Below, piece after piece: positions 1-64,000 of a DNA stretch of 64,000 bases. The stretch lies in NCBI GenBank assembly GCA_010015805.1, contig ML978139.1, forward strand, positions 1-64,000. The letters run 5' to 3'. The notes under the pieces were generated by a model that did not search any database, had not been told where the DNA came from, and saw only the letters and a list, made by a program, of their open reading frames with translations. Each line of letters starts with the position of its first letter. Within the stretch, counting starts at the first letter, position 1. A program made the position numbers and the translations under genes. The DNA is from Rhizodiscina lignyota. Taxonomy: Eukaryota.

Positions 1-430
1 TATACTCCTTGGAATGGATGGCCGTGCTTTCCCAACCGAGAGAAAATGAAATTGCGCCTTCTGTGTACGGCACTGCCAAGAGAAGTTCAGGCAGATTTGA
101 CGAGTCCAATTGGGTTATGGTGTATTTGAGGAGTGCTACCTACTTTCAAAATCTTACAGGCCGAGCGAAGGTTGTCCAATAGGATGGGATGGCGCTGCAG
201 CAGATTGAGCAACATACAAACCGATAACAAGCAGGCTATGGCTTAGGAGAAAATGATCCAGAGTGCATTACTGTTCAATTTTCTCTCCCGTCACTTCCTA
301 TATTAGAATTACCTAGGGAGATGATATCATAAGGACAATACTCCGTACCAACAATAGGTGGTGGTTGGTTATAGAGCACAGGCCATGATTGATTTTGATA
401 TTGTCGGGACATCTTCGGCTACGACAATAG

Positions 431-441
431 CGCCCCACGCC
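431..441 (+). promoter_or_regulatory. GC-rich CGCCCCACGCC motif upstream of RRN3; contains CCCCAC, the reverse complement of the SYGGRG CreA/Mig1-type box
   Basis: Seen directly. A near-identical CGCCCCGCGCC lies upstream of RCL1 (59588-59598). Function is inferred. Confidence 0.25.
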
Positions 442-569
442 AAAAATTAGTCCTCCACATGCACACGACACTTCTGACTTTCACTACTCGTCACCACGAA
501 CAAACTCATACTCACTTCTTTGCCCATACACATTCCCTCAACCCCAAATGGTTGTTGCACTTTAATACC

Positions 570-2549
570 ATGGCAACTGTCGCTATCAAATCGCCCAGCG
601 CGGGCGTGATGGCGACTCCTCCAGCGACAGACCTAAAACGCAAGCGCGTCGAGCCCGAAAGCAGTGGCCTCGACGACACCATTACGTCCAGCCAGATCCT
701 GTCAAGTCCCACCAAGCGACTGAAAGTCACCTTCAACCCCGAGATAGATGTGCGCGTTGTAGAAGACTGGCGAGACAAGGCTATCGGCCTCGTACGCGAA
801 GAAGTTAGAACTGGCATCGACGGCCACATCACCGGAACCAACAGCGCGAGATACGATCAGATCAAACAATTCTTTGCGGCGAGCCCATCAGCGAAAGATG
901 CTCTATCATCTCGACTATTACGCAAATACCTTATTGCTCTCATCGGATGCATTCGGTCATTGGACAAACGATGCAATGGACTTGTTCACGCGGTGGTGGA
1001 CAGTGCGTGGCTTGAGCGCGATGACGAGTTCATCGCGATGTATCTTCGCTTGTTGGGGGCTCTGGTCTCTGCACATGGCGGCTACATTCACGAAGTACTT
1101 TCAATGCTGGTCAGCAAATTCACATCACTCTCGTCACCAGAAGACGAACTCCAGGATCAAGCTTCCATTGAACGCCCACGAGTATTCGACCGCGTTCACC
1201 AGGCCCTCAAATACCTCAACACTCTCATTCCCTCTGCGAGCGCAACGTTATTCAAAGTTCTTGCCGACTCGTTTCCATATTCCACGAGTTCCAAACAAGT
1301 ACACATCGACTTCGTCTCGAACATGTTGCGAATCCCTTCGTATGCGCCGGAAATGCGCAATGGTATACTTGGTCTGGCGATTGATAGGGTGGTCAAGATC
1401 GACGTCCAACTTCAGAAAGATGCAGAGTTTCTACAAGACGAATTCGACACAATCATGCGCCAGATCATACAAAAAAGGCAGGAAAAGCTTCGGAATAACG
1501 GTGAACTGAGTGATCCAGAGGACTCAGATGATAGTGACGACGAATCTGAGGATGAATTCGAGCTGGACACCGACGAGAAGCGCATCATCCATCTGAAAGA
1601 ATCTGTCCACAAACTCGATGAACTTATGGATTTGCTCTTCAACTTTTATCATCCTATCTTCACGAAAGGATCGAACTTCGAAATCGACGAGGCCTTTGAC
1701 CACATGATGACACAGTTCAAGCGAACTATTCTCCCGGTTTTTCAGGCACGCTATACCCAATTTCTCATTTTCCATTTCGCGCAATCGAGCCCGCGCCTCA
1801 TGGATCGTTTTGTGGCAACATGTCTCGATGTCCTCACGGATCCAACTCGACCGGATTATATCCGACTCGCTGCAGCATCTTATGTCGCTAGCTTCGTCTC
1901 CCGGTCTAAACGCGCCTCATCAGACATCGTCCTACATACTGTGAGGTATCTGTGCATCGATCTTGAGTCCTTTCGAGACAAACACGAGCACCACAACAGT
2001 GTTGCCGACCCTCATCGCTTCCCCACATATTACTTCATAGCACAAGCGATCATTTACATTTTCTGCTTCCGCTGGCGAATGTTCATGGATCTTGACGAGG
2101 ATGAGGACGACGAATTCATCGAGAACGTTGTCTTCGGGTACGAACGCCCGCGCTGGATTTCTCCAATGAGACAACTTATTACCCGGAACATCTGTTGCCG
2201 ACTGAACCCTCTGAAGGTGTGCGCACCAGAGATTGTCGAACAATTCAACAAGCTGGCTACCGCCCTGCAATTCACGACGGCGACATCTTTGATTGCGGCA
2301 AACAAGCGACTTCGAATCTCACGACCAACGGTGGAAGCGATCGCTGGATATGGCGCGAGGGAAGCAGGAATGTCGGGTGGTTTGAATGAGATGTTTCAGC
2401 TAGAAGCGTTCTTCCCATTCGACCCGTATCACCTCCCGCAAAGTAGGAAATGGCTGGAATCTGACTATATCGAGTGGACCCCGCCGCCAGGCGTTCAGCT
2501 GGATGTGGATGAGGAGGACGAGCGGGAGACAAGCGAAGAACGGCATTAA
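570..2549 (+). CDS. RRN3: RNA polymerase I-specific transcription initiation factor RRN3
   Basis: Intronless ORF with RRN3 hallmarks (VKIDVQ, KLDELMDLLF, QFLIFHFAQ, QAIIYIFCFRWR, LNPLKVC, FFPFDPYHLP). The ATG at 570 (ACCATGG context) is preferred over the upstream in-frame ATG at 459. Confidence 0.95.
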   Translation: MATVAIKSPSAGVMATPPATDLKRKRVEPESSGLDDTITSSQILSSPTKRLKVTFNPEIDVRVVEDWRDKAIGLVREEVRTGIDGHITGTNSARYDQIKQFFAASPSAKDALSSRLLRKYLIALIGCIRSLDKRCNGLVHAVVDSAWLERDDEFIAMYLRLLGALVSAHGGYIHEVLSMLVSKFTSLSSPEDELQDQASIERPRVFDRVHQALKYLNTLIPSASATLFKVLADSFPYSTSSKQVHIDFVSNMLRIPSYAPEMRNGILGLAIDRVVKIDVQLQKDAEFLQDEFDTIMRQIIQKRQEKLRNNGELSDPEDSDDSDDESEDEFELDTDEKRIIHLKESVHKLDELMDLLFNFYHPIFTKGSNFEIDEAFDHMMTQFKRTILPVFQARYTQFLIFHFAQSSPRLMDRFVATCLDVLTDPTRPDYIRLAAASYVASFVSRSKRASSDIVLHTVRYLCIDLESFRDKHEHHNSVADPHRFPTYYFIAQAIIYIFCFRWRMFMDLDEDEDDEFIENVVFGYERPRWISPMRQLITRNICCRLNPLKVCAPEIVEQFNKLATALQFTTATSLIAANKRLRISRPTVEAIAGYGAREAGMSGGLNEMFQLEAFFPFDPYHLPQSRKWLESDYIEWTPPPGVQLDVDEEDERETSEERH

Positions 2550-3416
2550 GGAGATATTGCGGCTACGGAAAAGTTTGGGGCATCACGGATCTTGTGTCGT
2601 TTTCGTTGCTCTATTGCAGAGCATCTATCTAGGTAGCATTACCGCACCAATATCATGGTCTGACTACCACACATCGAGCTATAAATGTGCACAATCACCT
2701 AAGTGAAGACAAATCATGCTTATCGAAGCTGTATAACGGTCATAAACACTGGCTAGGTTATATCTTACGAAACTTTCAGCAATGCTCTCGATTCGATCAA
2801 AGAGCGATGCTGGCTTTTGCTGCGCTCTTCCCAGTTTCCTCAATTCCGACAACATGCGGACATGCCTCAAATCGTATCACCCTGGCTTTAGTACATGGTA
2901 CCTGGATCCAGCGCAATAGTTAAATTGGTTAATGCCCATTCTCCACCACATTGCCCAATACGGAGTTTCGAAACCCAGTGCCCGTGCGTGGCTAGGCCCC
3001 CCTAGTCGGCGTGTCGTGACGTCTCCACCTGTGAAACATCGACTCCTTACACCACCAGCCCGCCACACATCCACACGTTCGACGTGTTTCGACTCTCCAT
3101 CTATACGTGTTTGATCGTTTCGTTTACCGTCTACGCGCCTTGGAAGTACCATGAGATTTGCCAGGGACTTGGCTTAGCGTTTGAGATGACTGCCATGTCC
3201 AAGATTCGGCGCCCAGCGCTGCTACTGTCCGCGGCATTGACAGCATTGATCTTTTTGTTTCTGAACCATGCTTGTCTCACCAATCATGCTTGCTATCGCA
3301 TCTGTTTCGACCGCAGTTTCTCACGCGTTTTCTTGGACAGCGTTGAGTATATGAGATGGCCATATCATGCCGGGCATGATTCTGCAGCGTCCTTTTCCGA
3401 CTCGCAGTCATTCATT

Positions 3417-5082
3417 ATGAAGTTGATGCAATTTAGTCCTCTTTTTGCTTCTCCTTACGGCCCTATATCCGAAGCGCAGGCGCCTCAGACGGCCAGTAAT
3501 AGTCTTTCAATACCTAGTCAAGCACCGTCAGGTGCTGCTGTAGTAGCTAAAGACTTAATTTCCCTTTCGATTGAGTTTAGACATCTGCCGAAATTCACAG
3601 GTACTACCGTCTGCAGTCTCTGCAGAGCAATAGCTGACATGAGCGCAAGGCAACATTTCCCATCCAAATTATTTTTCAAGGAATCTCCTCCAGAACCTGA
3701 AAGATGCAACCGGCTCGTTTCCTCTCGTTCGAGTCGGAGGCTCAAGTCAGGATGACGCCTTCTATAACTCCACGCAAAAAGAAGCAGAGGTAGATCTACC
3801 TACGCCTCCTGATGCGCAATACCCGCCGGCAAGCTGTGGAGCCAGCTTTTTCGACTCCTACACTCTCTGGCCGGACGTGCAATTCACAGCCGGCATCAAC
3901 CTCGCATCCAACGACTCGGAAAGCCTCGAGAAGTTCACCGAGCTATCCTGCAAAGCCCTAGGAAGTAGATTAGTTATGTGGGAGGTCGGCAACGAGCCGG
4001 ACTTCTACGAGAACTTCAAGCGCCGCAAGCCTGGAACGTGGAACATCGACGACTACGTCGAGACGTGGCAGGGCCATTCCGCCGCCGTACAGGAGCAAGC
4101 TGCGAAAACTTGCCCTTCTCTTGCAGACACCGGATTCTATGGGCCTTCGATAGGCACCGTCTCCTCTAGTCCAGACAGTTTCACCGACGTCGCCGCCTTC
4201 GCCAAGGGCATCAACAAGAACTCAAAGACGCAGATCAAGCAGATCTCAACGCACTCGTACATGGGCATTGCAGACTCCAACACATCTCCCTCCATCCTAC
4301 AACGTAATCTGATGAATCACACTGCCGTCATGCATCACATTGGCAACTACGTGAGCCTGCGCTCTGCGCTGTCCAAGTACGGCGACCTTCCCTTCACCAT
4401 CGGTGAGGGCAACTCGCTCGCAGGCGGCGGGGCCGGAGGCATCAGCGACACCTTCGGCGCGGCTCTGTGGGTCGTTGACTACGCATTGTATATCGCGTCT
4501 GTTGGTATCAAGCGCGTGCACTTCCACCAGTCGGATTCTGCACCATATAATGCGTGGATCCCGGGCCACGGTTCTGAATTGCCGGTCAAGACATGTGCGC
4601 CCTACTACGGCAAGCTCCTGGCGGCGAGACTCATCGGGATCGAGGATGGCATCCAAGTCATCAACCCGGATATTCCCGGCACAGACGGGCTGGAGAGTAT
4701 GTACGTCGCATACGACTCGTCCGGGCCGAAGCGGATCGCCATCTTAAACATGAAGCAGTGGAACTCGGTCGACACGGGCACGAGACCGACCAGAAAGTAC
4801 ACTGTTGAGCTTCCAGCCGATGGGAATTGGAATGTTTCGGCTCATTGGCTGCAGGCTAAAGGTGCGGAGCTGAAGGACGGTATCACGTTTGGAGGCGATT
4901 CGTACGACTTCGACGCGGACCATGGCAAGCCTGCCGTGGCGAAAGATGATGTGAAAGCCGCTGACACTGGTGTCACTATCGACGGCAACAAGCTCACCGT
5001 TGAGCTAGATGATTCGGAGGGCGTCCTGCTCGATCTGACCGATGGAGGGGGGTATATCGCCAAGACCCCTAGCACCACGTGA
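3417..5082 (+). CDS. Glycoside hydrolase family 79 (beta-glucuronidase-like), 2 exons
   Basis: Exon 1 (3417-3600, ...DLISLSIEF...) splices over intron 3601-3649 (GTACTA..GCTGAC..AAG) into GNISHPNYFSRNLLQNL...PLVRVGGSSQD. This is followed by WEVGNEPD (acid/base), IGEGNS (nucleophile) and GISDTFGAALWVVDY. The start may lie further upstream (3186/3195). Confidence 0.9.
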
Positions 5083-5550
5083 GCACCGGCTGCTTGTTAA
5101 TGAAATGATATCTTTTGTGTAATGTCTGTAAATAGTTTTTGAAAGATTTGATCATCTTCTTGCGTTAGATATATATTCACATCTCGGAAGGGGCAACTGC
5201 CTCCCAGGGCGTCGCGCCTCAGCATAAAAAAATATTGTACAAAGATTCGCGTCCATCATCGCCTCTCGTGGTATCCTCCGTTTTCCTTCTCCGGTCATAG
5301 ACACTATATATAGAAATGATCATCCACATCGTCAGAGACGTCGTCAGGAAGGAAATCGCTTAAGGAAAAAAAAGAGAAAACGTCTCATCCTAGCCAGGAT
5401 GAGGGGGATATCACGCGGTAAAGAGAAATCGCTCCAAAAGACGATTCAAATGACAAAGATCCAACGTGACAGTGGGAAAATCCAGCCATGCAGCCCATAT
5501 AATTGGTCCGTTGCATCCTGTACAAAGCATATGCCACTTAGAGTAGTGTT

Positions 5551-7756
5551 TCAGTCGTGTTGAAAGCGCACGGAGCGGCTCTCGCTACCACTGCTGCTCT
5601 CTCCACGTCGTCCAAGGTTCGGTCGACTGAAGTTCGGCGATGTTATCGGCGGCGACATTGTTCGTGAGGATGATGGGTCTGGAGGTGCTGGAGGTTGTTG
5701 CTGAAGTGCTTGCTCTGCAAGCGGCAACTGTGGCTGTGATGCGCGAGGAGTAACACGCGGAGTGGATCCGCCGGGCGTGCTCGCATGTGAGATATGTGAC
5801 GGCGGAGTAAAGTATCCGCTCGCGGTAGTCGTGGTGATAGTGTCAGCTGTAAGCAAGCCGCCGATGTCTTGGAGACTCATAGGACTACCGGGTGGTTGGG
5901 AGATATGAGGTGAAGGGATACCCATAGGTGGATGGACGACAGGAGCAGAGCGAGCTGCCGCCAGTGGGTTCGCTGATACGCGTGAGCCTGATGAGTGTCG
6001 AGTGCTCATGGCAGGCCGTGAAGTCATTTCGTGCTCCTCTACTTCGCTCAGCGGCGCCGACGGTCGTGAAGAACTAGCTGAGGTAGGGAGGAGGATCCCA
6101 CCTAAGCCGGAGAGGAGAGAGCGCGAGCCTCGTCGTGGACCCCCAGTGAGAAGGTCGGGTTGTTGATTGCTATGCATGAGGTTATTCAGGTTCGTAGGCG
6201 TCGGAGACGGTACCATGGTCGAACTCGAACGGCGAGAATGGGGGCTGCTATTCAAGAGGCCCCCAATATCAAAGAAGGATGTGTTTGATGTTGGATGCTC
6301 GATACTCAAATGCCTTGGACTAGGAATTGAGTCATCTAGCGTGCGAGGGCTCATCACGCCGCCGTTTTTATATTGTTTGAATTCAGAGTCTTCGCTTTCG
6401 CGGCTGCTGTCGCTGGGGCCATGTGGGAATTGCCAGTCCCGGGTATTGATCGGTGTCATATCGCTATCCTCTCGCTTGTGCATCGAATTCGGAAGAGGAT
6501 TAACAGGTCCTGCAGGTCGGGGCTCGCTCACTCGGTGGCATTGTAATTCTGGATCAAGTCGATAACCCATGTCAGCGACGAGATCTTCGTCACTTCCCCA
6601 GTGGCGATTCGCGATAGTGGGTCGACGGGTCGACGACTTGTCCATGGAATCTGTTATACTGCCAAACTTGTATTTCTTCGCTTTCTTCAGTCCTCTGTCT
6701 CGCACGAAAGACCCGAGGACTACTGCATTCGATACTGCTGCCGCCGCAAGAATCTCGGAACTTGCCCACACAGTCCGATATTGCTGTCGACCTTTGTGTG
6801 CGATGACAGCCGGAACTCGATAAGCGGTGATTACAATGAGCAGGACGGATAGCGAGAAAAGTAATGTCAGATTGACCTTGCGTTTGACAGGCATCGCCGA
6901 AGCCAGAATGACAGGTATAGGGAACCCGACAATCAGGAGATCAGTAGTCATGTCCGCAACGCCCATTGTAATCTACATAGTTCAACGTTAGCGCCAACAG
7001 AACGATGGAAGCAATCAATGATGGATTTACCAGTTGCGCAAAGGCCTGCCGACACTGTGGACCCGGATCGGGTACGACCTGCCAGTAGTGCGTAATGGGA
7101 TGGCATTCAGCGATCGTCGCTATCAGGACAGCACAAAAGGTGAGAACGAGGTAGTACTTGATAAAGCGCATGCCCCGTTCGAAACTCTTTTTCCAGAATC
7201 TGCTTCTAGTTCAGTAGTTGGCTTTTGAACAAGGTGCGCATCCCGTACCTTTCTGTCAATCTCTTAAGAAACTCCAAAACTGTGAACTTTGCTATCCAAA
7301 TGCTGTACGAAGCGTTAGCAGTGCAACAAAAGGATGAATAGATTCCCACAACGTACTACATGGCGTAGAAGATCCTCGCACCGAGGACAAGACGTGACCC
7401 GATCGAGCGATTATGTAGCTCCGTCGCGCTCGCAGTTGACGAAACCAACGCGTTGTTTGTTCCCCATATCAGAACCACGTGTATAAGGGCCATTCGCGCA
7501 AGGAGAGGTAGGATGGAAAAAGCCATGATTTTATCTTCGCGGAAGAGCATGTCGTTCCGAACAAGTCTTCCTCCGAGTCGCACAAGAATGATGACGAGAG
7601 CGAACATCGAACACCACCAACTAAGCAACATGATTAGCATCAGATATAACTTTCATCTTCCAGTCTGCCATACCTATAAAGTAGAGTTGGTATGTCCTCA
7701 TCTTTCGTGCGCGCTGCGGGCGGGATGTCGCTGTATATTCCTCGTGGGAGTAGCAT
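5551..7756 (-). CDS. PTH11-like / fungal rhodopsin-domain integral membrane protein with a long disordered C-terminus, multi-exon
   Basis: Spliced N-terminus MLLPRGIYSDIPPAARTKDEDIPTLLYS|WWCSMFALVIILVRL (intron 7673-7621). TM segments, a TIAECHPITHYWQVVPDPGPQC loop, TDLLIVGFPIP and a WASSEILAAAAVSN motif follow. Further introns lie near 7356-7303 and 7024-6974. Confidence 0.85.
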
Positions 7757-10435
7757 TTTGGCGAACGCGCTTGCGCTCACCACCTCCGAAGAGGGGCAGC
7801 GGAGGGTAGGACTCTGTCGTCTCCGATATGAGGTGTTAAGTTATCACTATGGTCTCCGTCGAAGTTGGTGTCGTGTGCTTTGGTTCGGAGGTCTTCGCGC
7901 TCGGTCCTCCACAAGCATGGCTCGCATTGACGGCAAGGCCCACGTATGTATTTGATACTCGAGAAATACTTGCGATTGGCCTTTCCAGGGCGAATTTACT
8001 GGTCGTCGAAATCGATTTCGGGTTTCGGTCGCATCGTCCGTCGAGTAGAGCGTGTGAAAGGCAGCGAATGTGTGTCGGAGAAGCGCTGAAGAAAGATGGG
8101 TGAGAGGAGGAAGTAATGTCGGAAATCAGCCCACGACGGGGAGAAGCAGTGAAGGATGCGAGGATCTTGGTACTGTTAGGCTGGGAGGGTGGGCAATGAC
8201 CGCCTACTTGCTCGATATGGCTGGGCTAGACCAGGGCCAGTTATCGCAATCATCAGCTTCTGGTTGCGAGGCAGGCCTCGAGTCACTTCGGGGCCGCAGA
8301 TGGGCTGAGAGCTTGGCTGGCCACGCTTCGATAGCGGCGCGCTGCTGTGTGCTGCGATATGCGCTATGCAGTACCGGACCGGTACGGTCGTCCCTTTTGC
8401 CGCCGCGGGTGGTCTAAGGGTCGGAAGGGGTGTCACGATGATGATAAGGACCAAGCCGCAAAAGCTTCCTTCGGATTGATGTCTCCAGACTCGAACCCCG
8501 CGAGCGAGAGTCTTTCGAATGCGAACCGCCAATAATAGGTCGAATCAATCCGAACTTGCGGCGATATTCCTGCGGCTGTCTGAAAGGGGGACACAGATCT
8601 ACGAGTGCTGCATGCTATACAATATTGGCGAGCCCTTTGCCTTACCTCTGCCCGTATCAGTTACAGTCGGACTCGGTCTGGCCAGAATCATGACCGTAGC
8701 TGGAACCTGCAGCAAAAGTGTTTCGAGCGCGGCGAGTGGCTGGCAAATGGCACTGTTTGCTGCTCAATCTTACGCCCCGGATCCAGCACCGTCGTCAGCA
8801 AGGAGCCGAGTGAGGTGCCACTGATAACGCTCCTCCGGTAAGTCGCAGAGGGACCGCAGAGGGACAGCAACTGTGCATGCGGGCGTACGCAGATCAATCG
8901 GTCCCCTTCGTCCCCACGCGAACGTCCGGAAAGGTCCACTTTACGAATGCAATCACGCGAAACCATTACGGACCGTACAGATGTACCAAGGACTGCGGCA
9001 ATTCCAATTTGGCCTCCAAAACGTGTACTCGGCCTTCATCGCGACATGTAGACGGCCATTGGAAACAAGTCACTTTGCGACGCGCCGATTGGCGCCCTGA
9101 GGCTTGACCGTCTCAACTTCTCATGTCTTGCATGTGAACAACCTGGCAAGCTGCCAAACTGTCGCGCCAGCAGAGTTAAGCAGCGGCCAGCGCGCCCCTA
9201 GGCGAACCAGGCGCTGGGGACATCGCCTTCCGATGCCAACGGTCAGGAGTCCCGAGGCATGGATGCGACATGGGGCCAACGTGGTTTGGCTTGGTTGTCG
9301 CTTCGCATCCGGCGCATGAGATCCGTCATCAAGTTAGAGGCCATGGTTAGCCGAAACGTCGCAGGTCTGGTCCAAGCTGAAGCTGAGAGTTGCTATTGGG
9401 AGACCTTATCCTGACTTCATATAAGGTGGTTGGGTCTTGATTGTGAACTGAAGCGAGGTGGCAACTGACTCTCCTCCAACAAGTTGAACAGTCTTGTGCC
9501 TCTTCGTTCTGAATGTTGATAGTAGGGAAGAGCCATGCCGGAATCCTTCGCATGCTGCCTCGTACCTGCTGACCAGGCTTCCTAATGTGCTTGCTAAACG
9601 ATGTGTTTCATAATCTGCTTCTCCGCCAAGTACCTCGGGTGCCTGATACAAAGCGGGCCGGCCGATAAATGTTGCGATTCAGTACGGGGTACTTCTTTGC
9701 GTACGATGAAACACTTCTTTCAAGATGAGGAGGCTTAGGACACTGACGTGGCCTCGACCATGACGAAGGTCGCTTCAATGAAGTCTGGGACGATGATAAG
9801 GTTTGAATGGCTGCTTGAAGTGGCCATTATGCTTTGTCCTCTTGCTTCTCCTGTCACCGCTAGATTCCTTCGGTGCTCCATCCTTGCAAACTGCGAGTTC
9901 CTTTCATCAGGATCATTTTCGTGCTAGAGGCTTCCTCAAGACTCAACTTCTACGGCCTTCTTCCGTCGCCTTCCGATTGAGTCGCTTTCGTGGTCTTAAG
10001 TTATCCAGGACGAGTTCGATTGCGGGGTTTGATGAGATATGGCACGCTGGATGAATTGATGCTGAGACTCCAGAACCGAAATCGTGGGCTTGGCGACAAA
10101 ATACCTACATGCTTGTTCGAAGTAATGTCGAGCACTAGCTGAATCCAGGCAGAGTGTCGAGGCCTGTTTCTGCCCTGCGCGTCTAGCACCAATTCAATTT
10201 AAGGGGGAACGTTTGCAGCCTGCTTGTCGTGTACCGCTCAAGCATCAGTGTAGACATTGACGGGATCCACTCAAGCGCCGCGTGTAGACTTGTAAAATTT
10301 CTATGCTTCATGTTGAAAGGTTACACTTCCGATTCCGCCTCAGATATTGCATATAGCCACGAGCAAATGCCAATCAAAACGCCGTCGCAATGCCTCAATG
10401 CACCTGTTACTCACAGTAAATGCACCACTCCGACA

Positions 10436-12492
10436 TCATTGCTGATCCACCGTCCATCTCCTCTTCGGCATGCCTCCCCCACCTGGGACAGAGCCCCAAA
10501 GGCCCTGACTTGCCGACCTCCCCATCGTAGGCGCCAGAGGGCGCGGCTCGTCTTTACTCTCGCCATCAGACTCATCCGCTGCAGCACCAAGATTGAAGCT
10601 CGCATCCACAGGACTATTCTCGACATCAGACAAACCATATAGCGTTGCAGGCGTAGTGGCGGTCGCGGGCGTCGTCGCTGAGCCAGTAGTAGTAGGCGTT
10701 CTACTCCATAGTCCTGTGATAGAACCAGACCTCGACTGATGTTCTCGGTCACGCTCGCGCTCACGCTCACGCTCTGCACGACGATTTGGACTGGGTGATG
10801 CCCAACGTCGAGAAGATGTAGCAGTCGTAGTGCTACGGCGCATACTACCGAGAGCTGCACTCACGCTCTTGCTGCCTTCTGTTCCGAAGCCAACTCCAAG
10901 TTCAAGGAGATTACTAGCTGCCTTTGGCGGACGGACCTTGGTGGGATCAATGCCAGCGCGGAGATGCTCGGTCGAGGCGATGAGCTTCATCTCGTAGGCG
11001 TTCGAGAGGCCAAACTCGACTGAGGACCGTCGTCGCTTAACGAGGTCGATTTCGGTGTGCACCGTGTTGGCACGAGACGGGATGGATGGTCGCTGCTGTT
11101 GCTTACGGACGGCTAAAGTGAGGGAGGCCATGCCGACGTCAAGCAGGACAGGCTGGTTTGTGAGCGCACCGATCAGAGCGTTACAACCAGCGCCGTGCGT
11201 GACAATTACAAGCACAATGTCTTCCTCTTCGCTCTCTTCTTTCTTCTCTGAGCCGTATTTGTCTTCCTCCGAGGGATAGGCAAGTGGATGCTCATCCAAC
11301 GTACTGTCAACTCCATGCGCTCTGTACCACTCGATCATCTTCTGGAAACCTCTCCGAATCCGCTTGTGCATGGAACTCCATTCCTCGCCAAGTTCACCAC
11401 CGTCGCCCCAGTCCTGGGGAGCTCTCATACTATCCCACTGAAAATCAATGTCCACGCATGCGTCACGAGCATGTGCGACATAGCCAGCAGGAATCGTCTC
11501 CGTAGATGCTACGGCGTATCTTGGAACCGGTGCGACATAAACTCCACCATCTGCACTCGAGGTAAGTCTATCGGCCCTGTTTGATTTCCGACTCGATCGG
11601 CTTGTTGCACTCTCAACACTGCTGACACTGCCTGCTCTCTCGCGACGGGGAATTGCCAAATCCGTGGGGAGCGATCCTGCCAAGTACTTACTAGCCGGTG
11701 GTTTGACAGTTACCGTATTTGATCTTGTCCATCCTCCGGGAAAATTGCCTCGACTAATCTCTATTGCTGAGCTCACATCAATGGGTTCACCCCGACGCAG
11801 TAAATCAGCCTTCGCCCCCACAACCATCGTCGCGGAATTCGGAGGCGGCTCCATATCCTCAAAGTACTCCGGGTTCCTCCATTCACCCAAAAGTGCGTCA
11901 ATTCGCAGGAGAGGCTTCCGTGAATTTTCCGCGTTGTTGCGGGAATCGAATCCCGATGGTGCGGCATAGTCCCGAATAGAAGTTTGAGTAGGGCTCATAC
12001 CCAGCGAAAGCTCCGCAAGCTGTGTAGCAGTCGAGCCTCGTCGTGACGATTGTCTGGGCTTTGCCGCTGCGATGCCAGCACTGATTCCAACCGACGTCTG
12101 AATGCATCTCAAGAACGGAGAGGAGTGGATGACCACCCTGTGCTTCCTTGAGCTGCTAACTTTGTCCTTTCCTTTCAAGCCACCCAGAACCTCCAACCCC
12201 ATGTCCCCGTTGTTTCCAGTCTCTTTCACAACATCAAGGCCATTTGTATCTAGTAGTCCCTCCTCACGCAAGCGCAAGAGACTCGCGATCCTCGCGCCAA
12301 GCGCCTTTGACTGATTCCAACCACCATACGTCAGAGGAGGGTCATATGGAGTCGTCGAAGAAAGATGCCACGCCCTGTCGGCCGCATCAAGTCGTGCACC
12401 GTGCCTGTGAGACTGTCAGCGTCTGCCCTGTCGTGTAAATGCATGTGAAATGCGTACCTCACGACAATGATTACCGCTGGGCCAGGAGCCAT
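10436..12492 (-). CDS. Histidine phosphatase / phosphoglycerate mutase family protein, 2 exons
   Basis: MAPGPAVIIVVR|HGARLDAAD...YDPPLTYGGW, with the RHG motif split by an intron near 12457-12405. Also HSSPFLRCIQT, LGEW and VTHGAGCNALIGAL. Confidence 0.9.
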
Positions 12493-13169
12493 GATGTTGT
12501 TGAGTGAGCCCTTGCGCAATGGCAGAGCGAGCAGTATGGGCTTAACATGGAGCCTTGTGAATCAGGTGCATCGTCGGTCGAGCCATTGGACGTTTTGGTG
12601 ATAAATCAGGCGTTGAAGAGATGGGACCTAGAGTGTTGAAGTCTGCATGTCATGTGGGACAGGTGGGGCTCGAGAGCACGTTTTACATTGCCGCGGGGTG
12701 GAGCAGCCAAAATACCCTTTCGATCGACACCCTTGTCTGTGCAGGGACGTACCTAGCCGCGGTTGGGTGAGCACCTGACTTTCGGGGCCGCCGTACCTGT
12801 GAGAGCGAATAAGCATTTAACGTAGTGCCTACCTTGCTTGGATGAGTGAATATGAAAGATTGAGGATTTCCTTCCTACGCACATGGGCCTTATCACACAC
12901 ACAAGAGACGCAAACCATTGTGCTCCATCCACCGAGGCAATGTGAGGAACCATCTGGCTTGCGCCCTAGTCTGGCGCAATGGCGCCTCAGAACTCCGTAT
13001 GCTCCATTTTTCGTCCGCTCGGCGACTTCTCATCGCATTGCTGAACTCCTGGGGAAGCTCAGTTCATGATGGTATGCGAATTTTCGATTCTTCCCTTCTA
13101 GGACAACCTTTCTGACTTTCGTTCTCAGATGAGAGCAGCAATTTAGGCCTAGAAGCAACCTCGTCGAGT

Positions 13170-14336
13170 ATGTCGCTCCCAATCTCGACCTCAGAAGTGC
13201 CTAGGAATCCAATCTGGACGACGGTCCCCCAATCACCTCCTCTCGACCTCCGGCAGCCATTCTCAGATGCTTCCGTCAAAGATAAACACATAGTAATCAC
13301 TGGAGGAGCTTCTGGCTTTGGCGAGGGTTTCGTACGATGCTGGGCGGCACTGGGAGCTAGCATCGTCATAGGTGACATCAACGTCACGCGTGCAGAACAG
13401 CTCATTGCAGAAGTACGCAAAGAAACTGGCAATGACAAGCTCTGGTTCGTGAAATGCGATGTCCGGGACTGGCAAGAGCAGGTCGACTTATTCAATGAGG
13501 CATTAAAGTTGTCCCCCCACAAGGGCATCGATGTCGTAGTTGCGAATGCGGGAATAGCTGGCCCAGACCCTCTCATTACACCAACGCTTGATGGATCTGA
13601 TGCGCCCAAGAAGCCTAATTTCAAGATTGTCGACATCAATTTGTACGGCGTGCTGTACACGAGTTATCTCGGGCTGTACTGGCTAGCACGGAATCCAGGA
13701 TCTAAAAGTGCGCACACGAGCTCAGATCCGCAGCAAAAGCGCGACAGACATCTTCTCCTTATTGGGTCTGTTGCATCATTACTCCCTATCGCAGGCCAGC
13801 CGTTGTACGGAGCTTCCAAGCATGCTGTGCTGGGGCTTTTCCGCGCCCTACGCAGTAGTGCATTCGTATCTGGCGTCAGAGTCAACATGCTTTGTCCTTA
13901 TTTCATGGAAACTGATATCGTTCCTCCAGCGGCCAGGGTTCTGCTAGCCGGTGGTGCAATGGGGAAGATTGAAAGCGTAGTAGAAGGTGCCACACGACTT
14001 GTGGCTGACGCATCGATTCTCGGAAGAGCACTGGTGGTGGGCCCCAGGGTCAAGATCAAGCAAGAAAAAGATGGGCATTGGACTCTTGTTGGCCTCGGGA
14101 GGACGGGCAGTAGATATCATCCTCAACCCGAAGCTGATGACTGCGGCCACGATGATGTCTACGAGACGGCGATGTGGGAAGTGCATGCTGACGATCTCGA
14201 AGACAGCGAGCATTTTACGTGGAGGATTGTTGCGTTGTTGAATGCGGTCGCAAAGGCTCGTGGATGGAAAGGGTGGATTCATGATATGCTCAAGATCGTC
14301 CTGGATCCTCTAAGAAGAGCTTTCGGAGTACAATGA
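13170..14336 (+). CDS. Short-chain dehydrogenase/reductase
   Basis: TGGASGFG Rossmann motif, VVANAGI and YGASK catalytic YxxxK. Confidence 0.92.
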   Translation: MSLPISTSEVPRNPIWTTVPQSPPLDLRQPFSDASVKDKHIVITGGASGFGEGFVRCWAALGASIVIGDINVTRAEQLIAEVRKETGNDKLWFVKCDVRDWQEQVDLFNEALKLSPHKGIDVVVANAGIAGPDPLITPTLDGSDAPKKPNFKIVDINLYGVLYTSYLGLYWLARNPGSKSAHTSSDPQQKRDRHLLLIGSVASLLPIAGQPLYGASKHAVLGLFRALRSSAFVSGVRVNMLCPYFMETDIVPPAARVLLAGGAMGKIESVVEGATRLVADASILGRALVVGPRVKIKQEKDGHWTLVGLGRTGSRYHPQPEADDCGHDDVYETAMWEVHADDLEDSEHFTWRIVALLNAVAKARGWKGWIHDMLKIVLDPLRRAFGVQ

Positions 14337-14608
14337 TCGTGATTGGCCTCGAAAAGAAGTCTATGAGCGCGTGAGATTCGCTTTCTGAAACACATCCATT
14401 CTTGTCTTACGAATTTGCGCGTACGAGCATGCGTATTCAATTCTCGCTTCATCCACCGCACCTTCCTTTCAGAAGTGTTTGCTAGCGCCTCTTCGCGTCC
14501 ACCTTAAAAATTTGAAATCGCCCAACTTACATTTCTCAAGTCTGTGTAATATTTCGTTTCAGGGGATCGCTTTTGCTCCTTTGCTCTCAATAAGAAGCCC
14601 ATTCCACG

Positions 14609-16021
14609 ATGCTCGGAGCTATTGAGAAGGCTGCTCACGGCCTTCCTCCACCCGCCACTACTTACGCTCGACAATCCCCTTTCCTGCAGGCCTCTAAATT
14701 TCGTATCACTTCTCGTCGGCTGCCGTACATTGTAGTCATTGTGTGTGCAGTAGGGCTTCTGCTCATACGAATAGTCACGACCATTTGGCCCACCGGTCAG
14801 GTAATGAATCCTCCCTACATCGCCTTCTCACTTATTCACGCCACTATCCAAGCAGTATGGGCCCTACAGTCCGGATTGGCTGTCCCTAAACGCTTCCTCC
14901 TTGCGCATGCCGTTCTTCCCACCAGAAGACACACCGTATCGTCACGCCGACATTGCCGACACCTTCGCAGACTACAAATATCGCACGGCCTGCAACATCT
15001 CCTCACTCGACCTGCACACGCCCTTCTCCCCGCTCTGCCCAACCCGCGGGGCCATGCTCGCCGCCATGTCCTCCGGCGGCCGCATTGGACAAGACGCACC
15101 CTACATGCCGCGCGGCTGTGACATGCGCTGGTTCAGCACCGACGAGATCTGCGCGATCCTCGGGCGCTTCGGCAAGGTAGTGTTCGCGGGCGACAGCATG
15201 ATGCGGCACGTCATCGGCAGCATCAACGTGTTGATCCGGAAGAACCTGGGGTACGGGGCTGTGACGGACTGGAACTTTTCAGACGAGGAGAGGAGGGATT
15301 GCTTCTGCAATCACCAATTCAATGTGAAGGCGTGCAGTATCCAGGGGATTTTCAAGACGGCAGATGTGCTTGCTCATGACCCGGAGAGTTTGGCGTGTCC
15401 TGCTTCGATGCCCATTGACGTGCAGATTGAGGAGATGGTGCGTTTCCCGATTGACGAGGAAGAATTGAGGCGTTATAAGGAGTCGCTCGGGACGACAAAG
15501 CCCAAGAAGCCGTACGTGTTCATCTTCGGGCACGGGCTATGGAATGACTTGGATGTGCAAGCGACGCTGAACTGGCTGGATAAGGTCGTCGCGGAGACAA
15601 CTAGTCAGCTGCCGTATCTGGGAAGGCCGACAGCTTTCTTTCCGAGGCTGATGTTGACGCCGAATGCTTCGGGAAAGAAGAAGCCAGTGGAGTGGAGGGA
15701 GACGCAAGGTAGAAGCCGAAATCTGTTCGCGTGGTTGGTTTGATGCTGACTGCTCCACAGGCAATGAAGCGTTGATGAACTTCGAAGAGAGCATAAGAGT
15801 TGAGGCTGCGAGGAGGGGCGTCGAGCACCTGGGGACCTGGAATATGAGCATTCAGAGTAACAAGTTTGATGGAGTGTAAGTAAAATATCTTGTGGCGTAC
15901 AGCAAGCTTGGCCAGCTGCTAACGAGGTCACGCGCGCAGACATCTGGACCTTAAAGGTAACATGGTGAAAGCGATGATGGTTCTAAACTGGCTCAACATG
16001 CTCGACGTTAGCCAATATTGA
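14609..16021 (+). CDS. Type II membrane protein with SGNH/PC-esterase-like GDS and DxxH motifs, 4 exons
   Basis: N-terminal TM (LPYIVVIVCAVGLLLIRIV). Introns at 14801-14852/14855, 15709-15760 and 15876-15939. Motifs are RGCDMRWF, VVFAGDSMMRH, GHGLWN and the spliced C-terminal FDGV|HLDLKGNMVKAMMVLNWL. Confidence 0.8.
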
Positions 16022-16681
16022 CAACGGCACGCCAACTTCGCTTGCCCATACCTAAAGATCTGTACTAAGTCAAAAGCATGTAATCAGTGGGAAGTGGACT
16101 TTTTAAGAGGCACATCTAGTGCATTACTTCATCCACCATAGAGCCCTCAACTTCAGCAGCTATCGAAACCGTCGTTTAAGTATGTACAAGAAGTAGAAAC
16201 CGCAATGGAAAAGCAGAATCGGGTACCTCGTAACGGAGATCCCCTAGGTGTATCGATCGAAGGGGTATTCTAGTAGTGGCATGGAGTTGGACCGCAACGC
16301 CTTCGCTCGCTCGCTCGCTTGTAGCCCAGTTCGTTTCGGAAAAAAAGAAAAGCACCATCGGGGTGTAAAGTCCCACTAGTGCCAAACAACACAAAATCAA
16401 GTCGCCGAAAGCAGAAGAAGAAGCCTTGAAGAATCAGAAGCAGAACAAGCCGAAGTCCACCAAAAACAACCTTAGTCGCGCACATAGCGGTGCGGAACCA
16501 TTGAAGTTCGAAGGTCCGGACTCTTAATCCACCATTAACCAAAATCACAGTCACCACCAGTTTTTGGACCATAAGCTCTCTTGACCGCCAGTTTTTCCGA
16601 CAATGACCTCCCTGAACCATGACTTTTCGTTCACCATGAGTGACCTTATCCAACACTCTCTCACCACCAAACCACCACCAA

Positions 16682-19600
16682 TCAACCCTCAACCAAGCCA
16701 CCACTCTCAACCCTCTCCCTAACCTGACTCAACGCCTCCAAAGCCGCCTTGTGCTTATCGTAAATGACGCTCCAATGCGCCCTGACCGCCTCATCCTCTC
16801 TCACACCCCTCAGATAGCTGTTGAATCCAATCTCGTCTCTTCCCTCGCCCACCTTGCTCAGCCAAGCTTCCAATCCGCCCGGCGCGCTCATCGCATCGAC
16901 AATCGTAGTGTTCGTCTCACAGTGTCGCGTGTCGAAGTGGTTCAGCACCTGCGCTTCAACTTTGTCGAACGCGCGCATGTACGTAGCGAAGCGTGAGAGG
17001 TAGTCCTGCCACTGCGTCCTCGTCATGCGGCCTGTAGCTGGCGGTGATGGGGCCTTCGGGACGAGAGGGAGTTCGAACTTCTGCGGGGCAGAGGGCTTGA
17101 GTGGATGTGCAGTAGATGGAGCGGAGTTGAACGGAAGGTTAGTGCCTAGTGTGTCGATAGAAGAGAGGCCTGGGCCTGGTGCACCTGCTTCAGGCGTAAT
17201 AAGTGGGGCTACCTTTGAGAGATCATCAAGATTCAAACCTTGATCTGCCGCTGAGGCGGGTGCAGACTGCGAAGCCGTCGGAGGCGGAACAGTAGAGGCC
17301 TTATTAGGTGCATCACGCCAGTCGCGGCGATGCGGTTGCTGGGGAACATCGCGGACGCGAGGACCCGCAGTCGATGCCTTTGATGTTGTGCCATCCACTT
17401 GTGGCGGCGGAGATTCGTCGATGTCCATGCGGTCGCCACTTGTAGTACTGCTGCTGCTTCCATCGTATCCGGTCGTAGATCCAGCTCCCATGTCCTCGGC
17501 GGAAGGCTCGCTCACCATCGCAGGCTTTGGGGTAGTTGTTGCCTTTGTTGTGCGAGATCCCTGCCTTCCTCTGGCGGTCGTTGACGCGCTACCTTTCCTG
17601 GGCGGATTCGATGATGCACGCGTTGGCGAAGTCGATCCCGTCGGAGCAGGATATGCCCAGCTCGGCGGCTTGAACATCTTCTCCCAGTCATCCGGCGAGA
17701 ACTTGACTTCTGCTGGCTTGGGCGGATAATTGGGCATATTCGGATGGGTCTTCAAGGTTGGCGGCGGCGGCGGCGGTGGCGGGGGCATCTGCTGTGAGAA
17801 ACCATTCGGAATTGAAGGTGCTTGCGTCGTCGTAGCAGAAGCAGGTGTCGACTGTGCCGCTGTTGGTGTCTGTTCAGATGTGCGACCCCGATTCGGAGAT
17901 TGTCTGTCGCGCGTGCTCGTTATCGTCGGCGGCTTCGCGAAGTAATTCTGGGCACCTTCGAAGGTGCCACTCCATTCCCCAGGCGCGAATTGTGTATTGA
18001 TGCTCTCTTCACTCTTGCTCTTGAACTGGTTACGAGGTAAGGCAGCATCGTTCTTCTGTTTGGGGAGGGAGAAACTGTTGAACATTTTGTCGTCAGCACC
18101 GACACAACTATCCAAATGACGGGGTGCCCATTGGGGCAAATTTGAAAAGAATAGAGGCCCTTCAGGGATCTTTTTGAACATAGGGTTATTAGGGGAAATC
18201 GGAGACTGCGGTTTCTGCATTCGATCAGGAACTTGAACGTCCCTCATTTTCTGCAGTCGTCGAATATTCTCCGATGTGGAAATAGGGCTTGGGGGACGAA
18301 TAGGTTTTTCGTTGGTAGTCTTGGGTTGCACGCTTGATGGATAAGCCCAATGTGGCAAGTTCGGCTTCGAACTAGCCGTGCTCGACTTATTTGGTCCAAA
18401 CGGCCACTGCTGACTCCAAACTTGCTGAGAAGATTGAGAATCATCGTACATTGGCGAAGATGTGCCTGAATCGGCACCACTTGCGGGAGGAGGTATGTTC
18501 CCACTGGTTGACATGCTCGGCTGGCTTGCACGTTGTGATGCATTTCGAGCCCAAGATGGAGATGGTTGCGCTTTTGGTCGATTTTGAGTAGTCGGCTTTC
18601 CGGACGACCGAGGGGCAGCTCCGGTATTCGCAGCGGACGTAGCAGATTTCATCTGCTCGTCTGTAGACTCTTCGCTCGAGTCAGGTCCAAGGTGAAAGAA
18701 GCGTCTTGGATCGGCAGCGTTCACCTTTGCACGAGCGGTGTGAGCTCCCATGTGAGTGAAGCTTGCTCCGAGGTTTGGTGGTGGATGCTCGAAGTAGTTC
18801 TTCCTTGGCGGTGGGCTAGCACTTCGATGACGTGACGATGTACTGCTCTGTGGAGAGAAGGGTTCTTCTGCTTCCTGCGCCATGGATGGAGCATCGCGAG
18901 TGCTTGCAGATCTTTTCAGCTCCTCGCTGGAGAAGTAGGTCTTCTCTCCGCTGTGAGTCGTGTACGGGGTTGGCTTTCGCTCGCTTCCTTCATTGAACGG
19001 GGCACCAGTACCAGTCCGAGTGCGGAATCCTTTCAATGGATCCGGATTCAGTCGATCGGTATTAGATTGGTCCGAGGTGGCTGGCCGCGGTTTCGTTGCC
19101 GTTGGAGATGGAGCAGGCCGATCGCTGAAGCGAGACTGTGTGAAGTATGCGGACGTGCCCGATGCTTGCCTCTCATCGTCAGTTGCGTTTGGATCGAATC
19201 CAGCCTTCCTCGCACTACCCGGCGGAACTCGAGTAGTATTGCTTCTGCCGAACGCTCCTGTTGGTCGAGGCGCTGCACGCCTGGCGGTATCGGCATCACT
19301 GTCCCATGGTCTTTCGCCTGGTGACGTCTTGCCTCCCTGGTTCATGCGATGCCATGCGCTCGCCCTAGCTTGTGCATCCATATTTGCATTCTGGAAGGAC
19401 TGTGGTGGAGGACGAGGAAAGTTTGCGAAACGATGGGCACCGCTTGATGGCTGCGGCCTGGAGGAAAAGTCTGCTCGTGGAGGAGCATTTTGTGGAGCGT
19501 TTTGTGCCTGCTGTGTGCGTCGTGGAGGGGCAGAATAGTCTCCAGGATAGGCAGCGTATGCGCCTCCTCGACGAGGAGCGACATTTGACCTGAAAGCATT

Positions 19601-19907
19601 TGCTGTGCGTGCGAGGCGTGCTCGGTCCTCATCGTATTTACGGCGCTGGGCGGGGTCAGAGAGGATCTCATGAGCTTCTTGAATGGCCTGAAACTTGGGC
19701 GTGTACTCTGCGACCCTGCCCGGGTTTCGATCGGGATGGTACAGTCGAGCTACTTCAAGTTAGGAGAGGGGCGTTGTTTGTTTGTTATGTTTTTGGGGAT
19801 CATGACCGACCTAGCTTGAAGTATTGCTTCTTGACTTCACTGTCATCGGCATTCGCAGAGATCTCAAGATCTTTGTAGTAATCGCGTTGTGGATTCGCCT
19901 TGACCAT
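16682..19907 (-). CDS. Large J-domain (DnaJ/Hsp40 type III) protein, Mug184-like
   Basis: Exon 1 MVKANPQRDYYKDLEISANADDSEVKKQYFKL, intron 19810-19750, then ARLYHPDRNPG...KFQAIQEAHEILSDPAQRRKYD (HPD motif). I read the frame stop-free into the 899-aa ORF. Helical C-terminal domain (WQDY...YM...HF...EDEAVRAHW). Confidence 0.9.
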
Positions 19908-21133
19908 TTTGGCCGGGCGAGAGGTGTGACGGGTCGCGTCGACAATGCTGCTTCACCAGGCTCTCCTGCTCTAACGTTTCGCGATCGGCATGCTAGGATT
20001 GTATTCCAGAGTGAGAGTTGAATTGTTGAGAGTGGAGAGATTCCAGCGTCGTCGTCGCAAAGAGGGTCGGTTTGCAGGCGGGCGTTGGGGATGCAGATGC
20101 ACGAGCTGCTGACCAGTAGTGAAGAGGTGTTGCGGAAGTGAAGAGCTAGTTGAACCCGTGACCGCGCTGCAGGAACTGCACGAGTGAATGACGGCGAGGC
20201 GCAGGAGATGGCAGGAGGTGGCAGGTGGTCGCAGCTAAACTTTCTTCGCGTGTTGTTTGGTGTGTTTTGAGGCGGCAGAGGCTAGCAGTGCATGTGGTGG
20301 GGGGGTGTGAAACGGAGGTGAGGTGAGTGACCCGAAGCTCGCCGCACCGTAAACAGCGTGGAGAAGAGCACAAGGCGCGGTGCGATAGAGTCGGACGTCA
20401 GGGTCCAAGATCTGCTCGATATGAGAGGATTGAAGGCAAGCGTGAAAAAGCAAGCGCGTCACCGGCGAGCATTGGGCGATGGCGAGGTGCGGTGAGCTGG
20501 CACTGGTGGCTGATGGTTTCTTGGGCTGCCTGCGCGATGATCGCGAGGGGCAGCACAGGGCAGGCCTTCACGCTTCGAGAACGCTGTGCGCCATCGGTGC
20601 CTAACAGGGGTCTGTCGACACAGGCTGCCGACATTGCACGCTGCTATACGCTCTGCGCGAACTGCTGAATCCAAATCCTCCGGGATGCAAGTCTATCAAT
20701 TGTAGCATTCCCGGCGCGCGGAGAGCTCGCGTTTAGCCTTCCACGCCCGTACTACTGTATCTGCGGGCCGGAACGTCGACGTGGTCCCACTCGGCATCAG
20801 GTAGCAAGGCAAGGATGATGCAGTGGCTTTAAACCTTAATGCCCAATAAGGCGACATGCTGATGATGATGCCATCAAGGAGCGTCTCTCATTGAAGATGT
20901 GTAAGATCATCAGGTTACATATGTCGTGATAAGATAAGTGCCTTCCATTACGCTGTGGCCGTATCCAGCCTGCGTTCAGGACGTATAAAGCTTTTTCCCA
21001 TGCTTCCTTCCTACGCCTCGATCCCATCAACGCCAAACCAGTGCCCGCCTGTTCTCCTCCAAAGGAATGGTATCAGTACGGAAGACAGCGCGCCAAAAAA
21101 GCATGAATCCCGACGGTCAGTGCGCCAATATAA

Positions 21134-22167
21134 CTACGAAAGAAGTGTCGTAAGCTCTCCTTGCAACGGCATCAACACCACAACAGTTGCGATTAAGACC
21201 AAGCAGCAATCTGCAAAGGATCGGCCAATGGAAAGAGCAAGCAGGGAAGCCGTGAAGGCAATCAATCCCACGCCGAGAGAAAAAATGCATCGGGCGGCCT
21301 TGGGGCTCTCGCCATGTGTTCGGACTACCGCAAGGGAGAGAACAATGACCGAGACAGTGAGCAACCCTATAAGGATGGCAGAAATAACCTCCGAAGTTTC
21401 GTGGTTCGTGTTGGCCAGAGCGAAGAACAGCGCGCCAAGAATCGTCGCGAGAGAGCAAAATGCTATCATCGAGACCATCTTGAGTTTACTTGGCCAAGGG
21501 GATGACGCGGAGGTAGGCTTGTTGACCAACTGATAGTCGGCTTCGACATCTCTGTCTGATGCAGATGGTTCGGTGTGGTGCGTGGGCTGATTCTCCAGAA
21601 CAGTACGAGTGTCTACGCAAATCAGCTTGTGCAACTCACCACTAGGTTGAGACTTACCAGTGCGACCGGTGTCTAACTTGCGGCGGCAGTGGCATATGTA
21701 TGGCCTGTATTTCTTTTTGTCCTTCACTGCCCTCCTCGCCGCCCCAGGCTCGAAATGGCTTCCCATGTTTCCCACCTCGACAGTGCCCGTCTGGTCTGTG
21801 TCAGAGCCAGACCCAGCACCTGAACTGTCATCTGTGCTAGAGCCACGGTTGGCAACAACAGACCACGTCACTGACTGCTTTTTGGTATTATTACCATTGT
21901 TGGAAGCAGCGCATGAGGATGGCTCTGTAAAGGTATTACCAGTCTCGGCGCTAAAGACCGGGTTCGAGGGTTGCGAGGAAGGCGTCGTCGTGGATGGACC
22001 AGCGGTGCCATAGGTTCCGGCCAAAAAGTTTTCAGAGGGGAAGGATTTGGTGTAGATATGAGTGTCGCCCTCTGTGCAAAGGAGCGGTGCGAGTCTGTCG
22101 TCTGGGTCGCGGAGCAAGATGGCATCCAACTGCCCCTTCGCATCCTCATGCGAAAGCTGTTCGTGCT
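21134..22167 (-). CDS. Orphan protein with C-terminal hydrophobic (3-4 TM) segments; last exon of a gene whose 5' exons are unresolved
   Basis: Open frame of >330 codons preceded by a branch point and acceptor (ACTGAC...TAG at ~22170). Ser/Thr-rich N-part, a CHC motif and a hydrophobic C-terminus. Confidence 0.5.
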
Positions 22168-23867
22168 CTACGCCTAGTCAGTTCCCTATCTAGAGATACT
22201 CGAGAATCACGGAAAGTAATAGAAATCGCCTACGCTGTGGAGCCATTTGGCGTGCGGTATGAGCTGCCCGACTGGCGAGCTGTTTGTTTGCTCTCTAGCT
22301 TCTGTGACTAGGCGGTGCGCGTACTGCCAACCAAACGAAACGCGGATAAAAGTTCACCAAACAACTGTTCTAGAACTGGTGGTACTTGCGATCTCCAGAG
22401 ATACACTCAGGGTAGCAATGATGAGCGCCTCGAACCTGAAACCGTTCTGAAGGATGTTTCAAAGGGAATTGATCGTCACTTTCTGTGCCAGACGTGGAGA
22501 AGAAAGGGAAGAGAGCAAGACGTCAACCGTGGGTAGAACCGTCTGTGGGGGGGCAGTGCAGGCACTCAGGCCTGCACGCCGCCATTGGGTGATGCCCGAC
22601 CACAGGTTTGCGCATCGCTCTGCGAAGACTCATTGTCACGAGACGTCAGAACTACTGCTGGCGAGCGAAAGCCTCAGAAAAGGCTTTTACCCAGGAAATG
22701 AGGCGAGCAACGGCTCCCTCATATATGCTTCTTATCGAGTCTGCGTCATTTATTAATACGATTCCGATGCCGCCCAGTGGCTGTAAGGATGTCACTAGGG
22801 ATCGGCCAAGGTCATCCGTAATCTCCACTTGACCCATGCTGGATAGTCTCGCCCTGAAATGTACATGCTGAAAGAGGAATAGTCGGAAGCCTCGTATGCT
22901 GTCGCTCGCTGTTGTGAACGGAAATATGCAACCATCACGCGGCCGTTTAGACGCACGACATTTTGCCCGATGAAGACTAATTGAACGTCAAAAGACCGAG
23001 GCCATGGCGAGAGTTTGCGCACCATGATTCATGTTGATTGTTTTAGAAAGACACTCTTTCAGGAGACTTTCAGGAGACGTAAGCAAAAAAGACAGAAAAT
23101 ATGCGAGAACGAGAATATGGAAATTGCAAGGAACGAGAGAAGACTGTTCGTGTCTGTCTATCTGGAGATCTGAATGAACAAACCGAATAGAGGACTTCAT
23201 GTCCTGGTTATGTTCAAAGCTCAGCGGGTCCGTTAAATTGAATTTTATCTTGGAGTCTAAATAAAAAGAGGGAGTACTTCTTTCATAGAGCGCAAACGAT
23301 AGCGTTGAATATTCGAAAGAGCTAAAGGGAATCGTGTTTATCGTCAGTCTGAAACGTGAGAAGGATTAGCAGTCCTTTTATACGGTTCCAAAATTGTTGT
23401 CGCCCCGTGCGCACAGAGAGGCGCGTCGTTTGACACTCACATGTCTCGGAGACTTGCATCCACGATGACAGCGAGTCAAAAGAAGCTCAATTTTAGCTCA
23501 CTTGTTGGTCCCAGATTTCGAAAGGTTGGCAGGTGATGCTCTGCGTTGGATGCGGCCCGCACCCGCACGTCAGTTCAGGGAATGGCCTTGAACAAAGAGA
23601 CGTCCCTTGCTTGTCACACATTCGTCAGCCCTATATCTCTAATTCCGAAGATTTCTTGGGGTTGAGATGATGGAAAAGAGCTTGAGTCTCTCTAGGATTG
23701 ATGAAGACAAGTAGCAATATCGGATGAAAAGGGCCCGCATTTGCGATCACCAGAGAAGAGTCATGATATGGGATAAGAATGACTCAAAGGGAAGTATGCC
23801 TGACTGATAAAATGCTACCTGAGTGCCAGACTGGGAAGCCGTTGAATCCAGCCATTCGCAGCCAGCC

Positions 23868-24452
23868 ATGGTTTCCATTGCATCTAGCTCGCCTGTCGAG
23901 TGGCGAAGATCCATTTCTTCAACCAACTATCTCATCTCCAGCTCCTCAGACCTCGTCTCAACGTCCTTCATCAACGATGCATTCGCCGATAAGTCCATGC
24001 CGTGGGCGTACCCATTCACGGAAGCAGAAATCGAGGTCATGAAGAACAATTGCGTAATTCTCGGTGTCTACCTCACTCACGAGAGCAACGACGAGACCGC
24101 GAGTCAACGGGGCCCACGATTCGAGCAAGTCGGCATGGCACGCTTAATCACTGACCGCCTGACGATGTTTTATATCACAGACGTTTTCATCGCCCCCTCT
24201 GAGCGCGGAAAAGGGCTGGGAAGATGGATGGCCGATTGTATTCGCGAGATCATGGATGGAATGCCGCACCTCAAGAGGGCGATGCTGATGGCGACACCAG
24301 AATCGGGAGAAGATCCGTACAATTCCCACTCAGTGAGGTTTTATAGAGATCGGATGGGCATGGAACCCTTTGAGCAGGGAAGAGGAGTGGTTGCGATGGG
24401 AAGGAGTGCCAAATGGTGGGAGGCTCGAGAGAATGACGAGGAGCGACAATGA
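23868..24452 (+). CDS. GNAT family N-acetyltransferase
   Basis: QVGMARLITD, YITDVFIAPSERGKGLGRWM (acetyl-CoA motif A) and FYRDRMGM. Confidence 0.9.
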   Translation: MVSIASSSPVEWRRSISSTNYLISSSSDLVSTSFINDAFADKSMPWAYPFTEAEIEVMKNNCVILGVYLTHESNDETASQRGPRFEQVGMARLITDRLTMFYITDVFIAPSERGKGLGRWMADCIREIMDGMPHLKRAMLMATPESGEDPYNSHSVRFYRDRMGMEPFEQGRGVVAMGRSAKWWEARENDEERQ

Positions 24453-26206
24453 GGTCGAGGTAGAGCTGTGAATGCTTTGCCTGCTTAAGAGGAAGACAAC
24501 TCCTGGAATGGTGGTATTGGTAGGCGAGAATCAGATTGAAATCTACAGGAGCCACAACTCCTTCCCTTCCACGGTGTGTGAGATGTCGGCTCGACATCTA
24601 CCGACAAACTCACTACATTTCCTCTGTCACATCAATAGTTTCGGTTCGATCTCGAGTTGTTCATCAGACGGAACGTTATAGAGGTATTAAGAGTGAGCCA
24701 CCAAAGATTTTCTATCGATCTTGGGTCCAAGTTTGACGACCTCCGAGCGCTTTTGCGATCGACCCCCGACACGGCCTACGAACCTTATTCTTAGAACCAC
24801 TAAAGTTCTTCAGCATGCTTCTGATTTTGCGGATGCTGAACAACAAAGCATCTGGGTCCAAATAATGTCCCGCAGTGAATCCTCACCTGGCAGCCATACC
24901 TTAACCATAGCAAGATTAGAAGAACCATCTTTATCCAAACGCCTCAGGGCCCTGATATATCGCTTAAACTCGTCCCGACTGAGTATGGCAGGATGTCCAA
25001 TCCAGAAAGCTCCTACGGCGCTGCCGAATGGATGTTGTAAAACGATTTCTACTCTCTTTATCAAGTAGCCAATTGCCGCTGAAACTTTCATTCGCTTCAA
25101 GTCCGCACTAGCATTGAATCGCGAAGACAAAGATATTCTCTCCGAAGAAGGCTTCCATGGCGGCACCTTCAAGTTGTCGGCAAACCATTCGCGCACCAAT
25201 AAGCCGTAATGACGACTCTGGCTAATGTTCACATGCAAGAAACTATAATAATGGTGGGATATATCTCACATTATTAGTATACTTTAATGATAGGAGAGAT
25301 GTGTGCTTCACTTACAAGTCTATAATTGTTGGTACCATAATCAGTTTCTCACTCTATCAAACCTTTGTTCTCGAGCACGCACGAACAAATTGACATCCAT
25401 TCGCGGTTCCAGGCATTATTCGCAGGACAAACGTAGTTTGCCCAGTCTCATTTAATGCCCACTAATGCCAACATGCGCGAAGGATTTTGCAGGAAGGGCG
25501 TGAGTTGTATGCGATATTGGGATGTTCTGTTTCAGGGTCCCGTGTTAAGGACGAAAGAACGGCCTTGGAGAGGTGTAACGGAGGAAGCAGGCTTCGATTT
25601 GATCACTCTTCTTTATGCCCAAGTTGAAAGCACTGAACTCGCATGAAACCTGCACAAGAGGGGATGGAAGGCACAATGCAGTGCCTCTCCAAGAAGTCGC
25701 ACGAAGTTTGTAAAGTCCAAGCATTATCAAATCGTGTATTCACAGCTCAGCGATTTTGATATGATCAAACTTTGCTCAACTTGCAATTGCAAGCTACCAG
25801 GTTCGTGCGGAGCCTGTGGAAGAATACTTAGCTCTCGCAACTGATCTCGCGCTCTTGGTGTTTAAGTAAATGGACACGGTAAAGGCCAAGTTAACTAGCC
25901 TGCAGGATACTGTGCGGTCTGCAGGTAGATACACTTCCACTAGAAGCGAACCGATATATTCGATCCAGTTTGCGACCACCTCGCGTTTACACAATCGGCA
26001 CTAGCCGGCCCAACGAGCCTTGAAAGGCAAAGCATAAGAAATTAATTAAGCGCATTCATAGATGTGATTGATCATTAATGACTCAGAGGCTTGTCTATCG
26101 CCTTCCCTAAGTGTTTGGAGGTGTTGGTATCGAAAGCCGATGAGTTCGAAGGTTTTTGGAAGAGATATTTCAATAAGCAATTGAAACTAGCTGTGCTAGA
26201 TGGATG

Positions 26207-26948
26207 TCATCCTAGGTCCATGGCATCATCATCCGACTCCTCGAATGTTGCGTCGTACCCATCATCCACATTAGATGGTGGTGGGCTCGCATCTTTATGG
26301 CCACGGCCCGGTGCGTCTCTCCATTTCAGGTGAGCAAAGACCTTCTTTGGTTGTTCTGGCTCGTCTTCAACATCCATCTCCCCTCTCTGCTCTTTCTTGG
26401 CCCTTGTTCGAGACTCTAGTCGAGCCCTGTTCCTGCTTTCGATGATTGCTTTCCGCACATTGTCCTGTTCCTTTGTAAGAGATATCGAGTTCGGTATGGA
26501 ATTGTACAGTATCAGCTGCTTGTCATTCAGCTGTGATCGAGGCTCTTGTCCTAAAAGCAGGCGCTTTGGGAATTTGTTCAGATGTTTCTCAATGTCGGGG
26601 ATGAAGATTGGACGCTCTTCGTCCGATTCTAGTTCCGCGAGCTCCGCATCGAGGTCGTGAATGAAGACTCTATCCTTTGAATCCTCCACTTGCATATAGT
26701 CATCACTGGCAGAGGGTGGAGGTACCGGCGGAGCAGATTGGTCACCCGTAGCGAGTGGGACGTACTGTTTGTGGCTCGTATCTACTTCGTAGTGCATAGT
26801 TAGTGAGAGGATGCAAACAGAGAGCGCAATGGTACATACCGAGATTCAAGAGGTCGAAGCGCTTTGCCAATCGATCATGATCCCCAATGTCTTCTGGCTT
26901 GCGCTTCGAGCCGGCATGAATGGTGTCGTGAATGGTTGTGGTCGCCAT
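26207..26948 (-). CDS. Conserved fungal hypothetical protein, 2 exons
   Basis: MATTT...KRK...LAKRFDLLNL, a GTATGT..ACTAAC..AG intron (~26839-26790), then MQVEDSKDRVFIHDLDAEL...FIPDIEK...QLILY...VRKAIIESRNRAR...DAMDLG. Confidence 0.8.
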
Positions 26949-27139
26949 TGCTGGTGATCTTCCTCCGCGCGGTCAAGCTTGAATGCGGGCCATGGCTTTT
27001 TGAAGGTGCAGCGCTTCGCCGACGCACTTTCTAGAAAGCTCCGCAAACTACCACCGTCTTGTCTGAAGAAACTCAACAACAACGAACCTAGCAGCCGCGC
27101 CAACCGTAATCTGGGTCTGTGTGTGTGCTCCTCTGGTGA

Positions 27140-30100
27140 ATGACGGGGAAGGCGTTGTGGTTTGGTTTCAGGCGCAATTTGACTCACACCATAAGCTTAG
27201 ATGTAAAGCTCCCACAGCTCAGCTCGAAATTTCAACTTCTCCCACAAACACACAGAAACTCTCCACTCCTTCTTTCAAACCTCGATTTTCGGCGCAAAAT
27301 GTCGACTTCTACTGGAGAGACGGAGTGGCCCGCCGCACGCGTGCGCAGCACTTTTCTCGACTACTTCAAGAGGAATGGCCACACGTTCGTGCCCTCGTCC
27401 TCTGTCGTCCCGCACGCAGACCCTACGCTCCTGTTCGCGAATGCGGGCATGAACCAGTATAAATCGATATTCCTCGGTACTGTCGACCCGAATTCAGACT
27501 TTGCGCACCTCAAGCGCGCTGTAAATTCGCAAAAATGCATTCGCGCCGGCGGGAAGCACAACGATTTAGACGATGTGGGCAAAGATAGCTACCACCATAC
27601 CTTTTTCGAGATGTTGGGCAACTGGAGTTTCGGCGACTATTTCAAGAAAGAGGCGATTGGATTCTCATGGGAGCTCTTGACAAAAGTCTATGGGCTGAAC
27701 CCTGACAGGCTGTATGTCACATACTTTGAGGGCGATGAAAAGCTCGGGCTCGAACCAGACTTGGAGGCTAAAGAGTTGTGGAAATCTGTTGGTGTGGCGG
27801 ATGACCATATCCTGCCTGGCAATGTGAAAGACAACTTCTGGGAAATGGGCGACCAAGGACCTTGTGGGCCATGTAGTGAGATCCACTACGACCGTATTGG
27901 GGGCCGAAATGCTGCGCATTTGGTCAATCAGGACGATCCGAACGTACTGGAGATTTGGAACAACGTCTTCATACAGTTCAATAGAGAGGCTGACCGCAGT
28001 TTAAAGCCATTACCGAACAAGCACGTGGACACTGGATTGGGCTTCGAACGACTAGTATCCGTCCTACAGGACAAATCTTCAAACTACGACACTGATGTGT
28101 TCACTCCTCTATTCAAGACCATTCAAGAAATCACGGGCGTGAGAGAATATCGTGGCAAGTTTGGCGATGAAGACTCGGACGGCATCGACACTGCATATCG
28201 CGTGGTCGCAGATCACGTCCGGATGTTAACCTTTGCCATCTCCGACGGTGGAGAGCCCAGTAATCTCGGCAGAGGTTATGTCGTGCGTCGCGTACTCCGA
28301 CGAGGTGCACGATACGGCCGCAAATATCTGAACGCTTCGATAGGCGATTTCTTCTCGAAGATAGTCCCAACTCTCGTGCAGCAGCTTAGCGATATGTTCC
28401 CAGAAATAGAGAAGGCGCAAGCAAACGTCAGAGAAATCCTTGATGAAGAGGAGCAGTCATTCGACAAGACGCTCACGCGCGGCGAGGCAGAGTTTGAGAA
28501 GTTCGCACAACAGTGTAAACAGAAAGGCACGAAAGACCTTCCTGGCAAAGACGTTTGGTTGCTCTACATGACCTACGGCTTCCCGGTTGATCTGACACAG
28601 ATCATGGCTGAAGAGAGAGGCCTCCGGATAAATCAGGAAGAGGTTGATAAGGCAGAGGAGGAGGCAAGGGAGGCGAGCAAGCGACCAAAGAAGGCTGTCG
28701 GAGATCTTATCAAACTCGACGTACACGATATCAATGCTCTGCAGAACATGCCCGATGTTCACCGAACAGATGACTCCGCAAAGTATGGCAAGAAGAATAT
28801 CACCTCTACCATCAAAGCCCTTTACCACGGTAAAAAGTTCATTGAAGACGCGAAAGATATCTTCCACGGGGACCGCTTTGGCATCGTTATGGACAAGACA
28901 TGCTTTTATGCCGAACAAGGAGGCCAAATCTACGATACTGGCAAGATCGTCATTGACGGTATTGCGGAATTCAACGTGGAAAACGTGCAGCTCTATGCCG
29001 GATACGTCCTTCACACTGGCTGGTTACAGTATGGCTCTTTGAAGGTAGGCGATGAAGTCATTTGCGAATATGACGAGCTTCGCCGCAATCCCATCCGAAA
29101 GAACCATACCGGCACTCACATTCTCAACTACGCACTACGTGAAGTCCTTGGCAACGGCGTCGATCAAAAGGGCTCATATGTTGGGCCAGACAAGCTACGA
29201 TTCGACTTTTCTCACAAGTCCTCAGTCTCCGAATCCGAACTCGAGAAGATTGCAGAACTCTCAACCAGCTACATCCACCAAAACTCCGAAGTCTTCTCGC
29301 AGGAAGTTGCACTGCCCACTGCGCACAACATTGAAGGTGTTCGCGCCGTCTTCGGCGAGACCTATCCAGACCCCGTTCGCGTTGTATCAGTCGGTGTGCC
29401 TGTGGAAGATCTCATGCAAGATGTCAAGAATAATGCCTGGCGGAAGGTCAGCATCGAGTTTTGCGGTGGTACGCACGTTGATAAGACGGGTGAGATCAAG
29501 GATCTCGTCATTCTCGAGGAGAGCTCCATCGCGGCCGGTATCCGGCGCATCACTGCTGTGACGGGCCAGGATGCACATAGGGTAACACAAACTGCAGAAG
29601 AATTCTCCGAGCGACTCGCCGAGTTCGAACGCATGCCGTTCAGCGCAGACAAGGAGGAGCGGAGGAAGCGCATCCGCGTAGAGCTGACAGACCTGGAGAT
29701 ATCAGCCCTGACGAGGAAGGAATTACTTAAACGGTACGACACTGTAGCGAAGGATATTCTGAAACACCAGAAGCAAGCACAGTACGAGGAGAAGCAAAAG
29801 GTGCTGGGGCTGATTAAAGACCACTTCGCGAAGGACGACACAAAGGCCCAGCCATTCCAGGTCCTGAAGGTGCCATTCCAGACGACCCCGAGGATTTTGA
29901 GCGAGGTCATGAAGGAGTTGAGCAGTAAGCAGAAGGATAAGTCGGTCTACGTCATTGCAACTGAGCATGGCGGGGAGAGGGTAACGCATGGGTGCCACGT
30001 TTCTCAGGTGAGTTGATGACTCCGTCCCTGCTCATCGCACGCTCGTGGCTGATTAATTTTGCAGCAATACCTGAATCAGGGCGCTTCTGCTGGCGACTGG

Positions 30101-30241
30101 GCAAAGGCTGTTGTCGAAGCAGTAGGCGGAAAGGCCGGCGGCGGGAAGCAGCCGACTGCTTTGGGTAGCGGAACGAACCCGGACAAGATTGATGAGGGTG
30201 TGGAACTCGCAACAAAGTATCTGGAGAAGTTCTCTATTTAA
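27140..30241 (+). CDS. ALA1: Alanyl-tRNA synthetase; cytosolic start 27299, upstream presequence start 27140; 2 exons
   Basis: [52 protein letters not shown], editing-domain HTGTH and EFCGGTH. Intron ~30008-30065, then a final exon with GGKAGG. Confidence 0.98.
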
Positions 30242-30976
30242 GAAGTACCGGAATTGCGAGGCCCTATCGGTGCACTGGCTATGAATGCATGTTGTTGTGG
30301 TATTATGTAAATTAGACATGGCGTCGCTGAGATCCTGTGGGGCTCAATTCTATTCTGAAGCGTCCAGCCTTCACCACCATAAAGACCGTCTTCTCCCATT
30401 CAGTGGTGGTGATTTGTCTATGGGGCAAACAACGCAATTCTTTGTAGATCCAGAACAGAAATCCGAAAACGCACTGTCAAGGAGGTTAATCAGCCGAACC
30501 ATCCTCCGAAGATCGCTCGGTAGATCTGCTTTCGTGTCCATTCATGGCTTGTAGATCCAATATTGTATAACTTTTAAATGACACAAACCATCAAGGTCAA
30601 GTTAGAATGAAGACAACTTGATTGAGTCCAGCGTAGTGAGGGGAGAGCACTGCGGATGTCTGCTGAGACTCCGGCAGTAGCTACAATGTCAGGACTGCGC
30701 TCAGCCAACATATCGGTAACACGATTGGAAGTCATTCAATCATTGAGGGGCTTTTGAGCAGCCTTCTCCTGCGCTGTAACGAATAGGTACATCACATTTC
30801 AAGCGGAAGAAATGCTTCTTGAACTTTGCGACAACATGCTCTGATGTCAAGAAGTGCTTCTTTGTCCGGCCCGACACTATAACTACCCCCGAATCATCGC
30901 CTGTGAATTTTCAACTTCTCAACACCACACTCTCTTTAAAAGTTTCCTAGCGCTTCACCCGCGAAACACTCCACCC

Positions 30977-32546
30977 ATGGATCATCCTTTTCAATGCCTC
31001 CGGGCTCGTGATGACCATGTGCTGTTCGCAGCATGCGGATCGAATATCTATTCGGTTTCATTGACAGATGGAAGTATTATTTCGAAATGGCCTACTTGTG
31101 ACCCTCCAACACCCAAGGATGAAAAAGAGCCTCCGGGAAAACACAGAAAACTAGACTCAAATAGCACCACACCACCTGCAAATGTCACTATTCTCACTCT
31201 CGCCAGCGAGCGGCAACACTTGGTCGCTGTGACTGCAGAAGACAAGTACGTCCACGTATTCGAAATCAGCCAGGATGGGCAATTGTCCCACATCAGCCAG
31301 AGGCAAGTTTTATGCATTCGAATTGTGACACAATTTCGCTAATTGAAATCAGATGTATGCCGAAGCGCCCTTCATCAATTGTGGTGACTTCAGATGATAG
31401 TTCTATTCTCGTAGCAGACAAGTTCGGCGATGTTTATTCCTTGCCTCTTCTCCCTGCTCATGAGCAGGAGCCGAGTGTGCCTACATCCGTGGAAGAGCAA
31501 GAAAAGCAGGCACCAAAGACGTACAAGCCAGCCGCTACGTCTTTGACAGTTCACTCTGCACGCAATCTTCGCGCTCTGGAACAGCAAATGAAGCGTGTCA
31601 ATGAACCAGCTAAGATCAAAGAACCTCTAAAATTCGCCCATAAGCTGCTCCTGGGTCACGTCTCGATGGTCACAGATGTGCTGTTCGCAAGTGTATCACA
31701 CGGCCTAGGGAAGAGGGAGTACATTATCACGGCTGATCGCGATGAGCACATTCGCGTGTCTCGAAGGCCACCCTCCCAGGCTCACATCATCGAGGGCTAC
31801 TGTCTCGGACATAAGAGCTTCGTAAGCAAGCTCTGCATGGTGACGCCGCAATTGCTGGTCTCAGGAGGCGGTGATGACTATCTCTACGTCTGGAAGTGGC
31901 AAGATTTTCAGTTGCGGAGGAAAGTCAGTATTCGTGAGTGGTATCAGAAAGTGGTACAGGAGAGATCTGTTAGCAACGGAGTAGTCGGGCCCTCGAGTGA
32001 TGTCAGGAATGCTCCCTTGACTGTGTCTGGTTTGTGGACAGTGTCTAATGTACCGGATGAGCATGTGAGTATTGCCCCTGAAAAATACGCGTTGAGCATG
32101 TCATTGACATATACTAGACGCACTTGGTGGTCGCTTTGGAGGGGTTTCCGGCGCTCATGTGTTTCACTGTTGCTCAACTTGAAGACCAGGTCGGCGATAT
32201 CGACATCAAAACGATGTATACGCCTGGCAACGTTTTGGATGTCGCCAACTTGGGAGATACCTTGCTGATCTCCGTTGACAACTTGCATGCTCCTGGCTCA
32301 ACGGAGAATTCTCCGTCAAATGATGCACAATTCGACAAATCAAGGCGCATGTTGGCCATGACGTTGCCTATTAGCGATAACAAAGAGACGGAAGTACTCG
32401 ATACTGAGAAGATGGACGAAATACTCAAGGGGGCCTCGGAATCGATCAAGGCACCTACGGAAGCAAAGGCAGTACAAGAACTTCTGTACGGACTGGGTCA
32501 TTTGAGAAAGCGTGGAGGTGAAGACGGCGCTGAAGAACCGGCATGA
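30977..32546 (+). CDS. TRM82: tRNA (guanine-N7)-methyltransferase non-catalytic WD40 subunit Trm82, 3 exons
   Basis: R|CMPKRPS, ADKFGDVYSLPL, LLLGHVSMVTD, ITADRDEHIRVSR, IEGYCLGH and SGGGDD. Introns at 31303-31352 (GC-AG) and 32065-32117. Confidence 0.93.
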
Positions 32547-33495
32547 GCATGTAGGCGAGATGAAGCATCTTCAAATTGCCCCCACCGAGGATCGTGACAC
32601 TCGAAGTCGACGGAGCACGGAATGCAAGGTCATGCAGGCGGATCGCGACCATACGATTGGAAAGCGATGATGCAGCTACCTACTCCAGGAGGAATGGAGA
32701 TGGCCCAGGACATTGGATCATGTAACACATCGTACAGTGAGTGCGGCCCGCACTGAGACATGGCCCAGAGTGGCGACGAAGAGGCCGAAGCGAGCAATTG
32801 ATTGTCGCCTGTAGATAAAATTAACAAAATTCCACTCTGAATCAATAACTCAGACCGTTGCTGTTGCATGCACCAAGTGCAGGAACGCGCAGCGGCCCGT
32901 GTATAGATAAAAGCAACGATAGAACGGTCGTGCAACGGCTTGAGAAGGTGAAGCTTCGGGACTTGACGTGATGGGCGCGCCGCGACCGGCCTATTTTGCG
33001 CAGTGACCTAGCCGACTGTGCAGTGTTAGAAATCAACCTCGACAAACAGCAAAACGACCACCATCGCATCATCCAAACTGCCTCGGGCCCCTAAGACCAC
33101 CTCTAGAACCGTCCAGCGCATGTCATAATCTCCAACTCCCGCGTTTCTTTCACATCAGCCTCAGCCCCGTATATTCAATTCCTCCCCTCTCCAGCTGTAC
33201 GGGTATTCCTAATATTCTTTGCCCTTTCTGTCACCCGGACTGCACCCTCGCGCCGGCCCTCCGTTGAAGCCAGATAAATATCCTCACACCGACTGAACTT
33301 CACCACACAAGCAATCACCTATCGACCGTCAAACTGTTCTCTACCGCCTTCCGTCGTGCAGGCTTTCGTCCCCTCCGATCCTCCCTCAGTCTGCCCATTG
33401 CGGCCGCGGCAACTCTCCACAACTCGAACCGCGCTTCCTCTGGCCTTTCGGCCATTTCCACACCTCTTCAGGGCTCGCTTGGAGCAAAAAGGACG

Positions 33496-34782
33496 ATGCA
33501 CTCAAAGCTAGTCAGTATGTATACCTCTCGTCTCGCTTCGTGTGCAATCTCAACTAAATGTAATAGTTATCGGATCAGGGCCTGCAGGCCACACAGCGGC
33601 TATCTATGCTGCGCGTGCTGACCTAAAACGTAAGTTACTGCAGCATAAATAATCGTCTAGTCATGAGCTAACAAGTTGTAGCTGTCATGTACGAGGGTTT
33701 CCTCGCGCTTGGCATAGCGGCAGGCGGCCAATTAACGACCACCGATGAGGTCGAGAACTTCCCCGGATTCTCCAAGATTCAAGGCGCGACACTGATGGTG
33801 AGTTCCGAGATCAGCGCTCTAAAGATGATCGAAACTAATGAAATTCTTTTATTCAGGACCAAATGCGGGCCCAGTCTGAAGCCGCCGGTACCGAAATCGT
33901 CACCCAAACAGTTGCAAAAGTCGACCTGAAATCAAGACCGTTCAAATACTGGCTGCACCCAATGGGCGATGATGAGACGATTGAGGACGAAGAGCCGCAC
34001 ACCGCCGACGCCATAATCATCGCCACGGGCGCAAAAGCCCGCAGATTAAACCTCCCCGGCGAAGACAAATACTGGGGCAATGGGGTGAGCGCGTGTGCTG
34101 TGTGCGACGGCTCGCTCCCCATGTTCCGAGACAGGCCGCTCGTAGTTATCGGAGGTGGAGATTCGGCGGTCGAGGAGGCGATATACCTGACTAAGAAGGC
34201 GAGCAAAGTATACGTCCTGGTGCGGAGGGACAAGCTGCGAGCGAGCAAGACGAACGCGAAGAGATTGACGACAAATAAGAAGGTGGAGATCAAGTACAAG
34301 TCTGTCGGCGTCGAGATTAAGGGAGAGAAGAAGGATAGAGGGTTGATGACGCATCTGCGGGTTAGGAACGTTGAGACAAAGAAAGAGGAGGACTTACCCG
34401 CCAATGGCCTGTTCTATGCGGTTGGCCACGAGCCGGCAACGTCGTTGTTCAAGGGTCAGCTCGAGATGGACGAGGATGGCTATCTTATTGTCGATCCTGG
34501 CAGAGCTTTAACAAACATCGAAGGCGTCTTTGCTGCTGGCGATGTGGCGGACAAGCGATATAGGCAGGCTATCACTAGCGCAGGTGAGTTTGATGTCCTC
34601 AATTTTGTTTTAGGACATTACTAACATTATTAGGCTCTGGATGCATAGCAGCGCTTGAAGCCGAGAAGTGGCTAGCCGAGCAAGACTCCAGCGTCGAGAA
34701 CGAGCTCGAGCTCGAGAACCAGGCCGAGAAGTCGCAAGTCAACGGCGTTGTCCCCGAGTACAGGTCAAACCCACTGTTGTAA
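33496..34782 (+). CDS. TRR1: Thioredoxin reductase (low-molecular-weight type), 5 exons
   Basis: [46 protein letters not shown] redox motif, [28 protein letters not shown] and C-terminal YRSNPLL. Introns at ~33515-33565, 33629-33681, 33798-33856 and 34584-34633. Confidence 0.97.
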
Positions 34783-35421
34783 ATGCGACCAAGGCGTCTC
34801 TGAGTGCATTTGATGATTTCAATACGACGCATTTTACTAGAGTTTGGGAATGGCGATCGGCTGCATACGGTTTCATACACGCCCGAGTGGGTCGAAGCGA
34901 TGATACTTAGGGTACGGGCACGGATTCTGGCATTGAACATAGACGACATGGTTTCATTTGCTCAACCATAAAGGAGATGATGAAGATTATGTAGAGGTAG
35001 ATGAATGCAATGATATCCCTCTCATGGGTATTGGTTGAAGCAATACTCCCTCATTCGCCAGTGATCTCTTCATCAATAAGCATCCCAGTGCAATGAGATT
35101 AATTCAGCCTCCCTCAGTCCTCCAAGGTAGTGACAATGTAACGGTTGGACTGGTCCAGTCACAAAATGACGCATCGAGCGAGATGAATCTCCATGTCCAT
35201 GTCGTCTTGAATCTTCGGAATGACGTCGGTCGTATCATGCTCATCAAGAATGATGCTCGCCTTCGATTTCTTCTCCAAGTCTGGCCTGTGAGCCACAGGT
35301 TGGCGAGGGACTTTAACTCCAAATGCTTTAAGTCGATCTGAATTTCCATCGAAGATACGCACGAGCCCTGGATAACAGCACTCGGTTACCAAAGATCACA
35401 AACCCACAATGAACGTATTCA

Positions 35422-36124
35422 TCATCCATTCAAGAGGGCTAGCGCACTTTGAAAGGCATTTACGACTTTGATATCTGTTGGGTTTATCAGTACTGGATGA
35501 ATAAAGACTGTGACAAGTTACTGACAGTGCTGTCTCTTCTTCTCGAGCTCAGCTTCCGAGTTTTCGACATGGAATACTCGAGTTTTGAGCCTGCAACATA
35601 ATCATCAGTCCGTCTTGGAGGGTGATTCAGGCTCGGCCTACCTCTTAGCTGATCGTTCCTCTTCATGATTCTGGATAGTTGAGGCCCAGATGCCAAAGAA
35701 CTATGTAAACATATCAGCTACAAGTTTGCTTTAGCAAAATGCTCGGAGTATAACCAACCTCTATCAGATGGTTGAACTCTTGGTAAAGCTGGCCTTCCTC
35801 TTCAGCTGCTTGCTCCATACGGCTCTGGTACGTCGCCTCAAGGCCGGTCCAGTCGAAGTCGTCAATTCTCATGCTGGGATCATCGCTTTCATCGCCGCTC
35901 TGCGTCTGTTCATGATCAGACTCGGCCGGATCCGCATCTTCAGGAACCGTTTGCGATGTAGGTTCCCCTCTCATGTCTTGCGTATTTTCTGTCTTTGTAG
36001 CATCTGAAGAGTGCTCGTCGCCAAACACGGGTGATGTCGGCTCGTCCAACGCTTCAGCTTGGATCATCTTGTCACGGTTTCTCTTTCGCGAGCCAGTATT
36101 GCGCGACTTTGGTTTCGCCAGCAT
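35422..36124 (-). CDS. Conserved fungal hypothetical coiled-coil protein, ~4 exons
   Basis: Spliced reading gives FDWTGLEATYQSRM...EFNHLIE|FFGIWASTIQNHEEERSAKR|LKTRVFHVENSEAELEKKRQH|..KVVNAFQSALALLNG*, with GT..CTRAY..AG introns. Confidence 0.75.
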
Positions 36125-36253
36125 GAAGCAACGTTCCCCGACGCTGATGAAAAGCCGACAGACTGCGTGTTAGCTTATTGTTAGCAGTTGAGACGTGCTT
36201 TCATCAGCTGATCGGCCGTTGTGAAGGCTCTGAGACGGATCTTGTGCTTCATG

Positions 36254-36280
36254 ACGCGTCTGTGTGGTTAGAGCACGCGT
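36254..36280. promoter_or_regulatory. Two ACGCGT (MluI/MCB-type) boxes in a divergent promoter
   Basis: ACGCGT at 36254-36259 and 36275-36280, between the starts at 36124(-) and 36587(+). Confidence 0.4.
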
Positions 36281-36586
36281 CGCTCCGATTTCGTCATGCA
36301 GCTCCACCGCGTGCGTGCCAAGCCCGGAGGTGCGCAATCGGACCCAGCAACACTTACTCACGTCAACCCTCCGTTATCGATAAATGTAGTATCTCTATGC
36401 AGTGTTAAACGATTGTAAAACTTCACTGTATTTCTTTCAGCATCATGAACAGAGAAGCTCTGCGATCATGAAACGTGGTAATCTTTCGCCACCGAAGACC
36501 TCAGGCAGCAAGGAGCTTAGAATGATCCATCTGTCCCTCAACCCTCCCATACAGCCTCGGCCTTCTACCTGCACTCTTTCATCACG

Positions 36587-38184
36587 ATGGAGTGCGATAT
36601 CTGTGGCAGACACCCTACTCCGAAGCTAGGATTTCACTGCGCGACATGTGCTCGTTCAGCAATCTATGCTCTACGCCTCCAAGAGGCCGAAACGCTCATC
36701 GACCGAGAGTCTCTGGGCAGGCGAGTTGAAGCGGTCATACAAGGGACGCATGGAGGCTCGCAGGATAGCATCACACTCGGAGGCATGCTCGTGGATACCA
36801 GTGAGGCTGCAAAAACAAAGACTCATGAGCAAACTCTCTCGGAACTCGACGATGCGAGGACGAGAATCGATCAGATCGTGGAGCGAGCTGCCTCGTTACG
36901 GCAGGATATGGAGAAGCAGAAGAAAATCATTGCAACAAAGAAGACGGCGATGAAGCAAAGGCGGTCGGACGCTGAGAGCGCCATGCATGGCCTTAGCCGG
37001 AGAGAGACGAAGCAGCTGGAAGAGATACAGCAAGGCACCAAGAGACAAGAATACAAGTGGCAGCACGAGCACAGGGAGACTGTTAGAGCGAGGGTATACC
37101 TGTGCAAGGAAGCCGCCAACCTCGCAGGACTGAGAGTACGGAAAGTGCGGAGAGACGGTGTGACAAGGCAGTTTTACTCCGTGGGTGGTATCGAGATTTT
37201 CGATCTTAGAAGCCTCAACTGTAAGTCTCATCAACGCTCCGTACAAAGTGAACATGCTAATATGACGCAGCTGCGGACCCAAAGGAGCTTTCAGCAAGCT
37301 TGACAAATGTTGCCCAGCTTCTGGTGCGGACGTCACATTATCTAGCCGTTCGGTTACCCGCAGAGATTACCTTGCCTCATAAGGAGTATCCATTGCCCAC
37401 TATATTCCAGCCTCAGTCTTCGTATCAGTCACGCGAGGTACCATTTCCAGGCTCGACTCCATCTATATCAGGCCACAATAGTCCTTCTGCGTCGAGAACG
37501 TATGACGTACGTCCTCTTCCTCGTCCGAGGACACTGTGCATTGACAGACGGCTGCCACAACTGTCGAGGGAGGATCCGTCCGCGTACCTATTGTTTATCG
37601 AGGGCGTTAGCTTGCTTGCTTGGAACGTTGCATGGCTTTGTCGGACACAAGGCACATATCACGGCGTCGAGACGTGGGAAGACGTTTGTGCGCTTGGTAA
37701 AAATCTGTGGCAGCTTCTTGTAGCTGACCCTAGACGGAGAAATGAGCGTAGAGAGTCGTCGAAGGATGCGCGGGGCCCTGAGAGGGCACCCTCAGAAGCA
37801 TCTTCTACAGCAATTGAGTCTCCCTTCTTACTGGGGCAGTTCTCGCATGGAACTACGCATTCGTTCCTCGGTGGAGCAGATGGAACACAGCATATGCGGG
37901 AATGGAAATCGAGATCCCACACAGAGCTGATTGCCAAAGTCAGAGCGCATTTGCTCCATGAGATGCAAGGTGCCGAATGGGAAGTCATTGACCAGCACGA
38001 CGAGCTGGCCATGGAGGATCCTGAGATTATAGGCACGAGGATCATGCACGCTTCTGGGAATGGGACATCTGCTAGCAAGGCCACGACGGTTGTAGAGCGG
38101 TCAAAGGAGGATGTGTCTTCCTCGCCCAGAGTCAAAGGGGCCAGTGGTTGGACCAAACTAAAAAGCAGGAGCGGCGAGCCCTAG
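36587..38184 (+). CDS. Atg14/Vps38 (UVRAG)-family PI3K complex subunit, 2 exons
   Basis: N-terminal CDIC...CATC zinc motif, a long coiled coil, intron ~37221-37270, then SHYLAVRLPAEITLPH and FIEGVSLLAWNVAWLCRTQG. Confidence 0.85.
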
Positions 38185-39126
38185 AAGTGGTATGGATTAA
38201 TGTGATTGGAACGGCGAGAATAAAATCACATAGGTATCGCAGAGTCCTTTCTCTGGTCCTTTCTCTGTACGAAGTACCCCTCAGACGGGTACAGCATCAA
38301 AGCGGCCGACCAAGCGCACACCTAAGGCCGTGAAATTTGCGCGTTCCTGACTAGAGGCCCCGAATAGGAAGGCCCGATCGGCATGGATGCAAACCGCACG
38401 TGCCGCCTGCCCAATTTTGCGCTGTTGATTCTTCGTATTCATCTCATGCGAAATGTCAACGCCCCACCATTCCATTCATCTCTCGCCTTACCTCATAGCG
38501 CATCGGCGAATTTCGTTTGCCCTTCGCGTTCGTCGCGCACAGTTTGTTGTCAACGGCGCTCGAGTCGCGCAACCTGCTCGCGCGCAGCTTGCCGAGGAGC
38601 GGATGGCCGGTTGGACGGGGCTTAACCGTCGACTATTGCCTCTTTACTCTTCGTGGCCAACCACGACGCCCAAATAGCCACTTTAGGAATGATTCCCCAG
38701 ACTCATCTCATTTCCACCGTTGCTTGCCTTTGATCATCCTCTGCCTTCTTGTGGAGCAGCCAGGGAGTGCTTGCCCACGCGCTTTTCCCTTCCAAAGCTA
38801 GCCCCAGGGCAGAGGCCACTCAGCCCCTGATGCTAACGCTCACGCCCACGGCGCGCCGCTCAGGCACGGCGTCAGTGGGATCGGGGTGACCGTCCTAACA
38901 AAAGTGCTGGTCTTTCCTTGTCTGTCTGGCTTCTTTCCTTTCCTTTCCGTTCTTTCGAAGGCAGAGTCGAAGTGTGGTTGTCGCGTTCAGTCGCTCTCTT
39001 TCCTAGGACATTCAATTACCGCTCCACTCGTTTAGCGGGCACTCGTTTTAATATCAATATCTTCAGAACCCCTTTAATACCGATAAACAAATACCGGATC
39101 ACGCGGTTCGAAGTATCAAATTCGAG

Positions 39127-40994
39127 ATGAAGGCATCGCTTGTTGCCATTGCGGCGAGCACGCTCCTCGGGAGCGCTGCGGCGTCAGTCCACCACCGACA
39201 TGTCGAATTCCATAACAGGAGGAACTTGAACGTTCTCGAGAGGGGCGCGACAAATGCGACATGCGGTTGCTCGGTCAGCACCACCACGATGTACGGAGCA
39301 ATGACCTGTACGTCCCGATAGAAATAGTCAATTGAGCATGATCCGTTCATACAATGACTATCCTCGATTGATATGATACATATACTCATGCTCGCTTTCC
39401 AGTGCACCCTAAGCCTCCACCAGCGCCTACGCCGGTTCTTTCATCATACTCTGCGCCTGGTACTTACACGATCTCGAAGAGCACGATCACTCTCACAGAG
39501 ACGACCACGGTTGCTTCCGCATCGACAGCAACCCTAACGCCAGGAGAGTGCACGTATGGTGGTACCACCACTTCCGTATCGGCTCCGACGACTGTTACCG
39601 TGCCAATTGGAACTGTATCAGGCTCTTCACCAGCAACCACCAGCATCGTAAAGACATCTACCCACTACTGCTCTGAAGCAGGTACCTGCATAATTGGTGC
39701 AACGAGCGCGAGCGTCAGCGTTAGCACTGTCACCGTGTATCCAGTTCCCGCGACATATCCTCCTGGCACGTACACTATTCCTGAGTCCACCATTACGGTC
39801 ACGGAGACGAACACCGTCTATGTGTGCCCCTTCTCAAGCGTCAAGCCAACTACCAGCTCCACCCCGGCTCCCAGCACCTCTGAAGCCCCGAGCACCTCTG
39901 CAGCCCCGAGCACCTATGAGGCTCCAAGCACCTCTAAAGCTCCAGTGACCACCTCTCCGGCCCCAGCTCCTGAGACGTCTTCTGCTGCGCCTGTCAAGCC
40001 CCAGGCATACAGCTCGCCAGCTGCGCCAAAGGCTCCAGAATCTTCTCCTGCGTCTCCGGTCAAGGAGTCGCCGAAGCCGAAGCCTGAGACACCGACACCC
40101 TCGCCAAAGCCCGCATCGACGTCAAAGCCCGCATCGACGCCAAAGGCATCCAAGCCATCAGGCTATGGTGGCAAGGGCGGCAGCGCTAGTATCGGTGCGA
40201 ATGGCAACAAGTGGGCCATGTCGTACACGCCGTACACCACTACCGGAGCGTGCAAGACGGCCGACGAGGTCAACTCTGATATTGCCCAGATCGCCAGCAT
40301 AGGCTTCAGCTCCGTCCGCTTGTATGCTACTGACTGCTCTGGTCTCCCGAACGTCGGTGGTGCTTGCAAGAACCATGGCTTGAAGCTCATCGCAGGTATC
40401 TTCATCGACGAGAGCGGAATTAGCAAGGCTTCCGAGCAGGTGAGCGACATCACCAGCTGGGGCAACCAGGGCAACTGGGACACAATTGAGATGATTGTCA
40501 TCGGTAACGAGGCCATCTTCAACAACTACTGCACCGCTGAGGAGCTTGCTGGCTTCATCACTTCAACCAAGGAGACCCTCAAGTCTGCTGGCTATACCGG
40601 ACCTTGCACTACGACCGAGCCGCTCGGCACGCTTATGGCGAACAAGGGCGCCATCTGCGGTGTTGTCGACGTTGTTGCAGCCAACATCCAGCCCTTCTTT
40701 AACGCGGCTGTGTCCGCTTCTGACGCCGGCAGCTTTGTCGCCAGCCAGCTCGAGCTTACTGGAGAGCAATGCCCCGGCAAGACGGCATACAACCTCGAGT
40801 GCGGATGGCCGAGCAACGGTAGCCCGAACGGCGAGGCCGTGCCCGGCCCAGAGCAGCAGAAGGAGGCCATTGGCGGAGTCCTGGGCAGCAGCGCGGCAAG
40901 CCATACCGTCATCTTCAGCTTTGAGAACGACGCATGGAAGGGCTCCGGAGACTATGGTGTTGAGCCATACTTTGGCTGCGCTGACATTTTGTAA
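39127..40994 (+). CDS. Secreted GH17 cell-wall glucanase/transglycosylase (BtgE/Scw11-like) with a Ser/Thr/Pro-rich stalk, 2 exons
   Basis: Signal peptide MKASLVAIAASTLLGSAAA and intron ~39308-39402. C-terminal GH17 domain (SYTPY, VRLYATDC, IGNEA, ANIQPFF, LECGWPS). Confidence 0.9.
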
Positions 40995-41846
40995 GGTGAT
41001 AAGATAATGGGCGCGTAGAGAAGAGAGGCGATTTGTGGGGAGGAAGAAATAAGCTGCATATGTGGAGTTGAAGATCGAATTGCACAAACAGAAGTAACGT
41101 GTAGTGTGTACTGTTTAGTGGTAGTGAGTGGTACCAGAACGGCAACATTTCATTTGCGAATCAAGCCAAATGTGAGTAACGATGGTGTGCATCGGTCGGT
41201 GTGCGTGGAGTCGTGGCTTCGATCAATTCTGTCTGGATCGTGGTAGGCTGTTAAGCATTCGTTCCATTGTAACGCTGTCAATGTGGATGCAGGCTGACGA
41301 GCACATAGTATTTGTACTTAGTGTTTAATCATTTGTTCCGTGCACTAATCTATGTTTCCAACCGGCCATTGCCATATTGCAGAAGTTCTGACAGGAGACG
41401 ACATGATTAACAATGACACCTCTGATCTCGCCTCGGCACACCTTACCTCGTCAACCAGAAAATGGACTCATCGAGGCAACTGAATCGATGCTCCAAAGCT
41501 CACGGTTGCACTTACCGTAACAGCGTGGATTTCCCTCATCAGTTTCAATTTGTCGAGTCGGGCGCAAGGGGTGCGCTTCTTTGTTCTCTCCACACTAGTG
41601 CGCTACCAACCATCTCGAGACTGGCGAACCCGGAGAATGGAGCCTGCATTCATACCAATCTTGTTACTCTTTTGACTATCTATAAGATGGATGTCCTCTG
41701 CTTCGCCTTCGTCTGTACTGTCTCTGGTAGCACTTTTCTCATTCCTCACATCGCTTACGCCCCATTTCCGAAGTTGATGTCCATTAGTCCATCACATATT
41801 GGCACCTGTTAAGGTTTTCTTATTTTAGCTACGCCTTCTCTTCAAA

Positions 41847-42572
41847 ATGTGCTGTTTTCATGGACCAGGCTCATCAGTAGAACGTGGCCAACCCCAGTCG
41901 AGGCTGATGATGCTGCCAGCAGAGCTCCGGTCCACGATCTACGAACTCGTCTTTGAACCTGTCGACATGACGGTGCACAGCTTCACCGCTGAGACAGCAT
42001 CTTCTAGAATGGCCTTCCTTGCGACATGCAAACAAGTCTACTACGACGCTAGAAGAGTCGCTTATGCGAACGGTACCTTCGTGCTCGATGGAAACGACGA
42101 GAAGTCGCAGCACAAGCTGTACAATCTCACGCACTGGCAACTCGGAGCTGTCAAGTCGGTCCTCATTCAGGTCGATCATCTGTGTGGGAGGGATTCACCG
42201 GATGCCAATCTCATCGGAAAGCACTTCTTCCCGCCAGGGCTCAACCTCGAGCAGGTCACCATCAAGCCGAAGACCGACGACCTGCGCATGTATATGCGCG
42301 GCCAGGCCGGCAAGATGAAGAAAAGTATCGAAGCTCATGCGGCTCACATGTGCCATCTCCCGGACTCGACGAAGCGCCTCGTATTCTTGGATCTCTGGCC
42401 TTCGGTGAGGTTGGGGGACGGTGAAGAATTTCAGGATGTCCTGCGTACGCTTCTCTGCACCCCAGAGTGGGAGAACCATCGCAATATCGGATGGAGCACT
42501 GCGCCTTCCGATGTAGCATTCCGCAAGACGCCTACTGTTCATGGGAAAAGAGCTTCTGTGCTGTGTGTTTGA
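41847..42572 (+). CDS. Fungal hypothetical protein with an F-box-like N-terminal motif
   Basis: QSRLMMLPAELRSTIYELVF...FLATCKQVYYDA...Y..GTF matches the common fungal F-box-like 'LPxExRxxIY / LxTCKQxY' signature. Confidence 0.7.
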   Translation: MCCFHGPGSSVERGQPQSRLMMLPAELRSTIYELVFEPVDMTVHSFTAETASSRMAFLATCKQVYYDARRVAYANGTFVLDGNDEKSQHKLYNLTHWQLGAVKSVLIQVDHLCGRDSPDANLIGKHFFPPGLNLEQVTIKPKTDDLRMYMRGQAGKMKKSIEAHAAHMCHLPDSTKRLVFLDLWPSVRLGDGEEFQDVLRTLLCTPEWENHRNIGWSTAPSDVAFRKTPTVHGKRASVLCV

Positions 42573-42872
42573 AGGTGATAGATCAATGCCATGGGCTTCT
42601 TGCTCTACTCATGGAGAGCCTGATATCGATTTGATCCCGCTCTGCCAGTCGTGTTTTGAGCAGTGAAGCCTAGCATCGGCTTTCTCGTTCTCACAGCAAC
42701 AATGGCACTCCTCACCGCCGTAGTTCTGCCGAAAGCTGGTGCCTTCGTGTACTTCAGCTCTACTTCTTCACACAGAAATTCTCCTTGTGCCACAACCAAC
42801 ACTCCCAACTTCGACCACAGCCACCGTCGAACGTCACGTATTCAAAATACATTCAGTAATCAGGCTGTCACG

Positions 42873-43760
42873 ATGGCTCCAAGCGCACTCGAAAATTCAA
42901 CAGAGGCTACAATTGACACTGGCGGCGAGCTGCTCACACAGACTTCTGTTGTTCTCGAACACTTCGATCAGGCATCATCCAATGAGGCTTCACCTCTACT
43001 CCCTCCGCACGTCTTACAAGACGATCACACACACGGTAAAGGTGATTCTGTGGGACACAAACGCAAGCGCTCACCCAGCATCAGCAATGAGCTTCCGACG
43101 CCTAAGATTCAGAAGATAACCTTCAATCATACCTTCAATGTCAAGCTGAGCGGCAAATTCAATGGTCATGCTGTGAGGAAAACTCGAGAAGAATCACTTC
43201 AAGATGCGAAAACCGCAGTGAAAGACGGCGCCGACTCGCCGTTCCATGGACACCTCATTATGTTCGCCGATGCTGGCCAATCCCGCGTTGCAGGGTCGAC
43301 AATGGGAGGGCTTGGAATAACGTATCGAAGCCTCGACACGTGGGTAGACAGGCTCTTTTGCGCCAGTGGGGTCAACAATTCCTCGTCGTTTGAGATGCTT
43401 GCAGTTGGGTGTGCGTTGCAGATATGCGCGGGACTAGCCGAAGAGGAGGTCGGTCGATTTTCCATCGTGACGATATTCACAGACAGCGAAGCCGCTGTAA
43501 GTGCGCTCAGGAATGGAGGTGGCGGCAGCCAGCCAGCATCCATCGTAGCGCGTGAGCGTATGCTCGCAGAGGCGACGAAGGTCAACGACTTGGGCATCAA
43601 GATACATCTGCACTGGGTAAAAGGGCATGCACGCGACGAGGGCAATGCACGTGCTGACAGGCTGGTAAGGGCAGCAACCAGAGGCGCGTTGCTCAGATAC
43701 GCCCCCTCTCCAATTGCGCGCACTGCGGACGAGATCGACATCACGCCATTCCAGGGCTGA
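42873..43760 (+). CDS. Stand-alone ribonuclease H-like protein (non-LTR retroelement-type RNase H domain)
   Basis: MFADAG...GGLGI...FEMLAV...TIFTDSEAA...IHLHWVKGHARDEGNARADRLVR, with an N-terminal HKRKRSP basic cluster. Confidence 0.85.
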   Translation: MAPSALENSTEATIDTGGELLTQTSVVLEHFDQASSNEASPLLPPHVLQDDHTHGKGDSVGHKRKRSPSISNELPTPKIQKITFNHTFNVKLSGKFNGHAVRKTREESLQDAKTAVKDGADSPFHGHLIMFADAGQSRVAGSTMGGLGITYRSLDTWVDRLFCASGVNNSSSFEMLAVGCALQICAGLAEEEVGRFSIVTIFTDSEAAVSALRNGGGGSQPASIVARERMLAEATKVNDLGIKIHLHWVKGHARDEGNARADRLVRAATRGALLRYAPSPIARTADEIDITPFQG

Positions 43761-44008
43761 GTTCCACCTCCAGTTCACTTGGAGTCTGCAACAGTCTGAT
43801 TAGAATGTAGGGCGATGCTGATTGAACGGAGATGCTCATAGTACGAAGAGATCATATTATCCGGTATAAAGTTCTTTCAAGTGGGGCTCCACGGTTGAAC
43901 TAACTCCCACTTCCAGTTCACCTGTAGTTCTGCACCAGTCAAATTACTACGTTCCGCTCCTTCGAACGAGTGCTAGCCATAAGGGGGCGAACTTCTGCCC
44001 TTTTCCAG

Positions 44009-44666
44009 CTATCTTGCAGGAGCTGGTCTAGTGACGGGGGTATTCTCTGCTCGTGCTGTAACGCCTTGTTCGGGATCAACCTTTGAGGCACCTGGAGGAG
44101 GTTGGTAGACAGGCGGCATATCCGGGTCGTACACTAGAAAAGGATTGACGTTAGTCATTCTGTTCAATTCACTGCATCAGGTGGGGACACGGCGCTGCTC
44201 ACCTGGAGGAGGCTCTGGGTACTGCTGTAGACCATACTGAGGATTGTACGGTGGGGTGTAACGTGGCCGATATCCTGGCAATTGCGATTTGGGGACAAGC
44301 CAACGGTGGTATGCTAGTGGCTCTACGCTTTTAATCAGCTCGAAATGCTAAGCGAATGCGGGAAACAGTGAGAGTCGCATACTGAGGCCTTTTTGAATCC
44401 GCCTCTTCGCGTGGTAATATCCTATGACGAACCATGAAATGGCTATCAAGAATCTGTGCCAACTCTTGGGTTAGCAAATGCCCATGGCCTTCCAAGACTG
44501 AAAAGGACACTCACAGCGAGCCGATGATAATCCACTTGACAACATACGCCGTTTCGCTGAACCACCAGTCGTTGTTGTCCCTCGCCTCCTGATTCTCAAG
44601 CTCTGGACTCCCACTCGTAGCAATCTGCCTCTTCCTCAACATCGCCGCCTCCATCATCTCTGCCAT
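44009..44666 (-). CDS. RCR-family (chitin synthesis regulation / Congo red resistance) single-pass protein with PY motifs, 4 exons
   Basis: WWFSETAYVVKWIIIGSL|FLIAISWFVIGYYHAKRRIQKGL|KPLAYHRWLVP...YPEPPP|VYDPDMPPVYQPPPGASKVDP. Confidence 0.8.
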
Positions 44667-45928
44667 TCTCCGTGTATCCAGTCCCATTTTTTGACACAAT
44701 GACGCTCGTGGAGTGATCCAAACCTTCGCTGAAGGCGACCGATAGCGTGCTGCAAGTGCTCCCTCTTCCAAATGGTCAGGCGGCTCCGGGCACGCGGTGA
44801 GATTCGTGATGAAAGAAGAGGTAGGCGCGAAGAGGCGGAGTGTCATAGGTAGCTTCCTCTCAGACAAGCAAAGATTAGGAACAGGAAAGGCCGCTCGCTA
44901 CATTAGTGAGATGTTTGCAACTTGCCGGAGCCAGTCGCAGTCACGAGGCTGTAACAAGTGTTGGATTCTCATATCTGACGAGTTGGATGAAAGTGGCTTC
45001 GTCCGCGCGTGTATGAGCCACACGGGATGGGGAACATTCACGAGAGGGCAATCAGATGAGTGGTCCATTCTTTGAATCGTAGGCGCGGAGATACTACATG
45101 ATGCAGACCGAGTGTGGTGTCTGGGACGTTGCGAGTCTCAGGTTCCATCAAACCATGAACGGGCAAGGTTGCAAATAATATTATGCGTGATATGATCCGT
45201 CACATCGGTCTTGAGAGATACTGGATACCTGTGAAAAGTATTGATTTGAAGTAGAATTAAAACTGTGTGGGTATTGAGCAGTTGGTGAGGGATGAAGGTG
45301 TCCCTGGGTGGGGATCGGCGAAATGAGAAAAATTGCGATCGAATGGAGTTTGCCACACCAAGGTTCTTTTCAGCTGCAGATGCCGGTAATGAGGAGAAAT
45401 TAAGGGCCATAATGTTTAGGGGCATATCATAGTTGCCGAAGGAAGCGAACTACCGAGTATGGGCTGTGCAAATGGTCGGAATTCGATATTATCCGCAACA
45501 GCATTCACATCACGAGCAAGAGCACATATGTAAACAGCTTTCATAATCATGTTTTATTTTCTCTAGTCACTCACTGTGCACCTCCGCCTCCTCAACCCCT
45601 CTCATCGATCGTACATACATTTACACGTTCCCTCAAATAGACTCCCCAGCTAAACAAATGTGGAGGAGTCTCAAGGCGAGAATGCCTTTTGATGAAAGCC
45701 TTAACCGGAACCGTGCCGCCGATCTTTGGAAACCGGAGTCGCTATGTAGTTTGATGAGGGACCGCCCAAGCCAACTCCCGTTGAGACCCGCTAACCCAAA
45801 TGAAACAAGCAAAGAGAATCTTAAGATCTATGATCATAGTGAACAAAAGCAGACAAATGGACGTGTTCGCTCTGAGGAAAGGTCCCGGAACAGGAAGCAC
45901 ATGTTATGAAGGGAAGCCCTTTCCAGCC

Positions 45929-48900
45929 CTAGTGTAGTAGATTCCTCAAACTTGGACTTGCACTCGCTCCTCCCACAGGTCTCCCATCACCCGGTGGCGG
46001 AGGGGCACCAGGCGGCGGAGCATCTCTTGGGGTTGCAGGACGTCCTCCAAGGGATGTCGATGGTGGCGGACTACCGTGCCCTCCGACCATACCTTGAAGA
46101 TGCTGGGGAGGTCCCGAGAAAGGACTATTTGTTTGGCGTGCCGAGCCCGGGAGCTGTGGATGAGTGGGTGAATGCATTGGAGGCGGGACATGGCCGTGGA
46201 GATGTGGGCTTCCCGAAGGCAGACCATTCGGCATACCGCTAACAAGTGCAGGTTGCTGCAGCTGCAAGGGCGGTGGAGCATGCGAATGATGCGGTGGATA
46301 TGGTGGCCGAGTTGCAGGCGGAATTACAGCAGGGTTCGTGAGGAACAATGGCGGCGCGGGTCCTGGAGGGCCTTGTTGGTGCTGCGGTGGTAGAGTGCTG
46401 TGATGAAAGACATTGTGAGGTGCAGGTGGCGAGACGTGTGGAGCTGCCTGCGGGGGTTGCGCCGGCCCAGATGTGAAGGGAGGCTGGATACCTAGCCAGG
46501 TGTGGAGAGGGGCGCGGGGGAATTCAGAGCCACCACCACCATGCCATGGATTGTGAGATGGGGGTGGTGGACGTGTTGGCGATCGCGTGAGAGAGGAACG
46601 TTCCCGCTCGTTGCTGTTAGGTTTGACGGGATCCTCAATTCCCTTCTTTTTCTTCCAGTGGCACTTTTGACAGAGATAGCGCTCATGAGTGGAGTTGGCT
46701 CGGTCATCAACCCCATTGGTCATCCTTGTATCCGGATGGTGCAGCGCATTGAATGATGGGCTTTCGTGCTTGATGCCATTGACCGTCGGCATGCCGTCGA
46801 TTGGCGGTGCATGGCGCACGGGCTCCATTGGAGGAACCCGGTCTCGCTCTTTGACGAGGAACCATCTCGGTGATACATCGATGCCACACTTCTCACACTT
46901 GCGATCGCTCGCTGCAATAGAGGATGGAGATTGAGCGACTTCTCTTGTCTCGTTCGTACCTGATATGCCTGCATTAGAGTTCCTGCCTCCTCGGCTGCTT
47001 GCTCCGGTTGTAGTTGAAGCGCGCCGATTGACTGGCTGTACTGCGCCATTCGTGACAATATTCTTTGCCGATTCATCGAGAAGAGTTGCCTTGCGGGTGG
47101 TTCCAGTAAGCGTGAGATCAGCCTGCTTAAAATTGATGACATAACGTTGCAAGGCGAACGTCCCCTGGTCGTCAACGATTTCGTTCGAGAAGTGTACAAT
47201 TGTCTTTGGGGTGTGTTCTTTGCACCAAATTGCCGCAGTAGCAATGCCCGTTTCGTTGCCGAATGTGACAATGTTCGCGCCGTCGCGCCTTGAACCTTTG
47301 ACAGGGCTAATGTCGAATCCGAAGGTATAGGCGGCATCATGAGCGCATCCGACATGGAATGTGGCATGGCACTGATGGCAACCGACACAGGCGCCGCCGG
47401 CGCTGCTCTTGCAGAGCTTGCACACCTGTTCCCACCGGGCCTTTGGTATTTGAGAGATGCCTTCTACCAGGTCTAGGCTTTTCGCATCTCCAAACTTCGT
47501 CTCAGGCGTCCAGACTGCGCACGTGATATGTACCCAGTTGTTCATGGATGTTCGTTTCAATGCTTCCCGGGGTTCTGGTGGGCGACCTTTGAGAAGTTGC
47601 TGCTGCTTATAGTCCTTTTCCAGTTGATCGCAGAGTTCCTTTTCAAGTCTTTCCTTTTCTTTCTCTCTGTCGCCCTTCTTCTTGTGCGAGATCTTCGGAG
47701 GCTCGACAAGCGCCCAGTAACGATGCTCGACTGGACACAGAACGCATTTGTAGTCCTACAGGAATAAGTCAGTGAGATACAATGCATGCGGCAGAATTAC
47801 TTACATATGAAACTCGCTCCTTCCGGTCATTCGTGCAAGTGTCGCAAATCCACTTTGTGCGCTGCGCATCTGTGATTCCATAACAGTTCCGATGCACAGT
47901 CAGCCTGCAGCTTTGGCAAGAGATCATCTGCGGATCAGCAGGATCGGTGTATTGTTCGCACACAGCGCACGGCAGATCTCTGAATTTTGGTTGTGCAGGC
48001 TCGATAGGCGGAGGCGGGGGAGTTGGCAGCTTCGGCGGTGGTGCAACCTTCTGCTTCTCTTTCGCCTGAGCTGCAGCCGCAGCTTCCTTGTCCACAACCT
48101 TCTGCTTCTTTTTGGCTGGCTCTTGGGTGGCAGAGGGAGTAGAGTATCCAGTATCAGCAGTCTCGTTGGCGCTCATTGTCGCAGCCTCTTGCGCGTTCTT
48201 GAACTCTTGAAGGACCTCCTCGTCAATGCGGCGGCGCATCTGCTTGGTACCGCCTTGAGCAACCTTCTTAGCGACGTCTTCCCAGTCTTCCCATTTGATG
48301 GCATATCTGCGCCAGAAAGATGCGCACCGGTCGCATAATGCCACAACCAAAGCGTTGGCTTTGTCTTTGCCAGCTGGCTTGCCGTCGGCGGAAACGGTGG
48401 TACCTGGCGCGACTCCAGGTGCTCTTCTCCATTGCCGCGACCTCTTCGTAGAGCAAAATTTGCAGCAGAAGCCGCGCTTCTTCGTAGACGCTTTCTCGAC
48501 ATCGAAGGCAGAATCGTCGCGATCGTCCGCAATGTCGTCTAAAAGTTTCGAAGAATTCTCTGGATCCGCTCTCCTTGCTGCTCCTCTCCTACCTCCGTAG
48601 TGACCCCAGATCTCGCGGCCCTTGGGAGTCTTTTTCCAATAATACCAGTAGCGCACGATATCGCGATGCTGAACCGATCTGCAGTGCAGTCGTATGTTAC
48701 GCAGTTCGGACCCATATTTCGCGACACCCTCGTCGAAGCGCTTTCTCTCCTCGCTATTCAACATTTTCGTGGGATCTCGAAGATCCTTCTTGGGGTCGAG
48801 TTTCTTGATCTGACGTAGAGCAGCATCTTCATCGTAGTTGTTATCCTGGAACGCGCGAAGCGCAGCATCGAGGAAGTCGACAAAGCAGTCTTTGATGTCT

Positions 48901-51187
48901 GCCGACCTTGCCCAGGCCTTTGCGCGATCCATGTACCTGTCTACGAGAGACACATAATCTGCTGGCTGTGCTGCTTGATCATCCTCCCCTCTTGATGAAT
49001 GCTCTCCAAACGTAGGCATCTTGAACAATAGTTTAGCGGTATTCTCTTTGTCCGTGTTCGGGTGATCATCGCCGCGTCTAACGTAGCCAGGCGGCTCATC
49101 TTGCACCCACTTAGGTCGCTTCGCACGCTCAGCTCTATCTGCCTCAAGCGCAGCTGCGGTGTCCTTTGCAAATTTTCCGTCTTTCTTGTGCGTGGTATTT
49201 TTGGCATATCTCTTTTTAATCTCTGCCGGCTTGACCAATTCGACAGGTCGTCCATGCCAGACATTGACGTTTGCCTGATGGCGTGGACCTAATCGTGAAC
49301 TTGCTCGAGGATAGATGGCTCGGTCGTCGTACTGCAACGCATCCTCGGGTCGACAATGAATTCCAAGGTATCGCATGGGCCACATCTTGGCAAGCGCAAT
49401 TTCGGCTTGCGTTCCCGGGTGGAGATCGACCTGGCCATCATCGCCGCTCGGACTCGGAGCTGTGGTATTGACGGCTGCACCCGTGTCATCATCCTCCTCT
49501 TCCTGAAACTCTTCGTCCTCTGGCTCGGTAGCGCCATCTCCAACTAAAGGCGTATGGCGGGCTTCTAATTTTCGTTCTTGTGCCCTTGAGCAAGGTGCGC
49601 AAGACCAACCAAAGCCGCGCGAAGGTTTCTTCGCAAGAGGAGGTCGAACGCACTGCATGTGGTACATATTCTTGCAGATCGCACATTCTACAGATTCATC
49701 CCTGGAAGAATTATTAGTCTCGGCCAAAGAGCGCAGCTATTGAATACTTACGGAGGAGCAAAGGCTTTGCACCGAACGCAGTTCTTTCCAGGTGTCGTGA
49801 GCTCCTTGATCTTGTTTTGCTCGACCACTATGTATTTCCAGCGCTCATCAAGAGCTTTCTTGACCTTCTCTGGGACGTTGATCACATCGGAAGTTGGGAT
49901 TGCGCGATAATATCGATGAATGAATCTGTCAAAAACTTCCTCGAACCAGAAGCTGTCCTTTTGCTTGCGATACTCATCCAGGTCTGGGATTTCGCTCCGA
50001 TGTCGGATCTGAATCTTGCCTCGCAGAGACGTGAGGGGACACATATCGGAATGCATGGTCGCATAAAGGAGTCGCGTGTCTTGACTGCTGCGCATCACAT
50101 CTCGTGGGCGATAAAACCAGTTGATTCGCATCGTCTCCACGGGCGAGTTGGGGTTTTCGGAATCTTGCAACCGAAATTCCATAATTCGGCCAAGGTAATA
50201 TGGCTCGCCCGGCGGTTCACAGACCAGATAGACGAAGTCTGCAACATGTTAGAAATTGTACTTCCGACGCATTTGATGAGATCTGTAGCACTCTGACCGG
50301 GGGTGGGTCAGGCAACCAGGAGACTTACCATCAACAGCAAAAGTAGTGCCATCGTCAGATTCGAGCTTCCCGTTCTTTAGGCACTGCTTAGTGCGCTCGA
50401 AGAAATACATGTTTGAGTCTCTCGCTAGCTGAAAGTGCGCGTTGGTGTTTGCGGCCTTGCGGCTGGGTGCACCACTTCCGCCATTGCCGGCAACGTGGCC
50501 ATTCGGCGTATTCGAAGAGGCTGCAGCTTTGCGCTTCTTCGATGTCGGCCCTGATGTCCCCGCATTCGGATTCGCAGAGAAGGAAGACGTGCCTGGAATG
50601 TTCACCTCCTTTGCCTGCGGCGTGATTGCGCCGTTGGACGGTGCAGCGCCTCGTTTTGCGGTGGGTCCTGGAGACTGGCGAGCGCTGGTGCTAGGTGACG
50701 ATGTGTAGTTTCGTTCAGGCGCCACATGGTCTTTGTTGGCCGCCTCTACAGGCGGATGGTGATATTCGAAATCCATCTCGACATCTTCCGCATAATTCGG
50801 ACGCTGGCTTGCCGGTCTATTCCGCGAACGTGTTCCATAAGGTGCTGCACCGCCTGCTTGCCCATCTTTCTGCGATGTATGGGAAGAGGAGGAATTGGAA
50901 GTCGTCATAGGCGGCGCAGACAGTTCATCCCGTGTACCATTTGGAGCGGACACTGGAGCTCCAAACGAATCTTCAGTCATTTCTATGTCTGTTTGACGCG
51001 ACGGCGATGGATTTCGTGTTTCAGATGCCTTGCTCTGAATTTCTGGGGTGGACATGGCGCCCGCAGTCGCGGCGGCAGGCGAGGCGCGCCGAGATGTCGG
51101 GGCAGCATGCTGAGAGCCTTCTACAGGTTCTTTTGGGCTCAGAGTGCTTTCCATTGTGTGTTCCCCATCATCTTTCACCCCGCTCAT
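45929..51187 (-). CDS. SNT2: SNT2 chromatin protein (BAH, PHD, ELM2/SANT, PHD, extended PHD), 4 exons
   Basis: BAH (VYLVCEPPGEPYYLGRIMEF...LYATMHSDMCPLTSLRGK), PHD (CAIC..YHMQC..WSCAPC), RLGPRHQA, SANT (FDEGVAKYGSEL), further PHDs and the C-terminus GASASPSLRNLLH. GTAAGT introns lie near 50327-50240, 49750-49702 and 47803-47756. Confidence 0.93.
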
Positions 51188-52748
51188 GGATGGGTAGGTG
51201 GAGGTTGGGTCAATCAGGCCGCGGTGAGGGCGCGTTAGACGCGGCCGGGGGTTCGAGGTCGAGGATGGCGGCGGCGGAGGGGAGAAAATTGGCAGAACAA
51301 TTTCTGCGACGTGGACCGATGGGTGCTATAGTTGTTGCAGCGATTTGGGCAGGGTGGCGGCGTTGTGTGGAGCAGAAAGAGGGAATATGGGTGGATATGT
51401 GAGGATGATGAGGGTTGTAAAGAGGAATGGGCGAACTGGCGGAGGGCGAGCAGCAAGCACAATCATCATTCGGCGAGCGTCTTGGCGCCGTCGTGTCAGT
51501 GCCGGGATCAACGTCTCTTTAGGGAGCACAGAGGAGCAGACAATCTTTGCTTCTTCGCCGCCGCCCTGGCGCAGGGCAGACATAATGTAAGCATAACTTC
51601 ATACAGGCTTTCAAGTTGCACCAGAGATGCAGACGCCAACAAGTGTGCACGGAAAAGGGTTGTTTGGATGGAATTCCTCCGGCGTGGGCGGAGCGCAGAG
51701 GATTGATGAGGTCTGATATTGCGAGCCATGCTCGGCTACACTAACAAGGCTAACCACAACCCCGTCTCATATTTGACTTCACTTGCAGCGATGCCGTTGG
51801 CCCAAGTATGCGGGCAAAGCGAGCGCGACGATATTCGAAATTGCATCACGTCCAAATTCTTCGCTCCAAGACAATCTATGCGCCGTCGCTGCCACGGCGG
51901 TACGTCGACCCTTGTCAGCGATCGTATTCAGGCATCTAAGCTGGCAAAAACTAAAGTGGAACAGGGCGTGGATTGAATGGAGCGATGAGTATCAGGCTGT
52001 CGTGCTGCTGAGTATGCCTTCGACTGACTGGGGCGGAAACGCGTTGTATCACTGCCCATCCCCATCGACACGAGCAGCAAGGTCGAAGGGAGGCAGCACC
52101 CACGGAAAGGGCAGCCAGGTGCGGGTTCGAGGGCAGATGCAGGCGGCATGCGATCCGATGCAAGTTCCTCTCGAGCTGGAGCGACAAGTCAGGCCACAAC
52201 GACAGGCGTGCGCGGCGGCAATTGGTGAGCCCTGAGATGGATTCCAGACGGAAGAGAGGGAGGTTAGCGGAGTGTACCTAGTATCACCGCGCCGTTAGCC
52301 GGCCCACCTAGGCAAGTGCGTGACAGAATAGTTGCGTCGCGGCGGCAATATATCAAACCGCGAGGATGGATATACTCGTCAGTCAATATGGGTCCTATAT
52401 ACCAAAGTTGTGCATTGTCGATGAATACGCCCCAGCGCATATCTGATCGCGCTCTGGATGCTCTCCTCGTGCTGAGGAACAGGGCTCATTCTTGCTGCCG
52501 CGCTTCAGTTGGTCGGGCGCAGCTATTCTGCCACCCGAGTGCTGGTCGGCCAGGATGCAGGCCAGCCTCGAATTCAGAGGCTGCATTCCCGAGCGCGCTA
52601 GGCCCGACTGGCGCTGGCCCGTTGAGCCACAGAAGCCCGAGGCACGATCGACCCGCTTCTTTCGTCACTCGGAAGGTCCCTTGCTGCTCGCCGCACATAA
52701 GACCCGCACCCGCAGGGTAGAGCCAAGCCCAATCCAACATCAACGCAC

Positions 52749-54522
52749 ATGTCCGACGCAGCTCAGTCAACGCCGCCGTCGTCTTCGCAGCAGGACGGCG
52801 ATGCAAGGCCCTCTGATGGCGCTGCGCCGCCGCCAGACTCGCTCTCCGCTCAACAGCAGAAGTCTGCCGCGGAGGTGATACAAGTAGGCGGCTGTCAGCA
52901 TGTGCAACGGCTGGATTATACCCTTTCGCTGACCGGATGATTACAGCGCAATTATAGAGGGTACCGTGATCGTCGTCAGTTGAACGGCCTTGGCTTGGAT
53001 TCGTCGACGCGATGGGTGGAGGTGAGTTCGTCCTCGAAACAATCGCAAACTTCATGCGCCATGCTGATTTACGTCACCAGGCCGTGAAAGAGGGTTCGTA
53101 CCGCCATCGCCCCAAAGCCATCGGAAAGACATGCTGAAATAACATCTTCGCTCCAGCAAAATACCGAAATACTACAAGTCCAACGAGCCGCCACCAGCGG
53201 GTGGCCAGTGGGCAGTATAGCAACCCTTCGGATGTCGCGAAACAGAATTGGAAACGCATAGGAGCTGTTGCGCGAAGAGCCGGCAGTGACGATACCAGCG
53301 ACACAGATGGCGATCCGGACATGAGTGAGTCGCAGCTGGACGAGTACAGACGGAAGAAATACGGGGCGAAGAAAGAGCGTGAGAAGCAGGCAAAGATGAT
53401 GGACCTGCAGTACTTCCTCGAAATGGTTGACACGAAGCATCGCTACGGATCGCATCTTCGGGCTTACCATTCAGAGTGGAAGAAAGCGAACACGAATGAG
53501 AATTTCTTCTACTGGCTGGATCATGGGCAAGGCCGAAATGTTGAAGTGCCAAATGTGCCTCGAGAGAAGTTGGACGCAGATCGGGTCCGCTATCTGTCAA
53601 GGGAAGAGCGTCTGAACTACCTTGTCAAAATCGATGACGAAGGCAAGCTGTGCTGGGCCAGGAATGGGCTCCGAATCACTACGAACATGGAATGGAAGGA
53701 TAGTGTAAATGGCATTGTGCCAAAGGACGATAACGCTTCTCCGAGCTGGGGCAACGACAACAAAGAGGAAGATAACAGCTCCAGTGATTCCGATGCGTCA
53801 TCCATGTCGGCCGCTTCAGCAGCAGAGGAGGCGCAGCACTATGTCAATACCGAGTTCAAGAAAGCGAGGGGCCTTAGGAAGCTGCAGAAAGTCAACGCCG
53901 GTGTCATCCTCAATCATCTTCTGCAGAAGTCCGTGAAGCCAGGGACTTGGATATTCGTAAGGACTCTCTTGCCTCCTGTCCGCTGTCATTGAATAACCCT
54001 CTGTAGGTCGCAGATACTTCGTTTAGGCTGTATGTTGGCATTAAACAGTCTGGTGCTTTTCAACACTCTTCCTTCCTCCATGGCTCCCGCATTTCAGCCG
54101 CTGGTCTCATCAAGATCAAAGACGGTCAATTGCGAAGACTCTCTCCGCTTTCGGGCCACTACCGTCCTCCCACACGCAACTTCCGTGCCTTCGTCCATTC
54201 ATTGAGAGATGCTGGCGTAGACATGTCTCATGTCTCTATATCGCGCTCGTATGCCGTATTGCTCGGTCTTGAGGCGTATCAGAATACGCGCAAGACCATG
54301 AAGCACGGCAAGGCGCATGCGGCTGATCAAGTGGAGAAGGTGGTGAAGCCCGAAGAAGCAAAGAAGAAGGAAGAGGAGAAGAAAGATAAGAGTAAGAGCG
54401 CACAGAAGGAGAGGGAGTATTTGGAGCAGCAGAGGACAAGGGAGGAGGAGATGAAGAGTCAGATGACGTTGAAGGACCGACTAAAGAGGAAGTTGAAAAT
54501 TGGTAAGGACAAGGAGATATGA
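52749..54522 (+). CDS. IQ calmodulin-binding motif protein (IQM-like), 4 exons
   Basis: AAEVIQ|RNYRGYRDRR IQ motif across an intron; MDLQYFLEMVDTKHRYGSHL, FFYWLDHGQG, YLSREER, WIF|VADTSFRLYVGIKQSGAFQHSSFLHG and LSPLSGHYRP. Confidence 0.88.
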
Positions 54523-54864
54523 AGTCTCAGCGATGCCTACCTCGCGGATTAATTTCCATGTACAGACCCCTCGGCGTTGCTGCAGGCAGTGGACGACCAT
54601 AGATTTTGGCATAGTCACGAACGAATCTCATTGGTGGAACCCTATTCGATTATGTCACGTGACTTATAAACCCATCATGGACCCTTCCCTTCTAAATATT
54701 TACCAACTTCTTGTACGGCCTTATTCATTTCTAATGTATGAAATTCGAGGCATTTTCAAAGCTCATCCAGGAGAATAACTCAAATTCAGATACCAGCTTC
54801 TAATACGTACATTCCAGATCTTTAGCGTATTACGGACGCTAACAGATAACAAAAAGAGCAACGT

Positions 54865-55869
54865 CTAGATTTCGCCGCTTCTACCATCTCTCGTTTGGGC
54901 AAAGGCCTCTTCGTCACCCGGTTGAGAGTTCTTTATATCAGCATGCTTGGACGGATCAAACACGTACATCGGGAATTCCAGAAATACAGTCCTCTTGAGC
55001 CAGATCGGGAGTGGCCTATACAACCGTGGAGGGAAGGGTATCAAAATACTTGTTTTGTTTAAGTATTCGGCGTACGCTTCCCACTTCAGGCCCTTTTCGT
55101 ACCGCTTCTTCGCTCCCGGCCGCTCCTGCAGGTTCAAACCGGATACGAACAGCAGTAGGATTGTCAAGAAGAATGGCCCGAGAATGGATGCGTAAAGAGC
55201 AGAATAGGCACCTCCATGGACGTAGCCGTATGCTGCCGGGGATACTGCAATCATGAAGATGGCGAATTGGATGATGATTTCGCCGAAGTAGTTTGGATGC
55301 CGCGTGAAGTAGAAGAAGCCTACGTCGCACACGGCGCCAGTGTCTCGGTGTGCGGAGCGGAAGCGATACTTCTGGACATCGGAGACGGTCTCCATTGTCA
55401 ACCCAACGGCGTACAGAATGATTCCAGCGATGTCACGGCCGGTGCCAAAGGGCGGCTGTGGGAACTTGGTCACATTCGGAGAGTTGAGTATGGTAACGGG
55501 CAGAGACACCGTCCACACCCATACCATCTGCGCAATCCAGAACCCGAGGAAGGAAAAGAATTTGTCGCGCTTGTCGTCGAAGCGATCGTCTTTTCCAGTC
55601 TTCAGAATCCTGAATAACAGGAAGCCCGATAGTCGCACGGCCCAGACCATGATGAAAAGCGAGCACACTATTTGGCGAGCATTATCGCGCGCGCCACTGC
55701 ATGCAAGCGTGATAACTGCGAGGAGGATGAAATTGGTGCCGCCCATGAAGTCGGTGAGTTTGTCGAATTTGAATGCGAAGGCGATGGAGAAGCCGATGAG
55801 TTGGTAAGCGACGGTTACCAGGAAAGTGATGAGAAGATAATAGTTGTCTAGGACGTGTACCGCCGCCAT
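54865..55869 (-). CDS. DUF1295 family membrane protein (steroid 5-alpha-reductase-like)
   Basis: FDKLTDFMGGTNF, WAVRLSGFLLFRI...DDRFD, ETVSDVQK and TRHPNYFGEI; multiple TMs. Confidence 0.9.
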   Translation of the reverse strand: MAAVHVLDNYYLLITFLVTVAYQLIGFSIAFAFKFDKLTDFMGGTNFILLAVITLACSGARDNARQIVCSLFIMVWAVRLSGFLLFRILKTGKDDRFDDKRDKFFSFLGFWIAQMVWVWTVSLPVTILNSPNVTKFPQPPFGTGRDIAGIILYAVGLTMETVSDVQKYRFRSAHRDTGAVCDVGFFYFTRHPNYFGEIIIQFAIFMIAVSPAAYGYVHGGAYSALYASILGPFFLTILLLFVSGLNLQERPGAKKRYEKGLKWEAYAEYLNKTSILIPFPPRLYRPLPIWLKRTVFLEFPMYVFDPSKHADIKNSQPGDEEAFAQTRDGRSGEI

Positions 55870-56793
55870 ATTGATTGAGCACTTGCTCTGGAACGTTTAT
55901 TATGGTTCTCTGCTCTTTATTTCATGCCAGCGTTGCGATTCTCAAGTTCATCCTTCGTCCCGGGCCTTCGAGTGACTAAATAGTGGAGATCTTTGCAAAA
56001 CGTCTCTCATGACTGCCCTACTTCTTCGCGCGTAAGTAGAAATACGTGCGATTTCTACGTCTTGGCGCTGTCATAGATTGCGAGTGTAGCTGAGAGGCCT
56101 GTGATCGCAAGGACGAAGTCAACCAGTGCTGCGATCTCCCCGCTTCCCGAAGTCGAACCCCTGTTCATTCAACCTCTTCCTTGACATGTTGCCGTCCGAA
56201 CTTCAACAATGAAGCTGTATATACGTCTATCGCTGTGCGAGTCCACAATAATCTTACGAGTTAAGCTTTTGAGACGTGTCTTCTAACAGACGATGCCGTG
56301 CTTGTGCGAGGAGGCTCAATTGCCCCGTGCTTTTGGCCAAGCCATTCGAAACCAGCCCTCAACACCATGCGTTTCATCACGATGTCCCTTCGAAACATTC
56401 GCCTCAGGCCTGAACAGATAGTAGTCCTGCTATAATCCTTCTCTCGGCTAATGATCCAGAAGCTGGGCCCTGGACCCCGCGGTCTGCACGGCAGAGGCCT
56501 GTTCACATTGCCGGGAGGCCATCGATCCGTTATCACAGCGATTTGGAGCGCCGTGTTTCAATCTGGGCATTTCTGTTGCAGGAAACGCTGTAGGTCAAGG
56601 GAGGTTGGGTTACGTACCGCTCGCTTCTTCGTTTCCCTTTTCTCTTTCCCCTCCCTCCGTCGACCTTCTACTCTATTTTTTTGTTCTTTGTACGATCTCG
56701 CGGTGAGAATTCACAACCGCCCACACTCATTTACCATCAACCTTTCGCTTCTAGAGCAGGTCTCTACACCGGCTGGCGCTGGTCTTATACAAA

Positions 56794-58327
56794 ATGGTGT
56801 CCTTCGGAAGAAGGAAGGCATGGCTCTTGCTTCTGGCAATTGAGATTCTGGCTGTACAAGGTCAAGAAGGCATCGTCGCTGCGGGAGCTGTCTCTCAGAC
56901 AGATGGTGGCTCAACAATTACTGAATCAGTCGCAGGCGCATCAGGAGTAAGCTGTTCGATCCATAAAACTAACAAAGCTGACTGGTGTATATCAGGGCTC
57001 AGCGTCCACTCCAGCGCCAGCAAGTCAGGCTGCAGGTTCCAGTCAAGCCGGAGGTGGTGGTATCGTAGCCGCAGGTGTACCGTCCGCAGCGCCAATGTCC
57101 ACTATAACTATCAGTGCCGAAAGTGGATCTGGTAGTGTCATGGCTGCAAGTGCTTCCTCGGGGCCGGCTTCAAGTCCCTCGGGGCCGGCTTCAAGTCCAC
57201 CGCAAACGGCAGGCTCAGGCGGCATTGTTGCGTAAGTCATCCTAGCAAGGAAGAGGGCGGCAGTATTAATCTGATTCCACGGAATATAGCCAGGGCATTC
57301 CTTCACCAGGTCCAATGTCGACAATATCGGTCTCTGTCGTAGGCGGAAGCGGAAGCGGAGTGATGGCAGCCGGTGCTTCTTCATCAGCGGGCTCAGCAAT
57401 GGCGGGAGGAATTGTCGCGTAAGTGCTCTTTTGTACGGTGAAGAACAAAGTCAAACTAATATAATTCCACATCATAGTCAAGGCGCTCCCCCTGCAAATC
57501 CAATGTCTACCTTAACGATCTCTGCCGTAAACGGGTCCAATGTAATGGCAGCCGGTGTCTCAACTGGACAGGCTGCTACCTCTGGCGGTGGTGGCTTAGT
57601 AGCCAGCGGAGCACCTCCACCATCGCCGAGCGAGACAATTACTGTTTCCGTTGCTGGATCAAATTCATCGTCAGGGATGGTGTCTGCTGCTGCTGCTGGG
57701 ATGCAGCCAATGCAGGGTGGTGGAGGCCTCGTGGCTCAAGGCACTGGGCCATCGCAAGTCGCATCTACAGTCACAATCGCTGTCGCCGGTGCTGCAGGTT
57801 AGTATCATTTCCTGCAACTTGGATTCGGAATCCGTGCTAATCTATTCTACGCGATTCAAGGCCCAACCGCTGCTTCGCTGCCATCAGCGCCTGCAGGACA
57901 AATTTGCGGATGCCAATGCATCTGTCCCGCAGGATCATGGCCTATGTCTCCGCAAGCTGGAGCTGGTCAAGCGCCTCTCGCACAGGCAGCTGGTGCCTCC
58001 AGTCAAGCTGGCCCAAGTCCGGCCTCATCGCCCTCGACTATGGTTACCATGGCATCATCTGAATCCGTTCCTTCAGCAGCGCCTGATATGGCTGGTACAA
58101 GCGCAACTTCGGCCATGTTTTCTCTGGCCCCGCCTTCCTCCAGCGCGAGCATGCCTGTCGCTGCTATGTCGGCGGTCGCGACTTCCAGCCCAACTGCTGC
58201 AGCGGCGGAGGCACAAGCCCCTGCCCCAGCGTCTGGCTCAATCAACATCAACACTGCTTCACTTTCGTCCACTGTGGTCGTGCCGTTACTTGGAAGAGAA
58301 GTGTTACTTGCGACGATGGTGAGGTGA
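56794..58327 (+). CDS. Secreted Ser/Ala/Gly-rich repeat protein with a CxCxCxCP motif, 5 exons
   Basis: Signal-like N-terminus. Introns at ~56947-56995, 57232-57289, 57419-57477 and ~57798-57860 join the exons in one frame. Confidence 0.75.
57157..57198 (+). repeat. Perfect 21-nt tandem duplication (CTCGGGGCCGGCTTCAAGTCC x2) encoding SGPASSP
   Basis: Seen directly. Confidence 0.9.
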
Positions 58328-59680
58328 AAGACGGATTCGGTGGGTGTTGGTGGCGTTTTTGAACGGTGTATTAATTTGGTCGGACAAGGAGGGCCAGAAT
58401 GTGTATATAATGGGGTGCACTAAACTTCTCCAGCAACTAGATCCTGAGGCTACCTTCTTCGACCAGGGCTGGACTATGCGTGGAGGTGTTTTAAAGCTGC
58501 CATCTGGCAACGGGGAGCTTAGCTGCGCTTGAGCGCGTAGGCTGCATTCAATTGCGACCAGAGTCCCTTCATATTAGCTGCGCTACCTTGTGAAAATCTA
58601 TAAACTTTTCCTATTTACCTTTCTCCATTGAACTTGAAGTATGGCACATACTTCAATAGCGTAACCTATTTACGCTTCTCACATTCGCTCGTACTAAATG
58701 CCAAAGTCCAGCAATTTGCGCTGTCTACTTCCTCCCATTGGGCCAACACCTAATACGGAGTTACTTTGTCTAGGTACATTGGACGAGAAAGACGAGGAGA
58801 GAGGCAATCCTACACGCCTTGTGCTCGTCACCCTGCTCCATCACGAAATGTGTTTTCTTTCTCATGTCGTTGCCCTTCTAAAACTCCAACGCTAGGCAAA
58901 AGGACAGCTATTCTTTCCCCATCTACTACAGCGAAGCGTACGCAAGGTCTTCTATTCTGCGTACACCATCGATACGACGCCTATATGCTGTCTTGCTAAT
59001 GCTACCATATATAACTGTTCGCTGCATGTTTCTATATAGTTTGATTGATTAGCATTTACCAGTATTAGTAGGTACATTGCTCTCATCTCGATACAGCGGG
59101 TCGTGTCTCACTTCTTATTCATTTCCAAAGTGGCCACGCGGCCAGCCTCTTCCTTCAGGTCGGCATCATCGACTGTATATAACCCTGCCTCACCTATTCT
59201 GGGCCATAATGATACTCGTCCTTTTTCACGTGCTCTCTTCCCAGAACGCAATCCAAGAGTATGGGAGATCCATCACAAAATTTCGACTCAGTAGGAATCA
59301 GTACTTGCGCGATTTCAATTTGAAGGTAGTAGACTAGAATGGGAAAGGATGCAGTCTGGCATGGAGGAGTAGAGTACGAAGCGCAAAAGTGTAAAGTTTC
59401 TCAAGTCAGCAGCAGTGGGATGAGTGGACTCTAGTCGTAACCGAATGCATCCTCCATAGTCATTTGAGGCTATACATCCAACAAACGGGGGATATTAACA
59501 ACGTAGCCATGCAGAAAAGATTGGAGGTTGTGAAGTCTGTATCGTGTTTGTCCCGCCCCTAGGTACTTTACTCTAAGGGAGGCTCACCGCCCCGCGCCAC
59601 CGCCTAAGTTCTGCCGGCAGAACTCCAGGAAAAGTCCTTAAACTTTTGAGCTTGTCTCTCATCCAATGCAACTTTCAGCC

Positions 59681-60892
59681 ATGCCCGAACCTTCATCTAC
59701 TTCACCACTCCGCTTCACAGGCCATAAATATCTCACACAGCGCTTGGTTCTGTCCACCCTCACAGGCCGCCCAATTCGCATCTCCGGCATTCGATCATCC
59801 TCGCCCACCCAACCAGGTCTCGCCCCTCACGAAGTTTCCTTCCTCCGCCTCCTCGATACCATCACCAATGGTACCATCATTGAGTTCTCATATACTGGTA
59901 CGACAGTAGTATATAAGCCTGGCCTGATCACTGGCTCTGCGGCAGGATATGGCGCGGCGAGCCATGGCGGTGTCCTCAGGCATGAACTCCCGAAGGAGTG
60001 CAATAGAGGGATTAGCTGGTTCCTAATACCACTATGCATGCTTGCACCATTTTCGAAACAACAGCTCAACATTGTTTTCACTGGTCCTGGAGTGATCACA
60101 TCAGCGACGCAAACCGGAGACGTGAGTGTCGACACCGTTCGAACTGCGATACTACCGCTTTACACACAATTCGGCATTCAGAATAACATCGAGCTACGGA
60201 TACTACGAAGATCTTGTTCAGGGCCTGGTGGAAGAGGAGGAGGTGGCGAGGTTCAATTGGTATTCGGGCACCAAGTCAGGCTGCCAAAGACGCTACACCT
60301 ACTGAACGCTGGTCGGGTGAAGAAAGTTAGAGGAGTTGCATATGCCACTGGTGTTGCTGCTTCAAACAATGCGCGCATGATTGAAGCTGCAAGAGGTGTA
60401 CTGAACCAGTTCGCCGACACGTACATCTTCTCAGATGTATCGAGTGCGCCACTACTACCGTCGGAAAAAGGACCTCCAGGTGTGAAGAGGAAGGTCGGCA
60501 TTGGGTTCGGTATATCCTTAGTGGCAGAGAGCTCGACTGGAGCAGTATATTCAGCGGATGTGGCCAGTCCACCATCTGGAGGAGAGCCACCAGAGGACAT
60601 CGGGCGACAGTGCGCGTATCAGCTGCTAGAGGTCATTTCGAAAGGAGGATGCGTCTCTTCCATTGGCGCCAATACTGTTCTGACGCTAATGGCAATGGGG
60701 TCCGAAGATGTGGGAAGACTTCAACTGGGAAGAGATGTGGTAGGGTCAGAAGATATTCTCATGCTTGGGCGAGACTTGAGGGGATTTGGAGCCAGTGGGT
60801 GGGGTCTGAGAGACGCTGACGATGGGGAAGGGGATATTGTGGTCAGCGTGGTCGGACGAGGCGTCGGAAACGTCGGCAGAAAGATCGCGTAG
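59681..60892 (+). CDS. RCL1: 18S rRNA biogenesis protein RCL1 (RNA 3'-terminal phosphate cyclase-like)
   Basis: RLVLSTLTGRPIRISGIRS, GLAPHEVSFLRLL, YKPGLITG, LAPFSK, GGGGEV, PEDIG and C-terminal GVGNVGRKIA. Confidence 0.95.
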   Translation: MPEPSSTSPLRFTGHKYLTQRLVLSTLTGRPIRISGIRSSSPTQPGLAPHEVSFLRLLDTITNGTIIEFSYTGTTVVYKPGLITGSAAGYGAASHGGVLRHELPKECNRGISWFLIPLCMLAPFSKQQLNIVFTGPGVITSATQTGDVSVDTVRTAILPLYTQFGIQNNIELRILRRSCSGPGGRGGGGEVQLVFGHQVRLPKTLHLLNAGRVKKVRGVAYATGVAASNNARMIEAARGVLNQFADTYIFSDVSSAPLLPSEKGPPGVKRKVGIGFGISLVAESSTGAVYSADVASPPSGGEPPEDIGRQCAYQLLEVISKGGCVSSIGANTVLTLMAMGSEDVGRLQLGRDVVGSEDILMLGRDLRGFGASGWGLRDADDGEGDIVVSVVGRGVGNVGRKIA

Positions 60893-61108
60893 CCATTTTC
60901 TTCATGAGATACCCCAATTGAACAAATACTATTCTTCAACTGAAATTAATTCATTTTCACCATTAATCACGGGAGCACGCGTGTTCCAAGTCGGGCCGAG
61001 TTCAGCCTTGGCATTTAAACGTGGCTGGTTGGGTTCAGCATGTGCTCAAGCATCAATTCAGCACATGCACCAACCCGGCGACCTTTTATAGGATATATTG
61101 CAATAACG

Positions 61109-62788
61109 ATGGTTATGCAACATGCACCTAGACAAGGCCTAAAAAGAAATGGGGCACGTCTTCTTAAGCAAGTCGGTGGAAAGCCACACGCACGCCCCGA
61201 AGATCACGAACCCGACGCGCCGACTACCTCGAAGACGTCGACCATTTCAGTCAGAGAGCCTGAGAATATCGATGACGATCCACTCAGCTCAGACGATGAG
61301 AGGCTCTCGGGGGAACTGAAGCCGGAGTTCGGTTCGCCGACGGACAATACTGCGGTGTCAAGCACGACAAGCGTGGATACTGCTAACACAATGCCTAAGG
61401 GAAGCAGAGGGGCCAGTAAAAGAAAGAGCAAAGAATCTAAAGATATCTATCTATCAACGGATGCGAGGGAGAATGGTCTGGCGAAAGGGTCGGAACCTGT
61501 GGCCATGGACGGCGCACAGGATTCAGAGGAGCCTCAATGGATGAAAGACACCAACCGCAAGCGAAAACGAGTCGCGAAGAATACGTATAGGACTTCAGAC
61601 AAAAATGCAGACAATTTCCACAACTTGCCACAGAAGAAGTCACAGCCAAAATCCTCTCGACAGGCTGGGAAGAAAGAGGAGGCAACGAAGTTCAGAATTC
61701 CTCAAAAGCTCTATGCCGACAAAGACGCCAATAGCGTTGCTAGTAGCAATACGCAGTCTGATTCAGGCTATCGAGCACCACCACCGTTACTTGCCCCTAG
61801 CAAAGTTCTACATACAGACTCGACAGCACAGCCGCAGCGGAGAAATTTGAGAAGCGCGCCACCGCTGAGTACCATCTCCCAGCCCGCAGCAGCATTCAGA
61901 ACGGTCAAGTCCATACCCGCTGTAGAAGCTTCAAAGCTCAGTGCTTTCTCGACAGACTTCAAACACTATCCCGGTCTTGAGTCAGCCTCAACAGACGAAA
62001 CTACGGACCCCATCCTCTACTCGTCTCAGGTGTCTGCAAATGCTAGCAACGTACTATCTGGGTCGCAAGACTTGGAGTCTGAGTCTGAGTCATTGTCTTC
62101 TGCCCTTGATCTTAGTGACGTGGATGAGGAAGCTGAGGATGAAGAGTCGAGCGACATCACCAATTGTCCATACTGCGAAGCTCCCGTCTCGAGGTCCGCG
62201 CTCTACGACTTCGACCCTAAATATAGCCGCAACAAACGCATGAAAATCGGTCAGCAGGCTCAATTCTGTCGTTCCCACCGCCGTGCCGACGCACAACTGG
62301 AATGGGACAAACGCGCCTATCCCACCATCGAGTGGGCAGAGCTACCATCGCGGATAACGCTCCTTTACGATCACGTGCTCGATATTATCGAGCAGAAGAG
62401 GGACTGTGTATTCCTCAAGACGTTGGAGGAGAAGATTGACAGCGGGAGACACCGCAATCTCGCGCAGTCGATGCTGACGGACGATACCGCTCTGGATGCA
62501 CTGGTGCCTGGGTATTATGGGGGAAGGGGCGCCAAGATCATGGCCGAGTGTTTGACTTCCTCCTTTGGGAGCAAGTTGAGGGAGCGCGCGGGCCGGGAGG
62601 ATAAATACATCGCGGCGGCGGGAGTGAGCGGGTTCGTGCAGGCGGTGCTGGTGCCAGAGGTTGGAGCGAGGCTGGTGATGGAGGATTTGGGCGTTAATGA
62701 GGACCGCGCGGTGGAGGTATTGAAGGAGGCGGCAGAGTTGGGAGATCTATTGCATGATGGGGAAGACGAAGAGGGAGGGAGGTGGTGA
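61109..62788 (+). CDS. RTC4-like domain protein (restriction of telomere capping 4)
   Basis: Disordered N-terminus, then CPYC...FCRSH, YPTIEW, PGYYGGRG and GVSGFVQAVLVPE...LVMEDL. Confidence 0.85.
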   Translation: MVMQHAPRQGLKRNGARLLKQVGGKPHARPEDHEPDAPTTSKTSTISVREPENIDDDPLSSDDERLSGELKPEFGSPTDNTAVSSTTSVDTANTMPKGSRGASKRKSKESKDIYLSTDARENGLAKGSEPVAMDGAQDSEEPQWMKDTNRKRKRVAKNTYRTSDKNADNFHNLPQKKSQPKSSRQAGKKEEATKFRIPQKLYADKDANSVASSNTQSDSGYRAPPPLLAPSKVLHTDSTAQPQRRNLRSAPPLSTISQPAAAFRTVKSIPAVEASKLSAFSTDFKHYPGLESASTDETTDPILYSSQVSANASNVLSGSQDLESESESLSSALDLSDVDEEAEDEESSDITNCPYCEAPVSRSALYDFDPKYSRNKRMKIGQQAQFCRSHRRADAQLEWDKRAYPTIEWAELPSRITLLYDHVLDIIEQKRDCVFLKTLEEKIDSGRHRNLAQSMLTDDTALDALVPGYYGGRGAKIMAECLTSSFGSKLRERAGREDKYIAAAGVSGFVQAVLVPEVGARLVMEDLGVNEDRAVEVLKEAAELGDLLHDGEDEEGGRW

Positions 62789-64000
62789 GGCTTGTGGCTT
62801 ATTCCCGAAAGATTGTTTGCTTGGGACGGAGCATATGTGGCTGGCACGGCTTTGACCTCACATAATGGGATTGCTGTCTTTGTGGCACTCTTTGCATCTT
62901 TCCGAAGTTGATGTACATTATTTAGGAAGTATATTTGGAGCTAGGGTACCGCCATAGCGTGGTCGAGATCTGCCGCCGAGCGATAAGAGCTTGGGCTGAG
63001 GCAATAGAATTGTTCAGACGAGGTCGCACAAAGAAATCCTTTGATGTAGAAGTCGATGAAGTGTCAACTCCAGGTCGATAAAACAGGGGTTTGGTGTGTA
63101 ATCGTCACCGCTCGCTTAACGAATAGAATATCTGAAATTGGACAAGAGCCACTCTGTATGGCCCTCGTCCTTATCGGCCACACAGAGCGAGTGGCGACAT
63201 CCTTAGCGAGGAGGATTTGTGGAGGATTACGAGGCTCTGCTGTGTAACATACCCGCATTGAAGATCGCGGAGAAGCACGGATTATTCCGCAGCTTCCAAG
63301 AACCGACTATCTGAAAACGAAATCATCCACAGATACGAGAGTTATGAAGGATGAGGGGGCGGGCCGTTCCTTCAGCAACAAAGGAGAAGTTGGCAGGGAC
63401 GAGGGGTAGTGCGCGCTCGAGCTCGTGCTCGAGTAGAGGGCTTTCATGTGAAAGTCTTAGGGAAGAGCTAGTTGAGCTGGATGTGGAGAAGGCGGGCTGA
63501 TGCCGAGAGCGGCGGCTTGAATCGCCTGAATAATGAAATTGATGATGAAGAAATCGAAGGATGAGAGGAGTGAAGCTAGAAGTACAGCTGTAGCTGAGAC
63601 AACAGCTTGGCTGATGCGTTCTCTGCTGAGGCAATTCCTGCTTTTCGACCTTTCGTTGACATCATCTACTGATATAAGCATCCAATGGTTCACAGTAGTG
63701 TACCGAAGGCAGTAACAAAGCTCGTGCCTTGCTGTAGCGCGGGGTATACGCCATTACGCAAAACGGCATTATCGATCCAGATCGTCAGCATCTCCACGCT
63801 CCCCATCGTAGGGCAAATATTGGCCTAAAACCCGACGATCCTGGCACTCAACCTGATGAGGGCAAGCGGAGAAGGATGGAGTTGAGGAGGAACGGGGGCG
63901 ATATCCTTAGTACCCGCAGGACGGTGGGATCGGCTCAAAGGTTGTTGATCTTCAGGTACAGTGGTACAAACATGTGGAAGTCGGTTTGCACATCTCATTA

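Follow-up and report, generated by a model that had tools for sequence, protein, structure and literature searches.

We found that the thioredoxin reductase (TrxR) gene in the analyzed 64,000-nt stretch of Rhizodiscina lignyota DNA (hereafter the window) is preceded by a conserved, ATG-free reading frame through which, with a probability of about three in four, one gene and one mRNA yield two proteins, a mitochondrial form started at a CUG codon and a cytosolic form reached by leaky scanning. A presequence started at a near-cognate codon had been proposed in the first-pass annotation, made from the letters of the window, and this reading is supported by the conservation of the codon and its context, the absence of ATG and the codon-periodic evolution of the leader in relatives. 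Judged from these sequence comparisons, translation of the leader is well supported, and import of its product into mitochondria is probable.

The gene encodes a low-Mr thioredoxin-disulfide reductase (TIGR01292 / TRR1 type) of the pyridine nucleotide-disulphide oxidoreductase fold. Exon 4 (242 aa) matched TIGR01292 with 258 bits (E 6.1e-77), a score under the 343-bit cut-off because one exon alone was scanned, as well as PF07992 (E 3.7e-38). In the five-exon model, the introns are 50-59 nt long with GT...AG ends, and the spliced product has 357 aa, with the CAVC at residue 146 and the GSGPAG within exon 2. The parts of the gene are as follows.

33496..33514, + strand: canonical ATG, where the cytosolic isoform starts, and exon 1 (MHSKLV plus 1 nt), from the gene model.
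33567..33629, + strand: exon 2, with the FAD-binding GSGPAG region, from the gene model and spliced relatives.
33682..33797, + strand: exon 3, from the gene model.
33857..34583, + strand: exon 4, with the CAVC redox centre and the NADPH site, from the TIGR01292/PF07992 matches and the gene model.
34634..34782, + strand: exon 5 with the TAA stop, from the gene model.

Ahead of exon 1, direct reading of the sequence showed the frame of the gene to be without a stop from 33268 to 33495, and within it the CTG at 33334-33336 lies 162 nt, or 54 codons, 5' of the ATG at 33496. The features of this region are listed here, together with a possible core promoter that would set the transcript start 5' of the CTG.

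33170..33245, + strand: TATATT box followed by a pyrimidine-rich tract, possible core promoter read from the sequence.
33265..33267, + strand: in-frame TGA, which shuts the leader frame on its 5' side.
33334..33336, + strand: CTG, proposed near-cognate start of the long isoform; the aligned codon is CTG or GTG in all 23 sequences compared.
33334..33495, + strand: N-terminal extension of 54 codons, proposed mitochondrial presequence, from codon-periodic substitution, dN/dS, charge and protein conservation.

The CTG stands in the surroundings ACC GTC AAA CTG TTC, with A at -3. On the + strand between 32701 and 33520, ATGs occur at 32720, 32760, 32868, 32971, 33120, 33496 and 33517 only, and when the three + strand frames were read from 33121 to 33495 no ATG was found. 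The closest 5' ATG on this strand, at 33120, reads ATG TCA TAA; it was rejected as a leader start together with the ATG at 32971, their short frames (2 and 11 codons, respectively) ending before the leader. Translated with Leu at the CTG, the 54 residues include 6 Arg, 1 Lys, 10 Ser, 9 Ala and 0 Asp/Glu, for a net charge of +7. The first-pass annotation thus proved accurate in its description of the window: a TGA at 33265 and a frame open from 33268 with no in-frame ATG before 33496, a CTG in good fungal context 54 codons ahead of that ATG, a leader rich in Arg, Ser and Ala and devoid of Asp and Glu, and no ATG in any frame from the CTG to 33496.

Taken by itself, the window places the leader within chance expectation. 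When its 162 nt were shuffled, 1635 of 5000 sequences had no in-frame stop and 1422 of 5000 (28%) were free of ATG, and the two remaining sense frames of the leader DNA are likewise poor in acidic residues. The significance of the leader therefore comes from the comparison with relatives and not from the window alone.

Relatives were collected among proteins and among metagenome contigs. A first word-based protein search, with the leader plus exon 1 as the query, gave a protein (P0001) whose frame runs through a leader 51% identical to that of the window. Using P0001 as the query, phmmer returned 8726 matches at E <= 0.001, and the best 150 of these 8726 included further TrxR fragments with ORFs reading through the leader. 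We aligned nine leader-bearing proteins, which share a block starting K-L-F-S, an Ala-rich segment and an invariant Arg at -2 of Met, and a profile search with this alignment (A1) found 61 proteins at E <= 1 among 8000 scored. Leader-bearing sources include Aureobasidium pullulans, Hortaea werneckii, two Lachnellula species, Neurospora intermedia (P0178) and Thermothelomyces, as well as Fusarium, Claviceps, Cordyceps, Tolypocladium, Sporothrix and Hypoxylon. The leader is accordingly present in Dothideomycetes, Sordariomycetes and Leotiomycetes (class confirmed for three sources), and no Eurotiomycete was found among the 61 leader-bearing proteins. In the 40 of the 61 proteins where a pattern located the start of the block, its first residue was L in 35 and V in 5, and the preceding residue was K in 36; these counts are approximate, since P0011 was pattern-matched at the wrong place, its true block also being K-L-F-S. 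An NCBI model from Cordyceps sp. (P0179), compared as a protein model, begins with a Met placed exactly at the L/V position.

The metagenome contigs were scanned with the alignment of the window and P0001 leaders, which gave 434 pattern matches, and 22 loci were confirmed by tblastn. With the window these make 23 sequences and 17 distinct leader DNAs. Open frames are ascertained in the 22-locus set because the loci were chosen by tblastn similarity to the leader, and the Arg at -2 is partly ascertained because one of the two search patterns had Arg before MHSKLV. The first-pass annotation had asked whether stops or frameshifts interrupt the leader in close relatives, and the frame is open in 22/22 loci, a count to be read alongside the tblastn filter, which favours open and similar frames.

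The codon aligned with CTG 33334 was CTG in 11/23 and GTG in 12/23 sequences, with no other Leu or Val codon, and Leu/Val codons elsewhere in the 17 distinct leaders were of the form NTG in 10/106 cases. Two alignment columns were consistently near-cognate or ATG, namely the start codon and the main ATG. Other in-frame near-cognate codons of the window, comprising ATA 33274, ATC 33280, CTG 33391, ATT 33397 and 33454, AGG 33490 and ACG 33493, were rejected as starts, their columns not being consistently near-cognate across the 17 leaders. Conservation extends to the bases immediately 5' of the codon.

33326..33333, + strand: initiation context CCGTCAAA, covering -8 to -1 (A at -3) and shared by 17/17 distinct leaders save for -5.

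Across the set, positions -8 to -1 read CCG[C/T]CAAA in 17/17 leaders, only -5 varying (14 with C, 3 with T), and the start codon is followed by TT (+4/+5) in 17/17. Beyond -9 conservation collapses, the commonest base being found in 6-13 of 17. The near-cognate codon that had been picked out from the window alone is therefore conserved in relatives, always as CTG or GTG and within a near-invariant context. The 17 leaders together span 2661 nt and hold no ATG in any frame, where 22.8 would be expected and none of 1000 shuffles had fewer than 10; 23/23 leaders are free of ATG in all three frames. No in-frame Met was found 5' of the leader across the 22 loci, and 23/23 sequences carry A at -3 of the main ATG.

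We also assessed how the leader changes between relatives. Mismatches summed over 10 close pairs were distributed as 41/21/140 by codon position in the leader, the pairs being non-independent because many loci are near-duplicates (17 distinct leaders, ~eight groups by eye). In the same pairs, the 120 nt 5' of the NTG had mismatches of 99/104/81, with identity mostly 68-79%. The only indel in the leader was of 18 nt and in frame, while those in the upstream 120 nt, of 1, 4, 5 and 7 nt, disrupt it. For unsaturated close pairs, the leader gave Nei-Gojobori dN/dS values of 0.08-0.20. Over longer distances, leader dN was ~2-4x that of the mature enzyme, and a faster dN than that of the mature protein is usual for presequences. 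Across the DNA loci, the Arg at -2 of Met is encoded by five codons (AGG, CGC, AGA, CGA and CGG), which indicates selection on the amino acid. No conserved RNA structure or hairpin was detected 3' of the start codon (RNAalifold, 0 pairs in 13 sequences; window fold z = -1.2). Antisense ORFs over the leader, at 33315-33467 and 33319-33501, were rejected, as an exact-complement frame would have codon position 1 as the most variable. The excess of third-position substitutions and the frame-breaking indels upstream together indicate that the coding signature starts at the NTG and runs in the sense frame into TrxR, such that the alignments show the leader to be under coding-type purifying selection from the CTG/GTG onward.

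One contig from a relative comes from a transcript. Contig L010 (1562 nt) aligned with genomic L014/L015 in four blocks at 99.7-100% identity with three introns removed, which marks it as a product of spliced RNA from the same organism. Its 5' end lies 128 nt before its own GTG, a stop interrupts the frame at nt 30-32, and the main ATG is the first ATG of the contig, so that in that relative the conserved leader can be translated only from a non-AUG codon. A further contig, L017, is also intron-free where relatives 90-96% identical to it carry introns.

The peptide encoded by the leader can be divided into the following features.

33334..33384, + strand: basic N-terminal block, residues 1-17 with 4 Arg, the most conserved part of the leader in alignments.
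33337-33351, + strand: F-S-T-A-F, inside the basic N-terminal block.
33385..33411, + strand: L-x-L-P-I-A-A-A-A segment, conserved in the leader alignments.
33490..33495, + strand: Arg-Thr before Met, candidate R-2 site of the matrix processing peptidase, from the basic residue at -2.

The pattern F-x-x-[A/I/L]-F follows the start codon in 16/17 leaders, as counted by eye in the alignment, and F-x-x-[AIL]-F in the leader may be a TOM20-type motif. Net charge ranged from +4 to +7, with 0 acidic residues in the first 30 positions, in 17/17 leaders. Under the R-2 rule, the cleavage site of the matrix processing peptidase has Arg at -2, and the residue at -2 of Met in the 61 leader-bearing proteins was R in 56, K in 4 and H in 1, hence basic in 61/61. 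The Thr codon of the Arg-Thr pair also provides the A at -3 of ATG 33496. Amphipathicity of the leader is marginal: the maximum 11-residue hydrophobic moment of the window leader was 0.74, a value reached by 118/2000 shuffles, and its 18-residue moment was reached by 442/2000. A Pfam scan of the 60-residue leader gave no family match, and a search of the protein atlas for look-alikes of the leader gave no usable match. Composition, the basic residue at -2 and the biological context support the leader as a probable mitochondrial signal. In Fusarium graminearum, FgTRR-GFP expressed from the native promoter gave a uniform cytoplasmic signal, and the accessible part of that report notes no mitochondrial pattern (PMC6416177). 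A minor mitochondrial pool could have been masked in this experiment; available excerpts of Monteuuis et al. 2019 describe a large primary protein pool as hiding a minor one (PMC6582344).

According to the mechanism that we favour, ribosomes scanning the leader would find no AUG, and a minority of them would initiate at CUG 33334 in the strong conserved context CCGUCAAA-CUG-UU, giving a 411-residue precursor that bears the 54-residue basic presequence. The remaining ribosomes would scan on as far as AUG 33496, where the 357-residue cytosolic enzyme starts. The presequence would send the precursor into mitochondria, and the processing peptidase would cut one residue past the conserved Arg, directly before Met, such that the mature mitochondrial enzyme would be identical to the cytosolic one. 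Once imported, the enzyme would keep mitochondrial thioredoxin reduced. Initiation at CUG, import, the position of cleavage and the way ribosomes divide between the two starts are inferred.

An extension translated from the CTG/GTG could also have a role other than that of a matrix presequence, whether by directing the protein to the intermembrane space or another compartment or by acting as a regulatory or degradation tag, though we consider this unlikely. The hydrophobic run of the leader spans ~9-11 residues, which is short for a stop-transfer signal, and the yeast partner proteins Trx3 and Prx1 are matrix proteins. Four Arg in the first 15 residues, 0 acidic residues in the first 30 (17/17) and a basic residue at -2 in 61/61 fit a cleaved matrix presequence. 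What a non-matrix role can draw on is the L-P-I-A-A-A-A segment, which is hydrophobic and among the best-conserved parts of the leader, the marginal amphipathicity, descriptions of yeast Trr1 in the literature as mitochondrial, and a review that assigns cytosolic redox components to the intermembrane space (PMC5601281). Less probable again is a pair of transcripts, in which a long mRNA would contain the CTG and a short mRNA, starting 3' of it, would encode the cytosolic form with little leaky scanning. Isoforms are sometimes made by alternative transcription starts, as stated in the accessible sections of Wallace 2020 (PMC7049704), but the absence of ATG from 23/23 leaders is needed for leaky scanning and would be needless with a short mRNA, and the main ATG retains A at -3 in 23/23. 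The long mRNA would, moreover, still need a non-AUG start, and two transcripts would therefore modify the proposed mechanism without replacing it.

An upstream ATG exon spliced into the leader, or a fusion to the upstream gene, is very improbable in light of the -8 to -1 block, which holds no AG acceptor, of the lack of codon periodicity and the frame-breaking indels 5' of the NTG, and of L010, whose 128 nt ahead of the GTG run colinear with the genome and include an in-frame stop, as the window has its TGA at 33265. Such an exon is suggested by public models that join TrxR to VPS53-like or PF00107 genes (Claviceps, Fusarium, Neurospora intermedia and others), but these fusion partners vary between orders in the manner of artefacts; it is also suggested by Aureobasidium pullulans models (P0155) whose start, an in-frame ATG, lies 16 codons farther 5'. 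We give the least credence, close to none, to the leader being an untranslated 5' UTR conserved for a regulatory element in the RNA or DNA. Chance could account for the window alone, and fungal UTRs are generally depleted of ATGs, which an untranslated leader would accommodate, but the 41/21/140 pattern of substitution, the dN/dS of ~0.1, indels confined to 3n lengths, the five Arg codons and the lack of conserved RNA structure all run counter to it.

The mechanism preferred here for TrxR, in which near-cognate initiation and leaky scanning give rise to a mitochondrial isoform, is itself already known. Yeast ALA1 and GRS1 produce near-cognate-initiated mitochondrial isoforms of single-copy aminoacyl-tRNA synthetases. 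Low-Mr TrxR is likewise supplied to mitochondria through an N-terminal presequence in S. cerevisiae, where TRR2 is a separate gene for the mitochondrial enzyme, and in plants, where NTRA/NTRB are dual-targeted via alternative AUGs; these differ from the present case in using AUG starts, following duplication in yeast and at two AUGs in plants, and no near-cognate codon. Near-cognate-started mitochondrial isoforms are also described for ArgRS and LeuRS of Cryptococcus in the available text of Wallace et al. 2020 (PMC7049704). The TrxR leader resembles ALA1, GRS1, ArgRS and LeuRS in combining one gene, an upstream near-cognate codon in strong context, a presequence and leaky scanning to an AUG. 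They differ in that the synthetases act on tRNA and come with ribosome-profiling or genetic proof, whereas TrxR is a redox enzyme for which the evidence is comparative. According to the same text, weak AUG and near-cognate codons have replaced one another repeatedly (Wallace et al. 2020, PMC7049704), and the TrxR leaders are similar to that extent, with CTG, GTG and possibly, in Cordyceps sp., ATG.

Within the same enzyme family, yeast Trr1 was one of 18 proteins picked for strong 'MTS gain' from a non-AUG upstream start, and it is among four of those 18 already described as mitochondrial, according to the portion of the study available (PMC6582344). As there described, Trr1 is like the present case in that a non-AUG upstream start adds a predicted mitochondrial signal; it is unlike it in that yeast devotes a second gene, TRR2, to the mitochondrial enzyme, whereas these fungi seem to have a single gene. 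The comparison covers Trr1 as described there; in the present case, three classes of Pezizomycotina share the codon, its context and the peptide. In the Pezizomycotina themselves, cpc-1 of Neurospora crassa has an N-terminal extension from conserved non-AUG codons, as given in the accessible part of Ivanov et al. 2017 (PMC5487733). As far as that part goes, cpc-1 resembles the TrxR leader in that its conserved near-cognate codons lie in good context and the extension frame is under purifying selection, but its extension is ~180 residues long, could start at any of several candidate codons and serves regulation, not organelle targeting. Our literature search, whose scope was the published descriptions outside the supplementary candidate lists of extension surveys, found no description of a near-cognate TrxR leader in filamentous fungi. 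Wei et al. 2013 reportedly list conserved near-cognate extensions in Neurospora.

The available portion of a study of N. crassa (bioRxiv 10.1101/2025.04.24.650474) states that there is one TR gene with "no N-terminal peptide signal" and that the system "seems to lack a mitochondrial TR". It also gives TRX3 a predicted 35-residue mitochondrial signal, mentions a mitochondrial peroxiredoxin as well, and points out that a missing mitochondrial TR would stop TR from reducing TRX3. A conserved non-AUG presequence on the same TR gene family would resolve this gap, and the leader is found in Neurospora intermedia P0178. We think it reasonably likely that the CUG/GUG presequence, across at least three classes, makes the single TrxR the "missing" mitochondrial one, with cleavage between Arg-x and Met regenerating the cytosolic protein. 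As cleavage would yield the same protein, the isoforms would be indistinguishable by size, and the long isoform, if it exists, is invisible to ATG-only annotation. Lower start-codon stringency is reported to increase the use of near-cognate codons, in the accessible part of Ivanov 2017 (PMC5487733). A stringency-dependent near-cognate start could therefore let stress adjust how much of the enzyme goes to mitochondria, which is speculation at this stage. TrxR is studied as a virulence or stress factor in several fungi, and TrxR knock-outs may mix cytosolic and mitochondrial defects because one gene would serve both compartments.

Many public TrxR models in these fungi are marked partial or are joined to the upstream gene. 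The fusion partner is VPS53-like in Hypocreales and Hortaea and a member of the zinc-dehydrogenase family (Pfam PF00107) in Sordariales, and since the partners differ by order the fused models look like prediction artefacts. Our reading is that both the fused and the partial models are prediction artefacts of an open, ATG-less leader, which would account for these flaws, and the conserved CCGCCAAA-[C/G]TG motif offers a rule for annotating the gene.

Comparison of contigs from the metagenome collection that carry both the leader and the thioredoxin reductase (TrxR) gene showed that two of them, L010 and L017, lack introns present in near-identical genomic contigs, which indicates that both derive from spliced RNA. 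The same probably applies to five further contigs (L002, L003, L005, L008 and L009). In L003, 2139 nt precede the CTG, and this long 5′ part may represent read-through or a merged assembly. Comparison of the mature reading frames gave 416 codons for L010 versus 356 for L017, such that the 3′ part of the L010 frame may contain a retained intron or a frameshift, which would probably raise the dN of the mature region for this pair.

TrxR models in public databases are, for many Pezizomycotina, joined to the upstream gene, of whatever kind, or marked as partial, apparently because an open leader without an ATG misleads gene predictors. The affected database proteins were as follows.

Database TrxR models that are fused or partial
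VPS53-like fusions with TrxR: P0161, P0163, P0164, P0167, P0173, P0197, P0198
TrxR fused to a zinc-dehydrogenase family gene (Pfam PF00107): P0178, P0186-P0189, P0191, P0192, P0194, P0200
TrxR models tagged 'partial': P0177, P0183, P0184

At the leader start position, one relative (P0175) has Thr, for which the codon could be ACG. In P0003, P0015, P0153 and P0180, a Met lies in frame a few residues inside the leader. Judged from these sequences, the identity of the leader start may have changed several times. No Eurotiomycete (Aspergillus or Penicillium) occurred among the 61 leader-bearing profile matches, a gap that could mean that the leader is absent, simply too diverged or unannotated there.

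Three features lie upstream of TrxR in the window.

32118-32546 (+), 3′ end of the upstream gene, final residues including LLYG..LRKRG
32971-33006, short upstream reading frame, 11 codons
33120-33128, short upstream reading frame, 2 codons

The end of the upstream gene is similar to the pre-leader part of P0157, a fused model from Aureobasidium sp., and this similarity suggests that gene order upstream of TrxR is conserved between the window and Aureobasidium. Both short reading frames would be relevant only if transcription begins that far upstream. At the other end of the gene, the C-terminal tail of TrxR (34634-34779) is acidic and probably disordered; Neurospora TR likewise carries a C-terminal extension, described in a preprint as being of unknown function (bioRxiv 10.1101/2025.04.24.650474).
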